A stretch of DNA of 64,000 nucleotides, taken from assembly GCA_963724635.1 (NCBI GenBank), contig CAVRVI010000007.1:73790-137789 (forward strand), in the 5' to 3' direction. Source of the DNA: an uncultured Chloroflexia bacterium (GTDB lineage: Bacteria; Chloroflexota; Limnocylindria; Limnocylindrales; CSP1-4). The notes under the pieces are model-generated. The model did no database searches and had not been told where the DNA came from. It saw nothing but the letters and a program-made list of their open reading frames with translations. Of the stretch, positions 1 to 64,000 are shown one piece after another (the first letter of the stretch is position 1; each line of letters begins with the position of its first letter). A program made the translations under genes and the position numbers.

Positions 1-198
1 ATGCTGGGTCGGAACCGTGAGGACAAGATCGGCGAGGCTGCGCGCCCACAACAGCGGTACCGCCAAGCGTGATTTCGATGTCCTGGCCTCTCGGAGTTGG
101 TCGGCGAACAACACGACCATCTCGTCGCCGAACTGTTCGCGGAACCTCGCCGGGTACAGACGGACCATTCGGCGGAACACGCGAACGTGACGACTCAC
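1..198 (-). CDS. PadR-associated membrane/permease-prefix protein (partial, runs off window edge)
   Basis: My translation from GTG at 198, overlapping the PadR stop: VSRHVRVFRRMVRLYPARFREQFGDEMVVLFADQLR. The LYP..FR..FG.EM N-terminus is typical of genes following PadR regulators. Confidence 0.7.
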   Translation of the reverse strand, partial: MSRHVRVFRRMVRLYPARFREQFGDEMVVLFADQLREARTSKSRLAVPLLWARSLADLVLTVPTQH

Positions 199-539
199 CG
201 GTCGCGGCCATCCAGGGCCCAGGGCCTCGCCGTGGCGACGAGGGTCTCGAGCCGAGCGACCTCAGTGGCCACGAGCGCCCGTCCCCTCATCGTCAGGCGG
301 TAGTAGCGTCGGCGCTGATCGTCGAGCGACGGATCGGGTCGCTCGACCGTCTCCTCGATCAGGCCGCCCGTCAGCAGACGTTTGATGGTCACGTACAGGG
401 TTCCCGGGGCAAGTCGTACAGCCCCACCCGTCATCCGCTGGACTTCGTGCATGATCGCGTAGCCATGCCGCTCGTCGGGTCCGATCGCGATCAGGACATG
501 CAGTGCCGCGCTCGTGAGAGTGGGTCCGTCTTCGGCCAT
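195..539 (-). CDS. PadR family transcriptional regulator
   Basis: HGYAIM...GTLYVTIKRL...GLIE...RRRYYRLT winged-helix signature; ATG at 539 chosen from promoter position. Confidence 0.92.
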   Translation of the reverse strand: MAEDGPTLTSAALHVLIAIGPDERHGYAIMHEVQRMTGGAVRLAPGTLYVTIKRLLTGGLIEETVERPDPSLDDQRRRYYRLTMRGRALVATEVARLETLVATARPWALDGRDR

Positions 540-545
540 CGTGAT

Positions 546-574
546 CACTATATCCATAGCGGATATAGTGTCAA
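546..574 (-). promoter_or_regulatory. sigma70 promoter (TTGACA-16-TATAGT) overlapped by a 10-bp inverted repeat, probable PadR operator
   Basis: CACTATATCC(546-555)-5 nt-GGATATAGTG(561-570); -35 at 574-569, -10 at 552-547, ATG 7 nt downstream. Confidence 0.8.
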
Positions 575-589
575 GCAGCCCCACCCTGC

Positions 590-979
590 TCAGAAGTCGC
601 GGCGGCCTTCGAAGGAGCCTTCGACGCCGGGGCGGGTCAGTTCGTAGATCGCCAGACGTTGGCCACCGGGCGCCGTGAAGGAGCGGACGGGTCCCTGCGG
701 GATCTCGAGCGCGTGGCCGTCAGTCCAGCCGCGCGTTCGCAATTCCGTCGTCGCCGACGCGAGGTCGCTGACACGGTAGACGAGCACCGGCACCTCGCCG
801 TCGAGATGCCCGGCCAACAGCATCCGCGGCGGCCCTTCGGTCAGCTCCACCATGGCGACGCGGGTGCCCATGCCGTCGATCGCGAACACGAGTCGACCGC
901 CCAGCACCTCGGTGAAGAACGCCAGATCGGCGGCCACATCCCGGCTGGGCATATAGACGTAGTCCAGCTGCTCGAACAT
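590..979 (-). CDS. VOC/glyoxalase family protein
   Basis: LDYVYMPSRDVAADLAFF...IPQGPVRSFTAPGG.RLAIYE pattern. Confidence 0.85.
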   Translation of the reverse strand: MFEQLDYVYMPSRDVAADLAFFTEVLGGRLVFAIDGMGTRVAMVELTEGPPRMLLAGHLDGEVPVLVYRVSDLASATTELRTRGWTDGHALEIPQGPVRSFTAPGGQRLAIYELTRPGVEGSFEGRRDF

Positions 980-1032
980 CGTCGGCCAGCGTACGCCTCT
1001 GCGGCGGGCACGCCCAGTTGTATCGTGGGGCG

Positions 1033-1470
1033 ATGACCAACCAGCTTTCCGACGCCGCGCTCGCCCTGCTCGCTTCGGACGCCGTGGCGACCGTCGTGAC
1101 CCTGGATCCGGACGGGTCACCGCACGTCAGCGTGGCATGGGTCGGCCTCGAGGATGGTGAGATCGTCATCGGCACCCTCGATGACCAGCGCAAGCTGCGA
1201 AACCTCCGCCGCGATCCGCGTATCGCGTTATCGATCCAGTCGGACGTCATCAACGCGTGGGGCCTGCGGGAATACCTCGTGATCGATGGCACCGCCCGGA
1301 TCACGCCCGGCGGAGCCCCGGAACTCCTCCAGCGTCATGCGCGAACCTATCTTGGGGAGGGCGTGATCTTCCCGGCGATGCCGGACCCGCCGCCTGGGTA
1401 CGTGACCCACATTCGTGTCGAGCGCGTCGGCGGGATCGGTCCCTGGACGCCAGGACCGGCGAGCGACTGA
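1033..1470 (+). CDS. PPOX-class F420-dependent oxidoreductase
   Basis: ATVVTLDPDGSPHVS.AW...KLRNLRRDPRIALS split-barrel motif. Confidence 0.88.
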   Translation: MTNQLSDAALALLASDAVATVVTLDPDGSPHVSVAWVGLEDGEIVIGTLDDQRKLRNLRRDPRIALSIQSDVINAWGLREYLVIDGTARITPGGAPELLQRHARTYLGEGVIFPAMPDPPPGYVTHIRVERVGGIGPWTPGPASD

Positions 1471-1474
1471 CGGA

Positions 1475-2146
1475 TCAGATCGGCGGCGCGACGATCACGT
1501 ATCGGCCGTACCAGACCTGGTCGTAGTAGACGGGCACGGCGTCGAGCTCCAGGTACTTGTTGAGCGGGCTGTCGGCAGCCTTGTACAGGCGGTGCCTGGA
1601 GCCGATCGGGTCGCTGATCCAGACGTTCACGAGCGTGAAATCGCCCTTCCGCGGATCGGCCGTTGCCTCGAAACCCGTCATGACCATCGCGTGCGTGCCG
1701 TTCGCGACGAGGAGACCGACCGGCTTCTTCGTTTCCGCGATGACGCGGGCGGCGTGCTTGAGCGCGATGTATTCGGTCGAGTACGCCTCCCATCGATACG
1801 TGAACGAACCGATCCCGGCGCGCGTCGAGAAGTACGTCATGGCGCGCGACCAGCCGAGAGGATCCGACCCCTTCTGGACACGATCGTCGAGCGCGTCGCG
1901 AGGCTTCTCCCACGCCAGGATGTACGACTGGCTGAGGTCGAGGTCGCGCCGCGCGATGAAGTTGAGCATCATCGCCGTGCTCGCCGCAGTACACGTGCGG
2001 GAATCGATCTGGCGTTCGTAGCCGGCGCTGAAGTACAGGTCGCGCGTGAACAGCGCGGCCGATACGGGGGCCGCACCGAGGCTGGAGAACAGGCCGAGCA
2101 CGAGAACGATGGCCACGGTTCCCCGGAGCAGGGCGCGTCTTGGCAT
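1475..2146 (-). CDS. Secreted papain-like (C39-like) cysteine peptidase domain protein
   Basis: Signal peptide; QIDSRTCTAASTAMML (Cys), GTHAMVMTGF (His), WISDP (Asp). Confidence 0.65.
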   Translation of the reverse strand: MPRRALLRGTVAIVLVLGLFSSLGAAPVSAALFTRDLYFSAGYERQIDSRTCTAASTAMMLNFIARRDLDLSQSYILAWEKPRDALDDRVQKGSDPLGWSRAMTYFSTRAGIGSFTYRWEAYSTEYIALKHAARVIAETKKPVGLLVANGTHAMVMTGFEATADPRKGDFTLVNVWISDPIGSRHRLYKAADSPLNKYLELDAVPVYYDQVWYGRYVIVAPPI

Positions 2147-2316
2147 CCGGTATCTCCCTCCCCGTGGTACTGGTTCGGCGCTCACCCTCCCACCGCCGGT
2201 GGTCCGGGCGAGCCACGCTGGGGCCTCCCCCACCTTACAGGCACGTGACAAACGTCGGGCTCCAGGAGCCGGTCGCCCTTCGGGTCCTATACGAGCGGAT
2301 GCGTCACCATGTTCCT

Positions 2317-3000
2317 ATGCCGAGTGCCCGGACTGAACCCGCCCCGCCGCCTGCGCCGACGCCGGGCGACATCGCCTGGACCGCGGCGATCACCGCCGTC
2401 AAGGCCACCGTGATCGCGCTCGCGGTCGATGCGTTCGTGAACGCGGAATCCCCTCGCTATCACGGCAAGGGGATGCGGTTGCGGGCCATCGGCTATGCCG
2501 GGGGCATGCTGCTCGTGCCGCTCGCCTGGCGACTCCACGGTCGTCGCGAGCCGTATCCCCGCGAGCTGGACCTGGCCGTGACGCTGCCGCTCCTCGTGGA
2601 CGCGGGTGGCAACGCCATCGGGATCTATCGCGGCTCGCATGTGGACGATCTCATCCATTTCGCCGACGGAGCCCTCGTCTCCGCGGTGGCCGGGGCGCTC
2701 GCGACGCCGCGCGTCCGAACGTCATGGGAGGCGGCCGGTGTCGCGACGCTGGCCGGGACCGCAGCGGCCGGCCTGTGGGAGATCGGCGAGTGGATCGGCC
2801 TCAAGCTCGGGGCGAAGGGGATGGACCTGACCTACGACGACACGATGACCGATCTCATCGAGACGACCGCCGGCGCGATGCTCGGCGGGGTGATCACCCT
2901 GCTCCGGCATCCAGCACGGCTCCGGCGGGTCCCTGGCCGGCCCGGCGACCCGGTCGTGGAGCTGCATGGCCATGGCGGGCCCGAACCCTCCCGGGAGTGA
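2317..3000 (+). CDS. Integral membrane protein (DUF2238-like)
   Basis: Several TM segments; DDLIHF, LWEIGEW and YDDTMTDL motifs. Confidence 0.7.
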   Translation: MPSARTEPAPPPAPTPGDIAWTAAITAVKATVIALAVDAFVNAESPRYHGKGMRLRAIGYAGGMLLVPLAWRLHGRREPYPRELDLAVTLPLLVDAGGNAIGIYRGSHVDDLIHFADGALVSAVAGALATPRVRTSWEAAGVATLAGTAAAGLWEIGEWIGLKLGAKGMDLTYDDTMTDLIETTAGAMLGGVITLLRHPARLRRVPGRPGDPVVELHGHGGPEPSRE

Positions 3001-3010
3001 GCGCGAGCCC

Positions 3011-3778
3011 ATGGAGAGGCCCTCGATCGACCTGCAGTTCGTCGGCCATGCCACGGTCCGCCTCGACATCGGCGGCGTGCGCGTCCTGACGGACCCCTTC
3101 CTGCGGGACCGTCTCGGGCCGTTGGAGCGGCACGGACCGATGCCCGACCCCGACGACCTGGGGGCGATCGAAGTGGTCGTCATCTCGCACGGCCATCCCG
3201 ACCACTTCGATCGCGCGTCGCTGGCCGTGCTGCGCGATCGCCCCGTGGTCGTCGTCCCGCGCGGGCTTGGCGCTTCGGCCGCGCGGTGGGTCGCGGGCGA
3301 CGTGCTCGAGATGACCGTCGGCGACCGCGTGGACGTCGGTGGGCTCACGATCACGGCGGTGCCAGCTCGCCACTGGATCTCGCCGGGGGCGCCGCGCGCG
3401 GAACCGATCGGATTTCTCCTCGACGCCGGAGCCACGGTCTATTTCGCCGGGGACACCGGGCCGCTGCCGGGCATCGGCGAGCTCGCGGGAACCGTGGATG
3501 TCGCCCTGCTCCCGGTCTGGACCTGGGGCCCGCACCGAGGGCCGGGTCATCTGGGCCCACGATCTGCTGCGGAGGCGGTGGCCGCATGCCAGCCGGCGGT
3601 GGCTGTACCGATCCACTGGGGCACGCTCTACCCACGGCGGCTCCATCACCTGTGGCGCGGACCCCTGGACGAACCGGGCGACCGCTTCGCCGCCCATGCC
3701 CGCCGTCTCGCTCCGGATGTGGACGTCCGGGTCCTCCGCCCCGGCGGGTCCACGACCATCCTCCCGGCGGACGACTGA
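3011..3778 (+). CDS. MBL-fold metallo-hydrolase (UlaG/NAPE-PLD-like)
   Basis: GHAT, LTDP, SHGHPDHFD, YFAGDTG, PIHWGT motifs. Confidence 0.92.
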   Translation: MERPSIDLQFVGHATVRLDIGGVRVLTDPFLRDRLGPLERHGPMPDPDDLGAIEVVVISHGHPDHFDRASLAVLRDRPVVVVPRGLGASAARWVAGDVLEMTVGDRVDVGGLTITAVPARHWISPGAPRAEPIGFLLDAGATVYFAGDTGPLPGIGELAGTVDVALLPVWTWGPHRGPGHLGPRSAAEAVAACQPAVAVPIHWGTLYPRRLHHLWRGPLDEPGDRFAAHARRLAPDVDVRVLRPGGSTTILPADD

Positions 3779-4165
3779 TCGCTGTTCCACCTCACCGGAA
3801 ATGATCGTTCCGCACCGTCTTCGTGAGCGCGCCTGACGAGGAGCCCGTGGTGCGCCAGCTGGTCATCGCCGCGCTGCACGCCGGCCATCTCGATGGCCCG
3901 GAGGGTCCCAGCCACTGGTCCGTGGACGCCGACGAGGCCGTCGAGCCCGACGCCGACGAGCGGTCGATGGCCTCGGGCCGGCTTCCCAAACCTCGGCGGG
4001 TCTCGACGGGTCGATGAGGGTCGGGGCGGGACCGACTTCGCCGAGACTGCAACATCGTTGCAGCGCGGTGGCACGGCCGCGCAGGGGTCGCCGACTGTCC
4101 GTTGCCTCCATCGTGCGTCTTCACGCGCCAGCACGGACGCGATCACGAGATGGAGGACATCACCG

Positions 4166-4381
4166 ATGACGGACGAGCGATCCGCCCTACCGGGCCGCAA
4201 CGACACGCCGGACGGGAAGCCTGGCGCCGAGGGAGACGGTGCCGACTCGAGCGAGGTCGTCGAGGGCCCTGTCGGCTGGTCCAGGCTGAAGGAGCCGGGC
4301 GACGCCGCCGCGGACAGCGCCGATCTCGACGCGCTGCCCGGCTTCGAGCCACCCGACTCCGCCGACGAGCCCCGCGCCTAA
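4166..4381 (+). CDS. Small acidic hypothetical protein
   Basis: GGAGG RBS upstream of ATG 4166; 71 aa, D/E/P-rich. Confidence 0.4.
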   Translation: MTDERSALPGRNDTPDGKPGAEGDGADSSEVVEGPVGWSRLKEPGDAAADSADLDALPGFEPPDSADEPRA

Positions 4382-5097
4382 CCTCCGGCGAGGTCGCCCT
4401 TCAAGGCGTCCAGCCACGTTCGCCAGGACGCCTTGAGGCGCTCGCCGGTCTCGGCGTCCGGGAGTCGCTCGTGCGAGACCGCGACCACGGACTTGTCTGC
4501 ACCCTTGGCCGCGACCGTCACGACCACGCGGGAGGCTGGCGTCGCCCAATCGAATCGGGCGGTCGACTTCGCCCGCGTCGGTCGCGGGGTCATCGGCGCC
4601 CCGGGCAGCCAACGTTCGCGGTGGACGGGATCGGTCACGGCGTCGAGCGCCGCTTCGGGCCCGACGGGCACGGTTCGAGTCACGCTCACGCTGAACCCGT
4701 CCGCCATCTCGTGACGCGCCCGCATCCCGCGCGCCCGCTCGTACGCCACGGTGACGCTCTGCGTCCACCAGCTTCGGACCCCATGCGTCTCGCTCAGCCA
4801 CGCGGCGATCTCGGTGTGGGTGTGGCCGGTCGCCCCCCAGGCGTCCAGAAGGGCGAACCACTCGACGTGGGTGCGGCCCGTGGCGCGGACCAAGGCGTCA
4901 TCGCTGACGACCGTCACGCCGGCCGGCAGGGTCTCCGTCGTCGCCTCGGGCGCCGTCGCCTCGGGCGCCGTCGCCTCCGTCGCGGGATCGGCATCTGCGG
5001 CCTTCGAAAGCAGCTGTCGCCGGGCGGCCGTGTACGACTCGCCGGTCTTGTTCATGCGTGTGCGGACACGGTGCTTGAAGGTCTTCTGGGTGGGCAT
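4378..5097 (-). CDS. DUF4287/SRPBCC-like protein with basic N-terminal module
   Basis: MPTQKTFKHRVRTRMNKTGESYTAARRQL, then ATGRTHVEWFALLD...H.EIAAWL...HGV..WW.Q, then an SRPBCC-like C-terminus. Confidence 0.8.
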   Translation of the reverse strand: MPTQKTFKHRVRTRMNKTGESYTAARRQLLSKAADADPATEATAPEATAPEATTETLPAGVTVVSDDALVRATGRTHVEWFALLDAWGATGHTHTEIAAWLSETHGVRSWWTQSVTVAYERARGMRARHEMADGFSVSVTRTVPVGPEAALDAVTDPVHRERWLPGAPMTPRPTRAKSTARFDWATPASRVVVTVAAKGADKSVVAVSHERLPDAETGERLKASWRTWLDALKGDLAGG

Positions 5098-5130
5098 CGT
5101 CTCGACATCCTTCGCTCTCGACGCGACCAC

Positions 5131-5260
5131 GCGACTCACGCTCACGTGATCCGCCGGAGGAAGGGCGGACGGTCAGTCCCGGGGAAGCAGGTTCCCCTTT
5201 GCCCCATCGCGCCGGCGGCGTGAGCGCCGGATCGGGGTTCGGCGCGGGACGCGCCGTCGC
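5131..5260 (-). ncRNA. Candidate structured 5' leader RNA with pseudoknot
   Basis: Four perfect hairpins, a closing stem and a 7-bp loop-to-3' pseudoknot; -10 CATACT at 5270-5265. Confidence 0.6.
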
Positions 5261-5326
5261 CCGGAGTATGCCAAGCGGGCATCCGGGCGGCAAGCCCCAC
5301 CGCACCGGGAACGGCATACTTCCCAG

Positions 5327-5563
5327 GTGACGACGACCACCGACGCCGTGCCGGCCCTGGCCCACTTTCCCAACGGGAAGGTGAAGTTCTCGGGTTTCCA
5401 CCTGGACGGCGAGATGCACGGCGCCTGGACCTTCTATCGGACCGACGGCTCCACGATGCGCGCGGGGGCGTTCGATCGAGGCCGCCAGGTCGGTCTGTGG
5501 CGGACGTTCGATCGCGCCGGCACCGTCGTGAAGGAGACCGACTTCGGCGAGGCCGACTCGTGA
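5327..5563 (+). CDS. Small MORN-variant repeat protein (YwqK-like)
   Basis: HFPNGKVKFSG...GEMHGAWTFYRTDG...G.FD.GRQVGLW repeats; -10 CATACT 6 nt before GTG. Confidence 0.8.
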   Translation: MTTTTDAVPALAHFPNGKVKFSGFHLDGEMHGAWTFYRTDGSTMRAGAFDRGRQVGLWRTFDRAGTVVKETDFGEADS

Positions 5564-6132
5564 CAACGAGCGACGGCCTCACGCTCGACGTCGCCGCGGC
5601 GGAGGCGCATGTCGACGCCGCGCCCGTCGACCACGGGCGGCTCGAGGCCATCGTCCGCCGACCGGCCGTCGATGCACGCGAGTCGCTCGAGGCGGCGCGG
5701 CTCGATCTCGTGCTCGGGCTCGAAGGCGACGGCTGGGCCGATCGGGGCAGTCGATCGACACCGGATGGCGCCGCGGATCCGGGGGCCCAGGTGACGCTCA
5801 TCAGCGTCCGGGTGCTCGCCGCGATCGAACCCGACCGAACTCGCTGGCCGCTCGCGGGCGACCAGCTGTACGTGGATCTCTGCCTTGACCCGGAGGTCCT
5901 GCCGACGGGCGCCCGGCTCGCCATCGGCGAGGCGATCATCGAAGTCACGGACAAGCCGCACACCGGATGTGCCAAGTTCGGGGCGCGCTTCGGGAGCGAG
6001 GCCCTGCGCTGGATCAATGCGCCCGCCGGTCGGGCACGGCGGCTGCGAGGACTCAATGCGCGGGTCGTGCAGGCCGGCACCATCCGGGTCGGCGATGCCG
6101 TCACGTGCGCGCCGGACACCGCCGACCGATGA
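5560..6132 (+). CDS. MOSC domain protein
   Basis: GLEGD, LAGDQLYVD, PHTGCAKF, LRGLNARVVQAG.IRVGD. Confidence 0.9.
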   Translation: MTTSDGLTLDVAAAEAHVDAAPVDHGRLEAIVRRPAVDARESLEAARLDLVLGLEGDGWADRGSRSTPDGAADPGAQVTLISVRVLAAIEPDRTRWPLAGDQLYVDLCLDPEVLPTGARLAIGEAIIEVTDKPHTGCAKFGARFGSEALRWINAPAGRARRLRGLNARVVQAGTIRVGDAVTCAPDTADR

Positions 6133-6506
6133 CCTTCCAGGACGCGATGGAGGCCGTGGTCCTGGCGTTCGAAGTCGCCGGGATCGCGATCCTGTCCATC
6201 GGGTCGGTCCGGGCGCTCGTCGTGGCCGTCGTCGCCTGGGGAAGCGGGCGACGCGAGGGCGTCTATCAACAGGCCCGCCAACAGGTCGGTCAGGCGATCC
6301 TGCTCGGCCTGGAGGTCCTGATCATCGCCGACATCATCCAGACCGTGATCATCGATCCGACGATCGAGAACGCCGCGACGCTGGGCCTCATCGTGCTCGT
6401 TCGGACGTTCCTGAGCTTCTCGCTCGAGATCGAGCTGGAGGGGGTCGTCCCGTGGAAGCGGCGCGATGCCCAGCGCCTGGACGCCGAGGAGCGTCCCCCG
6501 GCGTGA
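6129..6506 (+). CDS. DUF1622 membrane protein
   Basis: GQAILLGLEVLIIADII.TV...LGLIVLVRTFLSFSLE.E. Confidence 0.9.
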   Translation: MTFQDAMEAVVLAFEVAGIAILSIGSVRALVVAVVAWGSGRREGVYQQARQQVGQAILLGLEVLIIADIIQTVIIDPTIENAATLGLIVLVRTFLSFSLEIELEGVVPWKRRDAQRLDAEERPPA

Positions 6507-6549
6507 TCGAGGGGAGCGCCCAGACCGCGCGCCGCGTCGCGCCGACCTG

Positions 6550-7725
6550 ATGCGGTTCCTGTTCACCTTCGCGGGCGGCCGCGGCCACCTTGATCCCCTC
6601 CTCCCGCTCGCTCGTGCTGCCGAGGTAGCCGGGCACGAGATCGTGTTCGTGGCGCGTCCGTGGATGGTGCCCATCGTGCGGTCCCTGGGATTCGAGGCAT
6701 GGGCGGCCGGGTCGGACGAGGGCCTGGCGCCGGTCACCCGGGAGCTCGTGCCGTTCGACGCCGAGCGTGAGCAGCGCGCGCTGCGGGACGGATTCGTGGG
6801 CCGGATCGCCCGTGAGCGCGCTCCGGACCTCCACGCGTTGGTCGCAGACCGGCCGCCGGACCTCATCGTCTGGGAAGAGACCGACTTCGGGGCGCCGATC
6901 GTCGCCGAGCGGCTGGGCCTTCCCCATGCCAGCGTCCTCGTCATCGCCTCAGGCTCCTTCGTGCGAGCCGACCTGCTCGCACCGACCCTCGACGACGTCC
7001 GTCGCGAACACGGCCTGTCCGCCGACCCGGAAGCGGCGATGCTCCGGCGGTATCTCGTGTTCTCGCCGTTCCCCACGAGCCTGCGCGATCCCGGCTCCCC
7101 TCCCCCGGCCATGGTCCATGGGCTCGGCCCGGGCGGAGGGTCGCGGGCTGCGGAAGTGGGCGCTCCGCCGTGGGCGCGAACGATCCCCGGGGCCCCGACC
7201 ATCTACGTCACGCTCGGGACGGTCTTCAACCACGAATCGGGCGACCTGTTCGCGCGGATCCTGACCGGCCTGGGCCCGCTGCGTGCCAATGTGCTCGTGA
7301 CCGTCGGCCGCGAGATCGACCCGGCCTCCGTGGGTCCGCAGCCGCCCAACGTCCGCGTCGAGCGGTTCGTACCCCAGGACGAGATCCTCCCGTTCGTCGA
7401 TGTCGTGGTGTCCCACGCGGGTTCGGGCAGCGTCCTCGGGGCACTCATGTTCGGGCGCCCCATGGTGTTGCTCCCGATCGGCGCAGATCAACCGCTCAAT
7501 GCCGAGCGGTGCGCCGTCCTCGGCGTCGGCCAGGTGCTCGACGCCGTCTCGACGACCCCCACCGAGGTGGCCGCGGCGGTGATCTCCATCCTTGCCGATC
7601 CGGCCTATCGCGCGACCGCCGGCCGTCTGCGCGACGAGATCGCCGCACTGCCGGCGCCGGAGGCCGCTGTGCCGCTGCTTGAGCGGCTTGCCCGGGAACG
7701 CCGGCCGATCCCGTCCATGGTTTGA
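6550..7725 (+). CDS. GT1 glycosyltransferase (MGT/EryCIII-like)
   Basis: N-terminal GHL.PL; YVTLGTV; FVPQ..ILP..D.VVSHAGSGS...P.GADQP.NA. Confidence 0.9.
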   Translation: MRFLFTFAGGRGHLDPLLPLARAAEVAGHEIVFVARPWMVPIVRSLGFEAWAAGSDEGLAPVTRELVPFDAEREQRALRDGFVGRIARERAPDLHALVADRPPDLIVWEETDFGAPIVAERLGLPHASVLVIASGSFVRADLLAPTLDDVRREHGLSADPEAAMLRRYLVFSPFPTSLRDPGSPPPAMVHGLGPGGGSRAAEVGAPPWARTIPGAPTIYVTLGTVFNHESGDLFARILTGLGPLRANVLVTVGREIDPASVGPQPPNVRVERFVPQDEILPFVDVVVSHAGSGSVLGALMFGRPMVLLPIGADQPLNAERCAVLGVGQVLDAVSTTPTEVAAAVISILADPAYRATAGRLRDEIAALPAPEAAVPLLERLARERRPIPSMV

Positions 7726-7733
7726 TTCGAGCC

Positions 7734-8348
7734 ATGCTCGAACGGCCCGACGCCCACGCCGCTGCGCCCACGACGTCCACGATCCGGGCGGACGACTGGG
7801 ACGGGTCGTCGCTCACGGGCCGCCACTTCGACGCCGTGCTGTTCAGCGGCGTGGACCTCGCCGAACAGGACGCCCGCGGCACGGTCTTCACGGACTGCAC
7901 GTTCCGCGGCGTCCGGTTCAACGCCTCCACCTACACGGACGCGGCATTCATCAACGCCAGGTTCATCGATGCCTCGTTCTTCGACGTGACCCTGGATCGC
8001 TGCAAACTCGTCGGCAGCCGATTCGACCGGTGCCGGTTCGGGCCGTTCGTCGTCGAGGGCGGTGACTGGTCGCTCGTCGGGCTGGCCGGTGCGGACCTCC
8101 GCGATGCCGAGTTCCGCAACGTCCGGATGCGCGAGGCCGACCTGACCGGCGCGCAGTTCGATGGCGCGATCCTGCGTGACACAGACCTCGGAGGCGCCTG
8201 GCTCCATCGCGCCTCGTTCCGGGGCACGGATCTGCGCGGCAGCGACCTGTCGGCGCTCGACCCACGCAACAACGAGATCACCGACGCCCTCATCGATGTC
8301 GAACAGGCCCTGGTCGTGGCGACAGCCCTGGGGCTGCGACTCGGCTAG
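7734..8348 (+). CDS. Pentapeptide repeat protein (MfpA/Qnr-like fold)
   Basis: Tandem A(D/N)L/F-xx pentapeptides. Confidence 0.9.
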   Translation: MLERPDAHAAAPTTSTIRADDWDGSSLTGRHFDAVLFSGVDLAEQDARGTVFTDCTFRGVRFNASTYTDAAFINARFIDASFFDVTLDRCKLVGSRFDRCRFGPFVVEGGDWSLVGLAGADLRDAEFRNVRMREADLTGAQFDGAILRDTDLGGAWLHRASFRGTDLRGSDLSALDPRNNEITDALIDVEQALVVATALGLRLG

Positions 8349-8382
8349 CCGCTAGCCGAAGGCCGGCCCCACCAGTCTGCCC

Positions 8383-8775
8383 CTAGGGTCCGGTCAGCGC
8401 CACGTAGGCACAGAGCACGACCAGGACGGCCGTCGTGCCGCCGAAGACCACCCGCTCGAACCGACTCCTCGAGTTGAGATTGGCCAGCGTGTTCAGGAGG
8501 AGCAACCCGACCACGACCCACGCCGCGATGGTCAGCCCCGGCGACGGGATCCAGGCGGCGTTGAGCACGTCGGCCTTGGCCAGCACGAGGTACCCGACGA
8601 CGACGAGAGCGACCGCGGAGATCGCGCTCGCGATGCGCCGCCGTCGCGGGAGCCGTCCCTCGTCGGCCCCGCCCCAGGCGACCCCACCCCATGGAGCACC
8701 CAGGGCCAGGGCCAGCTGGAAGCCCGCGACGGCAAGGATGAGGATCGTCGCGACGACCGCCGCGATCTCGGTCAC
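8383..8775 (-). CDS. Hypothetical 4-TM membrane protein
   Basis: FQLALALGAPWG..AWGG...LP...R..S and LNT.ANL.S.S..ER motifs. Confidence 0.8.
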   Translation of the reverse strand: MTEIAAVVATILILAVAGFQLALALGAPWGGVAWGGADEGRLPRRRRIASAISAVALVVVGYLVLAKADVLNAAWIPSPGLTIAAWVVVGLLLLNTLANLNSRSRFERVVFGGTTAVLVVLCAYVALTGP

Positions 8776-9395
8776 GGCCCGCCAACCCGCCACGGCGATC
8801 GAGCCATCCAGCCTGCCAGGTCCGTGTCGTTGAGCAGCCGCGCACTCTGACAGGTGGGGCGGATGGCGACCTCCCGGGCGATGGCGCGGAGGAAGTGGCG
8901 ATCGAAGTCGCCGCGCGGGAAGGCAGCCATCACCGCGGGCCGCACCGCATCCACAGCTTCGAAACCATCCCCACGCACGTCCAGGCCGGTCGCGAGGTCC
9001 AGGAGCACCGATTCCACGCCGTCATCCAGCGTCACGCCGGGCTGCATGTGCAGCATGATCGCGACGGCGACCTCGTCGGCCGCGTCGGGCGCCAGTCCCT
9101 GACGCTCCAGGAACCGCCGCGCGCGTTCGGCTCCTTCGACCTCGAAGCACATCGTGTTCGTGGGGATGCTCGTCAGGCCGACATCGTGCATCAGGGACGC
9201 GGTCCAGAGCACCTGCTCGTCGAATGACCAGCCGTTGCCGTGCGCGATGGCGGCGCCCCAGCAGTACGCGCGGACGGAGTGGGCGAGGAGGTAGTCGGGG
9301 AGCGAACCGTGCGCCCAGCGCCAGGTCGCTTCCGAGACAGCGTCCTGGGGGACCGCGAGATCGCCGATCCGATCGGGGAACGCCGGGATCGTCAT
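8772..9395 (-). CDS. HD-domain hydrolase (cyanamide hydratase-like)
   Basis: HSVRAY.W, LMHDVGL, FEVEGA, AIMLH, FPR. Confidence 0.88.
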   Translation of the reverse strand: MTIPAFPDRIGDLAVPQDAVSEATWRWAHGSLPDYLLAHSVRAYCWGAAIAHGNGWSFDEQVLWTASLMHDVGLTSIPTNTMCFEVEGAERARRFLERQGLAPDAADEVAVAIMLHMQPGVTLDDGVESVLLDLATGLDVRGDGFEAVDAVRPAVMAAFPRGDFDRHFLRAIAREVAIRPTCQSARLLNDTDLAGWMARSPWRVGGP

Positions 9396-9763
9396 GAGTG
9401 TGCGTCGATCTCGGCCATGCGGTCCCGGATGATCGCCCGCACCACCGCGGGCGGCACCGCGTGATCCGGCATGAACCGGATGGTCCCCTTGGCGGTGTCG
9501 AAGCCGTCGAGTCCATCCAGGTGGGCCGCCAGGACCGCCGGGCTCATGGGAAAGAACGAGCAGTGGTGTTTCGCCGCCGCGAACGCGACGAGCGGCCGAC
9601 CGCGATACCGGAACGCCGGTGCCGCGTAGCTGATGGCCTCCACGGCCTCGGGCGCGGTCGCGGCGATGAGTTCGCGCAGGGACTGCAGGGCCGCTCGCTG
9701 GTCCGGCGGCAGGGCGCCAAGGATGGCGTCGATCCGCGCGCTCGCGGAGAGGTCGTCGGTCAT
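9392..9763 (-). CDS. DUF1801 (YdhG-like) protein
   Basis: APEAVEAISYAAPAF...FAAAKHHCSFFP...KGTIRF. Confidence 0.88.
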   Translation of the reverse strand: MTDDLSASARIDAILGALPPDQRAALQSLRELIAATAPEAVEAISYAAPAFRYRGRPLVAFAAAKHHCSFFPMSPAVLAAHLDGLDGFDTAKGTIRFMPDHAVPPAVVRAIIRDRMAEIDAHS

Positions 9764-10537
9764 GCGTCCGGCTCCAGTGGCATCGGTCCGTGACGCCCGC
9801 GTGGCGAGCGACCCAGGCCAAGGTAGCGGGCTCGCTCCTCTGCGTCGAGGTGCTCGATCGCGTAGCGCAGCATCGTCCGCGGCATCGTGGCCGCGTGGTC
9901 GTCGAGGAATTCGACGCAGCCGCGCTCGATCAAGATCCCCGGACCAGCGCAGCGTGCCACCCGTGGCCTTGTGGATGAGGTCGTGCGGGTCGTCGATCAG
10001 CATCTCGGCGATGCGGAAGCTGTCATCCACCTCGCCGCGGCGGATGAACGCGGTCGTGGCGTAGATGGCGGTCCGTCGCTCCCAGACGTCTGCGGACCGG
10101 GCGAGGCGGTACAGGACCTCACGCGGCCGATCCAGGAGATAGCGCCCGACGACCTCCCACGCACCGAGGTCCACGAGGTCCCAGTTGTTGATCCGGTCGA
10201 TCCGACGCAGGTACAGCTCGTAGAGCGCGGCTCGGTGGTCGTCACTGGTCCGCTTGTGGGCCGCTTGCCGGGCCATGATCCGCACTGCCCCGGCCCGCGC
10301 CTCGTGGATCGGGCTCTCCAACAGCTGTTCGATCTCGTCCAGCGCCATGTCGTCGAACTCCTTCGCGAGCTCGAAGACGAGGCCCATCCGCACCCCGATG
10401 AAGGTGTCGCCCGCGCCGTAGTGCCCGTCCCCGGCCTTGAAGTAGCGCTGGATCTTGCGCAGCTCCTCGTCCGATCGCAGGGCGACCAGGCGCTCGAGGA
10501 ACGTTGCGGCGTCGTGGTCGGTGACAGGTGGGGTCAT
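9760..10537 (-). CDS. DNA alkylation repair protein (AlkD-like), frameshifted near 9920-9950
   Basis: FIGVRMG, INNWDLVD, WERRTA, HDLIHKA.G; C-terminus MPRTMLRYAIEH in another frame. Confidence 0.85.
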
Positions 10538-10562
10538 CCGCGGTCGGTCGCGCGCCGGCGCC

Positions 10563-10967
10563 CTAGCTGGCCGCCGGCTTCTCCTGGATCGCCCAGCTGT
10601 TGCCGTCGGGATCCGAGAAGAACACGAACGAGTTCCAAGGCCCGCCCTTGCCGTCCACGAACCCGCTCCCGTCGTGGTGCTGGATGGGGCCGACCGGGAC
10701 CCCGCGGGCGCTGAGCTCCGCGTGCGCCGCCTCGATGTCCGCGACGCACAGCTGGAGGCCCTGGAGCGACCCGGGCGTCATCGTCGTGAGCCCTTTGCCG
10801 ATGGTGACCGAGCACCCTGAACCGACGGGCGTCATCTGGACGACCCGGAATCGCTCGTTCGGCGAGTCGTCGACATCGAGGACGAACCCCATCTGGTCCA
10901 CGTAGAACTGCTTCGCTCGATCCACGTCGGAGACGGGGACGACCACGACTTCGAGGGTGTAGTCCAT
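10563..10967 (-). CDS. VOC/glyoxalase family protein
   Basis: VPVSDVDRAKQFY...VVQMTPVGSGCS...FSDPDGNSW. Confidence 0.92.
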   Translation of the reverse strand: MDYTLEVVVVPVSDVDRAKQFYVDQMGFVLDVDDSPNERFRVVQMTPVGSGCSVTIGKGLTTMTPGSLQGLQLCVADIEAAHAELSARGVPVGPIQHHDGSGFVDGKGGPWNSFVFFSDPDGNSWAIQEKPAAS

Positions 10968-11031
10968 CAGGGCACGGTCTCCTGTCGGGCGAGGCGATGG
11001 ACTCGACGATGGCGTCACCCGGCGGATCCTG

Positions 11032-12732
11032 TCAAGCCTCGGGCGGGTCGGTCGTCGTTCCGCCCCCGACCGGGCCCGGATCATGCGCCAGGTGACGCAC
11101 GGCGACCTGGGTCGCGATGGCGCGACTGCGCGGCTGACCCGTCAGCGCCTCCAGGAACGCGTCCCGCTCGAGTCCCAGGACTTCGACGTCCTCGATGGCG
11201 CGGACCGTGGCGGTCCGCGGGATGTCGTGGATGAGGGCGATCTCGCCGAACGCATCACCGGGCCCCACGGAGCCCGTCACAACGTCCGCGACCACGACCT
11301 CGGATCGGCCGGAAACGACCATGTAGAACCGGTCACCGCGGTCGCCCGCGGTGACGATCGTCTGCCCGGCCAGGAAGGCCAGGGGCACGGCGTCGGCCGC
11401 CAGGCGCTCCAGGACCGGTCCGGCCAAGGGCCGGAACATCGGCACCGATCGGATCACCCGCAACTCGCGGAGCAGCTGTGTTTCGGCCCGGTCGGCGCGC
11501 AGGAACGTCGGTGCCGCGAGCAGCGCGACGACCGGCAGCGCGAGCCCGGCGACCACGATCGCGCCGCTCGGCCCGAAGGCGAAGATCAGGAGCGGGACCA
11601 GCAGGCCGCCGACGGCCTCGGCGGCAGCCATGACGGATTCGGTGATCCCGAAGACCCGGGTCATCACGTCATCGCCCGCCAGGCGCTGTGTGAGCGTCGT
11701 GGCGGCCACGTACGCGAACGACCAGCCGATGCCGCTGATCACGAAGACGACGGTCACGAGCAGCGGCGCACGCACGATCCCAAGGACCGCGACCGCGAGC
11801 CCGAAGGCGACGGCAGCGATGATCAGGGGCCGGCCGAGCCGCGCGCGACCCACCAGCACGACCGACGTCGCCGAACCCACCAGCGCCCCCAGGCCCGAGG
11901 CTGCCGTCAGGAACCCCACGGCGGCGTCGTCGAGGCCAAGCAGGTCGATCGCGATGACCACCGTGAAGACCCCGAGGGCACCGAGCAGCGCGATGGCGGC
12001 CGCCAGGACGACGAGGATCCCGCCGAGTCGTCGGTCCGCCGCCACCGCCGCCGCGCCGCCCGCCAGCTCACGACCGAGCGCGCGGAGCATCCCCCGCGTC
12101 GAACCGGCCGCATCGGTCAGGATGGCCTCCCTCGGGATCGCGGCCGCCGTGCGGGCGATCGGCGCCAGGGCAAGGGCCGCCAGCAGCGCCCCGATCGTCG
12201 TGGCCGCGAAGACCGCCGGTGCGCCGCTGATGCCGAGGAGCACGCCGGCCAGCAAGGGTCCCGCCAATGCCCCCGCCCCCTCGGCGATCCCGGAGACCAC
12301 GTTGGCCGCCGTGAGCTGATCGGGCGTCTCCACCACCTCGGGGAGCAGCGACGAGAGGGCTGGTCGGCTGAGCCCGATCGTCGTCGCGGCGATCGTCGCG
12401 AACGCGTACGCCAGAGGCGGCGGTCCCCACAGGAGGGACGCGGCGGTTGCCGCCATCGCCGCGGCCTGCAGCACGTAGGACGCCAGGAGGACCCGGGCGC
12501 GCGGCCAGCGGTCGCCCAGGAGCGCCGCGCCCGGCGCCACCACGATCGACGGGACACCGATGACGAACCCGACGATCCCGGCCTCGGTCGCGCCGCCGCG
12601 GCCGAACGCGTAGACGACGATCGCCAGCCAGCTCGCCCACTCGCCGATGCTGAAGAGGAGGAACCCGCCTTCGATCCGGCGCAGGGCCGGACTCCGACTG
12701 ACCGCCGAGATCACCGCCAGTTGTGCCCGCAT
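11032..12732 (-). CDS. MFS transporter fused to C-terminal cyclic-nucleotide-binding domain
   Basis: About 12 TM segments; GDRFYMV.SG...GDAFGEIALI.DIPRTATVRA. Confidence 0.9.
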   Translation of the reverse strand: MRAQLAVISAVSRSPALRRIEGGFLLFSIGEWASWLAIVVYAFGRGGATEAGIVGFVIGVPSIVVAPGAALLGDRWPRARVLLASYVLQAAAMAATAASLLWGPPPLAYAFATIAATTIGLSRPALSSLLPEVVETPDQLTAANVVSGIAEGAGALAGPLLAGVLLGISGAPAVFAATTIGALLAALALAPIARTAAAIPREAILTDAAGSTRGMLRALGRELAGGAAAVAADRRLGGILVVLAAAIALLGALGVFTVVIAIDLLGLDDAAVGFLTAASGLGALVGSATSVVLVGRARLGRPLIIAAVAFGLAVAVLGIVRAPLLVTVVFVISGIGWSFAYVAATTLTQRLAGDDVMTRVFGITESVMAAAEAVGGLLVPLLIFAFGPSGAIVVAGLALPVVALLAAPTFLRADRAETQLLRELRVIRSVPMFRPLAGPVLERLAADAVPLAFLAGQTIVTAGDRGDRFYMVVSGRSEVVVADVVTGSVGPGDAFGEIALIHDIPRTATVRAIEDVEVLGLERDAFLEALTGQPRSRAIATQVAVRHLAHDPGPVGGGTTTDPPEA

Positions 12733-12782
12733 CCCCGACAGCATGCGATCCGGCTGTCACCCCCGTGCGTCGGTCGTCTCGC

Positions 12783-13472
12783 TCAGGTCAGCCTGAGCAG
12801 GATCCCGGCGAGGTCGGACGGTCGCGTGAGGAACGGCGAATGGCCCCCGCCGAGCTCGATCGCGTCGACGCCCAGGCGCTCTCGGGCCGCCTTCCGCAAC
12901 CAGTCAGGGTTGAGGGCACGGTCATCGCGACACACGATCACGGTCGATGGGACGTCCGGCCAGGCGATCAGCGGCGTCGGCTCGCGCATCGCGCGATAGG
13001 ACTGGGCCCGCAGCCGCCCGACCGCCCAACGCGCGGTCGCAGCGGGCGCATCGTGGAAGAACAATTCGGTCGCGGTCGCGGGACCGATCATCCAGACGTC
13101 ATCCCCGAGATCGGTCCACTGCGCGTTCGTGGGCTGGATGCGGCCGTCGATGGCCTCCGTGTCGCGCTGGTCGTTGAGGCTGCGGCCCGGGGACGGCAGG
13201 AAGGCCGTCACGAACACGAGGCGCTCGACGGGTCGATGAGCGGCGACCAGCGGGATGACGAGGCCCCCCATCGAGTGACCGACCAGGAGCGGCCGCTCGA
13301 TGCCTTCGAGGGCCGCCTCCACCACCCCGGCGTACTCGGCGGCCCCGGCGTTCGGGTCGGAGATCGGGAGGTCCACCGCGATCACCTGATGGCCGGCCCG
13401 CTCCAGTGCCGGCCGAAGGAAATCCCAGCACCACGCCCCGTGGTACGCGCCGTGGACGAGCACGATGTCCAT
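12783..13472 (-). CDS. Alpha/beta hydrolase (methylesterase-like)
   Basis: LVHGAYHGAWCW, GHSMGG, DDRAL, GGHSPF. Confidence 0.92.
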   Translation of the reverse strand: MDIVLVHGAYHGAWCWDFLRPALERAGHQVIAVDLPISDPNAGAAEYAGVVEAALEGIERPLLVGHSMGGLVIPLVAAHRPVERLVFVTAFLPSPGRSLNDQRDTEAIDGRIQPTNAQWTDLGDDVWMIGPATATELFFHDAPAATARWAVGRLRAQSYRAMREPTPLIAWPDVPSTVIVCRDDRALNPDWLRKAARERLGVDAIELGGGHSPFLTRPSDLAGILLRLT

Positions 13473-13565
13473 CCCGGAACTGTACTCGAGGGACCGCGCC
13501 AGGTGACACCTGTCGCGTCGGACCTACCCATGGGATCCCTGGAGCGCGAGCGTATCCTGTGGGCC

Positions 13566-15206
13566 ATGTCGACCGGGGTGGCGGCGGGGACGACACATCG
13601 CGGGCTCTCGCCCGTGACTCTCGTCGCCCTCGGCCTGCCGCTGCTTGGCCTCGCGCTCCTCCTCGCCGACCCATCGCTCGACATGGAATGGGAGCACCAC
13701 CCGAGTCACTTCTGGCTGGTCCTGGTCACGGCCGCCGTCAACGTGGTCCTCGCCTACGTCACGAACGTGGCGGCCGGTCGCCACCGCGACGCCCGGATGG
13801 TCCTGATCTCGCTCGCCTTCCTCGCGAGTGCCGGGTTCCTGGGCTTGCATGCGCTCGCCACGCCGGGCGTGCTCCTGCCGAGCGCCAACGCCGGATTCGT
13901 GATCGCGACACCCATCGGCCTAGTCATCGCATCGGTGTTCGCGCTCCTCGCGACCGGGCCGTTCGGGGGCCCGCGCGCCCGCGTCGTGCTCCGCCTGCGT
14001 CCCATCCTGCTGGCCGGCTTGCTCGCGGTCATGGCGCTGTGGGCGATCGTCTCGATGGCGCGATTGCCGCCCATGGATGGACCGCCGCCCTCACGCGAAG
14101 GCGTCGGCCTGCTCACCGTCCTCGCGATCGTCGCCGTCGTGCTCTATGCGATCGCCGCGTGGCGGGCGGCTGCCCTGTATCGACGCCGTGGGGGCAACGT
14201 CCTGCTGAGCCTGACGGTCGCGATGGTGCTCCTGGCAGAAGCCATGATCGCGGTCGTCCTCAGTCGGAACTGGCATGCGAGCTGGTGGGAATGGCACCTC
14301 CTCCTGCTCGCGGCGTTCCTGGCCATCGCCCTGGGTGCCCGGAGCGAGTACCGCCGCAGTGGATCGTTGTCGGGCGCCTTCGGCGGCCTGTACCTCGAGG
14401 CAACGCTCGCGCGCCTGGATCGTTGGCATGCGGGTGCGATCGCGGCGGTCGTCACCGCCGAAGAACGCGGCGAGTCGACCGAGCGGGTCCTCGACGACCT
14501 CCGCGCCGAAGGTGCGACGAGCGACGAGGTCGCGCTGCTGGAGCAGGCTGCCGATGAGCTCCGGCGTCTCGACGCGGCCTTCCGTCCGTACCTGCCGTCG
14601 GTCGTGGCGGAGGGGATCCGCCAACGCGAACCCGATGTCGCCCGACTCGGCGGCGAGGAACGCGTGGTCACGGTGCTGTTCGCCGATCTGGCGGGCTTCA
14701 CGACCTTCAGCGAATCCCGGGCGCCGACCGAGATCATCACGATGCTGAACGAGTATTGGGCGGCCGTCGTTCCAAGCATCGACGCCGCTGGCGGCGTGAT
14801 CGAGCATTTCGCGGGGGATGGCGTCATGGCGATCTTCAATGCCAACGGGACCCAGCCGGACCACGCTCGGCGGGCCGCGGCGGCCGGATCCGCGATCGTC
14901 GCGGCCGGCCGGCCCCTCACGGCGGCGCACCCGGGATGGCCGGTCTTTCGTATCGGGATCAACACCGGCCCTGCCGTCGTGGGCAATGTCGGGGCAGCCG
15001 ATCGCCGCAGCTTCGCAGTCATCGGCGACACGACCAACACGGCGGCCCGCCTGATGGCCGCGGCCGAGCCCGGCCGGGTCATCGTGGGCCGATCGACCTG
15101 GTCGGCGCTGGATGACCCGGATGCCGGTGTCGCGCTCGGCGGCGTTCGCGTCAAAGGCAAGGTGGAACCGGTCGAGGCCTGGGTGCTGGACGAGCGCCGT
15201 GGGTGA
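13566..15206 (+). CDS. Membrane-bound class III adenylate/guanylate cyclase
   Basis: Multi-TM N-terminus; TVLFADLAGFT, GDGVMAIF, IGINTG, VIGDTTNTAARL, VKGK. Confidence 0.9.
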   Translation: MSTGVAAGTTHRGLSPVTLVALGLPLLGLALLLADPSLDMEWEHHPSHFWLVLVTAAVNVVLAYVTNVAAGRHRDARMVLISLAFLASAGFLGLHALATPGVLLPSANAGFVIATPIGLVIASVFALLATGPFGGPRARVVLRLRPILLAGLLAVMALWAIVSMARLPPMDGPPPSREGVGLLTVLAIVAVVLYAIAAWRAAALYRRRGGNVLLSLTVAMVLLAEAMIAVVLSRNWHASWWEWHLLLLAAFLAIALGARSEYRRSGSLSGAFGGLYLEATLARLDRWHAGAIAAVVTAEERGESTERVLDDLRAEGATSDEVALLEQAADELRRLDAAFRPYLPSVVAEGIRQREPDVARLGGEERVVTVLFADLAGFTTFSESRAPTEIITMLNEYWAAVVPSIDAAGGVIEHFAGDGVMAIFNANGTQPDHARRAAAAGSAIVAAGRPLTAAHPGWPVFRIGINTGPAVVGNVGAADRRSFAVIGDTTNTAARLMAAAEPGRVIVGRSTWSALDDPDAGVALGGVRVKGKVEPVEAWVLDERRG

Positions 15207-15263
15207 CGAGCGGTCGCCGGGGCCTGGTCGGACCGAGCGTCGCTCGTGTACCCTTCGCCCGTC

Positions 15264-15332
15264 ATGGACCGATCCGTCGCCCGGCGTTCATACGACGCCT
15301 GGTTCGCCACCATCTCCAACAGGAACGGCTGA
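15264..15332 (+). CDS. Putative leader peptide MDRSVARRSYDAWFATISNRNG
   Basis: TACCCT -10 at 15249-15254; followed by a 12-bp hairpin (15334-15370) before the GTPase RBS. Confidence 0.45.
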   Translation: MDRSVARRSYDAWFATISNRNG

Positions 15333-15454
15333 GCCGCCCCTTCCAGCACCAGCGTCGGTGGAAGGGGCGGGACGGACGCGTGCCGCTGTCATCACCCGCG
15401 ATCCGGGTGGTGCGCGACCGTGCCGGGCTCGCCGATCTCACAAGGAGAACGGTC

Positions 15455-16384
15455 ATGCCCATGCCGCATCGCACGTTCGCCCAGGTGGCGAAGCGACGGC
15501 TCATCGGAAAGGAAGGTCGGGAGCGGATCCGCGAGGTCCGAGCGCTCCTGGCGGAATTGCCCGACTACCGGAACGGTCCGTACGCGGACCTGCGCAAGTC
15601 CCTGCTCGCGGAGATCGACGACACTCGCGTCCGATCGAGTGCCGTGCACCGCGACTCGATCGCGGTGCGTCGCGAGGGCGAGGCGCAGATCGCGCTGGTC
15701 GGCCCACCCAACGTCGGGAAGTCGTCGCTGCTCCAGGCGTTGTCGGAGATCCAGATCAAGACCGGTGACTACCCCTTCACCACGCTCCGACCGGTCCCGG
15801 CCCTCACACGCATCGGCGGGGTGCTCGTCCAGCTCGTCGAGATCCCGGGGCTGATCGGTGGGGCCACCGAAGATCGCGGTGGTGGCCGAGCCCTCCTGGG
15901 CGTGCTGCGTTCTGTAGACGCGATCGTCTACTGCACGCGGGCCGGCGCGGACCCTGGCGACCTCCAGGTCGTTCGGGCCGAAGTCGCCGCCGCCGGGATC
16001 GACAAGCCCTCGGTCCTCGCGATCACCCGCGCGGACGAGGCCGATGAAGCGGCCGTGACCCAGCTGGCCGCGGCATTCCCGGAGCTCGAGGTCGTGCGCG
16101 TCTCGATCCTCGATGACGTCTCACTCGACACGTTCCGCGACGCCGTGTGGGCGCTCACCGGGCTCATCCGCGTCCGGCTGCGCACCGACGCCGGTATCGA
16201 TGACGAACCGACCGCGATGGACCCGGGTGCCACGGTCGCCGACGTGGCCGATCGCATCCACCACGATCTCGGCCGGTCGTTCAGTGGGGCGCGGGTCTGG
16301 GGGCCCTCGGCCCGGTTCGACGGCCAGCGCGTGGGCCGTGAGCACGTCGTGCTCGACGGCGACATCGTGGAGATCCTGCGTTGA
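15455..16384 (+). CDS. OBG-family DRG/Rbg-like GTPase with TGS domain
   Basis: GPPNVGKS, DYPFTT, G.GRA.L..LR; C-terminal ARVWGPSARFDGQRVG.EHVVLDGDIVEI; AAGGAG RBS. Confidence 0.85.
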   Translation: MPMPHRTFAQVAKRRLIGKEGRERIREVRALLAELPDYRNGPYADLRKSLLAEIDDTRVRSSAVHRDSIAVRREGEAQIALVGPPNVGKSSLLQALSEIQIKTGDYPFTTLRPVPALTRIGGVLVQLVEIPGLIGGATEDRGGGRALLGVLRSVDAIVYCTRAGADPGDLQVVRAEVAAAGIDKPSVLAITRADEADEAAVTQLAAAFPELEVVRVSILDDVSLDTFRDAVWALTGLIRVRLRTDAGIDDEPTAMDPGATVADVADRIHHDLGRSFSGARVWGPSARFDGQRVGREHVVLDGDIVEILR

Positions 16385-16390
16385 TGGGGT

Positions 16391-17627
16391 TCAGCCGTCC
16401 CCGACGCCGTGTCGGAGGCGGGTCGGTGACAGCAGCACGCAACACCCGATGAACGCCAGCGCCATGGCGAACAGCAGCCACAGGCTCGCCACGAAGGTCC
16501 CGGTGGCGTCGCGGGCCGCCCCGAGCACGAACGGGCCCATGGACGAAAGGACGTAGCCGCCCAACAGCATCAATGCGGCGACCGCGCCCACCTGCGAGGG
16601 CTCGTCGGCGACATCGAGCGGCAGCGTCAGGACCAGCGGGAAGATGGCCCCGAGTGCGAGGCCCACGAGGATCACCCAGGCGACCGTCAGGTCCGGCGCG
16701 ACGCTCAGGCCGGCCATCCCGACGGCCGCGAAGGCCGCGGAGATGACCAACTGGCCGCGACGGGTCCCGAGGCGGTCCGCGACGAGCGGCACGCCCAGGG
16801 TCGCGATCAGCCCGACCCCGTTGAAGACCCCCAGCAGCAGGCCCGTCTCCCCGGCGGACCAGCCGCGCTCCACGAGCACGTTCGGCAGCCACGCGACGAT
16901 GCCGTAGAACATCAACGACTGGATCCCGAAGACGAACACGAGCAGCCAGGCGGTGCGGCTGCCCCACGGCAGGCGCAGGGCTCGTGCCCGCACCGGTCGG
17001 TCACGACCGTCCGCCCGGACGAACGTCAGCCACGCGACGAGCGACCCGAACGACAGTAACGAGATGACCGCGAGCGACCGCTGCCATGCCTCGCCACCCA
17101 TGGCGAGCGGCACCGCGATCGCTGCGGCGATGGCGGAGCCGGCGACGATCCCCCCGGCGTAGGCGCCGGTCCCAAGGGCACGACGCCCAGGCAGGTGCTG
17201 CGACACGACCATCGATGGCACGGCCCCGGCGATCCCGATGCCGATGCCGATGACCAGCGTCGCAAGGAGGAGCAGGCCCACCGAGGGCACGATGGCCCGC
17301 ACCAGGCCGAAGCCGGCGATCAGGCCCAGGCAGAGCGGCCAACGTCAGCCGCGGGCCCAGGCGCGCTGCCACCCGAGGTCCGATGGGCGCGAACAGGCCC
17401 ATGCACAGGACGGGGATCGTCGTGATGAGCCCGCCGATGCTCGCCGGCAGGTCGAGGTCCGCCCGGATGGACGGCAGGAGCGGACCGATCGCGAGCAGCT
17501 GCGGACGCAGGGCGATCGAGGCCAGGAAGAGCCCGACGACCACCGTGACCGGAAAGGCTGGCGAGGCAGCCGGTGCGTCCTCCACGGCTGGCGCGGTGAG
17601 GAGTCCCGGTTCGGGCAGGTCGGACAC
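16391..17627 (-). CDS. CynX/NimT family MFS transporter, frameshifted near 17335
   Basis: LRPQLLAIGPLL..I..DL, TTIPVLCMG, FGIQSLMFY..VAWLP, GY...GP..LG. Confidence 0.85.
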
Positions 17628-17669
17628 CCGCGAACGCTACCCGAAGCGGCGACTCGATGGTCGGGCGGA

Positions 17670-19019
17670 TCAGGCGACGGCTTCGCCCGCTTCCACCGGC
17701 TCGCCGATCTCGATCGGGTTGTTGATCGGGTCCTGACTCCACTCGAACCAGCCCCCGTCGTAGACCGCGATCCGCGGCCACGCCTGGAGATACGCGTAGA
17801 ACCAGGTCTCGCTGGCCCGCCAGCCGGTGCCGCAGTAGTAGGCGACCCACTTGTCCGCGGTGATGCCGGCCTCGGCCCAGTTGGCCGCGATCTCCGGGTA
17901 AGCCCGCATCGTGTTGTCCACGTTGCGGTAGTGCTGCATGTGATAGGCGTCGGTGCCGCAGTTGCCCCAGACGTCACCCTTGATCCGTCCGGCCGGGCCG
18001 ATGTAGTTGTAGCCGCTCACATTGCCGATGTGTTCGCGCCAGGTCCGCACGCTCACGAGGGCCGCGCCATCGGGATCGGCGATGATCTCCTTGGCCTCCT
18101 CGATATCGACGATGACCTCCGGGCGCAGCGGGATCGGCACTCCGAACGCCTCGACCGGCGAGGGCTCGCGCAGCGTCGTCTCGATCGGGTGACCGGCCTT
18201 GACCCACCAGTCGAAGCCGCCATCGAGCAGGCGGATGTCGTCGACACCTGCATAGCGCAGGATCATCAGGGCCCGCGTCGCGGCGATCTGGCCGGCCCGC
18301 CGACCCGGCCACTTCTCGTTGGCGTCACCCTCGGTGTCACGCCCATAGGCGATGACCGTGGTGTCCGACGTGATGCCGAGCGAGCGCAGGGCGGCATCGA
18401 GCGCCTCGGGCGAACGGCGGTTCCAGTCGGCCGGGTCCTCCAGCCAGTTCGTGTCGAGGTAGAGCGCCCCCGGGATGTGGCTCTCCTCGTACTCCTCGGG
18501 CACGCCGAAGTTCACGTGGAACAGCAGGAACTTGCCAGGCGGGGCGGCCTCGGGTCGGCCGCCGGCGAGGACGTCGCTGAGCCAGCCGACATCGACGAGG
18601 GCCTCGTGGCGCGGCAGCCTGTCGACGGGCAGGGCCGGATCGGCCGCCCAGGCGGTGAACCCGTCAGCGAGGAGCTCGATGTCGGTCAGGGCGCGCGCGC
18701 GGAGCACGGGGACCAGGCTCGCGGCATCGTCGAGGCCATCGCCGTAGACGATCACGCGGCGGTCGGGCCCGATGCCCTTCTCGTCGAGGATCCGCTCGAT
18801 CTCGGGCGCGTCCACGCTCGCCAGCCACTCCGCCGGGAAGGCGACCGCGCCCGGGATATGGCCGCCGCGCGCGTCGTCGCCCTGTCGCCAGCCGTTGTAG
18901 GCGCGCAGTGGGCGAACGTCGATCACCGTCACGCCCGGATCGGTCAGTCGATCGCGGAGTGATTCGACGGTCGTCGTCGGCGTCTCGGCGCCGGTGTCGA
19001 TCGGATGGGGTGTCGTCAT
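17670..19019 (-). CDS. Three-domain rhodanese/sulfurtransferase (YnjE-like)
   Basis: GHIPGA twice; active loop YCGTGWRAS; YDGGWFEW. Confidence 0.92.
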   Translation of the reverse strand: MTTPHPIDTGAETPTTTVESLRDRLTDPGVTVIDVRPLRAYNGWRQGDDARGGHIPGAVAFPAEWLASVDAPEIERILDEKGIGPDRRVIVYGDGLDDAASLVPVLRARALTDIELLADGFTAWAADPALPVDRLPRHEALVDVGWLSDVLAGGRPEAAPPGKFLLFHVNFGVPEEYEESHIPGALYLDTNWLEDPADWNRRSPEALDAALRSLGITSDTTVIAYGRDTEGDANEKWPGRRAGQIAATRALMILRYAGVDDIRLLDGGFDWWVKAGHPIETTLREPSPVEAFGVPIPLRPEVIVDIEEAKEIIADPDGAALVSVRTWREHIGNVSGYNYIGPAGRIKGDVWGNCGTDAYHMQHYRNVDNTMRAYPEIAANWAEAGITADKWVAYYCGTGWRASETWFYAYLQAWPRIAVYDGGWFEWSQDPINNPIEIGEPVEAGEAVA

Positions 19020-19051
19020 GTGGTCGTCGTCCCTTTGGCTCGCAGGTGCTG

Positions 19052-19081
19052 GAAACAAAAGACCCCTGCCGGTGCAGGGGT
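19052..19081 (-). terminator. Intrinsic terminator in the sulfurtransferase leader
   Basis: ACCCCTGC-ACCG-GCAGGGGT followed by CTTTTGTTT on the minus strand. Confidence 0.85.
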
Positions 19082-19124
19082 ATCAGGAGGGAGATCGGGC
19101 GTGCGGTTCACGCGGGTCGCACGC

Positions 19125-19178
19125 CTAGATACACCACCTGCCCTGCTCGGCAGCCGGCTGACACATACAGCAGCACAT
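19125..19178 (-). CDS. Cys-rich leader peptide MCCCMCQPAAEQGRWCI
   Basis: ATG TGC TGC TGT ATG TGT ... TGT ATC TAG; sits inside an attenuator upstream of a sulfur gene. Confidence 0.75.
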   Translation of the reverse strand: MCCCMCQPAAEQGRWCI

Positions 19179-19323
19179 GGTGTTCGCGATGGCGGCTCAT
19201 CGTCGGCGGAGTGTGACAGGACGACGAGCCCGGCACAAGCCCCCGAGTCGCAACCTTCGGGAACGGGCGCTCCCACATGGTGGCCATCAGGCCGGCGGCG
19301 AGCCGGTCTGCGACCATACGCTG

Positions 19324-20157
19324 ATGGACCCTGACACCCCCGAGCACGAGCTCCTGGATCGTCTCGAGCGGTACTACGACGCCGTCCCTCGGACCGGCTC
19401 GCAGGTGGAGCCGTTCGGCCCCTTCATGATCTTCGTGCCGCAGGGCGGATTCCCGCTCTATGCGCGACCCCGGCTTGGCCTGACCACGCCGATCACGGCC
19501 GACGAAGTCCGGGCCGTCACGGAGCGGCAGCGCGCGCTGGGTGTTCCGCAGGCCCTGGAGTGGGTCGCGGAAACGACGCCATCGCTCGCCGAGGCCGCCC
19601 GGGCCGTCGGCTTCACCGTGTCGGAGCTTCCGTTGCTGGTGCTCCGCGAGCCGAGGGCGGTCCCGGCGCCGGACGGCGTCGTCATCCGACGCATCCAGCC
19701 CGATGAGCCGGCCCTCAGGCGCATCCTCGCGGTCGCGGCCGTGGCCTTCGGCCATGCCGGAACCGCGACCGGTCCCGCCGGCCCGCACGAACGCGACCGG
19801 CACGCCGCCGCCGACCAGCGCGATCACGCTCGATTGCGGGAGCGACTGGCGGCCGGACTCACGATCATGGTCGTCGCCGAGGATGAGCGCGGGCCGATCG
19901 CGTCCGGCGCGCACCAGCCGGTCGGGGACGTGTCCGAGGTCGTCGGGGTCGCCACGCTCCCATCCGCCCGGCGACGCGGTCTCGGGGTCGCCATCACCAG
20001 CATGCTCGTGGCGGATGCCCTGGCTGCCGGGGTCAAGACGGTGTTCCTGTCGGCGGCCAGCGACGACGTCGCCCGCATCTACGAGCGTCTGGGGTTCGTC
20101 CGGGTCGCGCACGCGGGGATCGCCGAGCCCGCACCTGACCCGGCGGCGACGACCTAG
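19324..20157 (+). CDS. GNAT acetyltransferase
   Basis: EVVGVATLPSARRRGLG...VFLSA...ARIYERLGF. Confidence 0.9.
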   Translation: MDPDTPEHELLDRLERYYDAVPRTGSQVEPFGPFMIFVPQGGFPLYARPRLGLTTPITADEVRAVTERQRALGVPQALEWVAETTPSLAEAARAVGFTVSELPLLVLREPRAVPAPDGVVIRRIQPDEPALRRILAVAAVAFGHAGTATGPAGPHERDRHAAADQRDHARLRERLAAGLTIMVVAEDERGPIASGAHQPVGDVSEVVGVATLPSARRRGLGVAITSMLVADALAAGVKTVFLSAASDDVARIYERLGFVRVAHAGIAEPAPDPAATT

Positions 20158-20507
20158 GGTTCGGCCGCGGGCGGGGTCAGGGCCAGGAACGTGCCGTCCG
20201 ACGCCCGCTGGACCGCCCGCACCTCGATGATGGACGCGCGCGCGATCGGCCCGTGGACATGCGGATAGATGCGGGCCGGGTCCTCGAGCCGCCAGGGCGA
20301 TCCCACCGCGTCGAGGTCGATGGTCAGCGCGACGTATGGCCGCGGGTCCGCGAGATAGTAGCGATTGGCCGTATCGATGAGGGCATCCACGCCATCGGTG
20401 CAGTGGATGAAGCCCTCGGTCCCGAGCGAGGGCGCCTCGTAGACGTCGTCAGCGACGGTCAGGGCATCCCAGGCGGCGGCGGGGAGCAGATGGAAGGTCG
20501 GTCGCAT
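20154..20507 (-). CDS. DUF952 family protein
   Basis: SLGTEGFIHCT...ANRYY...YPHVHGPI. Confidence 0.9.
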   Translation of the reverse strand: MRPTFHLLPAAAWDALTVADDVYEAPSLGTEGFIHCTDGVDALIDTANRYYLADPRPYVALTIDLDAVGSPWRLEDPARIYPHVHGPIARASIIEVRAVQRASDGTFLALTPPAAEP

Positions 20508-20545
20508 CGGCCGATGATGCCATCGCTGGCCCCTATCATCAGCCG

Positions 20546-20959
20546 ATGACGCCCACCCGCTACCCGTTTCGTCTCGGCCCGCGTTCCCGGCCGCTCCTGC
20601 GGCTGTTCGGGGTCCGCGGCGTGGAGAACGCCTACGTCGACCTCGATGCGACCACGTACACGGCCCGGTTCGGCCAATTCGAGGTCTCGACGCCGGTGAC
20701 CAACCTCGCGTCGTGGCAGATCGAGGGGCCATGGCTGTGGATCACGGCCATCGGCGTGCGGATGAGCATCCGCCACCGCGACCTCACGTTCGGGGGCTCC
20801 CCGCGCGGTGGCGTGCGCGTGGACTTTCGCGAGCCGGTCAAGGTGGGTCCGCTCAGGGTGCCGGCCCTGTATGTGACGGTCGAGGACCTGGTCGGCCTGG
20901 GGACCGCCCTCACGGCCGTCGGCATCACGGGGCGCGACCTGCGCGACGGTCGGCGCTGA
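20546..20959 (+). CDS. Hypothetical protein
   Basis: ARFG.F...TP..N, AIGVR.S..., LYVTVED pattern; TATCAT -10 6 nt before ATG. Confidence 0.7.
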   Translation: MTPTRYPFRLGPRSRPLLRLFGVRGVENAYVDLDATTYTARFGQFEVSTPVTNLASWQIEGPWLWITAIGVRMSIRHRDLTFGGSPRGGVRVDFREPVKVGPLRVPALYVTVEDLVGLGTALTAVGITGRDLRDGRR

Positions 20960-20962
20960 CGG

Positions 20963-21827
20963 ATGACCGGCGACGCCGATCCGGCCGATCACGTGCGGCC
21001 CGCCACGGCCTCCGAGCGGGCCGACGTGCGGAGCATGCATCAGGCCAATCGAGCCGCCTGGGATGAGGCTGCGGAACGCTACGAAGGCTGGTTCGACGAG
21101 GCCGTCGAGCTCATCCGAGCGGTGGCACGAACCTGCTGCCACCCGAGCTCGAGCTGATCGGCGATCTCCATGGTCGATGCCGCCGGGCGATCCACCTGCA
21201 ATGCGCCGGCGGACGCGACACGCTCTCGCTCTGGAACGCCGGTGCCGACGAGGTCGTCGGCGTCGACTTCAGTCCGCGGATGCTGGCGCTCGGCGGCCCG
21301 CCTGACGGCCGCGATCGGGAGCGCCGGCCTCATGGATCGAGGCCGACGTCCTCGATACGCCGCACGCGCTCGATGGCACGGCGGACCTGCTGTACACGGG
21401 CCGTGGCTCGCTGATGTGGCTGCAGGACCTCGATGCCTGGGCGGCCGTGCTGCGACGGCTGCTCGCCCCGAGCGGCCGTCTCGTGATCTTCGAGGGACAT
21501 CCCGCCGAGTGGCTGTTCGACGTCGACGAGGACGGCCGGTGGATCGCCACCGACTACGACTACTTCGCCGGCGTCGAGGCCTCGAAGGGCTGGGCGCCGG
21601 AGTACATCGACCGGCTTGTCGATCGACGATGACGACCAGCCTGGAAGTACGCCCGGGCGTGGACGCTCGGTGAGGTCATCACTGCGCTGCTCGGGGCCGG
21701 GCTCCAGTCTTCGAGCCGGGTCGCCGAGCACCCGACCGACTGGTGGGGCGGGCACGCGACGTCCGCGCCGAGGACCGCGGCCGCGATCCCCTGTCCTTCA
21801 GCGTCCTGGGCGGTCGCGACCCGCTGA
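20963..21827 (+). CDS. Class I SAM-dependent methyltransferase, multiple frameshifts (3' end approximate)
   Basis: ANRAAWDEAA; HLQCAGG.D; GVDFS; DL.YTGRG.L.WL.DL; FEGHP across frames. Confidence 0.75.
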
Positions 21828-21829
21828 CG

Positions 21830-22849
21830 GCTGCCGCCGGTGTGCGCGGGACTCGGCGCCCGGCGCGCTCGACGGCGCGTCGGCGGTGTGGACCGCCGGG
21901 ATGCGTGCCGAGGCGACCGGCCTGGTAGTCGGCCATCGCCTGGATGACTTCCTCGCGCGTGTTCATGACGAACGGGCCCAGCCAGGCCACCGGCTCGCGG
22001 ATCGGGCGACCGCCCAGGATCAGCACGTCCAGGTTCGGGCTGCGGCTCTCCTGGGTCAGTCGCCGCATCCGACCGTGATGGTGTCACCGGCGTCCGAGGA
22101 CGGCCAGCTGACCGAAGCCGATCGGACGGTCGTCCGGCCCGACGGTCCCGAAGCCGGCCATCACGTAGACGAGCGCGTTGTAGTCGGCCCGCCAGGGCAG
22201 GACGAGACGGGCGCCCGGGCTGAGCGAGGCATGGACGCAGCGTCATCGGGCTGTACGTGGAGCCGGGACCGGCGTGACCGGCGACGTCGCCGGCGATGAC
22301 CCGGACCAGGGCACCGCCGTCGGGCGACGAGACGAGCGCGACTTCCGCGCGCCCGGATGTCCTGGTAGCGCGGCGGCGACCACTTCTGGTCGCGCGGCAG
22401 GTTCACCCAGAGCTGGAAGCCATGGAACAGGCCGCCGCTGCGCGACGAGCGCTTCCGGCGGCTTCTCGATGTGCAGGATCCCGGCACCGGCCGTCATCCA
22501 CTGCGTGTCGCCGTTGGTGATCAGGCCGCCGCCGCCGTTCGAGTCGCTGTGCTCGAAGGTGCCGTCGATCATGTAGGTCACGGTCTCGAAGCCGCGGTGC
22601 GGGTGCCACGGCGTGCCCTTGGGCTCGCCCGGGGCGTATTCCACCTCGCCCATCTGGTCGAGATGGATGAACGGGTCGAGGTCGTCGAGGGCGACACCGG
22701 CGAAGGCCCGTCGGACCGGGAACCCCTCCCCTTCGAACCCGCGCGGCGCGACGGGTGATGCTGCGGACGGGACGCTGGCGGGCGATGGTCGGATCGGGGG
22801 CCGGGATCCGCGGCAGGATGGTGATGTCGTCGACGGTGAGGGCGGGCAT
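21830..22849 (-). CDS. Pirin family protein, multiple frameshifts (3' end approximate)
   Basis: [58 protein letters not shown]. Confidence 0.88.
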
Positions 22850-22883
22850 GGGTTTCGGGGCTCCTTCGGGTTGCTGTCCATCC

Positions 22884-22916
22884 ACCATACGCGCTGGTAG
22901 TTGCGGTGTCAACTAC
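22884..22916 (-). promoter_or_regulatory. Pirin promoter TTGACA-17-TATGGT with overlapping inverted repeat GTAGTTG-N6-CAACTAC
   Basis: -35 at 22912-22907, -10 at 22889-22884; IR arms 22897-22903 and 22910-22916. Confidence 0.7.
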
Positions 22917-23007
22917 ATTGGGACTGGAGCGCATCGGTCTCGCGATCCGTGCAACGGAGGCCAGCTATCCCCGACTTCCGTGATCCGAGCGGGTGGCCGT
23001 CGCCGGT

Positions 23008-24883
23008 TCAGTCGGCCGGCGCGAGGGTGTCCACGGAGACCCAGCGGCGATCGAGGGCGACCTGGATGACCGTCGAGCGCTCTTCCACGAGCGCCTGGCG
23101 CAGCGCCGGCTCGAACTCGTCGTCGCGCTCCACGTGCACGCCACGTCCACCGAGTGCCCGGCCGATGGCGGCGAAGTCGATCGCTCCGAGCTCCGTGGCG
23201 ATCCCCTGCCCCGACCCGCGGCGTTCCTGCCACATGCGGATCGTGCCGAATCGCTGATTGTCGAAGCAGACCACGATGACCCGAGCGTGCTCGCGCGTCG
23301 CGGTCTCGAGCTCCGCCATCGTCATCGCGAGACCCCCATCGCCGACGAGCGCTACGACCGGCCGATCGCGGTGGACGAGGGACGCGGCGATCGCGGCCGG
23401 GACGCCGTAGCCCATGGAACCCGAGGTGGGCCCCAGGAACGTCCCGGGCCGACGGAATCGGAACCCGCGACCCGCCCAGCCGGCGAAGTTGCCGGCGTCG
23501 GTCGTCAGGATCGCATCGTCCGGCAGTACCCGACGGAGCGTGTCGATCGTGCGGCCGGGATGGACCCCCGGCCCGGACCAGTCCGGAAAGCTCGTCGAAA
23601 CGTCGGAGGCGGCTTCCCAGGCGGCGCGGTCGGTCGCGTTGTGCTCCTGACGCACGCGGACACGCTCGGCATCCAGCACGGCCTTGCCGACCAATCGCTC
23701 GTTGGCCGCCTTGAGGAACGCCCGGGCATCCGCGGCGATCACGATCTCGGCAGGCGCCCCGGCGACACGCCCCGGCTCCAGGTCGACGTGCGCCCACCGC
23801 GTCGTCGGTGCGGGCAGGGTGTCGTCCCACGTCGTCGGCTCGTTCAGGCGGCTACCGATGACGAGCATCGCGTCGGCCTCGGCGAGTCGTTCGCGCACGG
23901 TGGGCGCGGCACCCAGCCCCGCCATCCCGAGGTAGAGGGGGTGGTCGTTCGAGATGACGTCGGCGCGTCGCCAGGCGGCGATGACGGGGACCTGCAGCAG
24001 CTCGGCGAACCGGAGCAATTCCGTGGAGGTCCTGGCGCGCAGGACCCCGCCGCCGGCGAGGATCACGGGCCGCCGAGCGGAGGCGAGCAGTTCGATGACG
24101 TCGCCGATCTCGGTCTCGGTCGGCCGGGTCGGGCCTGGCCGACCGCCGTCCACGTGGGCATCACTCGGTGCCGACAGATCCAGCAGGTCTTCGGGCAGCG
24201 ACAGCAGCACGGGGCCGGGCCGCCCGCCCAGGGCCTGGCGGATCGCCTCGCCCAGGATCGGGGCGACGGCGTCGGGGGTGTCCGGTTCCGCGGCCCACTT
24301 CGCGAGCCCGCCGATGGTCGCGACCTGGTCGATCTCCTGGAATGCCTCGTGGCCGCGATGAGCGCCCTCCACCTGTCCGACGAGGGCGAACATGGGGGCC
24401 GAGTCCTGGCGGGCCGTGTGGATCCCGATGGCGAGATTGGCCGAGCCCACCGCGCGGGTGCCCAGGCAGGCCGCCGGGCGACCCGTCAGCTGGGCGTGCG
24501 CCTCGGCCATGAACGCGGCCCCGCCCTCGTGGCGCGTGGCGACGACGCGGATCCCGGCATCGCCCAGGGCATCGAGGAGGCCCAGGAAGCGATTCGCCGG
24601 GCACGGTGAAGGCGTAGCGGACGCCAGCCGTGCGCAGGGCATCGGCGATGAGCCGGCCGACGGTGCGCTCGACGGGTGGACCGTCGACGGCGGGAGCGTC
24701 GTCTTCGGGCGCCGGCGCCGGCGCCGCGTCGAGCGCCTCCTCGGTGTCGGTCGCCGGCTCGATGTCGCTCCCGGCTTCGATCTCGATCACCGGCTCGGCC
24801 GACGGCGCCTCGTCCACTTCCATGCCGACGACGCCGGGCGGCCGCGTCTCCATGTCGTCGATGTCCGCGTGCTCCTCGGTCAT
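23008..24883 (-). CDS. ThDP-dependent enzyme (acetolactate synthase-like), frameshift near 24595
   Basis: FTVPGES, RHEGGAAFMAEA, AFQEIDQ, GSMGYG.PAA, GDGG..M...EL.T, DN..FGTIR. Confidence 0.88.
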
Positions 24884-24908
24884 CGCGCCGGGACCGAACG
24901 AACGGCCG

Positions 24909-25015
24909 TCACTGGGTCACCGGCGACGCGAACGCCGACGCGATCGAGCCCGAACGACGATGACGCCCGTGACCACGATCATCATCACCTTGCCCAGACG
25001 GGATTCGGCTTTCAC
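24909..25015 (-). CDS. Possible small single-TM protein (frameshifted)
   Basis: GTG AAA GCC...: MKAESRLGKVMMIVVTGVIVV..., GAGG upstream; the 3' end is uncertain. Confidence 0.3.
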
Positions 25016-25024
25016 CGGGTCACC

Positions 25025-25518
25025 TCACCGATAGTTCTGGAACTGGAGCGGGACCGGCTCGTCGAGCTCCCGAAGGCGGGTGATGACCTTCTGGAGGTCG
25101 TCCTTGCTCTTGCTGGAGACCCGGACCGCGTCGCCCTGGATCTGCGACTTGCACTTGGGGAACTCGTCGCGGATGAGCTTGGTGATCCGCTTGGCGACAT
25201 CCTCGGGCAGACCGCGGCGCAGCTTGATCGACCTGGCGGACCTTGTTGCCGCCGGCCGGTTCCACCTTGCCCCAATCGAAGATCTTGAGCGACAGCTCGC
25301 GCCGGATCGCCTTCGATTCGATCAGGTCCTTGATCGCTGCCGCCCGATGCTCATCGTCGGTGAGCAGCACGAGCTCGTCCTTGGCCTGGGTCAGCTCGAC
25401 CGTCGACGCCCTTGAAGTCGTAGCGCTGGCCGACCTCGCGGCGGACCTGGTCGAGGGCGTTGCGCAGTTCCTGTTCGTCGAAGTCGCTCACGACGTCGAA
25501 CGAGACGTCTCCTGCCAT
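25025..25518 (-). CDS. yajQ: YajQ family cyclic di-GMP-binding protein, frameshifted
   Basis: SFDVVS.FD.QE..NA.DQ, RYDFKG, KSQIQGD.VRVS.K..DDLQ, QFQNYR across frames. Confidence 0.85.
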
Positions 25519-25536
25519 CTGGGATCTCTCCTTGTC

Positions 25537-25925
25537 CTAGCCCGCGACCGGCGTCTCCCGCCGGTGCCACCACTCGCGAAAGCGGCTGACTCGACCGTCA
25601 TCCGCGACGTCGAGGGTCATGAAGCCGGCGAGCCGGACACGCGCCCGGGTCGTCCGACGGATGAAGCTGGCGTGCCAGCACGGCGAGGATCGTCGAGCCC
25701 TCCACCCAGTGGCGCTCGACGGTCATCTCGACCTGCTCCTGCGACTCGGCGGCCTCCAACAGAGTAGCGTCGAAGCGCATTGTGCCCGACGAGCGCCGGT
25801 TCGAACGGGTCCTCGTGATACTCGGCATCCTCCGTGAAGAGGGCGACCCAGGCATCGCCGTCGAACGTCATCCAGGCGCGGCCATAGGCATCGAGCAACT
25901 CGCCGCCGCCGGCGTAGTCGATCAT
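25537..25925 (-). CDS. NTF2/SnoaL-like protein, frameshifted
   Basis: YGRAW..FD......LFTEDAEYHEDPF.P..G..A.R.Y. Confidence 0.75.
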
Positions 25926-27490
25926 GCGGATGTCCCTCCCAGTCGCTCCAGCAAGCGCTCGCCGATCCGATAGCTGATGTCCGCCGCCCATCACCAGGAC
26001 GGCGTCACCGGCTCGCACGTTCGCGGCCAGCCAGTCGGCTGTCGCCTCCACCGAACCAGGTGCCTCCACCGGGATGTCCGCCCGTCGACTCGCCACCGCG
26101 GCGGCCAGTCCAGCCGCCGAGGCGACCGTGGTATCGGGATCCCGGCCGGCCCAGATGTCGGCGACGGCCACCGCGTCCGCGGTCGCGAGCGCGTCGGCGA
26201 AGTCCGGCAGCAGGGCGGCCGTCCGATGGTACGTCAGCGGTTCGTAGACCGCCCACAGGCGTCGCCCCGGCTCGCGTTGACGGATCGCGCGGATCGTCTC
26301 GCGGATCGCCGTCGGATGGTGACCGTAGTCGTCGTACACGATCACGCCGGCCGCCTCGCCCTTTCGCTCCAGCCGGCGCCCGACACCCGAGAACGATCCG
26401 GCAAGTCCGGCGCGAGGGCCGGTCCGGGGACAGGCCAGCGACGAGCGCCGGCTCCAGCGACCGCGAGGGCGTTCGCGGCGTTGTGCCGTCCCGCGGTTCG
26501 CAGCACGACCGTCACCGCGCCCGCGAGCGGATCGAGGCCGTGGATCTCCAGGTCGTGCCCGTCGGCGTCGGCATGGACGATCCGGCCGAGGAGCGACGTC
26601 GCGGGTCCCGCTGCCGTCGCGTACCGATCCGCGATGCCCTTGGACGCCACCGCCCGCCGGGGATCCATCGACGAGCGCGTAGGCGATGACCCGGAGATCC
26701 GATCCAGGAGTCGTTCGACCACGGCCTCGGCACCCGGATCGCCGACGTTGGCGACCACCGTCGCGCCGTCAGGCGCCCGACGGAGCCAGGACGCGAACGC
26801 GTCCTCCACGGCGCGATCGATCGGCGAAGACGTCGGGGTGGTCCCATTCGGCGCCCGTGAGGATGGCCACCGATGGGCGATACGGATCGAAGTTGCCCGC
26901 GTATTCGTCGGCCTCGACGACGAAGCGCGCGACCCTGGCCGCGACGCGCGGTCGCCGGCAGCCCACCGGTGATGCGTTGACGGCAGCAAGCGCTCCGACG
27001 AACGCCGACGGGTCCGCTCCGGCGCCGACAAGGACGTGGACGAGCCAGCCGGACGTCGTGCTCTTGCCATGGGTCCCGGCCACGGCGACCAGCGTCGCGA
27101 TCGAACGCGCAGTCCGCGACGATCTGCTGCCACGCTTCCGGCTCGACGCCGATCGAGCGGGCGGCTCGGAGTTCCGGGTGGTCGGGATCGATCGCGGTGA
27201 GCGCCTTGGTCACGGCCACTCGCTCGGGTCGCGGTGCGTCGGTGACGTGGGCCGGATCGTGGGACCAGGCGAGCGAGATCCCGGCCTCGTCGAGCGCCGG
27301 CGTGTACGGTGACGCACCGCCGGCATCGCAGCCGGTCGACGACGGCGCCCGCGTGGTGCGCCAGCAGGGCGGCCGCACTCGCCCCGGCGCCCGCCGCGCC
27401 GATCACGTGGAGGCGCTGCCCGGCCGGGATGGGTCGAGCCTCCCGGGCCGCCGCCAGACCCGCGCCGATGGTTCCGGCGTCGCGTGTCAC
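25922..27490 (-). CDS. murC: MurC/Mpl-like Mur ligase, multiple frameshifts
   Basis: HVIGAAGAG, AGTHGKSTT, VEADEY, EWDHPD, G.HNAANA, DDYGHHPT. Confidence 0.75.
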
Positions 27491-27984
27491 GGGACCGCGA
27501 GCCGTTCGAGGAGAAGCCTCAGCGCGGCGTCGGCACTCGCTCGCTTGTTCCCGGAACGGTCGTCGGACCACAGGAACCGGCGAACCAGGTCGCCGTCCGC
27601 ATCGGCCACGGCCACGTAGGTCAGCCCGACCGGCTTCGAGGCCGTCCCGCCGTCCGGCCCGGCCACGCCCGTCACGGCCACGGCCACGTCCACGCCGAGT
27701 CGTCGCCGGGCACCGATGGCCATCGCGACCGCGACCTGGGCGGACACGGCCCCATGAGCGTCCAGCACGGCCGGAGGAACGTCGGCGAGGGCGATCTTGA
27801 CCTCGTTGGCATAGGTGACGAGACCGCCCATCAGGTAGGCGCTGGATCCGGGGATCTCGGTCAGGAGGTGCGAGACGAGGCCGCCCGTGCACGACTCCGC
27901 GGTGCCGATCGTCAGGCCGCGGGTACGGCAGGCGTCACCGACCCTCGTCGCCAGCCGCAGCAGCTCGTCGTCGGTCGGGGGCAC
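27487..27984 (-). CDS. CinA C-terminal domain / NMN deamidase PncC
   Basis: TAESCTGG, GSSAY, HGAVS..VA.AMA, TGVAGPDGG...KPVG. Confidence 0.9.
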   Translation of the reverse strand: MPPTDDELLRLATRVGDACRTRGLTIGTAESCTGGLVSHLLTEIPGSSAYLMGGLVTYANEVKIALADVPPAVLDAHGAVSAQVAVAMAIGARRRLGVDVAVAVTGVAGPDGGTASKPVGLTYVAVADADGDLVRRFLWSDDRSGNKRASADAALRLLLERLAVP

Positions 27985-27989
27985 GCTCG

Positions 27990-29354
27990 TCAGCGGCGCT
28001 GGGTCTTGACCGGTTCGTCGGGCGGCGCGAACAGCCAGGTCTCGGGCACGCCGCTGCGGCCGAGCGACCCGAGGGACGTGCCGTTGAGGGTGAAGTAGGT
28101 GACGCCCGAGGACCCGGTCCGGACCTCGATCGATTCCTTGCCCGTGAACGTGAGCGTCTTGCCGCTGCCGAAGACCTTGCCGGCCAGGCCGACCTTGTCG
28201 TCGATCTTGCCGTCGACCCATACCTTGATCCAGGCCTTGCCGCCCTTGACGTTCACGACGAGGTTGACGCCCTTGAACGCCACCGACACGTTACGGGTGA
28301 GCGAGGCGGTCTTGCCTTCCGGGCTCGACGCGGTGACGGTGATCGCCCAGCGACCGGTCGTGAGCTCATAGGGCGTGCTGAAGGCGCCATCCTCCCCCAC
28401 CTCGACCGTGACGGCGCTCGGGGTGGCCGGGGGCGCGGGGGTCGCGGCGTCGTCGACGACCGGTTCCGCCGGGCCGACGTAGCGCGCACTGACCACGACC
28501 GTATCGGCGTTGGTGGTCCGACCCTGCACCGGGATCGCGCCGTTCTCGTACGTCGCCCCCTCGGCCGGTTGGTCCACGCTCAGGGTCGGCGCCTCGATCA
28601 CGAGGAACGGCACCGTGATGAACAGGCTGACCGTCTCCTCCGAGCGTTTGCCCGTGTCGGGATCGACGGAGGACACCTCGAACTGGTTGCGGCCGCGGCG
28701 CAGTTCGACGGTCGCGTTCCAGGCGCCATCCGCATCAGCGCTGACGCTGTACGGGTCACGCCCCGGTGTCGCGATGGAGATCGTGGCCCCGCCACTCGAC
28801 ATCCCGCGCAGCGTGTACTCGGTGGCGGCGTCATCCGCCTCGACGACGGCGGTCGCCGGCGTCGTCACGACGATCGTCGGCGGCTTGGCGAAGCGCAGGA
28901 GCTGAACGCCGAGATAGCCGGCAAAGGCGAGCACCGCGATGAGCAGCAGGCCGAAGACCACGAGGCTCGGCGAGAAGGTCAGTCCCGGGCGCGGAGTCGC
29001 GATGGGACGCGGGACGGAGATGACCGCCTGGGGCTCCCGGGGATCGCCGCGCTCGCGGCGCCACTGGAGCAGCACCTCGTCGGGGTCCAGCCCGAGATAC
29101 AGGGCGTAGTTGCGCAGGAAGCCCTTGGTGTAGACGGCGCCGGGCAGTTCGCGATAGTCGCCACGCTCGAGGGCGGCCAGGTAGCGCGCCCGGATCTTGG
29201 TGTCGCGCTCGGCGCGGTAGAGGTCCACGCCCTTGCGTTCGCGGGCGGTCAGGAGACGTTCCGGGAGACTCGGGGTAGGCTCGGCCGCGAGACCGCGCGG
29301 GACATCGCCTCGCTCGGCCCCGACGGCTCGCCGGACCTGATCCCGTGTCGTCAA
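27990..29354 (-). CDS. rodZ: RodZ-like HTH-TM protein with Ig-like domains and DUF4115 (start uncertain)
   Basis: ARERKG...TKIR..YL.ALE.G...LPG.VY.KGFLRNYA.YLGLD; TM; W.KVWVDG; TTG start assumed. Confidence 0.8.
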   Translation of the reverse strand: MTTRDQVRRAVGAERGDVPRGLAAEPTPSLPERLLTARERKGVDLYRAERDTKIRARYLAALERGDYRELPGAVYTKGFLRNYALYLGLDPDEVLLQWRRERGDPREPQAVISVPRPIATPRPGLTFSPSLVVFGLLLIAVLAFAGYLGVQLLRFAKPPTIVVTTPATAVVEADDAATEYTLRGMSSGGATISIATPGRDPYSVSADADGAWNATVELRRGRNQFEVSSVDPDTGKRSEETVSLFITVPFLVIEAPTLSVDQPAEGATYENGAIPVQGRTTNADTVVVSARYVGPAEPVVDDAATPAPPATPSAVTVEVGEDGAFSTPYELTTGRWAITVTASSPEGKTASLTRNVSVAFKGVNLVVNVKGGKAWIKVWVDGKIDDKVGLAGKVFGSGKTLTFTGKESIEVRTGSSGVTYFTLNGTSLGSLGRSGVPETWLFAPPDEPVKTQRR

Positions 29355-29484
29355 ATTCGATGCCCCGTGGTGGACGCGCTCGCTTCCGGTCTCGCCGCCG
29401 TAGCGCCGCGCCGCCGTGGCGTCGACCGGGGACCAAGGATACCCCAGCCGCAAGCCGACGCCCACCGGGACGTTCGTCCGGTGG

Positions 29485-40652: not shown

Positions 40653-41596
40653 CAGGCCACCGCCTCCGCGGACACCAGCACCTTGTCTGGCGCCAGGCGC
40701 CCGGTGCCGGCGTCGGTCGCGATGGCGGCAAGCGCGCCGCTGGGCGCGACGAGGCGATACCGCTCGGCACCAACGGTGAACCCGGCCGCCGGCCGCACGA
40801 ACTGTCCCCGGGCGACGGCCGCGATCTCGGCGGTGGTCAACTCGACGGACGGGAAACGGTCCAGACCCTCGTCGAGCGGGTGGAGGAGCGGGACGAGACC
40901 CTCGGGACCACCGGCAGCGGCCGCACGGACGTCGTCGAGCGGGATCGCCTGAGCCTCCGTGAACGTGCCCGCGCCGGTGCGCCGGAGGGCGCCCAGGTAT
41001 GCCGCGCCGCCCAGCCGCTCGCCGAGGTCGCGGGCCAGCGCGCGGATGTAGGTGCCGGCCGAGCAGGTCACGTCGAGGATCGCGATCGGTCGATCGGGCT
41101 CGCTGTCGTCCCACGACACGAGCTCGAGGGCATGGATCGTGACCGCACGCTCCGGGAGCTCGACAGACTCGCCCGCGCGCGCCATCGCGTACGCCCGGCG
41201 GCCGGCGATCTTGATCGCGGAGTAGGCCGGCGGCCGCTGCTGGATCGGGCCGGTGAACGCCGGCAGGGCCGCCTCGAGGTCCGCGCGGGTCGGCGCGGGT
41301 CCCTCAGCGGGCGTCATCTCGCCCTCGAGGTCGTCGGTCGTGGACCAGGCACCGAAGCAGACCGTGGCCCGGTACGCCTTGCGGTCCGTGAGGTGGAACT
41401 CCACGACCCGGGTCGCCTTGCCAAGAAAGACCGGCAGCACGCCCGAGGCGAATGGGTCCAGCGTCCCGCCATGACCGACGCGCTTGGTCGCGGCAAGTCG
41501 CCGGACCAGTCCGACGATGTCGTGCGACGTCGGCCCGATCGGCTTGTCGACGATAAGGATGCCGTCGAGGCCGGGACCCAACGAGGCATGAGCCAT
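40652..41596 (-). CDS. truB: tRNA pseudouridine(55) synthase
   Basis: DKP.G.TSHD, GHGGTLDPFASGVL, PPAYSAIK, CSAGTYIR. Confidence 0.96.
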   Translation of the reverse strand: MAHASLGPGLDGILIVDKPIGPTSHDIVGLVRRLAATKRVGHGGTLDPFASGVLPVFLGKATRVVEFHLTDRKAYRATVCFGAWSTTDDLEGEMTPAEGPAPTRADLEAALPAFTGPIQQRPPAYSAIKIAGRRAYAMARAGESVELPERAVTIHALELVSWDDSEPDRPIAILDVTCSAGTYIRALARDLGERLGGAAYLGALRRTGAGTFTEAQAIPLDDVRAAAAGGPEGLVPLLHPLDEGLDRFPSVELTTAEIAAVARGQFVRPAAGFTVGAERYRLVAPSGALAAIATDAGTGRLAPDKVLVSAEAVA

Positions 41597-41597
41597 G

Positions 41598-42632
41598 TCA
41601 GGTCGTCCCATCGCGGACGACCGCGGCCGCGAGGCGCTGGGCTTCCGCGAGGACGAGTGGGCGCGCTTCCGCCACGGGACGGTCAACGGTAGCGCCGGCG
41701 GCGCGGGCGTGGCCACCGCCACCGAAGGCGCCGGTCAACACGGTTGCGTCCACCCCGCCGGGCTTGGTCCGGACGCTGATCCGTGTCGCAGGACCGGCTT
41801 CCTTGAACAGGATCGAGACCTCGGCGTCGTCCGCCTGGGCGAGCAGGTCGATGATCCCCTCCGAGTGGGCCGGCAGCGTGCCGGTCGCGGAGAGATCCGA
41901 ATCCAGCAGCGTGGACCACACGACGCGGCCGTCGTCCGCGCTCTCGAGGCGGTCGAGGACGCGGCCGAACAGCCGCAGCTGGACCTCCGGCTTGGAACGG
42001 TAGAGCCGCCGCGAGATGTCCGACAACGGCGCCCCGGCGTGGACCAGCGCGGCCGACACCGCCAGCGTCCGTGGGGTGGCGTTCGGATGCGCGAAGGTGG
42101 CCGTGTCCATGACGATCCCGGCCATCAGTGCGGTCGCGAGGTCTACCCCCCGCTCCCCTTCGTAGCCGATCCCCAGACGGCCAGCGACCAGGGCGACCAT
42201 CTCGCACGTGGCAGCAGCTCCCGGATCGATCCAGTCGGCGGCGCCGGCAGCGTCGTTGGAGGCGTGATGGTCGATGACGACGCGCGGCAGCCGCGCGAAC
42301 AGGTCCGAATGGCGCATGCCAACGGCCCCCACGCGCTCAAGGCTGCCGCAGTCCACGATCACGAGCAGGTCGTAATCGACGTTGGGATCGGGGTCCGTGC
42401 GGACGCGTTCGACGCCCGGCAGGAAGTCGTAGAGCGGCGGTACGGGATCCGTGCAGACGGGGTCGGCCGCCCCGCCCAGCGACTCCAGGATGCTGACGAT
42501 GCCGAGCGACGCGCCGAGCGTGTCGGCGTCCGGATTCTCGTGGCTGACGGCGAGTACGCGACGCGCGCCGCGCAGGCGCTCCACGACCGCGTCCGGGACG
42601 GCCGCCAGGAACGGCTCCAGGTCGACCGTCAC
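41598..42632 (-). CDS. nrnA: DHH/DHHA1 nanoRNase / pAp phosphatase NrnA
   Basis: HENPDAD, DC, IDHH, DTATF, GGGH.RAAG. Confidence 0.9.
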   Translation of the reverse strand: MTVDLEPFLAAVPDAVVERLRGARRVLAVSHENPDADTLGASLGIVSILESLGGAADPVCTDPVPPLYDFLPGVERVRTDPDPNVDYDLLVIVDCGSLERVGAVGMRHSDLFARLPRVVIDHHASNDAAGAADWIDPGAAATCEMVALVAGRLGIGYEGERGVDLATALMAGIVMDTATFAHPNATPRTLAVSAALVHAGAPLSDISRRLYRSKPEVQLRLFGRVLDRLESADDGRVVWSTLLDSDLSATGTLPAHSEGIIDLLAQADDAEVSILFKEAGPATRISVRTKPGGVDATVLTGAFGGGGHARAAGATVDRPVAEARPLVLAEAQRLAAAVVRDGTT

Positions 42633-43126
42633 TTGTGCTTGCGGGTGTCGCCGCGCCGGCGCTTCGCCCGAGGCTTCGGCGGGATGACCGCCGACGGCGG
42701 TTCGACGAGGGAGTCGCCCTCGTGATGCAGGCGTGGGACGGGCGTCGGGAGCGTCTCCCCGAGCGGCAGGTCCCCGTCCACCGAGGCGCCCGCCTCCAGC
42801 TCGTTGAGGAGCTGGAGCACGCGCGTGCCGCGCTCGGCGGTGTCATCGAGATGGACGTGCAGGTCCGGGATGCGCCGGATCCGCAGCGACTTGCCGAGCT
42901 CGTGCCGGATGAACGGCATCGCCCGGCCCAGGGCCGCGATCGTCGCGGTCCGTTCGGAAGGCTGCCCGATGACGCTCACCCAGACCTTCGCATGACGCAG
43001 ATCGGACGTGGTTTCGACACGGGTGATCGTCGCGAACCCGACACGCGGATCTGCGACGTCCCTCGTGATGATCGCGCCGATCTCCTCCCGGAGGAGTTGG
43101 TCGACGCGATCCGTCCGCTGGCTCAT
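42629..43126 (-). CDS. rbfA: Ribosome-binding factor A
   Basis: R..RV..LL.EEI, DPR.GF.TIT.V..T.DL..AKV, R.IP.L....D. Confidence 0.95.
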
Positions 43127-43166
43127 GGCCCGGCCGCCGGGCCGCACGGCCGTCCGGACATCGGGG

Positions 43167-45075
43167 CTAGGCGCTGACGACGCGCGACACCGTCTGCGAG
43201 ACGAAGCATTCGATGACGTCGCCCTCTTCCAGGTCGTGGAAGTTGGCGAGTCCGATGCCGCACTCGTAGTTGGTCTGGACCTCGCGCACGTCGTCGCGGA
43301 AGCGGCGCAGCGACTCGATCCGGTCCGTCGCGATGATCCGACCGCCACGCCAGATGCGCGCGCCACCGCGGACGATGCGCCCATCGGTGACATACGAGCC
43401 GGCGATGACCGTGTTCTTGCCGACGCGGATGACCTGGCGGACCTCGGCGCGACCTTCCACGACCTCGACGATCTCCGGCTCGAGCAGGCCGCTGAGGGCC
43501 GCCTCGATGTCGTCGGTCAGCTTGTAGATGATGTCGTAGAGGCGGACGTCGACCCCTTCGGCCTCGGCGGCGCGACGAGCGGTGTCGGTGATCTTCGTGC
43601 TGAAGCCCACGACGATCGCGTCCGACGCGGTCGCGAGCATGATGTCGTTGTCCGTGATGTCGCCCGCCGCCTCGTGGAGGATGTTGATCCGGACCTCGTC
43701 CTGGTCCAGCTGCTCCAGGGCGTGGGTGATGGCACCCAGCGAACCGGACACGTCCGCCTTGAGGATGATCCGCAGCTCCTTGGCCTGGCCGGCCTGGATC
43801 TGACGGTAGAGGTCCTCGAGCGTCGCCCGACCGCTCCCGTCGCCACTCTTGGCGGCGGTCTCGGCCTTGCGCAGCTCCACGCTGGCACGAGCGGCCTTGT
43901 CGTCGGCCACGACGCGCAGGATGTCGCCGGCCTCGGGCACGTCGGACAGGCCGAGGACCACGACGGCACTCGACGGGCCCGACCTGCTTGACGCGCTTGC
44001 CGCGGTCGTTCTCCAGCGCGCGGACGCGCCCGAAGGTCTCGCCGACCACGATGATGTCGCCGACCTTGAGGGTGCCGGTCTGGACGAGCGCGGTGGCCAC
44101 CGGGCCCCGGTTCTTGTCCAGCTGCGCCTCGACGATCGTGCCGATGGCGTCGCGGTCCGGGTTCGCCTTGAGCTCCTGGAGGTCCGCGACGAGCAGGATC
44201 ATCTCGATCAGCTCATCGAGGCCGACCCGGCTCTTGGCGGAGACCGCGACGAGCGGCACGTCGCCGCCGTACTCCTCGATGACGATGCCGGCTTCGGTCA
44301 GCTCGGTCTTGACCCGGGTCGGGTCCGCATCGGGCTTGTCGATCTTGTTGAGCGCGATGATGATCGGGACCTTGGCCGCCTTCGCGTGGGCGATGGCTTC
44401 CAGGGTCTGGGGCATGACGCCGTCGTCGGCCGCGACGACGATGATCGCGATGTCCGTGACGCGCGCGCCACGGGCACGCATGGCGGTGAACGCCTCGTGA
44501 CCCGGCGTGTCGAGGAAGACGACCCGCTTGCCGTCGCGCTCGACCTCGCTCGCGCCGATGTGCTGGGTGATGCCACCACGCTCGCCGGCCGCGACCTCGG
44601 TGGAGCGCAGGGCGTCGAGCAGGCTCGTCTTGCCGTGGTCGACGTGGCCCATGACGGTCACGATCGGCGCGCGCGGCTGCAGCTTGGCGGAGTCGTCCTC
44701 CTCGTAGAGGACCTCCTTCGTCGCCTCGGCAGCGGGGCTCTCCGCCTCGCCATCGGCGACGCCGCCACCCGGCGAGGCCGCGATGGTCTCGGCCACTTCG
44801 TAGCCGAGCTCGGACGCGACGAGGGACGCGGTGTCGCGGTCGATCAGCTGGTTGATGGTCGCGAAGATCCCGCTCTTGATGAGCTCACGGATGATGTCGG
44901 CGACGTTGACCGCCAGCAGATCCGCGAGTTCCTTGACGGTGATCGTGCCGGGCAGCTCGATCGCGCCACGCTCGCGCGGGTCGATCGTCTGCACCTGGGC
45001 GCCGAATGCGCCGTCGCGACGCGGCGGCTTGCGGGGCCCGCGACGGCCGCGGGTGCCGCTCCTACTCCTGGCCAC
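43167..45075 (-). CDS. infB: Translation initiation factor IF-2, frameshift near 43975
   Basis: [30 protein letters not shown]; C-terminal SLRRF.DDVREV....ECG. Confidence 0.96.
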
Positions 45076-45349
45076 GGGCTCCTCCTTCGATGATGTCGTG
45101 GTTCGTATCCGGCCCGAGGGGGATGCTCGCGAGGAGCGCCGTCGGAACGGGGGTCTCGAGCGCCCGACTCAGGGCGCTCCTGGTATTGGCGATGGTCAGG
45201 CAGCTGGCCGTCCGGCACACGTAGGCGCCGCGACCAGCCAGCCGGCCGGTGTCGTCGAGGACGATCCGGCCATCCGGCGTCCGGACGATCCGGACGAGGT
45301 CTCGCTTGGGTCTGGCGGTCCGGCACGCCACGCAGGTGCGCGTCGGCAC
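45062..45349 (-). CDS. ylxR: YlxR (RnpM) family protein
   Basis: P.RTCVACR...PK..L.RIV...GRGAY.C. Confidence 0.9.
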
Positions 45350-45396
45350 ACGGGGCGCCTGCGCGTCCCGCCCGGTCGCCGCATGGGCAGCCGCGG

Positions 45397-46764
45397 CTAC
45401 GACGCCACCTCTTCGGTGACGGCGGCGACCTTCTCGGCCTCGGCGGCCGCGGCCGCCTTCTTGGTGATGCGCTTCGGCTTGGCGGCGGGGGCTTCGACCG
45501 GGGCGGCAACCGACTCGACGGCCGGCGCCGCTGCTGCGGCTTCGGCAGCGGCAGCCTCGGCGGCCGCCTTCTTGGTGACGCGCTTGGGCTTGACGGCGGG
45601 TGCTTCGACCGGCGCCGCGGCCGTCTCGGCGGCGGCCGGTGCCTCGGCGGCAGCGGCTTCGGCGGCGACCACTGCTGTGGCCTCGGGCTCGGCTTCGCCC
45701 GCTTCCGGCTCCGCGGCGGCCTTGGCCTCCGCGACGGACACGTCGCTGCGGATGTCGATCCGCCAGCCGGTCAGGCGCGCCGCGAGTCGGGCGTTCTGCC
45801 CCTCCCGGCCGATGGCCAGCGAGAGCATCCGCTCGGGGACGGTGACGCTGGCGATGCGGTGTTCCTCATCGATGTCGACGGAGATCACCTGGGCTGGGCT
45901 CAGCGCGTTGGCCACGAAGACACCGGGGTCGTCGCTCCATGGGATGACGTCGATCTTCTCGCCGGCGAGCTCGGCGACCACGGCCTGGACGCGAGCGCCG
46001 CGCTGGCCGACGGTCGCCCCGACCGGATCGAGCCCCTCCTGGCGCGACGAGACGGCGACCTTGGATCGGCTGCCGGCCTCGCGGGCGATGGCCTTGATCT
46101 CGACCGTGCCGCTGTGGATCTCCGGCACCTCCAGCTCGAACAGGCGGCGGAGGAAGCCCTTGTGCGTCCGGCTCACGAAGATCTGCGGACCGCGGACGGA
46201 GCGACGGACCTCCAGCACGAACGCCTTGACGTTCTGCCCGATCCGGTAGTGCTCCAGCGAGCTCTGCTCCGTCGTTGCGAGGATGGCCTCCACGTTCTTG
46301 CCGACATCGAGGATGATCGCGCGCGGCTCGACCCGGTTGACGGTGCCCGTGATGAGCTCGCCCTCGCGGTTCGCGAACTGGTCGAAGACCTGGTCGCGCT
46401 CCACTTCGCGGATGCGCTGGAGGACGATCTGCTTGGCGGTCTGGGCGCCGATCCGGCCGAAGACATCGCCATCGAGCTGCTCGGTCTCCACGAGGTCGCC
46501 GACCTTCGCCTCGGGATCGTGGGTCCGCGCCTCATCGACCGTGATCTGGGTCAGCTCGTCCTCGATCTCGTCGACGACCAGGCGGGCGCGAAACACGCGG
46601 ATGCGACCGGACTCGGCGTCGATGCGGACGTGGATGTCCTCGTCACCGGCGACCCGCCGGTAAGCGGACTGGATCCCGTCCTCGACGGCTCCGATCAGCT
46701 GCTCGCGTGAGACCTGCTTCTCGGCGTTGAGCTGCAGGAGGGCGCCCACGAAGTCTCGACTCAT
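45397..46764 (-). CDS. nusA: Transcription termination factor NusA
   Basis: FGRI.AQTAKQ, LFELEVPEI, AREAG.RSKVAV, SLAIGREGQNARLAARLTGW. Confidence 0.96.
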   Translation of the reverse strand: MSRDFVGALLQLNAEKQVSREQLIGAVEDGIQSAYRRVAGDEDIHVRIDAESGRIRVFRARLVVDEIEDELTQITVDEARTHDPEAKVGDLVETEQLDGDVFGRIGAQTAKQIVLQRIREVERDQVFDQFANREGELITGTVNRVEPRAIILDVGKNVEAILATTEQSSLEHYRIGQNVKAFVLEVRRSVRGPQIFVSRTHKGFLRRLFELEVPEIHSGTVEIKAIAREAGSRSKVAVSSRQEGLDPVGATVGQRGARVQAVVAELAGEKIDVIPWSDDPGVFVANALSPAQVISVDIDEEHRIASVTVPERMLSLAIGREGQNARLAARLTGWRIDIRSDVSVAEAKAAAEPEAGEAEPEATAVVAAEAAAAEAPAAAETAAAPVEAPAVKPKRVTKKAAAEAAAAEAAAAAPAVESVAAPVEAPAAKPKRITKKAAAAAEAEKVAAVTEEVAS

Positions 46765-46800
46765 GATCGCCTCCATCCAGTGTCCAACGGTCGACGAACC

Positions 46801-46866
46801 GCCGCTCAAAAAGAAACGTGGGGGTCACCCACGTCACGGAGCGGCCGTTCAGTTGTGGGGAGTATA
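46801..46866 (-). promoter_or_regulatory. nusA operon promoter (-10 TATACT) and rimP-type leader hairpin/terminator
   Basis: ACGTGGG-5nt-CCCACGT followed by TTCTTTTT, flanked by GCCGCTC/GAGCGGC; -10 at 46866-46861. Confidence 0.75.
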
Positions 46867-46945
46867 CACCCGGAGGGGTGGACGGCCAACCGGCGCCGGC
46901 CCCCTCCGACGCTGCGACCCGGCCCGATGCTAGGCTCGGGCCATC

Positions 46946-47258
46946 ATGCCCTGGCACCCGACGACCCTGCCACCCGACGCCGCCGACCGCGGTCGCCCAT
47001 GGCCCGTCGAGGTGGCGGGGATGACCCTCGTCCTTGCGTTGGTCGAGGGACGCTGGTATGCCGTCGAGGATCGCTGCAGCCACGCCGGCTGCGCGTTCTC
47101 GGAGGATGGCGCGATCGACGGGCGGGCACGTGATCTGCGATTGCCACGGCTCCGAGTTCGACCTCCGGACCGGGGCGGTCGTGCGCCCGCCGGCCGTCGT
47201 CCCGATCGCCACATTCTCCGTCCGGATCGCCGACGGTCGGGTGGAGGTCGAGGTGTGA
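46946..47258 (+). CDS. Rieske-type [2Fe-2S] ferredoxin, frameshift near 47125
   Basis: DRCSHAG ... ICDCHGSEFDLRTG...PPA. Confidence 0.88.
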
Positions 47259-48437
47259 TCGACCTCGACGGCGTGACGGTCGAGGCACTGGAGCGCGACC
47301 CGTACCCGATCTACGCGGCCCTGCGGGCGGACGCGCCCGTCGCCTACCTGCCGTGCCTGGACGTCTGGATGATCACCCGGTGGGCCGACGTCGAGGCCGC
47401 CTGCATGGACCCCGCCGCGTTCCCGGCACACGTCGAGCACTCCCCGACGGACCGGGCCCTGGGCGGCGTCTCGATGATGACCACGGACGGTGATCCGGCC
47501 AAGCGGCGCCGACGTCCGTTCGATCCCACCCTGCGCCCGCGGACCGTCGAGGCGCGCATGCCCGAGATCGTCGAGCGGCTCTGCCGCGAGCGGCTCGACG
47601 CGATCGAACGCGCGGGAGCTCGCCGAGCTCCTCGCCGACTACTTCGAGCCCGTCTCGGTCCTGTCACTCGCCCACGCGATGGGCATCGCCGACCTGGTGG
47701 ACGCGCCGACCCTCATCGACTGGTTCGCCGGCCTGGCCGCCGGGGTCTCCAACTACGAGGACGACCCGGCCAAGACCGCGGCCTGCGACGCGGTATCGAA
47801 CGACATCGATGCCGTGTGCATCCCGCGCTTCGCGGAGCGCCTGGCGACCCCCGCCGACGATCTGATCTCCGATCTCGTCGGGGCGACGGACGGTCCCCTC
47901 GACGACCGACTCGCGTTCGCGATGCCGTCCTTCAAGCTCGTGCTTCTGGGCGGTTTGCAGGAACCGGCCCATGGCGGCGCGACGATCGCGCACTGCCTGC
48001 TCCGCCACCCCGACCAGCTGGCGGCGGTTCGCGCCGACGCGTCGCTCGTCCCGGTCGCGGTCGAGGAAGGGCTGCGTTGGACCGCACCGATCGGGAACCT
48101 GCTGCGCGGCGTGGCACCCGGCACGACCCTGTCCGGTATGGCATTCCCACCCGAAGCGCGGGCGATCCTCGTCGTGTCGTCGGCCAATCGCGACGAGGCC
48201 GTCTGGGGCCCCACCGCGGACGTGTTCGATATCGCCCGGCCTCGGCAGGCGCACCTGTCATTCGCGACCGGGCCGCACTACTGCATCGGCCACCACTTCG
48301 CGAAGGTCCAGCTCCGGATCGCGATCTCGATGCTGCTCGAGCGCTTCCCTGCCCTGCGGCTGGATCCCGACCACGAGACCGTCTATCGCGGCCACGAATA
48401 CCGCTCGCCGAAGGCGCTCCGGGTGCTGGTGGACTAG
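47255..48437 (+). CDS. Cytochrome P450 (CYP255/GcoA-like), frameshift near 47620
   Basis: DPYPIYA.LR, I-helix [33 protein letters not shown]. Confidence 0.9.
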
Positions 48438-49678
48438 GCGGGGACGGCCGGCGTCGGGTAGCGGTGGGCGACGTAGTCCTCGAGGATCCCGATGAATTCG
48501 GCGACCAGACCGTCGCCCCGCAGCGTCCGGTCGAGCTTGCCGTCGATGAAGACCGGAGCCACCGGCTCCTCGAAGGTGCCCGGCAGGGAGATGCCGATGT
48601 CCGCGTGCTTGGATTCGCCCGGGCCGTTGACGACACAGCCCATGACCGCGACGCGCAGCTCCTCGGCGCCCGGATGGGTCTCGCGCCAGATCGGCATCTG
48701 GTCCTTGAGGTACGTCTGGATCTGCTGGGCCATCTCCTGGAAGAACGTGCTGGTCGTCCGGCCACAGCCGGGGCAGGCCGAGACCTGCGGCAGGAACGAG
48801 CGCAACCCCATCGACTGGAGGACCTGCTGGGCGATCTCCACCTCGCGCTCGCGCGGCGCGCCGGGCTCCGGGGTCAGGGATACCCGGATCGTGTCGCCGA
48901 TGCCCTCGTTGAGCAGGATCGCCAACCCCGCCGTGGAGGCGATGACGCCCTTGTCCCCCATCCCCGCCTCGGTGAGGCCCAGGTGCAACGGGTAGTCGCA
49001 GCGCGCGGCGAGCAGCCGATAGACGTCGACCAGGTCGCGGACGCCGCTCACCTTGGCGCTGATGATGATCCGGTCGTGACCCAGACCGGTCTCCTCGGCG
49101 AGGTCCGCCGATCGCAGCGCCGACTGGAGCATGGCCTCGATCATCACGTCGCGAGCGTCGCGCGGGGCCGACAGGGCGGCGTTGGCGTCCATGAGCTCGG
49201 TCAGGATCGCCTGGTCCAGGGAGCCCCAGTTGACGCCGATCCGGACGGGCTTGTCGTTGTCGATGGCGACCTTGACGATCGTCGCGAAGTGCTCGTCGTG
49301 CCGTTTGGCCCCGACGTTGCCCGGGTTGATCCGGTACTTCGCGAGTGCCGCGGCGGCCTCCGGATACTCGGTCAGGAGCTTGTGGCCGTTGTAGTGGAAG
49401 TCCCCGACGATCGGCACGTCCACGCCCAGGCCGCGCACCTTGCGGACCATCTCCGGCACGGCAGCGGCCGCCTCCTCGGTGTTGACCGTGACCCGTACGA
49501 GCTGGGAGCCCGCGTGGGCGAGCCGGGCGACCTGGATCGCCGTCGAATCGGCGTCGGCGGTGTCCGTGTTCGTCATCGACTGGACGACGACGGGGTGGGC
49601 GCTCCCCACGAGCACGCCGCCCACATCCACCGACACGGACGGCCGGCGGCGAGGCCGGAGCTGGTCTGGCGAGGCCAT
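48434..49678 (-). CDS. ispG: HMBPP synthase IspG
   Basis: [48 protein letters not shown]. Confidence 0.97.
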
Positions 49679-49685
49679 GGGCGGG

Positions 49686-50783
49686 TTACGTGCCGCCGGA
49701 GAGGCCGCGCACGATGTCGAACCCGGTGACCCAGATCAGGAAGGCGAACAGGAATACGAACCCGACCATGTAGGTCAGCTGCTCGGCGCGCAGGCTGATC
49801 CGGGCGCCGAACAGGCGCTTGAGCGTGATCATCAGCATCCGGCCGCCATCGAGCGGCGGGAACGGGAGGATGTTCACCACCGCGAGATTGGCCGACAGGA
49901 TCGCCGCGACGTAGAGCGTGAAGACCGGACCGAGCTGCCAGAACACGTCACCGATCTGGGTGGCGATGCCGACCGGACCCGCGACCGGCGGCGCCTGGGT
50001 CGGGTCCTCGACGACCGACGCAACGAGGCTCGCGAGGCCCGTCACGATCAGTCCGAGGGCGTCTACCGTGCGTTGCGCCCCGATCCGGACCGCCTCGCCC
50101 GGCGGGTAGTCGATGGTGACACCGGTCGTGACCCCGGACATGTTCGCGACCCCGAGGGCGCCCTCCTTGCGGTCGATGGCGGCCTGATCACGAAGCGTGG
50201 CCGTGACGGTCGTGGCCGTCCCGTCCGCCCGCTCCACACCGATCTGGATGGTCTCGCCGGCGTGCGTCTGCAGGACATCCACCAGATGCTCGTCATCGAA
50301 CGCGCTGAAGTAGCCACCCTCGATGCTCACGAGCGTATCGCCCGCGACGAGGCCGGCCGCCGCGGCCGGCGACCCCGGCTGGACCGTACCGATCTTGACC
50401 CCGAGCGTGGGGTCGCCCATGAACGCGATCGCGGTGAAGATCACGAACGCGAGCAGGATGTTCATCGCGACGCCCGCGAAGAGGATGACCATCTTGGTCA
50501 GCCAGCGCTGGGCCGCGAACGACCGCGGATCATCCGCTCCGTCGCCGTCCTCGCCCTCGAGCTTCACGAACCCGCCGATCGGCAGCCAGTTGAGCGTGTA
50601 GAGGGTCTCGCCCTTGTTGCGCAGGACCTTCGCGCGGGGCGGGAAGCCGACCCCGAACTCCAGCACGCGGACGTTCGCGAGCCGAGCGGTCAGGAAGTGC
50701 CCGAGCTCGTGGATGACCACGAGCGCGCCCAGGATGAAGATGAACAGGACGATCGTGATGATCGACTGGAAGAACCCGGTCAT
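49686..50783 (-). CDS. rseP: RseP-like M50 site-2 protease with PDZ domain
   Basis: HELGH, PIGGFV, GPVGI, N.LP.P.LDGG. Confidence 0.93.
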
Positions 50784-51961
50784 GCGTATCCCCCGAACGT
50801 GCCGGTCGCGAACGTGGCCCGGACCTCGGCATCGAGCGCGACGAGGTCGTCCAGGCCCGGACCTGGATCGTCACTCCCACCGCCGAAGCGCTCCACGGCC
50901 GCCTCGAGCAGACGGGCGATGCCCGGGAAGTCGAGCGTGCCGTCGAGGAACCGTGCCACCGCGACGTCGTCGGCGGCGATCAAGGCCGCCGAGGCGCGTG
51001 GACCATGGCGGCCGGCCTCGCGGGCGATGCGCAACGCCGGGAACCGGGTCTCGTCGGGCGCGCGGAAGTCGAGGCGCGCCGCGGCGATGAGATCGGGGGC
51101 GGCGGCCGGTGACGGCCGGCGGTCGGGATAGGTCATGGCGTATTGGATCGGGAGTCGCATATCCGGGGTGCCCAGCTGGGCCTTGAGGGAGCCGTCGACG
51201 AAGCGGACGGCGGAATGGACGACGCTCTGCGGGTGGATGACGACCTCGATGGCGTCGTAGTCGACATCGTACAGCCAGTGCGCCTCGATGACCTCCAGGC
51301 CCTTGTTGGCGAGCGTGGCGGAGTCGATGGTGATCTTCGCGCCCATCGTCCAGGTGGGGTGCTTGAGGGCCTGTTCCGGCGTGACCGTGGCGATCTCGTC
51401 AGCCGTGGCATCCAGGAACGGACCACCCGATGCGGTGAGCACGAGCGCCGCGACCGTCGCCATGGATTCGCCGACGAGGCATTGCCAGATGGCCGAGTGC
51501 TCCGAATCGATGGGGCGCAACCAGGCGAGCGGGCTCGCGAACGGGTCGGTCGGGTTCGTGGCGGCGGTCGTGGCGGCCAGCCGGCGTGCTTCCGGCATCA
51601 CGAGGTGACCCCCCGCGACGAGTGTCTCCTTGTTGGCCGTCGCGACGACCTTGCCGGCGCCGAGCGCGGCCAGCACCGAGCGCAGGCTCACGACGCCGCC
51701 TGTTCCGATGACGACGAGGTCGACGTCGTCGCGGGTCACGAGCTCGACGAGACCCTCGTCCGAGGCGCCCAGCGCCGTGATCGGATCCCCAAGCCGGGCG
51801 GCCTGCTCGGCCAGCAGCTCGCCGTTGCGTCCCGTCGCGAGGGCCACGACGCGGAACAGGTCGGGGTGAGCGGCCAGGACATGGACCGTCTGGCGTCCGA
51901 TGGACCCGGTGGATCCCAGCAGCGCGACGCCGCGCGGCTCAGCCGAGGATGGCGACGACAT
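50780..51961 (-). CDS. dxr: 1-deoxy-D-xylulose-5-phosphate reductoisomerase
   Basis: LLGSTGSIG, ANKE, PIDSEHSA, TASGGPF, HPTW.MG.KITIDSAT. Confidence 0.96.
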   Translation of the reverse strand: MSSPSSAEPRGVALLGSTGSIGRQTVHVLAAHPDLFRVVALATGRNGELLAEQAARLGDPITALGASDEGLVELVTRDDVDLVVIGTGGVVSLRSVLAALGAGKVVATANKETLVAGGHLVMPEARRLAATTAATNPTDPFASPLAWLRPIDSEHSAIWQCLVGESMATVAALVLTASGGPFLDATADEIATVTPEQALKHPTWTMGAKITIDSATLANKGLEVIEAHWLYDVDYDAIEVVIHPQSVVHSAVRFVDGSLKAQLGTPDMRLPIQYAMTYPDRRPSPAAAPDLIAAARLDFRAPDETRFPALRIAREAGRHGPRASAALIAADDVAVARFLDGTLDFPGIARLLEAAVERFGGGSDDPGPGLDDLVALDAEVRATFATGTFGGYA

Positions 51962-52766
51962 ACAGGGTCACGATCGGAGCCGCGAAGAGGAACGAGTCCA
52001 CGCGGTCCAGCATCCCGCCGTGCCCGGGGATGAGGTCGCTCGAGTCCTTGGCGCCCGCCGCGCGCTTGAGCATGGATTCGGCGAGGTCGCCGGCCTGGGC
52101 GGACAGGGCGGCCAACGGCCCGAGCGCGAGCGCATGCAGCGGGTTCTGGCCCAATCCCCATAGGAAGAGCGCGACCACGACCGTGGTCGCCACGACGCCA
52201 CCGATGAGGCCGGCATACGTCTTCGAAGGGGAGATGTGGGTCAGGAACTTCTCGCGTCCGAACTGCTTGCCCACGAGATAGGCGCCGGTGTCGTACGACC
52301 ACACCGCAAGGATCAACAGCAGGATCCAGCCGCGCTCCGCGCCGAGGAAGCCCAGCGGGGCGTCGCTCGGGACGGCCGGCGCCGCGTGACCCAGGCGCAC
52401 GACGAACGCGAGCAGGCTGACGTAGAGCGCCCCGAACACCGTGCCGATCCAGGTCGCGAGGCCATCGCGTGGATCGGGGATCGGGAATGAGGCGACGGCG
52501 ATGCAGACGATCCCGACGGCGAGCAGGAGCAGGCCGCTGCCCTCCAGCACGTCCGGGAAGGTCGCCTCGACGACGACCAGGAGCGCCAGCACCGTGCCCA
52601 GCAGCGGCAGGTTCGGATGTCCGGACGAACGCAGGAGCGTGAAGACCTCACGCGCGGCGAGGACGGTGACGATGGCGATGGCCGCGGCGAGGACGACGCC
52701 GCCCAGGGCGAGGACGACGAGCAGGACCGGGACGAGGACGGCCGCGGTGATGGCACGCTGACGCAT
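51939..52766 (-). CDS. cdsA: Phosphatidate cytidylyltransferase
   Basis: DTGAY..G, ISPSKT, GDLAES.LKR..G.KDS...IPGHGG.LDR.DS. Confidence 0.95.
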   Translation of the reverse strand: MRQRAITAAVLVPVLLVVLALGGVVLAAAIAIVTVLAAREVFTLLRSSGHPNLPLLGTVLALLVVVEATFPDVLEGSGLLLLAVGIVCIAVASFPIPDPRDGLATWIGTVFGALYVSLLAFVVRLGHAAPAVPSDAPLGFLGAERGWILLLILAVWSYDTGAYLVGKQFGREKFLTHISPSKTYAGLIGGVVATTVVVALFLWGLGQNPLHALALGPLAALSAQAGDLAESMLKRAAGAKDSSDLIPGHGGMLDRVDSFLFAAPIVTLYVVAILG

Positions 52767-52778
52767 GGCGGGCCCGGC

Positions 52779-53597
52779 CTAGCGCCCGAACCGGCGTTGC
52801 CGGCGGGCGAACTCCCCGAGCGCCTCATCGAAGGCATCGGGCCCGAAGTCTGGCCACAGGGTCTCGCAGAAGTAGAACTCCGCGTAGGCGGATTGCCAGA
52901 TCAGGAAGTTGGAGAGCCGCTGCTCGCCACCGGTCCGGATGACGAGGTCCGGGTCCGGCAGGCCGGCCGTGTAGAGCGCCGTACCGATCGCGGCCTCGTC
53001 GATATCGTCGGGGGACATGCCGCTCGCGACGATGCGGCGGACCGCGTCCACGAGCTCCGTCCGTCCGGCGTAGTTGAAGGCGATGTTGAGCAGGAGACGG
53101 GTCCCTTCCTCGGTCGCGGCGATGGCCTCGCCGATCGACGCGCGGGTCTCGGACGGTAGCTCGTCGAGGCGGCCGAGCAAACGGACGCGCACACCCTGGC
53201 GTCGCAGCTCGTCGGTCTCGCTCCGGATCGCGGCCTCCAGCAGGCCGAACAGGCCGGTGACTTCGTCGTCGGAGCGGGCCCAGTTCTCGCGGCTGAATGC
53301 GTACAGGGTCAGGACGGGGACGCCGCGCCGGACCGCGTGGCGGAGCAGTTCGCGGATCGCCTCCACGCCGGCGGCATGACCGTCGAGCTCGGGGAGGTCG
53401 CGCTGGCGGGCCCAGCGCCGGTTGCCGTCCATGATGATCGCGACATGGCGCGGCAGGTCGTCGGGCGGGGTCGTGGCGCCATCGTCGGCGCGATCCACCG
53501 GGGTCGCGACCGGGACGACGGTGGCGCCGGTCGACGGCACCGGCTCGTGGGCCGACGGTGGGGCGTCGGTCGGTCGGGCCAGCGGGGTGCGAGCCAC
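52779..53597 (-). CDS. uppS: Undecaprenyl/polyprenyl diphosphate synthase
   Basis: HVAIIMDGNRRWA, YAFSRENW.R, DL.IRTGGE.RLSNFL.WQ. Confidence 0.95.
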   Translation of the reverse strand: MARTPLARPTDAPPSAHEPVPSTGATVVPVATPVDRADDGATTPPDDLPRHVAIIMDGNRRWARQRDLPELDGHAAGVEAIRELLRHAVRRGVPVLTLYAFSRENWARSDDEVTGLFGLLEAAIRSETDELRRQGVRVRLLGRLDELPSETRASIGEAIAATEEGTRLLLNIAFNYAGRTELVDAVRRIVASGMSPDDIDEAAIGTALYTAGLPDPDLVIRTGGEQRLSNFLIWQSAYAEFYFCETLWPDFGPDAFDEALGEFARRQRRFGR

Positions 53598-54154
53598 TAG
53601 ACCTCGAGGACCTCCTGTTCCTTGGCGGAACCCTTGCGGTCCACCTCGGCGATGTGCCGGTCGGTGGTCTTCTGGAGGACCTCCAACTGGCGATGCGATT
53701 CGTCCGCCCCGACCGTGCCGTCCCGCTCCTCCTTCTTGAGGTGGTCGGCGGCATCGCGACGCAGGTTGCGGATCTCCACGCGCGCCTCTTCCATGCGCTT
53801 GTGGACGACCTTGACCAGGTCCTTGCGACGGTCCTCGGTCAGCGGCGGGATATTGAGGCGCACGACGGTGCCATCGACGTTGGGCATGAGCCCGATGTCG
53901 CTCTTGGTGATCGCCTTCTCGATGGCGCCCAGGACGCCCCGGTCCCACGGCTGGATCACGATCTGGTGGGGCTCCGGCACGCTGATCCCGGCCAGCTGGT
54001 TGAGCGGGGTCTGGGTGCCGTAGTAGTCCACCGTGATCCGTTCCACGAGCTGGGTGGACGCGCGACCGGTGCGGATGCCCTGGAAATCGCGCTCCATCGC
54101 GTCGACGGCGCGCCCCATCTTGTGGTCAGCGTCGGCGATGATCTCGCTGCTCAT
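53597..54154 (-). CDS. frr: Ribosome recycling factor
   Basis: IRTGRA, DYYG..TPL, PPLTE.RR, RN.RRDA. Confidence 0.96.
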
Positions 54155-54940
54155 GCTGGCGCACCTCCGGCTGGGATCGGCGCCGAGACGGCGCTCGAGA
54201 TGCGGGTCCCGACCGGCTCGCCGGCCGCGACTCGCGTGATGTTGTCCGGGCGATTGAGATCGAAGACGACGATCGGCAGGTCGTTCTCCATGCACAGGCT
54301 GATCGCCGCGGCGTCCATGACCTTGAGCTGGTCACGGAGCAGGTCCGCGTACCCGAGTTCAGCGTAGCGCTGCGCGGTCGGGTTCGTCACGGGATCGGCG
54401 TCGTAGACGCCATCCACCTTGGTCGCCTTGAGCAGGACTTCGGCGTTGATCTCGACGGCCCGCAGCGCGGCCGCCGTATCGGTCGTGAAGTACGGGTTGC
54501 CGGTCCCGGCCACGAAGATCGTGACCCGGCCCTTCTCCAGGTGCCGGATCGCCCGGCGCCGGATGTACGGCTCGGCGACCTCGTTCATGGCGATGGCCGT
54601 CATGACCCGGGTTGGGACGCCGACCTTCTCGAGGGCGTCCTGGAGGGCGAGGCCGTTCATGACCGTCGCAAGCATGCCGATGTAGTCGCCGGTCGCGCGG
54701 TCCATCCCGCGCGCCGCGGCCGCCATGCCCCGGAAGATGTTGCCGCCACCGACCACGATGCCGACCTGGACGCCCAGGTGGACGACCTCACGGACCTGCT
54801 TGGCGATGAACGTGCAGAACTCCGGGTCGACGCCGTACGGGCGGTCGCCCAGCAGGGCCTCGCCGGACAGCTTGAGGAGGATCCGCCGGTACTGCGACCG
54901 TCGGATCCCCGGCGACCGTGGTGGCCGCCGGATCGCTCAC
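54151..54940 (-). CDS. pyrH: UMP kinase, frameshifts near 54780-54900
   Basis: [40 protein letters not shown]. Confidence 0.95.
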
Positions 54941-55536
54941 AGCTCCTCCCCGAGCGCGTAGCGGGTGAAGCGACGGACGCGGATGTTCTCGCCGATGGTG
55001 GCGATCTTCTCGTTGATGAGGTCGCTCACGCTGCGCTCCTCGTCGCGGAACGGCTGGTCGTACAGGCAGACCTGGCTGTACCACTTCTTGAGCTGACCTT
55101 CGACGATCTGCGGGCGGATCGCCTCGGGCTTCTTCTGGGTCGCCTCGTCGGCGAGGAGCTCGGCCTTCTTGGCCTCGAGGTCCGCCGCGGGGACCCGAGC
55201 CTGGTCCACGTACAGCGGGGAGAGGCCGGCGACCTGGACAGCAAGGTCGCGGACCAGCTTCTGGAACTCGTCGGTGCGCGCGACGAAGTCGGTCTCGCAG
55301 TTGACCTCGATGAGCACGCCGACGCGCCCACCGGTGTGGATGTAGCTGGACACGAGGCCTTCGCGCGCGTCGCGACCGGCCTTCTTGGCCGCGGCGGCCA
55401 GGCCCTTCTCGCGCAGCAGCGTGACCGCCGCGTCGAGGTCGCCGTCCGTCTCGGTCAGCGCCTTCTTGCAATCCATGAACCCGGCGCCGGTCCGTTCGCG
55501 CAGTTCCTTGACCAGCTCCGCCGAGATGTCCGCCAT
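54937..55536 (-). CDS. tsf: Elongation factor Ts (short form, 199 aa)
   Basis: [37 protein letters not shown]. Confidence 0.96.
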
Positions 55537-55699
55537 GAGAGTGGGTGCTCCTGTTCGTTCGCTGTGGGGTGGGCGCATCGCGTCCGCCCGTGTTGGGGTC
55601 GGGTGGTGGTCGGCCTGCTGGCCTCGACGGATCCGGGCCTTCAGCCCAGGGCGCCGCCGAGGCGTCGTGCGTGGGACCGACCGGGGTGGGTCCCCGAGG

Positions 55700-56665
55700 T
55701 CAGCCCGCGGTGTCCTCGGCCTTCTCGGCCGCTTCGCGGGCGAGCTCGGCGGCGATCTCCTCCGGGCTGGCCTCGGCCGGTTCGGCGACGGCCGCCTCGG
55801 CTCGGGCGACGCGGTCGCCGGGCAGCAGGTCGTCCTCGTCGGCATCGGGCTCGAACGTGAGCGCCGCGCCACCGGCCAGGGCCGCGACGAGTTCATCGGA
55901 GGCCCCCGGGACCTCTTCTTCCTCGCCGGTCTGGACGATCGGGGTCGTGTCGACCGCCTCGGGCTCGACCGAGCGCGCCGAACGCTCGCGGGCACCCTCG
56001 ATCGCCGCATCGGCAACGAGGGTGCAGAGCAGTCGGATGGCGCGGATCGCGTCGTCGTTGGCCGGGATGATGTAGTCGAGCTCGTCGGGATCGACGTTCG
56101 TGTCGCCGGTGCCGACGACCGGGATCTCCAGCTTGTTGGCCTCGGTCACGGCGATCCGCTCGCGATGGGGGTCGACGATGAAGACCAGCCCGGGGAGGCG
56201 CTTCATCTTGCGCATGCCGCCGACGGTGCCCTGGAGCTTGACCATCTCCTCGGTCAGCTTCGCGGCTTCCTTCTTGGTCATGCGCTCGAAGTCACCCGCC
56301 TGCTGGCGAGCCTCGAGCTGCTCGAGCAGGCCGATGCGCTTCTTGATCGTCGTGAAGTTGGTCAGCATGCCGCCGAGCCAGCGCTTCTGGACATATGGCA
56401 TGTTGGCGCGGGTCGCCTCGGTGACGACGGGCTCCTGGGCCTGCTTCTTGGTCCCCACGAAGAGGACCTGGTCGCCGCGGGCGACCGTCTCACGGACGGC
56501 CTCCAGGGCGACGTCCAGGCGCTGGACGGTCTGGGCGAGATCGATGATGTGGATCCCATTGCGCTCGGCAAAGATGAACGGCTTCATCTTGGGATTCCAG
56601 CGGCGGGTCTGATGGCCGAAGTGGACCCCGGCCTCGAGCAGCTGCCGCATCGAAACGGACGGCAC
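55700..56665 (-). CDS. rpsB: 30S ribosomal protein S2
   Basis: [35 protein letters not shown]. Confidence 0.97.
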
Positions 56666-56681
56666 GGTGAGCGACCTCCTG

Positions 56682-56772
56682 TTCGGTTCTTTCCTCCGCG
56701 GTCCGCCATGTCGTCGTCGGGGACCGGACGGCTGTCCGGCACCGCCCCGACCGGGACGATCCGCGTGTGTGC
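56682..56772 (-). promoter_or_regulatory. rpsB (S2) autoregulatory leader (t44-like)
   Basis: CACACACGCGG...GGTGC...CCGCGGAGG...AACC elements; -10 TACACT at 56858-56853. Confidence 0.7.
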
Positions 56773-56959
56773 TCCGCTCAGCGACCTGCCGGGCGGGCGG
56801 TTCACGATGTGCTGGCGGCTCGGTCGGTCAGACCGGTCCCGGGCCGCGGCGGAGTGTAGCACAGGGTCCGAAAACGACCCGATGAAAAGATCCGGGCCGC
56901 CGCGTCCCATACCGGTTGTAGGGTCGGTCTGAACCGACACCGCAAATCTTGGAAGGGAC

Positions 56960-57508
56960 ATGGACACCGATCTCGTGACCCGTGCACAACGCGGCGACCA
57001 GGAGGCATTCGCTGAACTGGTCTATGCCATCGCGGATCGGTTCCTGGCGGTGTCGCACCGGATCCTGAGCGACATCGAACTGGCCGAGGACGCCACGCAG
57101 CAGGCGCTGCTCAGCGTCTGGCAGGACCTTCCCCAGTTGCGTGACCCGGCCCGCTTCGAGGCCTGGTCATATCGGCTCCTCGTGCGCGCCTGCTACGCCG
57201 AGGGCCGGAGATCACGCCGGTGGGCGCCGAACCTGCGACTGCTATCGGTCGACGAGCCGATGGTGGTCGATGGCCTGAGCTCGGTCGTCGATCGAGACCA
57301 GCTCGAACGCGCCTTCCGGAGCCTTTCCATGAACCACCGGACGGTGGTGGTCCTGCACCACTACCTGGACCTGCCGCTCGATCGGGTCGCCGATATCGTC
57401 GGCGCGCCGCTCGGGACGGTCGGATCGAGATTGCATTACGCGACGCGGCAGCTGCGCTCGGCGCTCATCGACGACGCGCAGCCGACCGCCCGGGAGGTGG
57501 CGCGATGA
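56960..57508 (+). CDS. ECF sigma factor
   Basis: AQRGD.EAF..L, AEDATQ, LRDP.RF.AW, region 4 VVLH.Y.DL....VA...G.P.GTV.SRL. Confidence 0.92.
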   Translation: MDTDLVTRAQRGDQEAFAELVYAIADRFLAVSHRILSDIELAEDATQQALLSVWQDLPQLRDPARFEAWSYRLLVRACYAEGRRSRRWAPNLRLLSVDEPMVVDGLSSVVDRDQLERAFRSLSMNHRTVVVLHHYLDLPLDRVADIVGAPLGTVGSRLHYATRQLRSALIDDAQPTAREVAR

Positions 57509-58392
57509 GTGATTTCAACGCCTCCGACCGGGATGTCGACCGCGCCATCCGATCGTGGCTCCACCTGGACCGGCACGAGGACGCCTCCCGCGTCGCGGGG
57601 GCGGTGCTGGACCGGCTGGACACGACCCATCAGCGCCGCTCCTGGTGGCCGGCGTGGAGGTTCGCTGACATGAATGGCTACGCCAAGCTCCTCATCGCCG
57701 CGGCGGCCGTGGTGGTCGTCGCGGTCCTGGGCATCAGTCTGCTTCCCAGCGTCGGGAGCGGACCCGGCAACGCCCAGCCGTCGCCGTCGCCGAGCCCGAC
57801 GCCAGCGCCGTCGGCGGCGGCGCTCCCGGTCGCCGGCCAGATCCAGGCGGGAACGTACCGCGTCCCCGACAGCTCGATCCTGATCACGATGCCAGCGGGT
57901 TGGGATATCTCGGAGGGGTCCATCCGGAAGCATCGCGACCAGCCAGGTGAGCTCGCCGTGAGCTTCGCCAATCCGGCCATCGCGGTGTACCCGGATGCGT
58001 GCGCGAACGATGTCACCCCTCCTCGTGCCGGTCCGACGACCGATGACCTTCTGGCGGCGCTCCGCGCGCAGCAGAACTCGGATATCTCGGAACCGGTCGA
58101 TGTCACGGTCGGCGACGTCGAGGCTACCCGCGTCGAGGTCTCTGTCCCGGAAGGCTTGGACCTCGCCACGTGCTACGAGCAGATCCTGCGGATCTGGACC
58201 GCCCCAGGCACCGGCTACCTCGCCTTCGGCGGGGATCCGACGGGGCAGTACACCCCCACACCCATCTACCTCGCGCAGACCCCATCGGGGCGTGCCGTCT
58301 TCGATTTCGGCCACGCACCGGATGCGACGGCCGCCGACGTGGCCGAGCTCGACGCGATCGTCGGATCGATGGTGATCGAGCCCGCGCCGTAG
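57505..58392 (+). CDS. Putative single-TM anti-sigma factor with extracellular domain
   Basis: Translationally coupled to the sigma (ATGA); short cytoplasmic N-terminus, TM, PS-rich linker, two Cys in the extracellular domain. Confidence 0.65.
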   Translation: MSDFNASDRDVDRAIRSWLHLDRHEDASRVAGAVLDRLDTTHQRRSWWPAWRFADMNGYAKLLIAAAAVVVVAVLGISLLPSVGSGPGNAQPSPSPSPTPAPSAAALPVAGQIQAGTYRVPDSSILITMPAGWDISEGSIRKHRDQPGELAVSFANPAIAVYPDACANDVTPPRAGPTTDDLLAALRAQQNSDISEPVDVTVGDVEATRVEVSVPEGLDLATCYEQILRIWTAPGTGYLAFGGDPTGQYTPTPIYLAQTPSGRAVFDFGHAPDATAADVAELDAIVGSMVIEPAP

Positions 58393-58489
58393 CGGTCGGT
58401 TCCCGCGACTCGGCACTGGCGGGGCGTGGTGCCCCGCCAGTGTCAGGCATACCCACTGGGCGCCGAGGCCTGGCGCGCCACGGGCTGAC

Positions 58490-58894
58490 TCAGAGCGCCG
58501 CACGGTAGTGGCGGATCCGCGACTCCCCTCCCCGGCTGCCCGGTTCCACCACGACGAGGTCGAAACGGAGCGGCAGATGGCGGACGTCGTGATCGCCTCG
58601 CTCCAGCCACGCGAAGGCTGCCTGGCGAACTCGGGTCCGTTTTCGGTGATCCACGGTCTCCTCGGGGAGGCCGAAGTCGCGACGCGACCGCCACCGGACC
58701 TCGACGACGACGAGCATGCGTGGGGGACCCGGGTCGACCGCCACGAGATCGAGCTCACGGCGGCCGACATGGATGTTCCGGGCCAGGATGGTCCAACCCG
58801 CGTCCGCGAGATGCGCGGCGACCAGCGCCTCGGCGGCATCACCCGCCTGCTGGGCCGTGGTCCGCACCCGACGGAGCGGTTCGGGGCCATCCAT
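58490..58894 (-). CDS. yraN: YraN family endonuclease-like protein
   Basis: G..AE..V..HL...GW.ILARN, ELDLVA, VEV+.R, RFD.V. Confidence 0.9.
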   Translation of the reverse strand: MDGPEPLRRVRTTAQQAGDAAEALVAAHLADAGWTILARNIHVGRRELDLVAVDPGPPRMLVVVEVRWRSRRDFGLPEETVDHRKRTRVRQAAFAWLERGDHDVRHLPLRFDLVVVEPGSRGGESRIRHYRAAL

Positions 58895-58963
58895 GCGGAC
58901 GGATGGTCGCAGGCGGCGCTCATCCGACGGTCGTCGCTCGCTGCACCATCGGTTCGCGCCGAC

Positions 58964-59793
58964 TTATCCGGCACTCACCTCGATCGAGGCACCGGGCTCC
59001 GAGGGGTCGATCCCCGGGCCGGTGGCGACGATGTCGAGCGTCGCGAGGTCGAACGCGTCGAGGGCCGCGTCGTCGCTCATGACCGGCACGAGCTCGCGCT
59101 CGAGGAGCTCGTGGGTCGCGGGCGAGGCCGACGGGATCGGCCAGCAGGTCGAAGCTCGAGCTGGTCGCCGGCCAGCGTCCGCTGGAGCGCCAGGAACGAG
59201 CGCCGATGGAACGGCGTGAGCCCGAGTTCACGGATCGCCATCCGGTGCTCGAGCGTGGCGTAGCCCTGGTTGCGCTCCCAGCCGTAGCCCGGATAGCGCG
59301 CGGCCAGCCGCGTCATCATCCGGTCGCGCACGACCTTGGCGACGACCGACGCGCACGCGATCGAGTACACCTTGGCGTCGCCATCGACCACGTTCGTGTA
59401 CGGCCCGACCTGGGCCTCGAAGCCCGCGATCCGGTTGCCGTCGACGATGACGTGCTCGTGCCCACCGACCCGGGCGATCGCGCGGCGCATCGCGAGGTGC
59501 GTGGCGTGATAGATGTTGAGTTGGTCGATCTCCCGGACCGATGCGGCGCCGACCCCGATGGCGACCGCGCGCTGGCGGATCAGCGGCGCAAGGCGCTCGC
59601 GCTGGGCCATCGAGAGGGTCTTGGAGTCACGGACGCCGGGGATCCGATGGCAACCGGGCTTCATGATCACGGCCGCCGCGACGACGGCGCCACAGGTGGG
59701 GGCGACACCGACCTCGTCCACGCCGACGACTCGGCTCAGACCCTCGTTCCACAGGCGGCGCTCGAAACGGAGGGTCGGGACGATCACGGTCAT
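58964..59793 (-). CDS. rnhB: Ribonuclease HII with acidic tail, frameshift near 59150
   Basis: GVDEVG, RDSK.L, VDG, DGDA...SIACAS.VAKV.RD, GY.T..H, HRRSF. Confidence 0.9.
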
Positions 59794-59852
59794 CGCGGGA
59801 AGGGTAGCGCGAGTGGGCGCCGGGGCGCATCACCAGGCACCTGCCGTCCGAC

Positions 59853-60005
59853 TGGAACATCAGGTGTGCCGACATCGGGCCGGGACGTCGTTTGCAGGGC
59901 GGATCCAGGCCACGGGGCGGCGGATGGAACCAGCGATGTGCCAGCGGAGGCCGGAGGGGCACGTTGGCCGCGTCCCGAGGCCAGGTCGGCACACGTCATG
60001 TTCCA
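59853..60005. ncRNA. Candidate structured ncRNA or palindromic element in the rplS-rnhB intergenic region
   Basis: Nested perfect helices of 8, 10 and 7 bp enclosing an 83-nt branched apex. Confidence 0.45.
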
Positions 60006-60062
60006 CCGCACCGCCGCCGGGCGCGATCCGGAACGTGGCAGGTTCCGGTCCCCGGAATTGAA

Positions 60063-60088
60063 CGACCCCGCCGGTCTCGGCGGGGTCG
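60063..60088 (-). terminator. Hairpin downstream of rplS
   Basis: CGACCCCGCCG-GTCT-CGGCGGGGTCG, 11 bp; short U tract (TTCAATT) on the minus strand. Confidence 0.6.
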
Positions 60089-60108
60089 AGGGTCTGCGAG
60101 GGCCGCGG

Positions 60109-60456
60109 CTAGCTCGAGCGGCGCTCCCGCAGGGTGGCCGCCTTGCCCACGCGCTTGCGCAGGAAGTACAGCTGGGCGCGCCGGACCTGGCCGTGGCGGA
60201 CGACCTCGATCTTCTCGATGCGCGGGCTATGGATCTTGAAGGTCCGCTCCACGCCGACACCGGAGGCGATGCGGCGCACCGTGATCGAACGGGTGATGCC
60301 ACCGCCACGCAGGCGCATGACGGTCCCCTCGAACACCTGGATGCGCTCGCGGTTCCCCTCGACGACCTTGGCGGAGACCTTCACGGTGTCACCCGTGGCG
60401 AGCTCCGGCAGGTCGGTGCGGAGCTGATCCTGGACGATCTCGTCGAGCACGTTCAC
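60109..60456 (-). CDS. rplS: 50S ribosomal protein L19
   Basis: GDTV.V, EG.RERIQ.FEG, GVGVER.F..HSP, VRRA.LYFLR. Confidence 0.97.
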
Positions 60457-60568
60457 GCGGCGGTTCCTTGTAACGATCGTGGGCAGCCGAAGCTGCAAGT
60501 CGGTCATGTCGGAAAGGGCCGCGGAAACCCGCGACCGGCGCCGGAGTATAGCACGGGCTCCCAGCCTG

Positions 60569-61252
60569 TCAGTCGGCCCCGGCTGGCGGCAGCAGGTCCG
60601 GCCGACGTTCGCGGGTCCGCTCCAGCGACCGGTCGTGCCGCCACCGGGCGACCGCCCCGTGATCGCCCGAGGTCAGGATCTCCGGGACGTCGAGGCCGCG
60701 GAACGACGCGGGTCGCGTGTACTGCGGGTACTCGAGGAGCCCGTCGCTGAACGACTCCTCGGCGGTCGAGAGGTCGTCGATGGCGCCTGGCAGCAGGCGG
60801 ATGACCGCGTCGATGACGACGAGGGCCGGCAACTCCCCGCCGGTGACCACGTAGTCCCCGATCGAGAGCTCCAGATCGACGAACGCGCGGATCCGGTCGT
60901 CGACGCCTTCGTAGCGCGGACACACGAACACGAGGTGGCCGCGACCGGCAAGGTCGGCTGCGCGACCGTGGCTGAACATCTCGCCCGCCGGGTCGAGCAG
61001 GATCACCGTCGAATCGACACGGCGCACGGCCTCGATGGCCGCCACGACGGGCTCGACCCGCATGATCATGCCGGCGCCACCGCCGTATGGCGTGTCATCC
61101 ACCGATCGATGCCGGCCCAGGCCCCACTCGCGCAGGTCGTGGATGCGGATGGTCGCAAGCCCTTGTTCCTGGATGCGTCCCGGGATGCTCTCCGCGAGCG
61201 GGCCGGCGACCATCGCCGGGAACAACGTCAGGACCTCGATCTCGAGGGTCAT
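60569..61252 (-). CDS. trmD: tRNA (guanine37-N1)-methyltransferase
   Basis: [38 protein letters not shown]. Confidence 0.97.
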
Positions 61253-61899
61253 GCGTCAGCTGAGGCGTCGCCGGTCGGTTCCGCCGTCGGCTTTCGCTTC
61301 CGGGAGGTCCGGCGCGGCGCCCGCGGTCGATCCTCGCCGGACGGGCGGACCTTGGGAGGCTGGAGGTCGAGCGCGTCCGCATCGATGACGATCTCGCCGC
61401 GGCGCGGCGCGAAGATCCGGATGAACGCCCGGACCGCCGGCAGGTCGAACGACCCGAACGGGCCGTCGGCCACGACGAAGACCTCGTTCTCGGCCACGCG
61501 GTAGATGTCCTTGACGACCCCCAGGTCGGTGCCGTCGAGGCCGGTCACGTGGCAGCCGATGACCTCGTGCCAGTAGACCTCCCCGCGGCGCAGATCGGCC
61601 GTGGGCCGGACCTCCGTCTCGAGGTAGGCCTCGCGCAGGGTGTCCGCGCCCTCCCGCGAGGTGATCTCGTGGAAGCGCACCCGCCAGCCCGGTCCGTCCT
61701 GGACGGCCTCCGCCGAAGCGATCGTGAGCGCCTGGTCCGTGCCTTCGCGGTACAGCACGGCGCCCGGCACGAACCGGCTCTCGGGTCGGTCGGTCAGGAT
61801 CTCCACGCGAACGGCGCCGTGAAGCCCGTGGACGCCCCGTACGAGGGCGACCACGAGCCGCTGGTTCGCCGACTCGAGGTCGTGGCCGTCGTCAGCCAC
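61249..61899 (-). CDS. rimM: 16S rRNA processing protein RimM
   Basis: HGL.G.V.V..LTD.P..RF, YWH..IG..V, PRC barrel; canonical position. Confidence 0.92.
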
Positions 61900-61913
61900 C
61901 GGCGACGCCTCGC

Positions 61914-62147
61914 TCAGACGATCTCGAGCTGGACGGCTTCGCCATCGCGGGCCGCGGTGACCTTGAGGAGCGTGCGGAGCGCCTTGGCCACGCTGCCGTT
62001 GCGCCCGATGACCTTGCCCATGTCGTCTTCGGCGACATGGAGCTCGATGACGGTGGCGCCGTCCTCTTCGACGACCTCCACCTTGACGGCGTCGGGATCG
62101 TCGACCAGCGACTTCGCGACGTATTCGACCAGGTCCTTGGCTGCCAT
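61914..62147 (-). CDS. khpA: KH-domain RNA-binding protein KhpA
   Basis: LVD.PD.V.V, DMGKVIGRNG..AKALRT. Confidence 0.93.
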   Translation of the reverse strand: MAAKDLVEYVAKSLVDDPDAVKVEVVEEDGATVIELHVAEDDMGKVIGRNGSVAKALRTLLKVTAARDGEAVQLEIV

Positions 62148-62157
62148 CGTCGCGCTC

Positions 62158-62412
62158 CTACTTGCCGGACGGCAGGATGCCGGCCTGGCGGAACAGTCGG
62201 GCCACGGTGTCGGAGGGCTGGGCGCCCTTCGCGAGCCACGTCTTTGCCTTGTCGGCGTCGACCACGAACTCGACCGGCTCGCTGCGCGGGTTGTAGTGGC
62301 CGAGCGTCTCGAGCGCACGGCCGTCGCGGGCGCTGCGCCCGTCGGCGACGACGACGCGGTACGCCGGCTGCTTGTGCGCGCCGATGCGCGTCAATCGGAT
62401 GCGGACTGCCAT
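62158..62412 (-). CDS. rpsP: 30S ribosomal protein S16
   Basis: MAVRIRL.R.G....[20 protein letters not shown]. Confidence 0.97.
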
Positions 62413-62476
62413 GGGTGCTGTGTGCCTCCTCTGGGCTCGGGGGTGCGGGCCGGGTCTGGGGTGCCCGGCAGCCGCG

Positions 62477-64000
62477 CTACTTGACGGTGACGATCACGCT
62501 CTGCGTGTCGAGGTCCGTCCCGACCGCGCTCGCCGCCGCCATGGCGTCGAACGGGGCCAGGAACGGCTTGATGGATTCGTCGTACTCGGCGCGTTCCGCG
62601 GCGCTGGCGGAGGACATCATGCCCTCGATCATTCCCCGGATGGCCGCGATGTCCACGAACGTGACGCCCGTGTGCTCCGCGCCGACCCGGGCGACGAGGT
62701 CGCTGTACCGGGCCTCGTCGGCGAGGGACTGACCCGCCCCGGCGTCCAGCACGCTCTTGACGAAGTCGGGACCGCTGCCGATGACCACGACGTCGTCGGT
62801 GACGGCGTAGCTGAGCTGGATGGTGCCGTCGGGCAGTGGCAAGGTCGAAGGATCGGTCGGCAGGTTGCCACCGCTCATCGCGCCGGCCAGGCCGACGAGA
62901 TCCTGGGCGGAACCAAGGTCGATGATGGTGATGGTCGTGCCGTTGTAGTCCTCGTCCTTGACGGTGATCCCGGCCGTGGCGCCACCGAGCGCCGCGAAGC
63001 TGCGGAGCGTCGTCATGAGCTGGGTCGCGCCGGCCGCATCGGTCGGGATGATCACGAGACCACCCTCGACCGCCGTGCCGTCCTGGTTCACGACCACGCC
63101 GGAATCGCCCATCCAGCCGATGGCGGCATCGACCCCGCCGAGCATGCCCGACGCCTGATCGATGCCGGCGAAGACGTCCTTGAGGTTCGGATCGTCCTTG
63201 TACAGGGCGATCATCTCCTGGAGCGTGGCGCCGTAGTCGTTGCCGGCGGCCAGCGCGATCGTGGACGGCGGCGCCCAGTTCGCGACGCCGTTCGCGTGAT
63301 TGCTGTCCGGCCCCGGGGCCGTGCTGTTGTGGGGCATGACGGCATCCACGGACAGCGCGTCACCTTCGACCCGGAGGCCGGAGGCCACCCAGTCGGGGAC
63401 GAGCGCGAGCATGGACTCGCTGACTTGCGGGGTGCCGGCGGCCTTCTGGGCGAGCGCCATCGCGCTGCTCATCATCGACTGGAGATCGACGTAGACGAAA
63501 CCGATGTGGTCGGCATCGATGGCATCGGAGGCGGTCGTGAACGCCGGGTCGCCCGCGAGACCGTTCGTCCCGTCGGTATCGATCGCGGCCTGCACGGACG
63601 CGAGGTCGCCGGCCACCGCGACCTTGCCGTCGATGATGCCGAAGGCGGCCTTGGCGCCGGGCATGCTCGGCTCGCTGAAGACCGTGAGCTCGACGCCGTC
63701 ATAGGTCTCGGTGGTGCCGGTGGCGCCGGATTCCGTCATGACGCCCTGGAACCAGGTCTCGGCGAGCGCCGCGTCCTTGACCGAGAGCAGCACGAGCGCG
63801 CGGCTATCGGCGGCGGCGGATTCGGGATCGGTGATCGCGGCGGCGTCGGGCAGCGGGCCGACGGCAAAGCCGACCTCACCGTCGAACCACGGCTTGATGT
63901 CGTTGGTGAAGGTCTGCTTGTCGTCCGACGCCTCGGCGACGAGGCGGTCGAGGACTTCGTCGAGCTTGGTGTCGAGCGCGGCCTGGTCGGCGAAGCCCGG
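62477..64000 (-). CDS. DUF3352-like exported protein (partial, 5' end outside window)
   Basis: Long open frame with ETY.GV, PWF.GE and duplicated beta-rich architecture typical of DUF3352. Confidence 0.7.

What the first reader, a model, noticed from the sequence alone, without database searches (positions are those of the whole stretch)
4378..5270. Pseudoknotted ~130-nt leader RNA coupled to a protein with a basic N-terminal module: candidate new RNA-protein system
Seen (plus-strand coordinates, minus-strand transcript): -10 CATACT 5270-5265; closing stem 5257-5260/5131-5134; 7-bp hairpin 5240-5246/5250-5256; CCCC/GGGG stem enclosing a 6-bp hairpin 5212-5217/5225-5230 whose 7-nt loop (5218-5224) is exactly complementary to 5135-5141, forming a pseudoknot; 6-bp hairpins 5181-5186/5192-5197 and 5150-5155/5164-5169; A-rich GGCAAAGG junction. 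The 3' pairing elements are duplicated (CTCACG at 5135 and 5141; GCGAC at 5123 and 5131), which allows two registers just upstream of the RBS. The gene begins with a K/R-rich helix (TQKTFKHRVRTRMNKTGESYTAARRQL), separated by an ATAPE linker from DUF4287/SRPBCC domains. I do not recognise the RNA as a known riboswitch. Inference: an uncharacterised riboswitch, ribozyme or autoregulatory RNA bound by the basic N-terminus.
Basis: partly seen in the sequence, partly recalled or inferred. Interest (0 to 1): 0.82.

Follow-up and report, generated by a model that had tools for sequence, protein, structure and literature searches.

The report
Knotted leader RNA with partner peptide
A tightly folded stretch of RNA in front of this gene always occurs together with a short, positively charged beginning of the protein it precedes, in many bacterial phyla, which points to an undescribed RNA-protein control unit.

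Summary
The ~160-nt 5' leader (window 5258-5098, minus strand) is a conserved structured RNA. It has hairpin P1, helix P2 enclosing hairpin P3, hairpin P4 and hairpin P6. I found a second pseudoknot, P1 loop with the 5 nt after P4.

On 90 leaders, 98.3% of cells pair, against 30-56% when partners are slid, and 16 of 22 pairs show compensatory changes. Rfam 15 has no match.

The RNA is tied to the ~30-aa basic N-terminal module (MTTxKxFKxRVRxRMxKTGExYxxARR), not to DUF4287/SRPBCC. The same leader precedes BtrH_N/DUF4872 and WD40 proteins carrying that module. Whole-genome searches with RNA model and module profile return the same places: 17 of 17 in seven genomes, and 26 of 26 testable in a 151-genome sample. 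Module and leader occur in Chloroflexota, Actinomycetota, Acidobacteriota, Gemmatimonadota, Planctomycetota and others.

Not supported are the closing stem (5257-5260/5131-5134) and the two-register idea. Function is inferred. Most likely the module binds its own leader for translational feedback (~0.45). The main rivals are a small-molecule riboswitch and a stable RNP.

The parts
5288..5293 (-). Possible -35 hexamer TTGCCG, 17 nt before the -10
   Evidence: Read. TTG is also seen in close relatives. Not called by the consensus scan. Inferred.
5265..5270 (-). Possible -10 hexamer CATACT; the transcript would start about 5258
   Evidence: Relatives have TANNNT (CATACT, TATCAT, TAGCAT, TACCAT, TATCCT) 6-10 nt before P1. 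Not called by the scan. No transcript 5' end was measured.
5241..5255 (-). P1 hairpin: 5 conserved pairs 5255-5251 with 5245-5241; loop L1 5250-5246 (GUCCC)
   Evidence: 97.3% paired in 90 leaders. The three inner pairs are unchanged in 90, 90 and 89 of 90; the outer pairs covary. Total length is 14-17 nt.
5176..5180 (-). GGGAC directly after P4; pairs with L1 (5250-5246) to form pseudoknot 1
   Evidence: The complement to the own P1 loop starts 15-17 nt after the first G of P4 in 61 of 72 distinct leaders. Variants: ACCUC/GAGGU, UGUUUC/GAAACA, CCGCUCG/CGAGCGG, CAUCCG/CGGAUG. Own score 4.81, against 4.11 for swapped loops and 3.69 for shuffled loops.
5202..5237 (-). P2 (CCCC 5237-5234 with GGGG 5205-5202), enclosing P3
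   Evidence: 99.7% paired; 4 of 4 pairs have two-sided changes.
5212..5230 (-). P3 hairpin (5230-5225 with 5217-5212) with 7-nt loop L3 5224-5218 (CUCACGC)
   Evidence: 98.7% paired; 6 of 6 pairs have two-sided changes.
5198..5201 (-). CAAA junction between P2 and P4 (part of GGCAAAGGGG)
   Evidence: CAAAGG in 68 of 90 leaders, TAAAGG in 16, TAGAGG in 4, CAGAGG in 1, GAAAGG in 1.
5181..5197 (-). P4 hairpin (GGGGAA 5197-5192 with UUCCCC 5186-5181)
   Evidence: GGGG...CCYC is seen in all lineages. In the window's register 44-74% of cells pair, because loop length differs between lineages.
5148..5175 (-). Variable P5 region.
   Evidence: Hairpin 54-72% paired. The ribosome-binding site pairs with this region in the minimum-energy fold of 71 of 111 leaders. 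Own versus swapped duplex energy is only -12.1 against -10.9 kcal/mol. Inconclusive.
5129..5147 (-). P6 hairpin (ACGUGA 5147-5142 with UCGCGU 5134-5129). Its 7-nt loop L6 5141-5135 (GCGUGAG) pairs with L3: a loop-loop 'kissing' helix (pseudoknot 2)
   Evidence: L3:L6 is 97.8% paired, with 4 of 7 pairs changed on both sides. At least 8 distinct complementary loop pairs are seen. The P6 stem is 88-91% paired, with 5 of 5 pairs changed on both sides.
5108..5113 (-). Ribosome-binding site GAAGGA, 10 nt before the start codon
   Evidence: Read. Purine-rich sites sit at the same place in relatives.
5002..5097 (-). Start codon ATG 5097-5095 and the basic N-terminal module (aa 1-32, MPTQKTFKHRVRTRMNKTGESYTAARRQLLSK)
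   Evidence: Invariant M1 K8 R12 R14 M15 T18 G19 E20 Y22 A25 R26 in 69 sequences. No Pfam, NCBIfam or PDB-sequence relative.
4378..5001 (-). Rest of the gene: Pro/Ala/Glu-rich linker with a 15-nt tandem repeat, a DUF4287-like part (aa 71-107, 4777-4887), an SRPBCC-like part (aa 136-212, 4462-4692) and the stop codon
   Evidence: both Pfam hits are below cut-off. Homologues are annotated AHSA1/START or DUF4287.

Best explanation
The gene 4378-5097 (-) is preceded by a ~160-nt 5' untranslated leader. It folds into a compact, doubly pseudoknotted RNA.

**Fold**
- P1, whose 5-nt loop pairs with the 5 nt after P4.
- P2 enclosing P3.
- P4.
- A variable P5 region.
- P6, whose 7-nt loop kisses the 7-nt loop of P3.
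- The ribosome-binding site follows. The 3' end of the P6 loop lies about 31-37 nt before the start codon (37 nt in the window).

**The unit**
This RNA and the first ~30 residues of the protein form one evolutionary and functional unit. The unit is attached to at least three unrelated protein bodies.

**Most likely mechanism (inferred)**
The arginine-rich module of the finished or nascent protein binds the folded leader of its own mRNA. The invariant G-C core of P1 and the CAAAGG junction are the best candidate contacts. Binding would change access of the ribosome to the nearby start region, giving feedback on translation.

**Shown:** the structure, its conservation, the one-to-one linkage and the absence of a terminator.
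**Inferred:** binding, the direction of control, the transcript start.

**My odds**
- Real structured RNA: 0.97.
- RNA and module functionally coupled: 0.85.
- Direct binding with translational feedback: 0.45.
For: **Structure**
- MAFFT alignment of 15 relatives: 99.4% of cells paired against 31-50% when slid.
- 90 leaders: 98.3% against 30-56%; 16 of 22 pairs and 189 cells with two-sided changes; 0 of 500 shuffles reach this.
- P6 is 88-91% paired with 5 of 5 covarying pairs.
- At least 8 different complementary L3/L6 loop pairs.
- L1 pairs with the segment after P4, with compensatory variants.
- G-U pairs occur on the sense strand (GU:8, UG:8, UG:13), and P1 length varies from 14 to 17 nt. 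Both fit RNA, not a DNA palindrome.

**Linkage**
- 11 of 11 loci found only through the N-terminal ~50 aa carry the RNA. L036, which matches only the DUF4287 part, has none.
- The module is found after 70 of 71 strong RNA hits. The 71st, L030, is frameshifted.
- 78 of 80 module loci from many phyla carry the RNA.
- Module and RNA searches return identical places in 7 whole genomes, 17 of 17.
- In a 151-genome class sample, 26 of 26 testable places match. Without the unpublished G272 and G291 this is 24 of 24.

**Other**
- Three protein bodies: DUF4287+AHSA1, BtrH_N+DUF4872, WD40.
- No conserved neighbour gene across phyla.
- Leader DNA is 83-88% identical where the proteins are 58-65% identical.
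- The loop-to-start distance is mostly 31-37 nt.
- No terminator in the leader.
- Metatranscriptome contigs join leader and module coding region: X1 record 1 and X2 record 10.
Against:
- A 160-nt, doubly pseudoknotted fold is larger than most known protein-binding leaders and looks like a riboswitch aptamer or ribozyme core.
- The module has no detectable relative among known RNA-binding domains.
- Its secondary structure is unknown. The V-R-A-R-M alternation gives a higher beta moment than helical moment (0.52 against 0.30), so my first idea of a helical hairpin is not supported.
- Sequestration of the ribosome-binding site is not established.
- One species (L118) keeps the module but has lost P1-P5.
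- The promoter is not called by the scan, and no 5' end was measured.
- RNA-library contigs may contain DNA.
- Alignments A2, A4 and A6 are fitted to model R1, which leans towards P1-P3. Related sequences inflate the shuffle tests.
Confidence: 0.45

Rival explanations
1. The leader is a riboswitch for a small molecule or ion. The N-terminal module is an independent domain that is merely inherited with it.
For: The fold is compact, has two pseudoknots and has invariant junction nucleotides, as in many aptamers. The region next to the ribosome-binding site differs between lineages, like an expression platform. An alternative pairing of the P6 3' arm with the ribosome-binding site is visible in the Micromonospora leaders (read).
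Against: - All strong hits precede the module. No leader was found before a transporter, an enzyme or any gene without it: 17 of 17 and 26 of 26 places, and 70 of 71 hits.
- No conserved neighbour genes.
- No Rfam class matches.
Confidence: 0.2
2. The leader, perhaps cut from the mRNA, is a stable RNA partner of the module. The module anchors different protein bodies (SRPBCC, BtrH-like, WD40) on this RNA or on a look-alike cellular RNA. Regulation is secondary or absent.
For: The same module sits on three unrelated bodies. Genomes hold 2-3 cassettes. The fold is large and compact. The module core weakly resembles the ribosomal protein bL34 core: hhalign 50% identity over 18 columns, P 0.0034.
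Against: - The hhalign probability is only 9.5%, and Pfam L34 does not hit the module.
- Model R1 finds nothing in an rRNA operon: best 8.6 bits.
- RNA-library contigs join leader and coding region.
- There is no evidence of processing.
Confidence: 0.15
3. The module is a small DNA-binding domain (ribbon-helix-like). It represses its own promoter at the P1 palindrome near +1. The rest of the leader is an mRNA-stability or unrelated RNA element.
For: - P1 is a GGCG...CGCC palindrome that starts at about +1 to +4. Its three inner pairs do not vary.
- The module has a beta-like V-R-A-R-M stretch followed by a G-x-S turn and a helix. This recalls ribbon-helix-helix proteins (recalled).
Against: - Half-site spacing varies over 14-17 nt.
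- Wobble pairs fit only the RNA strand.
- No ribbon-helix-helix family is hit in Pfam, even at E up to 10.
- Only one helix follows the strand.
- The model does not explain the covarying P2, P3, P6 and the two pseudoknots.
Confidence: 0.08
4. The leader is a self-cleaving ribozyme of a new class.
For: The architecture is doubly pseudoknotted and has invariant nucleotides.
Against: - No match to any ribozyme family in Rfam 15.
- RNA-library contigs run through the leader into the coding region.
- A ribozyme does not explain the module linkage.
Confidence: 0.04

Closest known systems
Autogenous translational operators of ribosomal proteins and ThrRS (e.g. the L20 and S15 leaders; recalled, not tested here)
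   Same: A structured, often pseudoknotted 5' leader of the protein's own mRNA lies next to the ribosome-binding site. A basic part of the protein is the presumed binder. The gene stands alone with its leader.
   Different: Here the presumed binder is a portable ~30-aa N-terminal module shared by three unrelated protein bodies. No mimicry of rRNA was found. The RNA is larger and has two pseudoknots. Binding is not shown.
Phage lambda N protein and the boxB hairpin of nutL in its own leader (recalled)
   Same: An arginine-rich peptide at the extreme N-terminus and an RNA element in the leader of the same gene.
   Different: No boxB-like free hairpin loop: both small loops (L1, L3) are engaged in pairing. 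The module is not related to N by any search. The element is cellular, with only 3 loci in viral contigs.
Modular RNA-binding regulators (BglG/SacY CAT domain with RAT RNA; ANTAR) (recalled)
   Same: One small RNA-binding domain is joined to different other domains and acts on a leader RNA.
   Different: Those act by antitermination on target operons. Here there is no terminator and no downstream operon. There is also no sequence relation.
Riboswitches with loop-loop or pseudoknot tertiary contacts (e.g. cobalamin, lysine) (recalled)
   Same: A compact multi-helix 5' leader with covarying long-range loop pairing, followed by a variable region before the start codon.
   Different: No Rfam class matches. 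The gene association is with a peptide module, not with a metabolic pathway.
ColE1 Rop protein binding the RNA I/RNA II kissing complex (recalled)
   Same: A 7-bp loop-loop helix between two 7-nt hairpin loops is a possible target of a small basic protein part.
   Different: The kissing is intramolecular. The module is half the size of Rop, and its fold is unknown.

Membership tests
Any Rfam 15 family (riboswitches, ribozymes, leaders) | Covariance-model match at or near the gathering score | tested here: not met
   Window 4000-6500: 3 chance hits at E 2-4, none in the leader. Ten loci from other phyla: 0 hits at E up to 1.
Protein-binding autoregulatory leader (ribosomal-protein type) | The gene product binds its own leader | not testable with these tools
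Protein-binding autoregulatory leader (ribosomal-protein type) | The leader mimics the protein's primary RNA target | tested here: not met
   Crude test only. R1 with filters off on one rRNA operon (L217): best 8.6 bits, without structure.
Metabolite riboswitch | The same RNA precedes functionally related genes of a pathway or transport, independent of any shared protein domain | tested here: not met
   Every strong hit precedes the module: 70 of 71; 17 of 17; 26 of 26 testable.
Metabolite riboswitch | Ligand-dependent structural change | not testable with these tools
   Needs in-line probing or SHAPE.
Ribbon-helix-helix DNA-binding domains | Match to an RHH family profile; a strand followed by two helices | tested here: not met
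   No Pfam hit at E up to 10 for five modules. Only one helix-like stretch comes before the Pro/Ala linker.
Ribosomal protein bL34 (PF00468) | Match to the L34 profile | tested here: inconclusive
   hmmscan gives no hit. PF00468 finds only the true L34, one per genome, in 31 of 31 genomes. hhalign aligns module 10-27 with L34 17-35 at 50% identity, P 0.0034, probability 9.5%.
DUF4287 (PF14117) / SRPBCC-AHSA1 for the body of the window protein | Score at or above Pfam's gathering cut-off | tested here: inconclusive
   Window protein: 24.8 against 27 bits and 17 against 27.4 bits. Relative L059: DUF4287 28.0 against 27, AHSA1 20.5 against 22.1. Many homologues carry precomputed PF14117 or PF08327.
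Lambda N-type arginine-rich motif with boxB | A free GNRA-like hairpin loop recognised by the peptide | tested here: not met
   The small loops L1 and L3 are fully complementary to other leader segments.

The most novel reading that the evidence does not exclude
A portable RNA-peptide cassette. It consists of a doubly pseudoknotted leader RNA and a ~30-aa arginine-rich N-terminal peptide, possibly a distant derivative of the bL34 RNA-binding core, that recognise each other. Evolution has attached the pair to unrelated proteins in at least eight phyla. This would be a new class of protein-sensing riboregulator or mRNA-tethering device, rather than one more family-specific leader.
Probability: 0.3. 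Interest if true: 0.92.

Novelty: new variant of a known kind. Interest (0 to 1): 0.85.

Why it matters
If the module binds its leader, this would be the first portable RNA-peptide regulatory pair that I could find. The same leader and the same 30-residue tag sit on at least three unrelated protein families.

It is widespread. The peptide pattern gave 546 confirmed loci among species-representative genomes. The module profile gave 3993 protein clusters in metagenomes.

It would matter in four ways:
- It adds a large, well-covarying RNA fold to the list of unexplained bacterial RNAs.
- It gives a first handle on the unknown DUF4287/SRPBCC and BtrH_N/DUF4872 proteins.
- It offers a compact RNA-peptide pair for synthetic biology.
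- It occurs in cultured Micromonospora, Streptomyces, Nocardiopsis and Actinokineospora, so it can be tested at the bench.

Tried and rejected
**Ideas tested and dropped**
Rejected.
- Two-register idea: the duplications are specific to the window. Rejected.
- P5a (GGAC/GTCC) and P5b in the window's register: 44-72% paired. Left open, because the region aligns badly.
- Alternative long-range helix between the P3 3' arm and the downstream CCGGCG, proposed by RNAalifold. It is compatible with wobble pairs, but the downstream element does not change when the P3 arms change (read). Not adopted.
- Sequestration of the ribosome-binding site. About 67% of positions -16 to -5 pair in minimum-energy folds, with or without the loops held free. 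The partner lies in the P5 region in 71 of 111 leaders. Own versus swapped energy differs by only 1.3 kcal/mol. Not established.
- rRNA mimicry: no match in one rRNA operon.
- bL34 homology: weak.
- Helical-hairpin (Rop-like) reading of the module: not supported by the hydrophobic moments.
- Pairing of the leader with the T-G-E codons (CCGGCG): no covariation when the P3 arms change (read). Rejected.
- Upstream in-frame GTG 5145 as the start: homologues start at M-P/T-T.
- Conserved neighbour gene: none across phyla.
- Phage link: 3 loci in very long 'viral' contigs. Not followed.

**Limits of my own scripts and searches**
- My loop parser failed or chose another hairpin in 34 of 145 leaders. 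These rows were dropped from the distance, P6 and ribosome-binding-site counts. They are parser failures, not shown absences.
- Weak R1 hits without a module (L073, L074, L075, L014, L016, L095, G107:C211) were treated as chance. They score 17-27 bits, and most cover only part of the model.
- G453 gave no RNA hit in the whole-genome search, although its locus L106 is hit at 34.8 bits. The filters lose weak variants.
- Parts of the stretch without cover in the metatranscriptome contigs are not evidence.

**Literature**
- No relevant paper for 'DUF4287', 'DUF4872/BtrH', 'SRPBCC'+'riboswitch', 'structured noncoding RNAs'+'Micromonospora'+'motif', or the motif strings KTGESY, KTGERY, RMAKTGE, RMTKTGE.
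- Preprint 10.64898/2026.10.21.760802 (passages read) mentions an uncharacterised motif (its cluster 566,452) directly upstream of unannotated proteins with a YndB-like N-terminal domain. It may or may not be this RNA. Here the YndB-like part is C-terminal. Figures and supplements are not held, so I could not tell.

Full report
**What is in the window.**
- On the minus strand, a 239-aa gene runs from ATG 5097 to the stop at 4378.
- It is transcribed divergently from a small MORN-like gene on the plus strand (5327-5563), which leaves 229 nt between the two.
- The protein starts with MPTQKTFKHRVRTRMNKTGESYTAARRQLL. A Pro/Ala/Glu-rich linker follows, then weak DUF4287 and SRPBCC matches, both below Pfam's cut-offs.
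- All 15 full-length relatives in the genus begin at the same M-P/T-T. ATG 5097 is therefore the start, not the upstream in-frame GTG 5145.

**Check of the observation.**
- Alone, the 176-nt stretch folds only modestly better than shuffles: -89.9 against -79.3 +/- 4.5 kcal/mol, z -2.38, with 2 of 200 shuffles as good. In a genome this GC-rich, that proves little.
- The decisive evidence is comparative. The leader DNA is 83-88% identical in four genomes of the genus whose proteins are only 58-65% identical.
- A MAFFT alignment of 15 leaders shows P1, P2, P3 and the P3-loop pseudoknot paired in 99.4% of cells, against 31-50% when partners are slid. Eight of 22 pairs change on both sides, and 0 of 500 shuffles reach this.

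**A family-wide structure.**
- From that alignment I built covariance model R1, with P1-P3 only. I then aligned 90 leaders (E <= 1e-5) out of 98 loci from many phyla.
- P1, P2, P3 and the loop pairing are paired in 98.3% of 1894 cells, against 30-56% when slid. Sixteen of 22 pairs and 189 cells change on both sides, and 0 of 500 shuffles reach any of the five measures.
- The alignment is fitted to R1's P1-P3, which favours those helices. The pseudoknot and P6 were not in the model.
- The 3' partner of the P3 loop is itself the 7-nt loop of a hairpin, P6 (window 5147-5142/5134-5129). P6 is 88-91% paired, with 5 of 5 pairs changed on both sides. The 'pseudoknot' is therefore a 7-bp loop-loop kiss.
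- At least eight different complementary loop pairs occur:
  - CUCACGC/GCGUGAG
  - CCCACGC/GCGUGGG
  - CCUGCGC/GCGCAGG
  - CCCCAGC/GCUGGGG
  - CCCCGGC/GCCGGGG
  - CUCGCGC/GCGCGAG
  - CCGCACC/GGUGCGG
  - CCCGCGC/GUGCGGG
- A second tertiary pairing emerged. The P1 loop (GUCCC, 5250-5246) is complementary to the 5 nt right after P4 (GGGAC, 5180-5176).
  - Compensatory variants include ACCUC/GAGGU, UGUUUC/GAAACA and CCGCUCG/CGAGCGG.
  - The pairing sits at a fixed place in 61 of 72 distinct leaders.
  - Own score is 4.81, against 4.11 for swapped loops and 3.69 for shuffled loops.
- P4 (GGGG...CCYC) is present everywhere, but loop length varies, so the fixed-column count is poor at 44-74%.
- The P5 region is variable.
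- CAAAGG between P2 and P4 is almost invariant, and P1 keeps GCG/CGC in 89-90 of 90 leaders.
- The 3' end of the P6 loop lies mostly 31-37 nt before the start codon. This rests on the 111 of 145 leaders that my parser handled.

**The RNA goes with the N-terminal module, not with the protein body.**
- A protein search of relatives returned 16 full-length homologues. It also returned 11 loci that match only the first ~50 residues.
- All 11 have the leader directly upstream. L036, which matches only the DUF4287 part, has none.
- The proteins behind the leaders fall into three architectures:
  - DUF4287+AHSA1/SRPBCC, about 210-260 aa.
  - BtrH_N+DUF4872, about 360-460 aa.
  - WD40 propellers, about 325 aa.
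- The window's own genome holds a second cassette of the BtrH type on another contig.
- The module start was found behind 70 of 71 strong hits. The exception, L030, is frameshifted.
- In the reverse direction, a peptide-pattern scan of species genomes gave 546 confirmed loci. Of the best 80, 78 carry the leader. L149 has no upstream DNA. L118 (a Micromonospora) has lost P1-P5 and keeps only P6 and the ribosome-binding site.
- Whole-genome searches with both probes return the same places:

| Genome | Places found by both probes |
|---|---|
| Actinokineospora | 3 of 3 |
| Micromonospora | 1 of 1 |
| G000 | 2 of 2 |
| G026 | 3 of 3 |
| G311 | 2 of 2 |
| G107 | 3 of 3 (plus one weak partial RNA hit without a module) |
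| G091 | 3 of 3 |

- In an even sample of 151 genomes of the class, the module occurs at 27 places in 21 genomes.
  - The leader is found at 26 of 26 testable places. Five of these needed the filters off.
  - One place is cut by a contig end.
  - Two places lie in the unpublished genomes G272 and G291. Without them the count is 24 of 24.
- No neighbouring gene is conserved across phyla.

**Distribution.**
- R1 hits 34 of 151 genomes of the family, in 22 of 49 genera.
- It hits 18 of 151 genomes of the class. This count includes one false positive and the two unpublished genomes.
- Outside the class, it hits one real case among the phylum sample.
- Record titles of the module loci name the following:
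  - Chloroflexota/Limnocylindria.
  - Many Actinomycetota: Micromonospora, Streptomyces, Nocardiopsis, Streptomonospora, Planobispora, Actinokineospora, Solirubrobacterales.
  - Acidobacteriota, Gemmatimonadota, Planctomycetota, Trueperaceae, Nannocystales and Eisenbacteria.
- The module profile finds 3993 cluster representatives at E <= 1e-3, almost always at residue 1.
- Soil and rhizosphere metatranscriptome contigs contain many versions of the conserved cores. Two contigs run from the leader into the module's coding region. Such libraries can contain DNA.

**Not a known family.**
- Rfam 15 gives nothing.
- The module has no Pfam, NCBIfam or PDB-sequence relative.
- Six literature searches found no description.
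- One 2026 preprint mentions, without analysis, a motif upstream of proteins with a YndB-like domain that might overlap.

**How it most likely works.**
- The exclusive two-way linkage is hard to explain unless RNA and module act on each other.
  - It spans three protein bodies and many phyla.
  - The gene has no operon partners.
- A metabolite riboswitch would be expected before other genes too.
- A DNA operator is contradicted in three ways:
  - wobble pairs on the sense strand;
  - P1 spacing of 14-17 nt;
  - the covarying tertiary pairs.
- There is no terminator. The fold ends at a fixed distance from the start codon, inside or at the edge of the stretch a ribosome covers (established knowledge, recalled).
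- I therefore commit to translational feedback by binding of the arginine-rich module to its own leader. The invariant P1 core and the CAAAGG junction are the candidate contacts.
- This step is inference. Whether binding represses or activates, and whether the CCUUC element of the P5 region masks the ribosome-binding site, remains open.
- The module's fold is also open. The alternating V-R-A-R-M suggests a strand with arginines on one face, followed by the invariant T-G-E turn and an amphipathic helix.
- Its core resembles the GFRARM...AARR core of ribosomal protein bL34 (50% identity over 18 columns, P 0.0034), but at a probability of only 9.5%. No rRNA mimicry was seen.

**Limits.**
- Related sequences inflate shuffle statistics.
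- P4-P6 were judged partly by my own scripts.
- The promoter and the transcript start are inferred.

Noticed in passing
G000 contig C14:81765-82052 (loci L015/L096), outside the window: The window's own genome has a second cassette: the same leader type followed by the module on a 442-aa BtrH_N+DUF4872 protein.
   Followed up: yes
L118:1400-1500 (Micromonospora marina record): The module gene is intact, but the leader's 5' domain (P1-P5) is replaced by the end of an upstream gene. Only hairpin P6 and the ribosome-binding site remain. This is a natural deletion that could show what the 5' domain is needed for.
   Followed up: partly
L030 (G007), L035/L021 (G012), L031, L039, L042, L067: Several cassette genes read as frameshifted just after or inside the module, while the leader is intact. 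The cause could be assembly errors or decaying copies.
   Followed up: no
L025:2143-2330 (G034): This leader carries an extra ~25-nt GC-rich hairpin inserted between the 5' strand of P2 and P3. The insertion is tolerated at that junction.
   Followed up: no
window 4935-4985 (-): The linker after the module contains a 15-nt direct repeat, giving EATAPEATAPEA. Linkers in relatives are all Pro/Ala/Glu/Thr-rich but unrelated in sequence and length.
   Followed up: no
window 5327-6132 (+) and 2966-3778 (+): Neighbours of the cassette: a 78-aa MORN-repeat-like ORF (weak Pfam hit), an overlapping 211-aa MOSC-domain ORF, and a metallo-beta-lactamase-fold protein that converges on the cassette gene. 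None is conserved next to the cassette in other phyla.
   Followed up: partly
alignments A5 and A7: The module core (RVRxRMxKTGExYxAARR) aligns with the GFRARMKTxGGRRVLAARR core of ribosomal protein bL34 from the same family of genomes: 50% identity over 18 columns, hhalign P 0.0034 but probability 9.5%.
   Followed up: partly
L125:1300-1720 with runs X1-X3: Soil and rhizosphere metatranscriptome assemblies hold many different versions of the leader core and of the module coding region, which suggests the cassette is common in soil communities.
   Followed up: partly
L214-L216 (viral contigs): Three module matches lie on very long (370-500 kb) contigs filed as viral. I did not examine whether these are true phage genomes or bacterial DNA.
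   Followed up: no

Follow-up and report, generated by a model that had tools for sequence, protein, structure and literature searches.

A likely cysteine-sensing, ribosome-mediated transcription attenuator on a rhodanese-MFS operon of Candidatus Limnocylindrales

What controls a three-rhodanese sulfurtransferase gene that is preceded by a small ORF rich in Cys codons and by a hairpin followed by a T tract? We addressed this question in a 64,000-nt stretch of DNA (the window). It belongs to a Chloroflexota MAG placed in Ca. Limnocylindrales (G000, 60.7% complete), in agreement with the original prediction, which had spoken of a Chloroflexota-like organism and of a triple-rhodanese sulfurtransferase 3' of the leader. 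Indeed, the gene on the minus strand at 17670..19019 encodes a 449-aa sulfurtransferase in which PF00581 matched three Rhodanese stretches (E 1.4e-33). A putative SD sequence of this gene, AGGGA, is found at 19034-19030 (minus strand). On the 3' side of the rhodanese gene an MFS transporter gene (16391..17627, minus strand) is split over two frames in the assembly, with positions 4-66 of the MFS_1 profile in ORF 17627-17001 and positions 83-347 in ORF 17302-16391; the closest relative (L035) carries a single 416-aa ORF at this place. The transporter and rhodanese genes probably share one operon. The leader itself lies in the divergent intergenic region 19020-19323, between the rhodanese gene and a GNAT gene on the plus strand (19324-20157). 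A long minus-strand ORF (19108-20112) that overlaps the leader was rejected as a gene, since the GNAT gene explains this DNA.

The best PDB matches of the sulfurtransferase were 6h98 ('Sulfurtransferase', E 1.9e-114) and YnjE (2wlr, E 2.1e-88). We take 6h98 and 6ktv to be EanB, an ergothioneine synthase. An ergothioneine role, raised by these matches, was set aside because no EgtD/EanA-type methyltransferase was seen: PF10017 (histidine-specific methyltransferase, EgtD/EanA) was not found in G000, at 60.7% completeness, or in five congeners that are 91-95% complete.

As assembled, the leader ORF (uORF) reads MCCCMCQPAAEQGRWCI*, which corresponds to 17 codons plus TAG, and runs on the minus strand from the ATG at 19178 to the stop codon at 19127-19125. 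This is the predicted uORF 19178-19125 with four Cys in six codons. A promoter-proximal ATG is located upstream of it (19198..19200, minus strand), 9 nt behind the -10-like hexamer CACACT (19210..19215, minus strand). A -35-like hexamer, TTGTGC (19233..19238, minus strand), stands 17 nt upstream of CACACT. ATG 19200 and ATG 19178 are 22 nt apart, hence the former is one base out of frame in the window, as had been noted in the original prediction. Comparison with other leaders suggests that ATG 19200 is the probable true start. In 59 of 63 leaders an in-frame counterpart is present, located 60, 63, 66 or 69 nt upstream of the point where the penultimate codon ends; in the window this distance is 70 nt. 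This spacing implies that changes in leader length come in whole codons. A rule that took the first ATG found only 54 leaders in frame, which is an undercount, because in five leaders it picked an out-of-frame ATG within the -10 box. The promoter-like boxes are conserved likewise: a TTGnnn hexamer precedes the -10-like hexamer by 17-18 nt in 58 of 63 leaders, and of these 58, 55 place the ATG 8-10 nt past the -10 box. Such a short gap leaves no room for an SD sequence. We therefore infer that the leader mRNA is leaderless or nearly so, and the leader ORF is probably leaderless.

The frame shift in the window can probably be explained by one extra base at position 19196. We compared the region with contigs of public sequencing runs, each of which covers part of a 501-nt stretch. 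Base 19196 is left out in X1 (one contig, depth 2 of 2) and in X2 (one contig, depth 3.31 of 3.31). A contig of X3 stops at 19195, and its 11-letter loose end reads as the window sequence minus base 19196. When this base is absent, ATG 19200 comes into frame and the uORF has 24 codons. The extra base is thus probably an assembly indel, or alternatively a strain variant. The suspicion that a one-base indel hides a longer uORF starting at ATG 19200 was therefore well founded, and the region 19190-19196 singled out for a check of reads does contain the base that the contigs of two public runs lack; as this base is 19196, the second residue of the peptide differs from what had been guessed.

With this correction the window would fall in line with the other leaders. 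The conserved Cys-rich uORF expected upstream of homologous sulfurtransferases exists: 59 of 63 distinct leaders keep a frame of 21-24 codons, from an ATG 8-10 nt past the -10 box to a stop codon that abuts a covarying hairpin, termed P2. The stop codon lies three nt past the penultimate codon, directly at P2, in 55 of 63 leaders, and the remaining eight read on for 2-6 or more extra codons.

We then asked which codons the leaders have in common. The sensor cluster of the window, TGC TGC TGT ATG TGT (19161..19175, minus strand), contains four Cys within six codons of the ORF, and 2-4 in-frame Cys codons occupy the same position in 60 of 61 leaders, a clustering of one codon type as is found in attenuators for the amino acid that is sensed. 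In detail, 32 leaders have two Cys codons, 22 have three, six have four and one has a single codon. They are mostly arranged as C-x-C in the middle of the ORF. Cys accounts for 156 of 854 codons (18.3%) in the variable part of the leaders, but for 0.86% in the long ORFs of the genome, and synonymous usage varies across leaders (TGT 108, TGC 48). Counting Cys codons by frame gave 161 in frame versus 74 and 67 in the other two, which is a poor control, as TGTGT repeats overlap the frames. In some clades His runs were seen beside the Cys codons. A crude scan of 573 terminator-like sites in the window's own genome (60.7% complete) yielded no second Cys leader that we could accept. The scan returned 21 short ORFs with C-x(0-1)-C, and counts were similar when D, F or M was used instead of Cys; five of the 21 were inspected and lay inside long ORFs or had no plausible downstream gene.

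Downstream of the uORF, a terminator scan of 18900-19450 revealed one site, on the minus strand, compared to a mean of 0.0 sites in shuffled sequences. This intrinsic terminator (19052..19081) is composed of ACCCCUGC, an ACCG loop and GCAGGGGU followed by a T tract. Its stem (19081-19062) has eight pairs, six of them G-C, and a loop of four, and the tail CTTTTGTTTC contains the T tract at 19061-19052. Among the 63 leaders this hairpin (helix 3) is paired in 99.3% of alignment cells and is followed by a T tract; four of its seven pairs never vary. The terminator with its U tract had been part of the original prediction, and it sits between leader ORF and structural gene, where an attenuator has it. 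It lies about 30-45 nt before the rhodanese start, and the possible SD sequence at 19034-19030 was judged by eye to lie outside the conserved structure.

Three further elements connect the uORF with the terminator. Within the uORF, a small covarying helix 1, CUGCC/GGCAG, pairs 19153-19149 with 19142-19138; 93.2% of cells are paired and two of five pairs show a compensatory change. Its 5' arm CUGCC (19149..19153, minus strand) lies 8-12 nt past the last sensor Cys codon, so that a stalled ribosome would cover it. This pairing is the best-supported candidate for segment 1 of an attenuator and would act in addition to the ACACCA/UGGUGU pairing. Segment 2, GCAGGGCAGGUGGUGU (19131..19146, minus strand), forms the 3' end of the uORF, is nearly invariant and takes part in the alternative folds: its upstream partners can be segment 1 and the ACACCA region, its downstream partners the spacer and the terminator 5' arm. 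Hairpin P2 (19098..19125, minus strand) consists of GGCGUGCG, a 12-nt loop and CGCACGCC, and is supported by folding and by covariation, with compensatory changes in five of eight pairs and 95% of cells paired; its loop varies in length and sequence. The last base of the stop codon is the first base of P2, which would make up the tip of the anti-terminator stem. The original description of the element did not include this hairpin. Between P2 and the terminator lies a C-rich spacer (19082..19097, minus strand), which in the anti-terminator fold is the partner of the 3' part of segment 2, as seen in the fold of leader L001; in leader L081 the pairing is ACACCGCC against GGCGGUGU.

A covariance model (R1) was built from 14 leaders to examine how widely the element occurs. 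Of 80 orthologous loci, 60 gave a match to R1, in every case a short way upstream of the gene and on its strand. The window's own genome has one match, hence a single copy of the leader, and among 151 genomes of the order 26, from 7 of 27 genera, have one match each. Sequence variation is almost absent from segment 2, the P2 stem and the terminator, even though the adjacent protein is only 64-87% identical. Covariance models of Rfam gave no match at E up to 1 on either strand of 18800-19500. We also observed a second leader type before the same rhodanese gene family, which has only 1-2 Cys.

Can these parts switch between two folds? The single-sequence fold of the window is not unusually stable (z = -1.08; 29 of 200 shuffles were as stable), and the case consequently rests on conservation. 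In the free leader, segment 1 pairs with segment 2 in the MFE fold (ACACCAUGUGCUGCUG with CAGGGCAGGUGGUGU). The competing pairing of segment 2 with the terminator 5' arm appears when the 5' part of the uORF is masked and the 3' arm of the terminator is still unmade. Both pairings had been predicted, the former is borne out and the latter is feasible in the masked nascent RNA. With a ribosome placed on the last Cys codon and the 3' arm unmade, 53 of 61 leaders pair at least five of the seven bases of the terminator 5' arm with segment 2. The mean energy of these folds is roughly 7 kcal/mol below that of controls with shuffled segment 2, although a shuffled segment 2 still pairs with a mean of 3.5 of the seven arm bases. 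When the ribosome is placed at the stop codon instead, 49 of 63 leaders fold into the terminator. The free RNA is bistable: by MFE, 32 of 63 leaders adopt the terminator fold and 30 the anti-terminator fold.

When the full RNA is folded at equilibrium with a ribosome on the Cys codons, 46 of 61 leaders have the terminator as their MFE structure and no more than 14 the anti-terminator. Equilibrium folding thus favors the terminator despite the stalled ribosome, and the model needs kinetic pre-emption. In trp, the terminator is thermodynamically stronger than the anti-terminator. The core of the anti-terminator, GCAGGG with CCCUGC, can pair in 98.9% of cells. Its bases are invariant, so that covariation is uninformative here, neither for nor against. 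A swapped-partner test of segment 2 gave a weak signal: paired with its own spacer and arm it reached -17.44 kcal/mol versus -16.92 kcal/mol with those of another leader, and 14 of 2000 permutations did equally well, in a set of sequences that are related and not independent.

Taken together, we consider it likely that the element senses cysteine as a ribosome-mediated transcription attenuator of the classical leader-peptide kind and acts on the rhodanese-MFS operon in Ca. Limnocylindrales. The predicted 1:2 / 2:3 / 3:4 layout is supported by the parts, by their conservation and by feasible alternative folds. Transcription would start at or within about 3 nt of ATG 19200, and the leader ORF, with 24 codons once the extra base 19196 is discounted, would be translated without an SD sequence. 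If Cys-tRNA is ample, the ribosome should reach the stop codon at 19127-19125 and cover segment 2 (19146-19131) and the foot of P2. No anti-terminator could then form, the terminator (19081-19062) with its T tract would fold, and transcription would end before the rhodanese gene. If Cys-tRNA is scarce, the ribosome is expected to stall at the Cys codons (19175-19161) and to cover segment 1 (19153-19149), leaving segment 2 free. Free segment 2, P2 and the C-rich spacer could form one long stem that takes up the terminator 5' arm before the 3' arm is transcribed, and RNA polymerase would read through into the sulfurtransferase and transporter genes. Most likely, the switch would thus turn the rhodanese gene on when cysteine is short. 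The efficiency of termination and the physiological logic, sulfur acquisition under Cys shortage, are presumed in this model.

Part of the evidence could be read as a translation-coupled attenuator that responds not to cysteine but, like the whiB7 uORF, to translation capacity or to ribosome stalling in general, or else to another amino acid such as His or Arg. About half of the leaders (32 of 61) have only two Cys codons and one has a single codon, HHH or HHHH adjoins the Cys codons in a subclade, RR occurs in many leaders, and the second leader type before the same gene family has only 1-2 Cys. However, Cys is the sole residue type that is kept in the otherwise variable N-terminal and middle part, at 18.3% versus 0.86% and with TGT and TGC varying, and the regulated gene is a sulfurtransferase. 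The His codons are CAC repeats complementary to GGUGGUG in segment 2, so RNA pairing can explain them. We therefore regard non-Cys sensing as unlikely. A slightly smaller chance is given to a ligand- or protein-binding riboregulator made of segment 2, P2, spacer and terminator, in which the ORF would be incidental. The near invariance of segment 2, the P2 stem and the terminator next to a protein of 64-87% identity would fit such an RNA, but dual use of the bases, for coding and for two alternative pairings, explains it. Against an incidental ORF stand a frame that persists in 59 of 63 leaders and changes length by whole codons only, and a stop that in 55 of 63 has its fixed place at the foot of P2. 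Furthermore, a ligand pocket would be sought in the P2 loop and the spacer, yet both differ among leaders in length as well as sequence, and an Rfam match is absent from 18800-19500.

Cysteine could also be sensed by a switch on the initiation of rhodanese translation, by SD occlusion in the mycobacterial style, and the hairpin with its T tract would then not be a working terminator. In favor of this, the only experimentally studied Cys uORFs act translationally, as far as the available text of that study describes (10.1101/834739). In our leaders a G+C-rich stem of 7-8 bp followed by a T tract is paired in 99.3% of cells across 63 leaders, it stands about 30-45 nt before the gene start without including the possible SD at 19034-19030, and no complementarity between the Cys codons and the SD region was seen by eye. 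A translational switch is hence improbable. The least probable reading, which we consider very doubtful, is that the small ORF encodes a functional Cys-rich micropeptide, for instance one that carries metal or sulfur as a partner of the rhodanese. It would contain 3-5 Cys, and most leaders conserve its C-terminus, Q-G-R-W-C. Yet this conservation extends to synonymous positions, divergent leaders replace the residues (QGRRC, QGNGC, QGGRC, QGRPC) but retain the potential to pair, conservation is lacking in the N-terminal half, and eight of 63 leaders extend by 2-6 or more codons.

Beyond the classical attenuator, we tentatively propose a hitherto undescribed hybrid design, which is possible but on balance doubtful. 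The mRNA would be leaderless and open with the sensor ORF, combined with an intrinsic-terminator switch, and as few as two Cys codons (C-x-C) would suffice. P2 would serve as a pause or nucleation element that synchronises RNA polymerase with the first ribosome, and the switch would control an EanB/YnjE-like three-rhodanese enzyme together with an MFS transporter. If this design is true, it would suggest that soil Limnocylindria have an unrecognised pathway for scavenging sulfur or making thiols, turned on by cysteine shortage.

A literature search outside subscription journals found no paper that describes such a leader in Chloroflexota. The element would extend ribosome-mediated cysteine sensing to this phylum, as a terminator-based switch on a probably leaderless mRNA. 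It also offers a functional handle on the rhodanese-MFS operon of an abundant, uncultured soil lineage, for which induction by Cys shortage is predicted. Gene callers overlook a small ORF of this type, for which the analysis yields an annotation rule along with a covariance model. In addition, the locus illustrates that such ORFs can be hidden by one-base indels in MAG assemblies, and the MFS gene is split in the same window.

How does the leader compare to known systems? In classical leader-peptide attenuators such as the mycobacterial ilvB1 leader, the leader ORF holds codons of the sensed amino acid, its 3'-end segment pairs either upstream or with the terminator 5' arm, and a ribosome at the stop codon leads to termination while stalling on the regulatory codons leads to read-through (described in the available part of PMC13236596). 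The Chloroflexota leader resembles trpL and hisL of E. coli and Salmonella and mycobacterial ilvB1 in combining an ORF with putative regulatory codons, here Cys codons, with a segment that can pair in two ways and an intrinsic terminator. It differs from these classical attenuators in that the sensed codon would be Cys, often with only two regulatory codons (C-x-C), the ORF is probably leaderless and without an SD sequence, and a covarying P2 at the stop codon would form the tip of the anti-terminator. Moreover, the host is an uncultured Chloroflexota and the regulated gene a sulfurtransferase, not a biosynthetic operon.

Cys-codon leaders have been described in other phyla. Putative leader peptides that contain stretches of Cys codons precede sulfur and cysteine genes in the cys/cbs operons of Actinobacteria (Seliverstov et al., 2005, PMC1262725). 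They share with our leader a short Cys-codon ORF before a sulfur gene. According to the available text of that report they have no conserved terminator hairpin and the authors suggested Rho, whereas the terminator is the most conserved part of the Chloroflexota leader. In Rhodobacterales, the motif uORFC-8-2 upstream of cysS has been predicted to act as a ribosome-mediated attenuator; its uORF conserves two Cys codons, and its stems end in a U run (Brewer et al., RNA Biol 2021, PMC8632094). Both leaders are predictions with Cys codons in a uORF and stems followed by a U run. As far as the accessible account goes (PMC8632094), uORFC-8-2 differs in its phylum, in its position before a cysteinyl-tRNA synthetase gene and in its tandem Cys codons 14-15, which lie inside the first stem, and it is not described as leaderless there.

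The mycobacterial polycysteine leaderless sORFs (Ms5788A/Rv0815A) sense cysteine by ribosome pausing, and one operon controlled by such an sORF includes the rhodanese-type thiosulfate sulfurtransferase cysA2 (Canestrari et al., bioRxiv 10.1101/834739, published in Mol Microbiol 2020; available text). Like these, the Chloroflexota leader carries a short, probably leaderless Cys-codon ORF before a rhodanese operon. In mycobacteria the Cys tract lies at the 3' end, can comprise as many as eight consecutive codons and pairs with the SD sequence of the next gene, and the text available describes control as translational, with no intrinsic terminator (10.1101/834739). In contrast, the Chloroflexota leader shows, by eye, no such pairing of a Cys run with the SD; its Cys codons lie mid-ORF, its intrinsic terminator is conserved, and there is no sequence likeness, as judged by the missing Rfam match. 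The leader would thus belong to a known kind, the classical leader-peptide attenuator, and its Cys specificity has precedents in the translational systems of mycobacteria and in the predicted cysS leader of Rhodobacterales.

The whole leader lies in the 305 nt of divergent intergenic DNA that separate the ATG (19019) of the minus-strand rhodanese gene from the start of a GNAT acetyltransferase gene on the plus strand (19324-20157; Acetyltransf_7 and related families). Reading along the minus strand, a TTGTGC hexamer (19238-19233) is followed after 17 nt by CACACT (19215-19210), which stands 9 nt before a promoter-proximal ATG at 19200. The uORF as assembled, MCCCMCQPAAEQGRWCI, starts 22 nt further downstream at ATG 19178 and ends with TAG at 19127-19125. 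The last base of this stop codon is also the first base of the hairpin P2 (GGCGUGCG/CGCACGCC, 19125-19098). A C-rich spacer then leads to the terminator hairpin (stem-loop 19081-19062), composed of ACCCCUGC-ACCG-GCAGGGGU and followed by CUUUUGUUUC. A terminator scan of 18900-19450 returned this site only (shuffles give 0.0). The uORF, pairing segments and terminator of the original prediction were confirmed in the sequence. A minus-strand ORF overlapping the leader (19108-20112) was rejected as a gene, since it only reflects the GNAT gene on the opposite strand. No Rfam family matched the leader region. The fold of the window leader itself has ordinary stability (z = -1.08 versus shuffles), and therefore the case must rest on comparison across leaders.

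The proposed target of the leader (17670-19019, minus strand) encodes a sulfurtransferase of 449 aa in which PF00581 (Rhodanese) matches three stretches (E 1.4e-33). Among solved structures, its best relatives are the 441-460-aa "Sulfurtransferase" chains 6h98 and 6ktv (E about 1e-114), which we take to be ergothioneine synthase EanB, while E. coli YnjE (2wlr, 3ipo; E 2e-88) is more distant. An EgtD/EanA-type methyltransferase (PF10017) was found neither in the own genome (60.7% complete) nor in five congeners (91-95% complete), and a role as ergothioneine synthase is therefore unsupported. The rhodanese gene is followed by an MFS transporter gene (16391-17627, minus strand) that is split over two overlapping frames of 208 and 303 aa. 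Convergent to this pair lie two plus-strand genes, one for an 827-aa protein with an adenylate/guanylate cyclase domain and a weak, below cut-off match to the MASE3 sensor domain (12723-15206), the other for a GTPase with MMR_HSR1 and TGS domains (15203-16384).

The closest orthologous loci belong to Chloroflexota MAGs from soil-type assemblies, mostly labelled Candidatus Limnocylindrales or "uncultured Chloroflexia", which bears out the phylum suggested earlier. At the genus level, a Cys-containing uORF ending in QG(R/G/K)WC, followed by the same hairpin and terminator, was present in 13 of the 14 closest loci besides the window (L002-L016, protein identity 65-83%); in L007 a few extra codons follow this ending. 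We built a covariance model of the leader, R1, from 14 leaders and applied it to 80 orthologous loci on contigs of one genome per species. R1 matched 60 of them, on the strand of the gene and immediately 5' of it, with E < 1e-10 for 56 matches. Among the 20 loci without a match, upstream DNA was absent in two, four had another type of leader, likewise equipped with a terminator, and eight, labelled Gaiellaceae, Thermoleophilia or Actinomycetes, had no uORF and instead a TTTAC-N3-GTAAA-like box. The own genome holds a single R1 copy. In an order-wide sample R1 occurred in 26 of 151 genomes, with one copy each, and in 7 of 27 genera; 24 of 108 genomes of the own family had it, and the sister family with small genomes gave one weak match in 42. 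The leader thus accompanies the rhodanese gene alone, as a single copy and within a restricted lineage.

The other type of leader was also found in L017-L019 from the genus search, in addition to L043, L052, L109 and L114. This second, unrelated type of other Limnocylindrales is located about 100-240 nt 5' of the rhodanese start and consists of a TAGGGT box, a 6 nt gap and a GTG or ATG start. Its peptide opens with MIAH..SRDMC(x)C.. or similar and has only 1-2 Cys, and it carries its own hairpins and T-tract terminator. In L068, L071, L072, L073, L080, L108 and L113, the inverted-repeat box resembles CGCTTTACTTTGTAAAC and is conserved 30-120 nt 5' of the gene. It looks like a repressor site. 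In another phylum, a protein regulator seems to control the same rhodanese gene.

The reading frame was surveyed in an alignment of 63 distinct leaders (A4). An ATG shares the frame of the conserved stop in 59 of them. Measured to the end of the penultimate codon, its distance is 60, 63, 66 or 69 nt, and the variable N-terminal part of these 21-24-codon uORFs thus changes in length by whole codons only. The stop codon abuts P2 in 55 of the 63 leaders, and seven run on 2-6 codons into P2; the remaining one, L084, is misaligned in A4. Promoter-like boxes precede the uORF in 58 of the 63 leaders, namely TTGnnn and, 17-18 nt further on, a -10-like hexamer (CACAAT, CAGAAT, CACACT, GACAAT and similar). 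From the end of the -10 box to the ATG there are 8-10 nt in 55 of these 58, which leaves no space for a Shine-Dalgarno sequence. We therefore predict a leaderless mRNA, or one whose 5' UTR does not exceed about 3 nt.

The frame exceptions are the window (70 nt), L045 (67 nt), L070 (68 nt) and L084. For the window, a one-base indel had been proposed to hide a longer uORF starting at ATG 19200. Indeed, base 19196 is absent from contigs of two public soil sequencing runs, each of a different study (X1, 151 nt with one further difference to the window; X2, 224 nt aligned with four further differences). In a third run, X3, the contig is identical to the window as far as 19195, where a loose end of 11 letters begins that can be read as the window sequence minus 19196. 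Leaving out this base joins ATG 19200 to the frame of the Cys codons and yields a uORF of 24 codons, as in the closest relatives. The proposal of a longer frame is thus upheld, although its second residue differs from the proposed one. The contigs may derive from related strains and not from the source sample, in which case 19196 could be a real strain-specific frameshift. An indel-prone assembly would also fit the split MFS gene, which is a single 416-aa ORF in the closest relative L035 (87% identity) and in the window is probably broken by another one-base indel of this assembly. L045 and L070, both on MAGs that have megabase contigs, likewise place the promoter-proximal ATG out of frame, by one or two bases; reading from this ATG, L070 runs into CCCC and then slips. 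This suggests that such indels recur in small ORFs of MAG assemblies of this kind.

Across leaders, Cys accounts for 156 of 854 codons (18.3%; TGT 108, TGC 48) in the 14 codons 5' of the conserved 3' segment, compared to 0.86% genome-wide (1213 long ORFs). Two sensor Cys codons were counted in 32 leaders, three in 22, four in six including the window, and one in a single leader, in varying arrangements (C-x-C, CC, C-x-C-x-C, CCC-x-C). Apart from Cys, the N-terminal half of the uORF is unconserved. The C-terminal Q-G-R-W-C is conserved also at synonymous positions, and divergent leaders (QGRRC, QGNGC, QGGRC, QGRPC) retain complementarity to the spacer, as in L081, where GGCGGUGU is complementary to the spacer ACACCGCC. 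Hence, the C-terminal conservation acts at the RNA level.

The hairpin P2 is backed by covariation, with compensatory changes in 5 of 8 pairs and 95% of cells paired; UAG and UGA alternate as the stop codon in step with its stem. Two of the five pairs of a small helix within the uORF (CUGCC/GGCAG) covary; the terminator helix is 99.3% paired and scarcely varies. The whole structure scored better than all 500 shuffles on 4 of 5 measures, and better than all slid controls. The anti-terminator core, GCAGGG in the uORF 3' end (segment 2, 19146-19131) with CCCUGC in the terminator 5' arm, is pairable in 98.9% of cells; covariation is silent here because these bases never vary. Cognate segment 2 and spacer pair only slightly better than swapped ones (-17.44 versus -16.92 kcal/mol), with 14 of 2000 permutations as good, among related leaders that are not independent.

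The ribosome-bound folds assume a footprint that reaches from -15 to +12 nt relative to the A-site codon. The usual position of the last sensor Cys codon, 33 nt ahead of the penultimate codon's end, means that a ribosome stalled there would cover segment 1 (CUGCC, 19153-19149) and leave segment 2 just free. With RNA up to the terminator loop only and the ribosome on this codon, at least 5 of 7 bases of the 5' arm paired with segment 2 in 53 of 61 leaders. This nascent fold makes a single long stem tipped by P2 and is on average roughly 7 kcal/mol below shuffled-segment-2 controls; owing to the G-rich and C-rich composition of the segments, a mean of 3.5 of 7 arm bases still paired in these controls. 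A ribosome at the stop codon allowed the terminator to form in 49 of 63 leaders. The free leader RNA is bistable in these models: the MFE combined segment 2 paired upstream with the terminator in 32 of 63 leaders, and the anti-terminator without terminator in 30. When the full RNA was folded with the ribosome placed at the Cys codon, the MFE still contained the terminator in 46 of 61 leaders, as against 14 with the anti-terminator. This modeling disfavors a purely thermodynamic switch; for read-through, the anti-terminator must form before the terminator. Read-through in the trp leader likewise relies on the anti-terminator forming first.

We therefore propose that the leaderless Cys-codon ORF would couple the first ribosome to RNA polymerase. 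With plentiful Cys-tRNA, the ribosome would run as far as the stop codon, at the base of P2, and cover segment 2, the terminator would form, and the transcript would end at 19052-19061. When Cys-tRNA is scarce, the ribosome would stall on 19175-19161 and cover segment 1, so that segment 2, P2 and the spacer could zip with the terminator 5' arm and the polymerase would proceed into the rhodanese and MFS genes. Speculatively, P2 might be an additional pause hairpin. The physiological sense of this would be to increase sulfur mobilization or uptake in a shortage of cysteine. As far as sequence analysis reaches, the attenuator interpretation is supported.

On leaders of this kind in Chloroflexota or Limnocylindria, our search of the literature outside subscription journals returned nothing relevant. 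A Cys-codon terminator attenuator has been predicted before cysS in Rhodobacterales (uORFC-8-2; PMC8632094), so that a Cys transcription attenuator as such was proposed before. The Actinobacteria Cys leader peptides of Seliverstov et al. (2005) are described as lacking terminators (PMC1262725), whereas the Limnocylindrales leader carries one. With mycobacterial polycysteine leaderless sORFs it would share the signal and the leaderless start; however, those act by Shine-Dalgarno occlusion and have no terminator (10.1101/834739), whereas the terminator is conserved here, and the defining pairing of that family was absent from the Limnocylindrales leader. The same source lists the rhodanese cysA2 in the mycobacterial Ms5788A operon, a parallel to the physiological role proposed here. 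Taken as a whole, the element is well conserved, mechanistically coherent and unsurprising in principle: it has the parts and, as proposed, the logic of classical leader-peptide attenuators, but differs from them in its proposed Cys specificity, its predicted leaderless start and its stop-codon hairpin.
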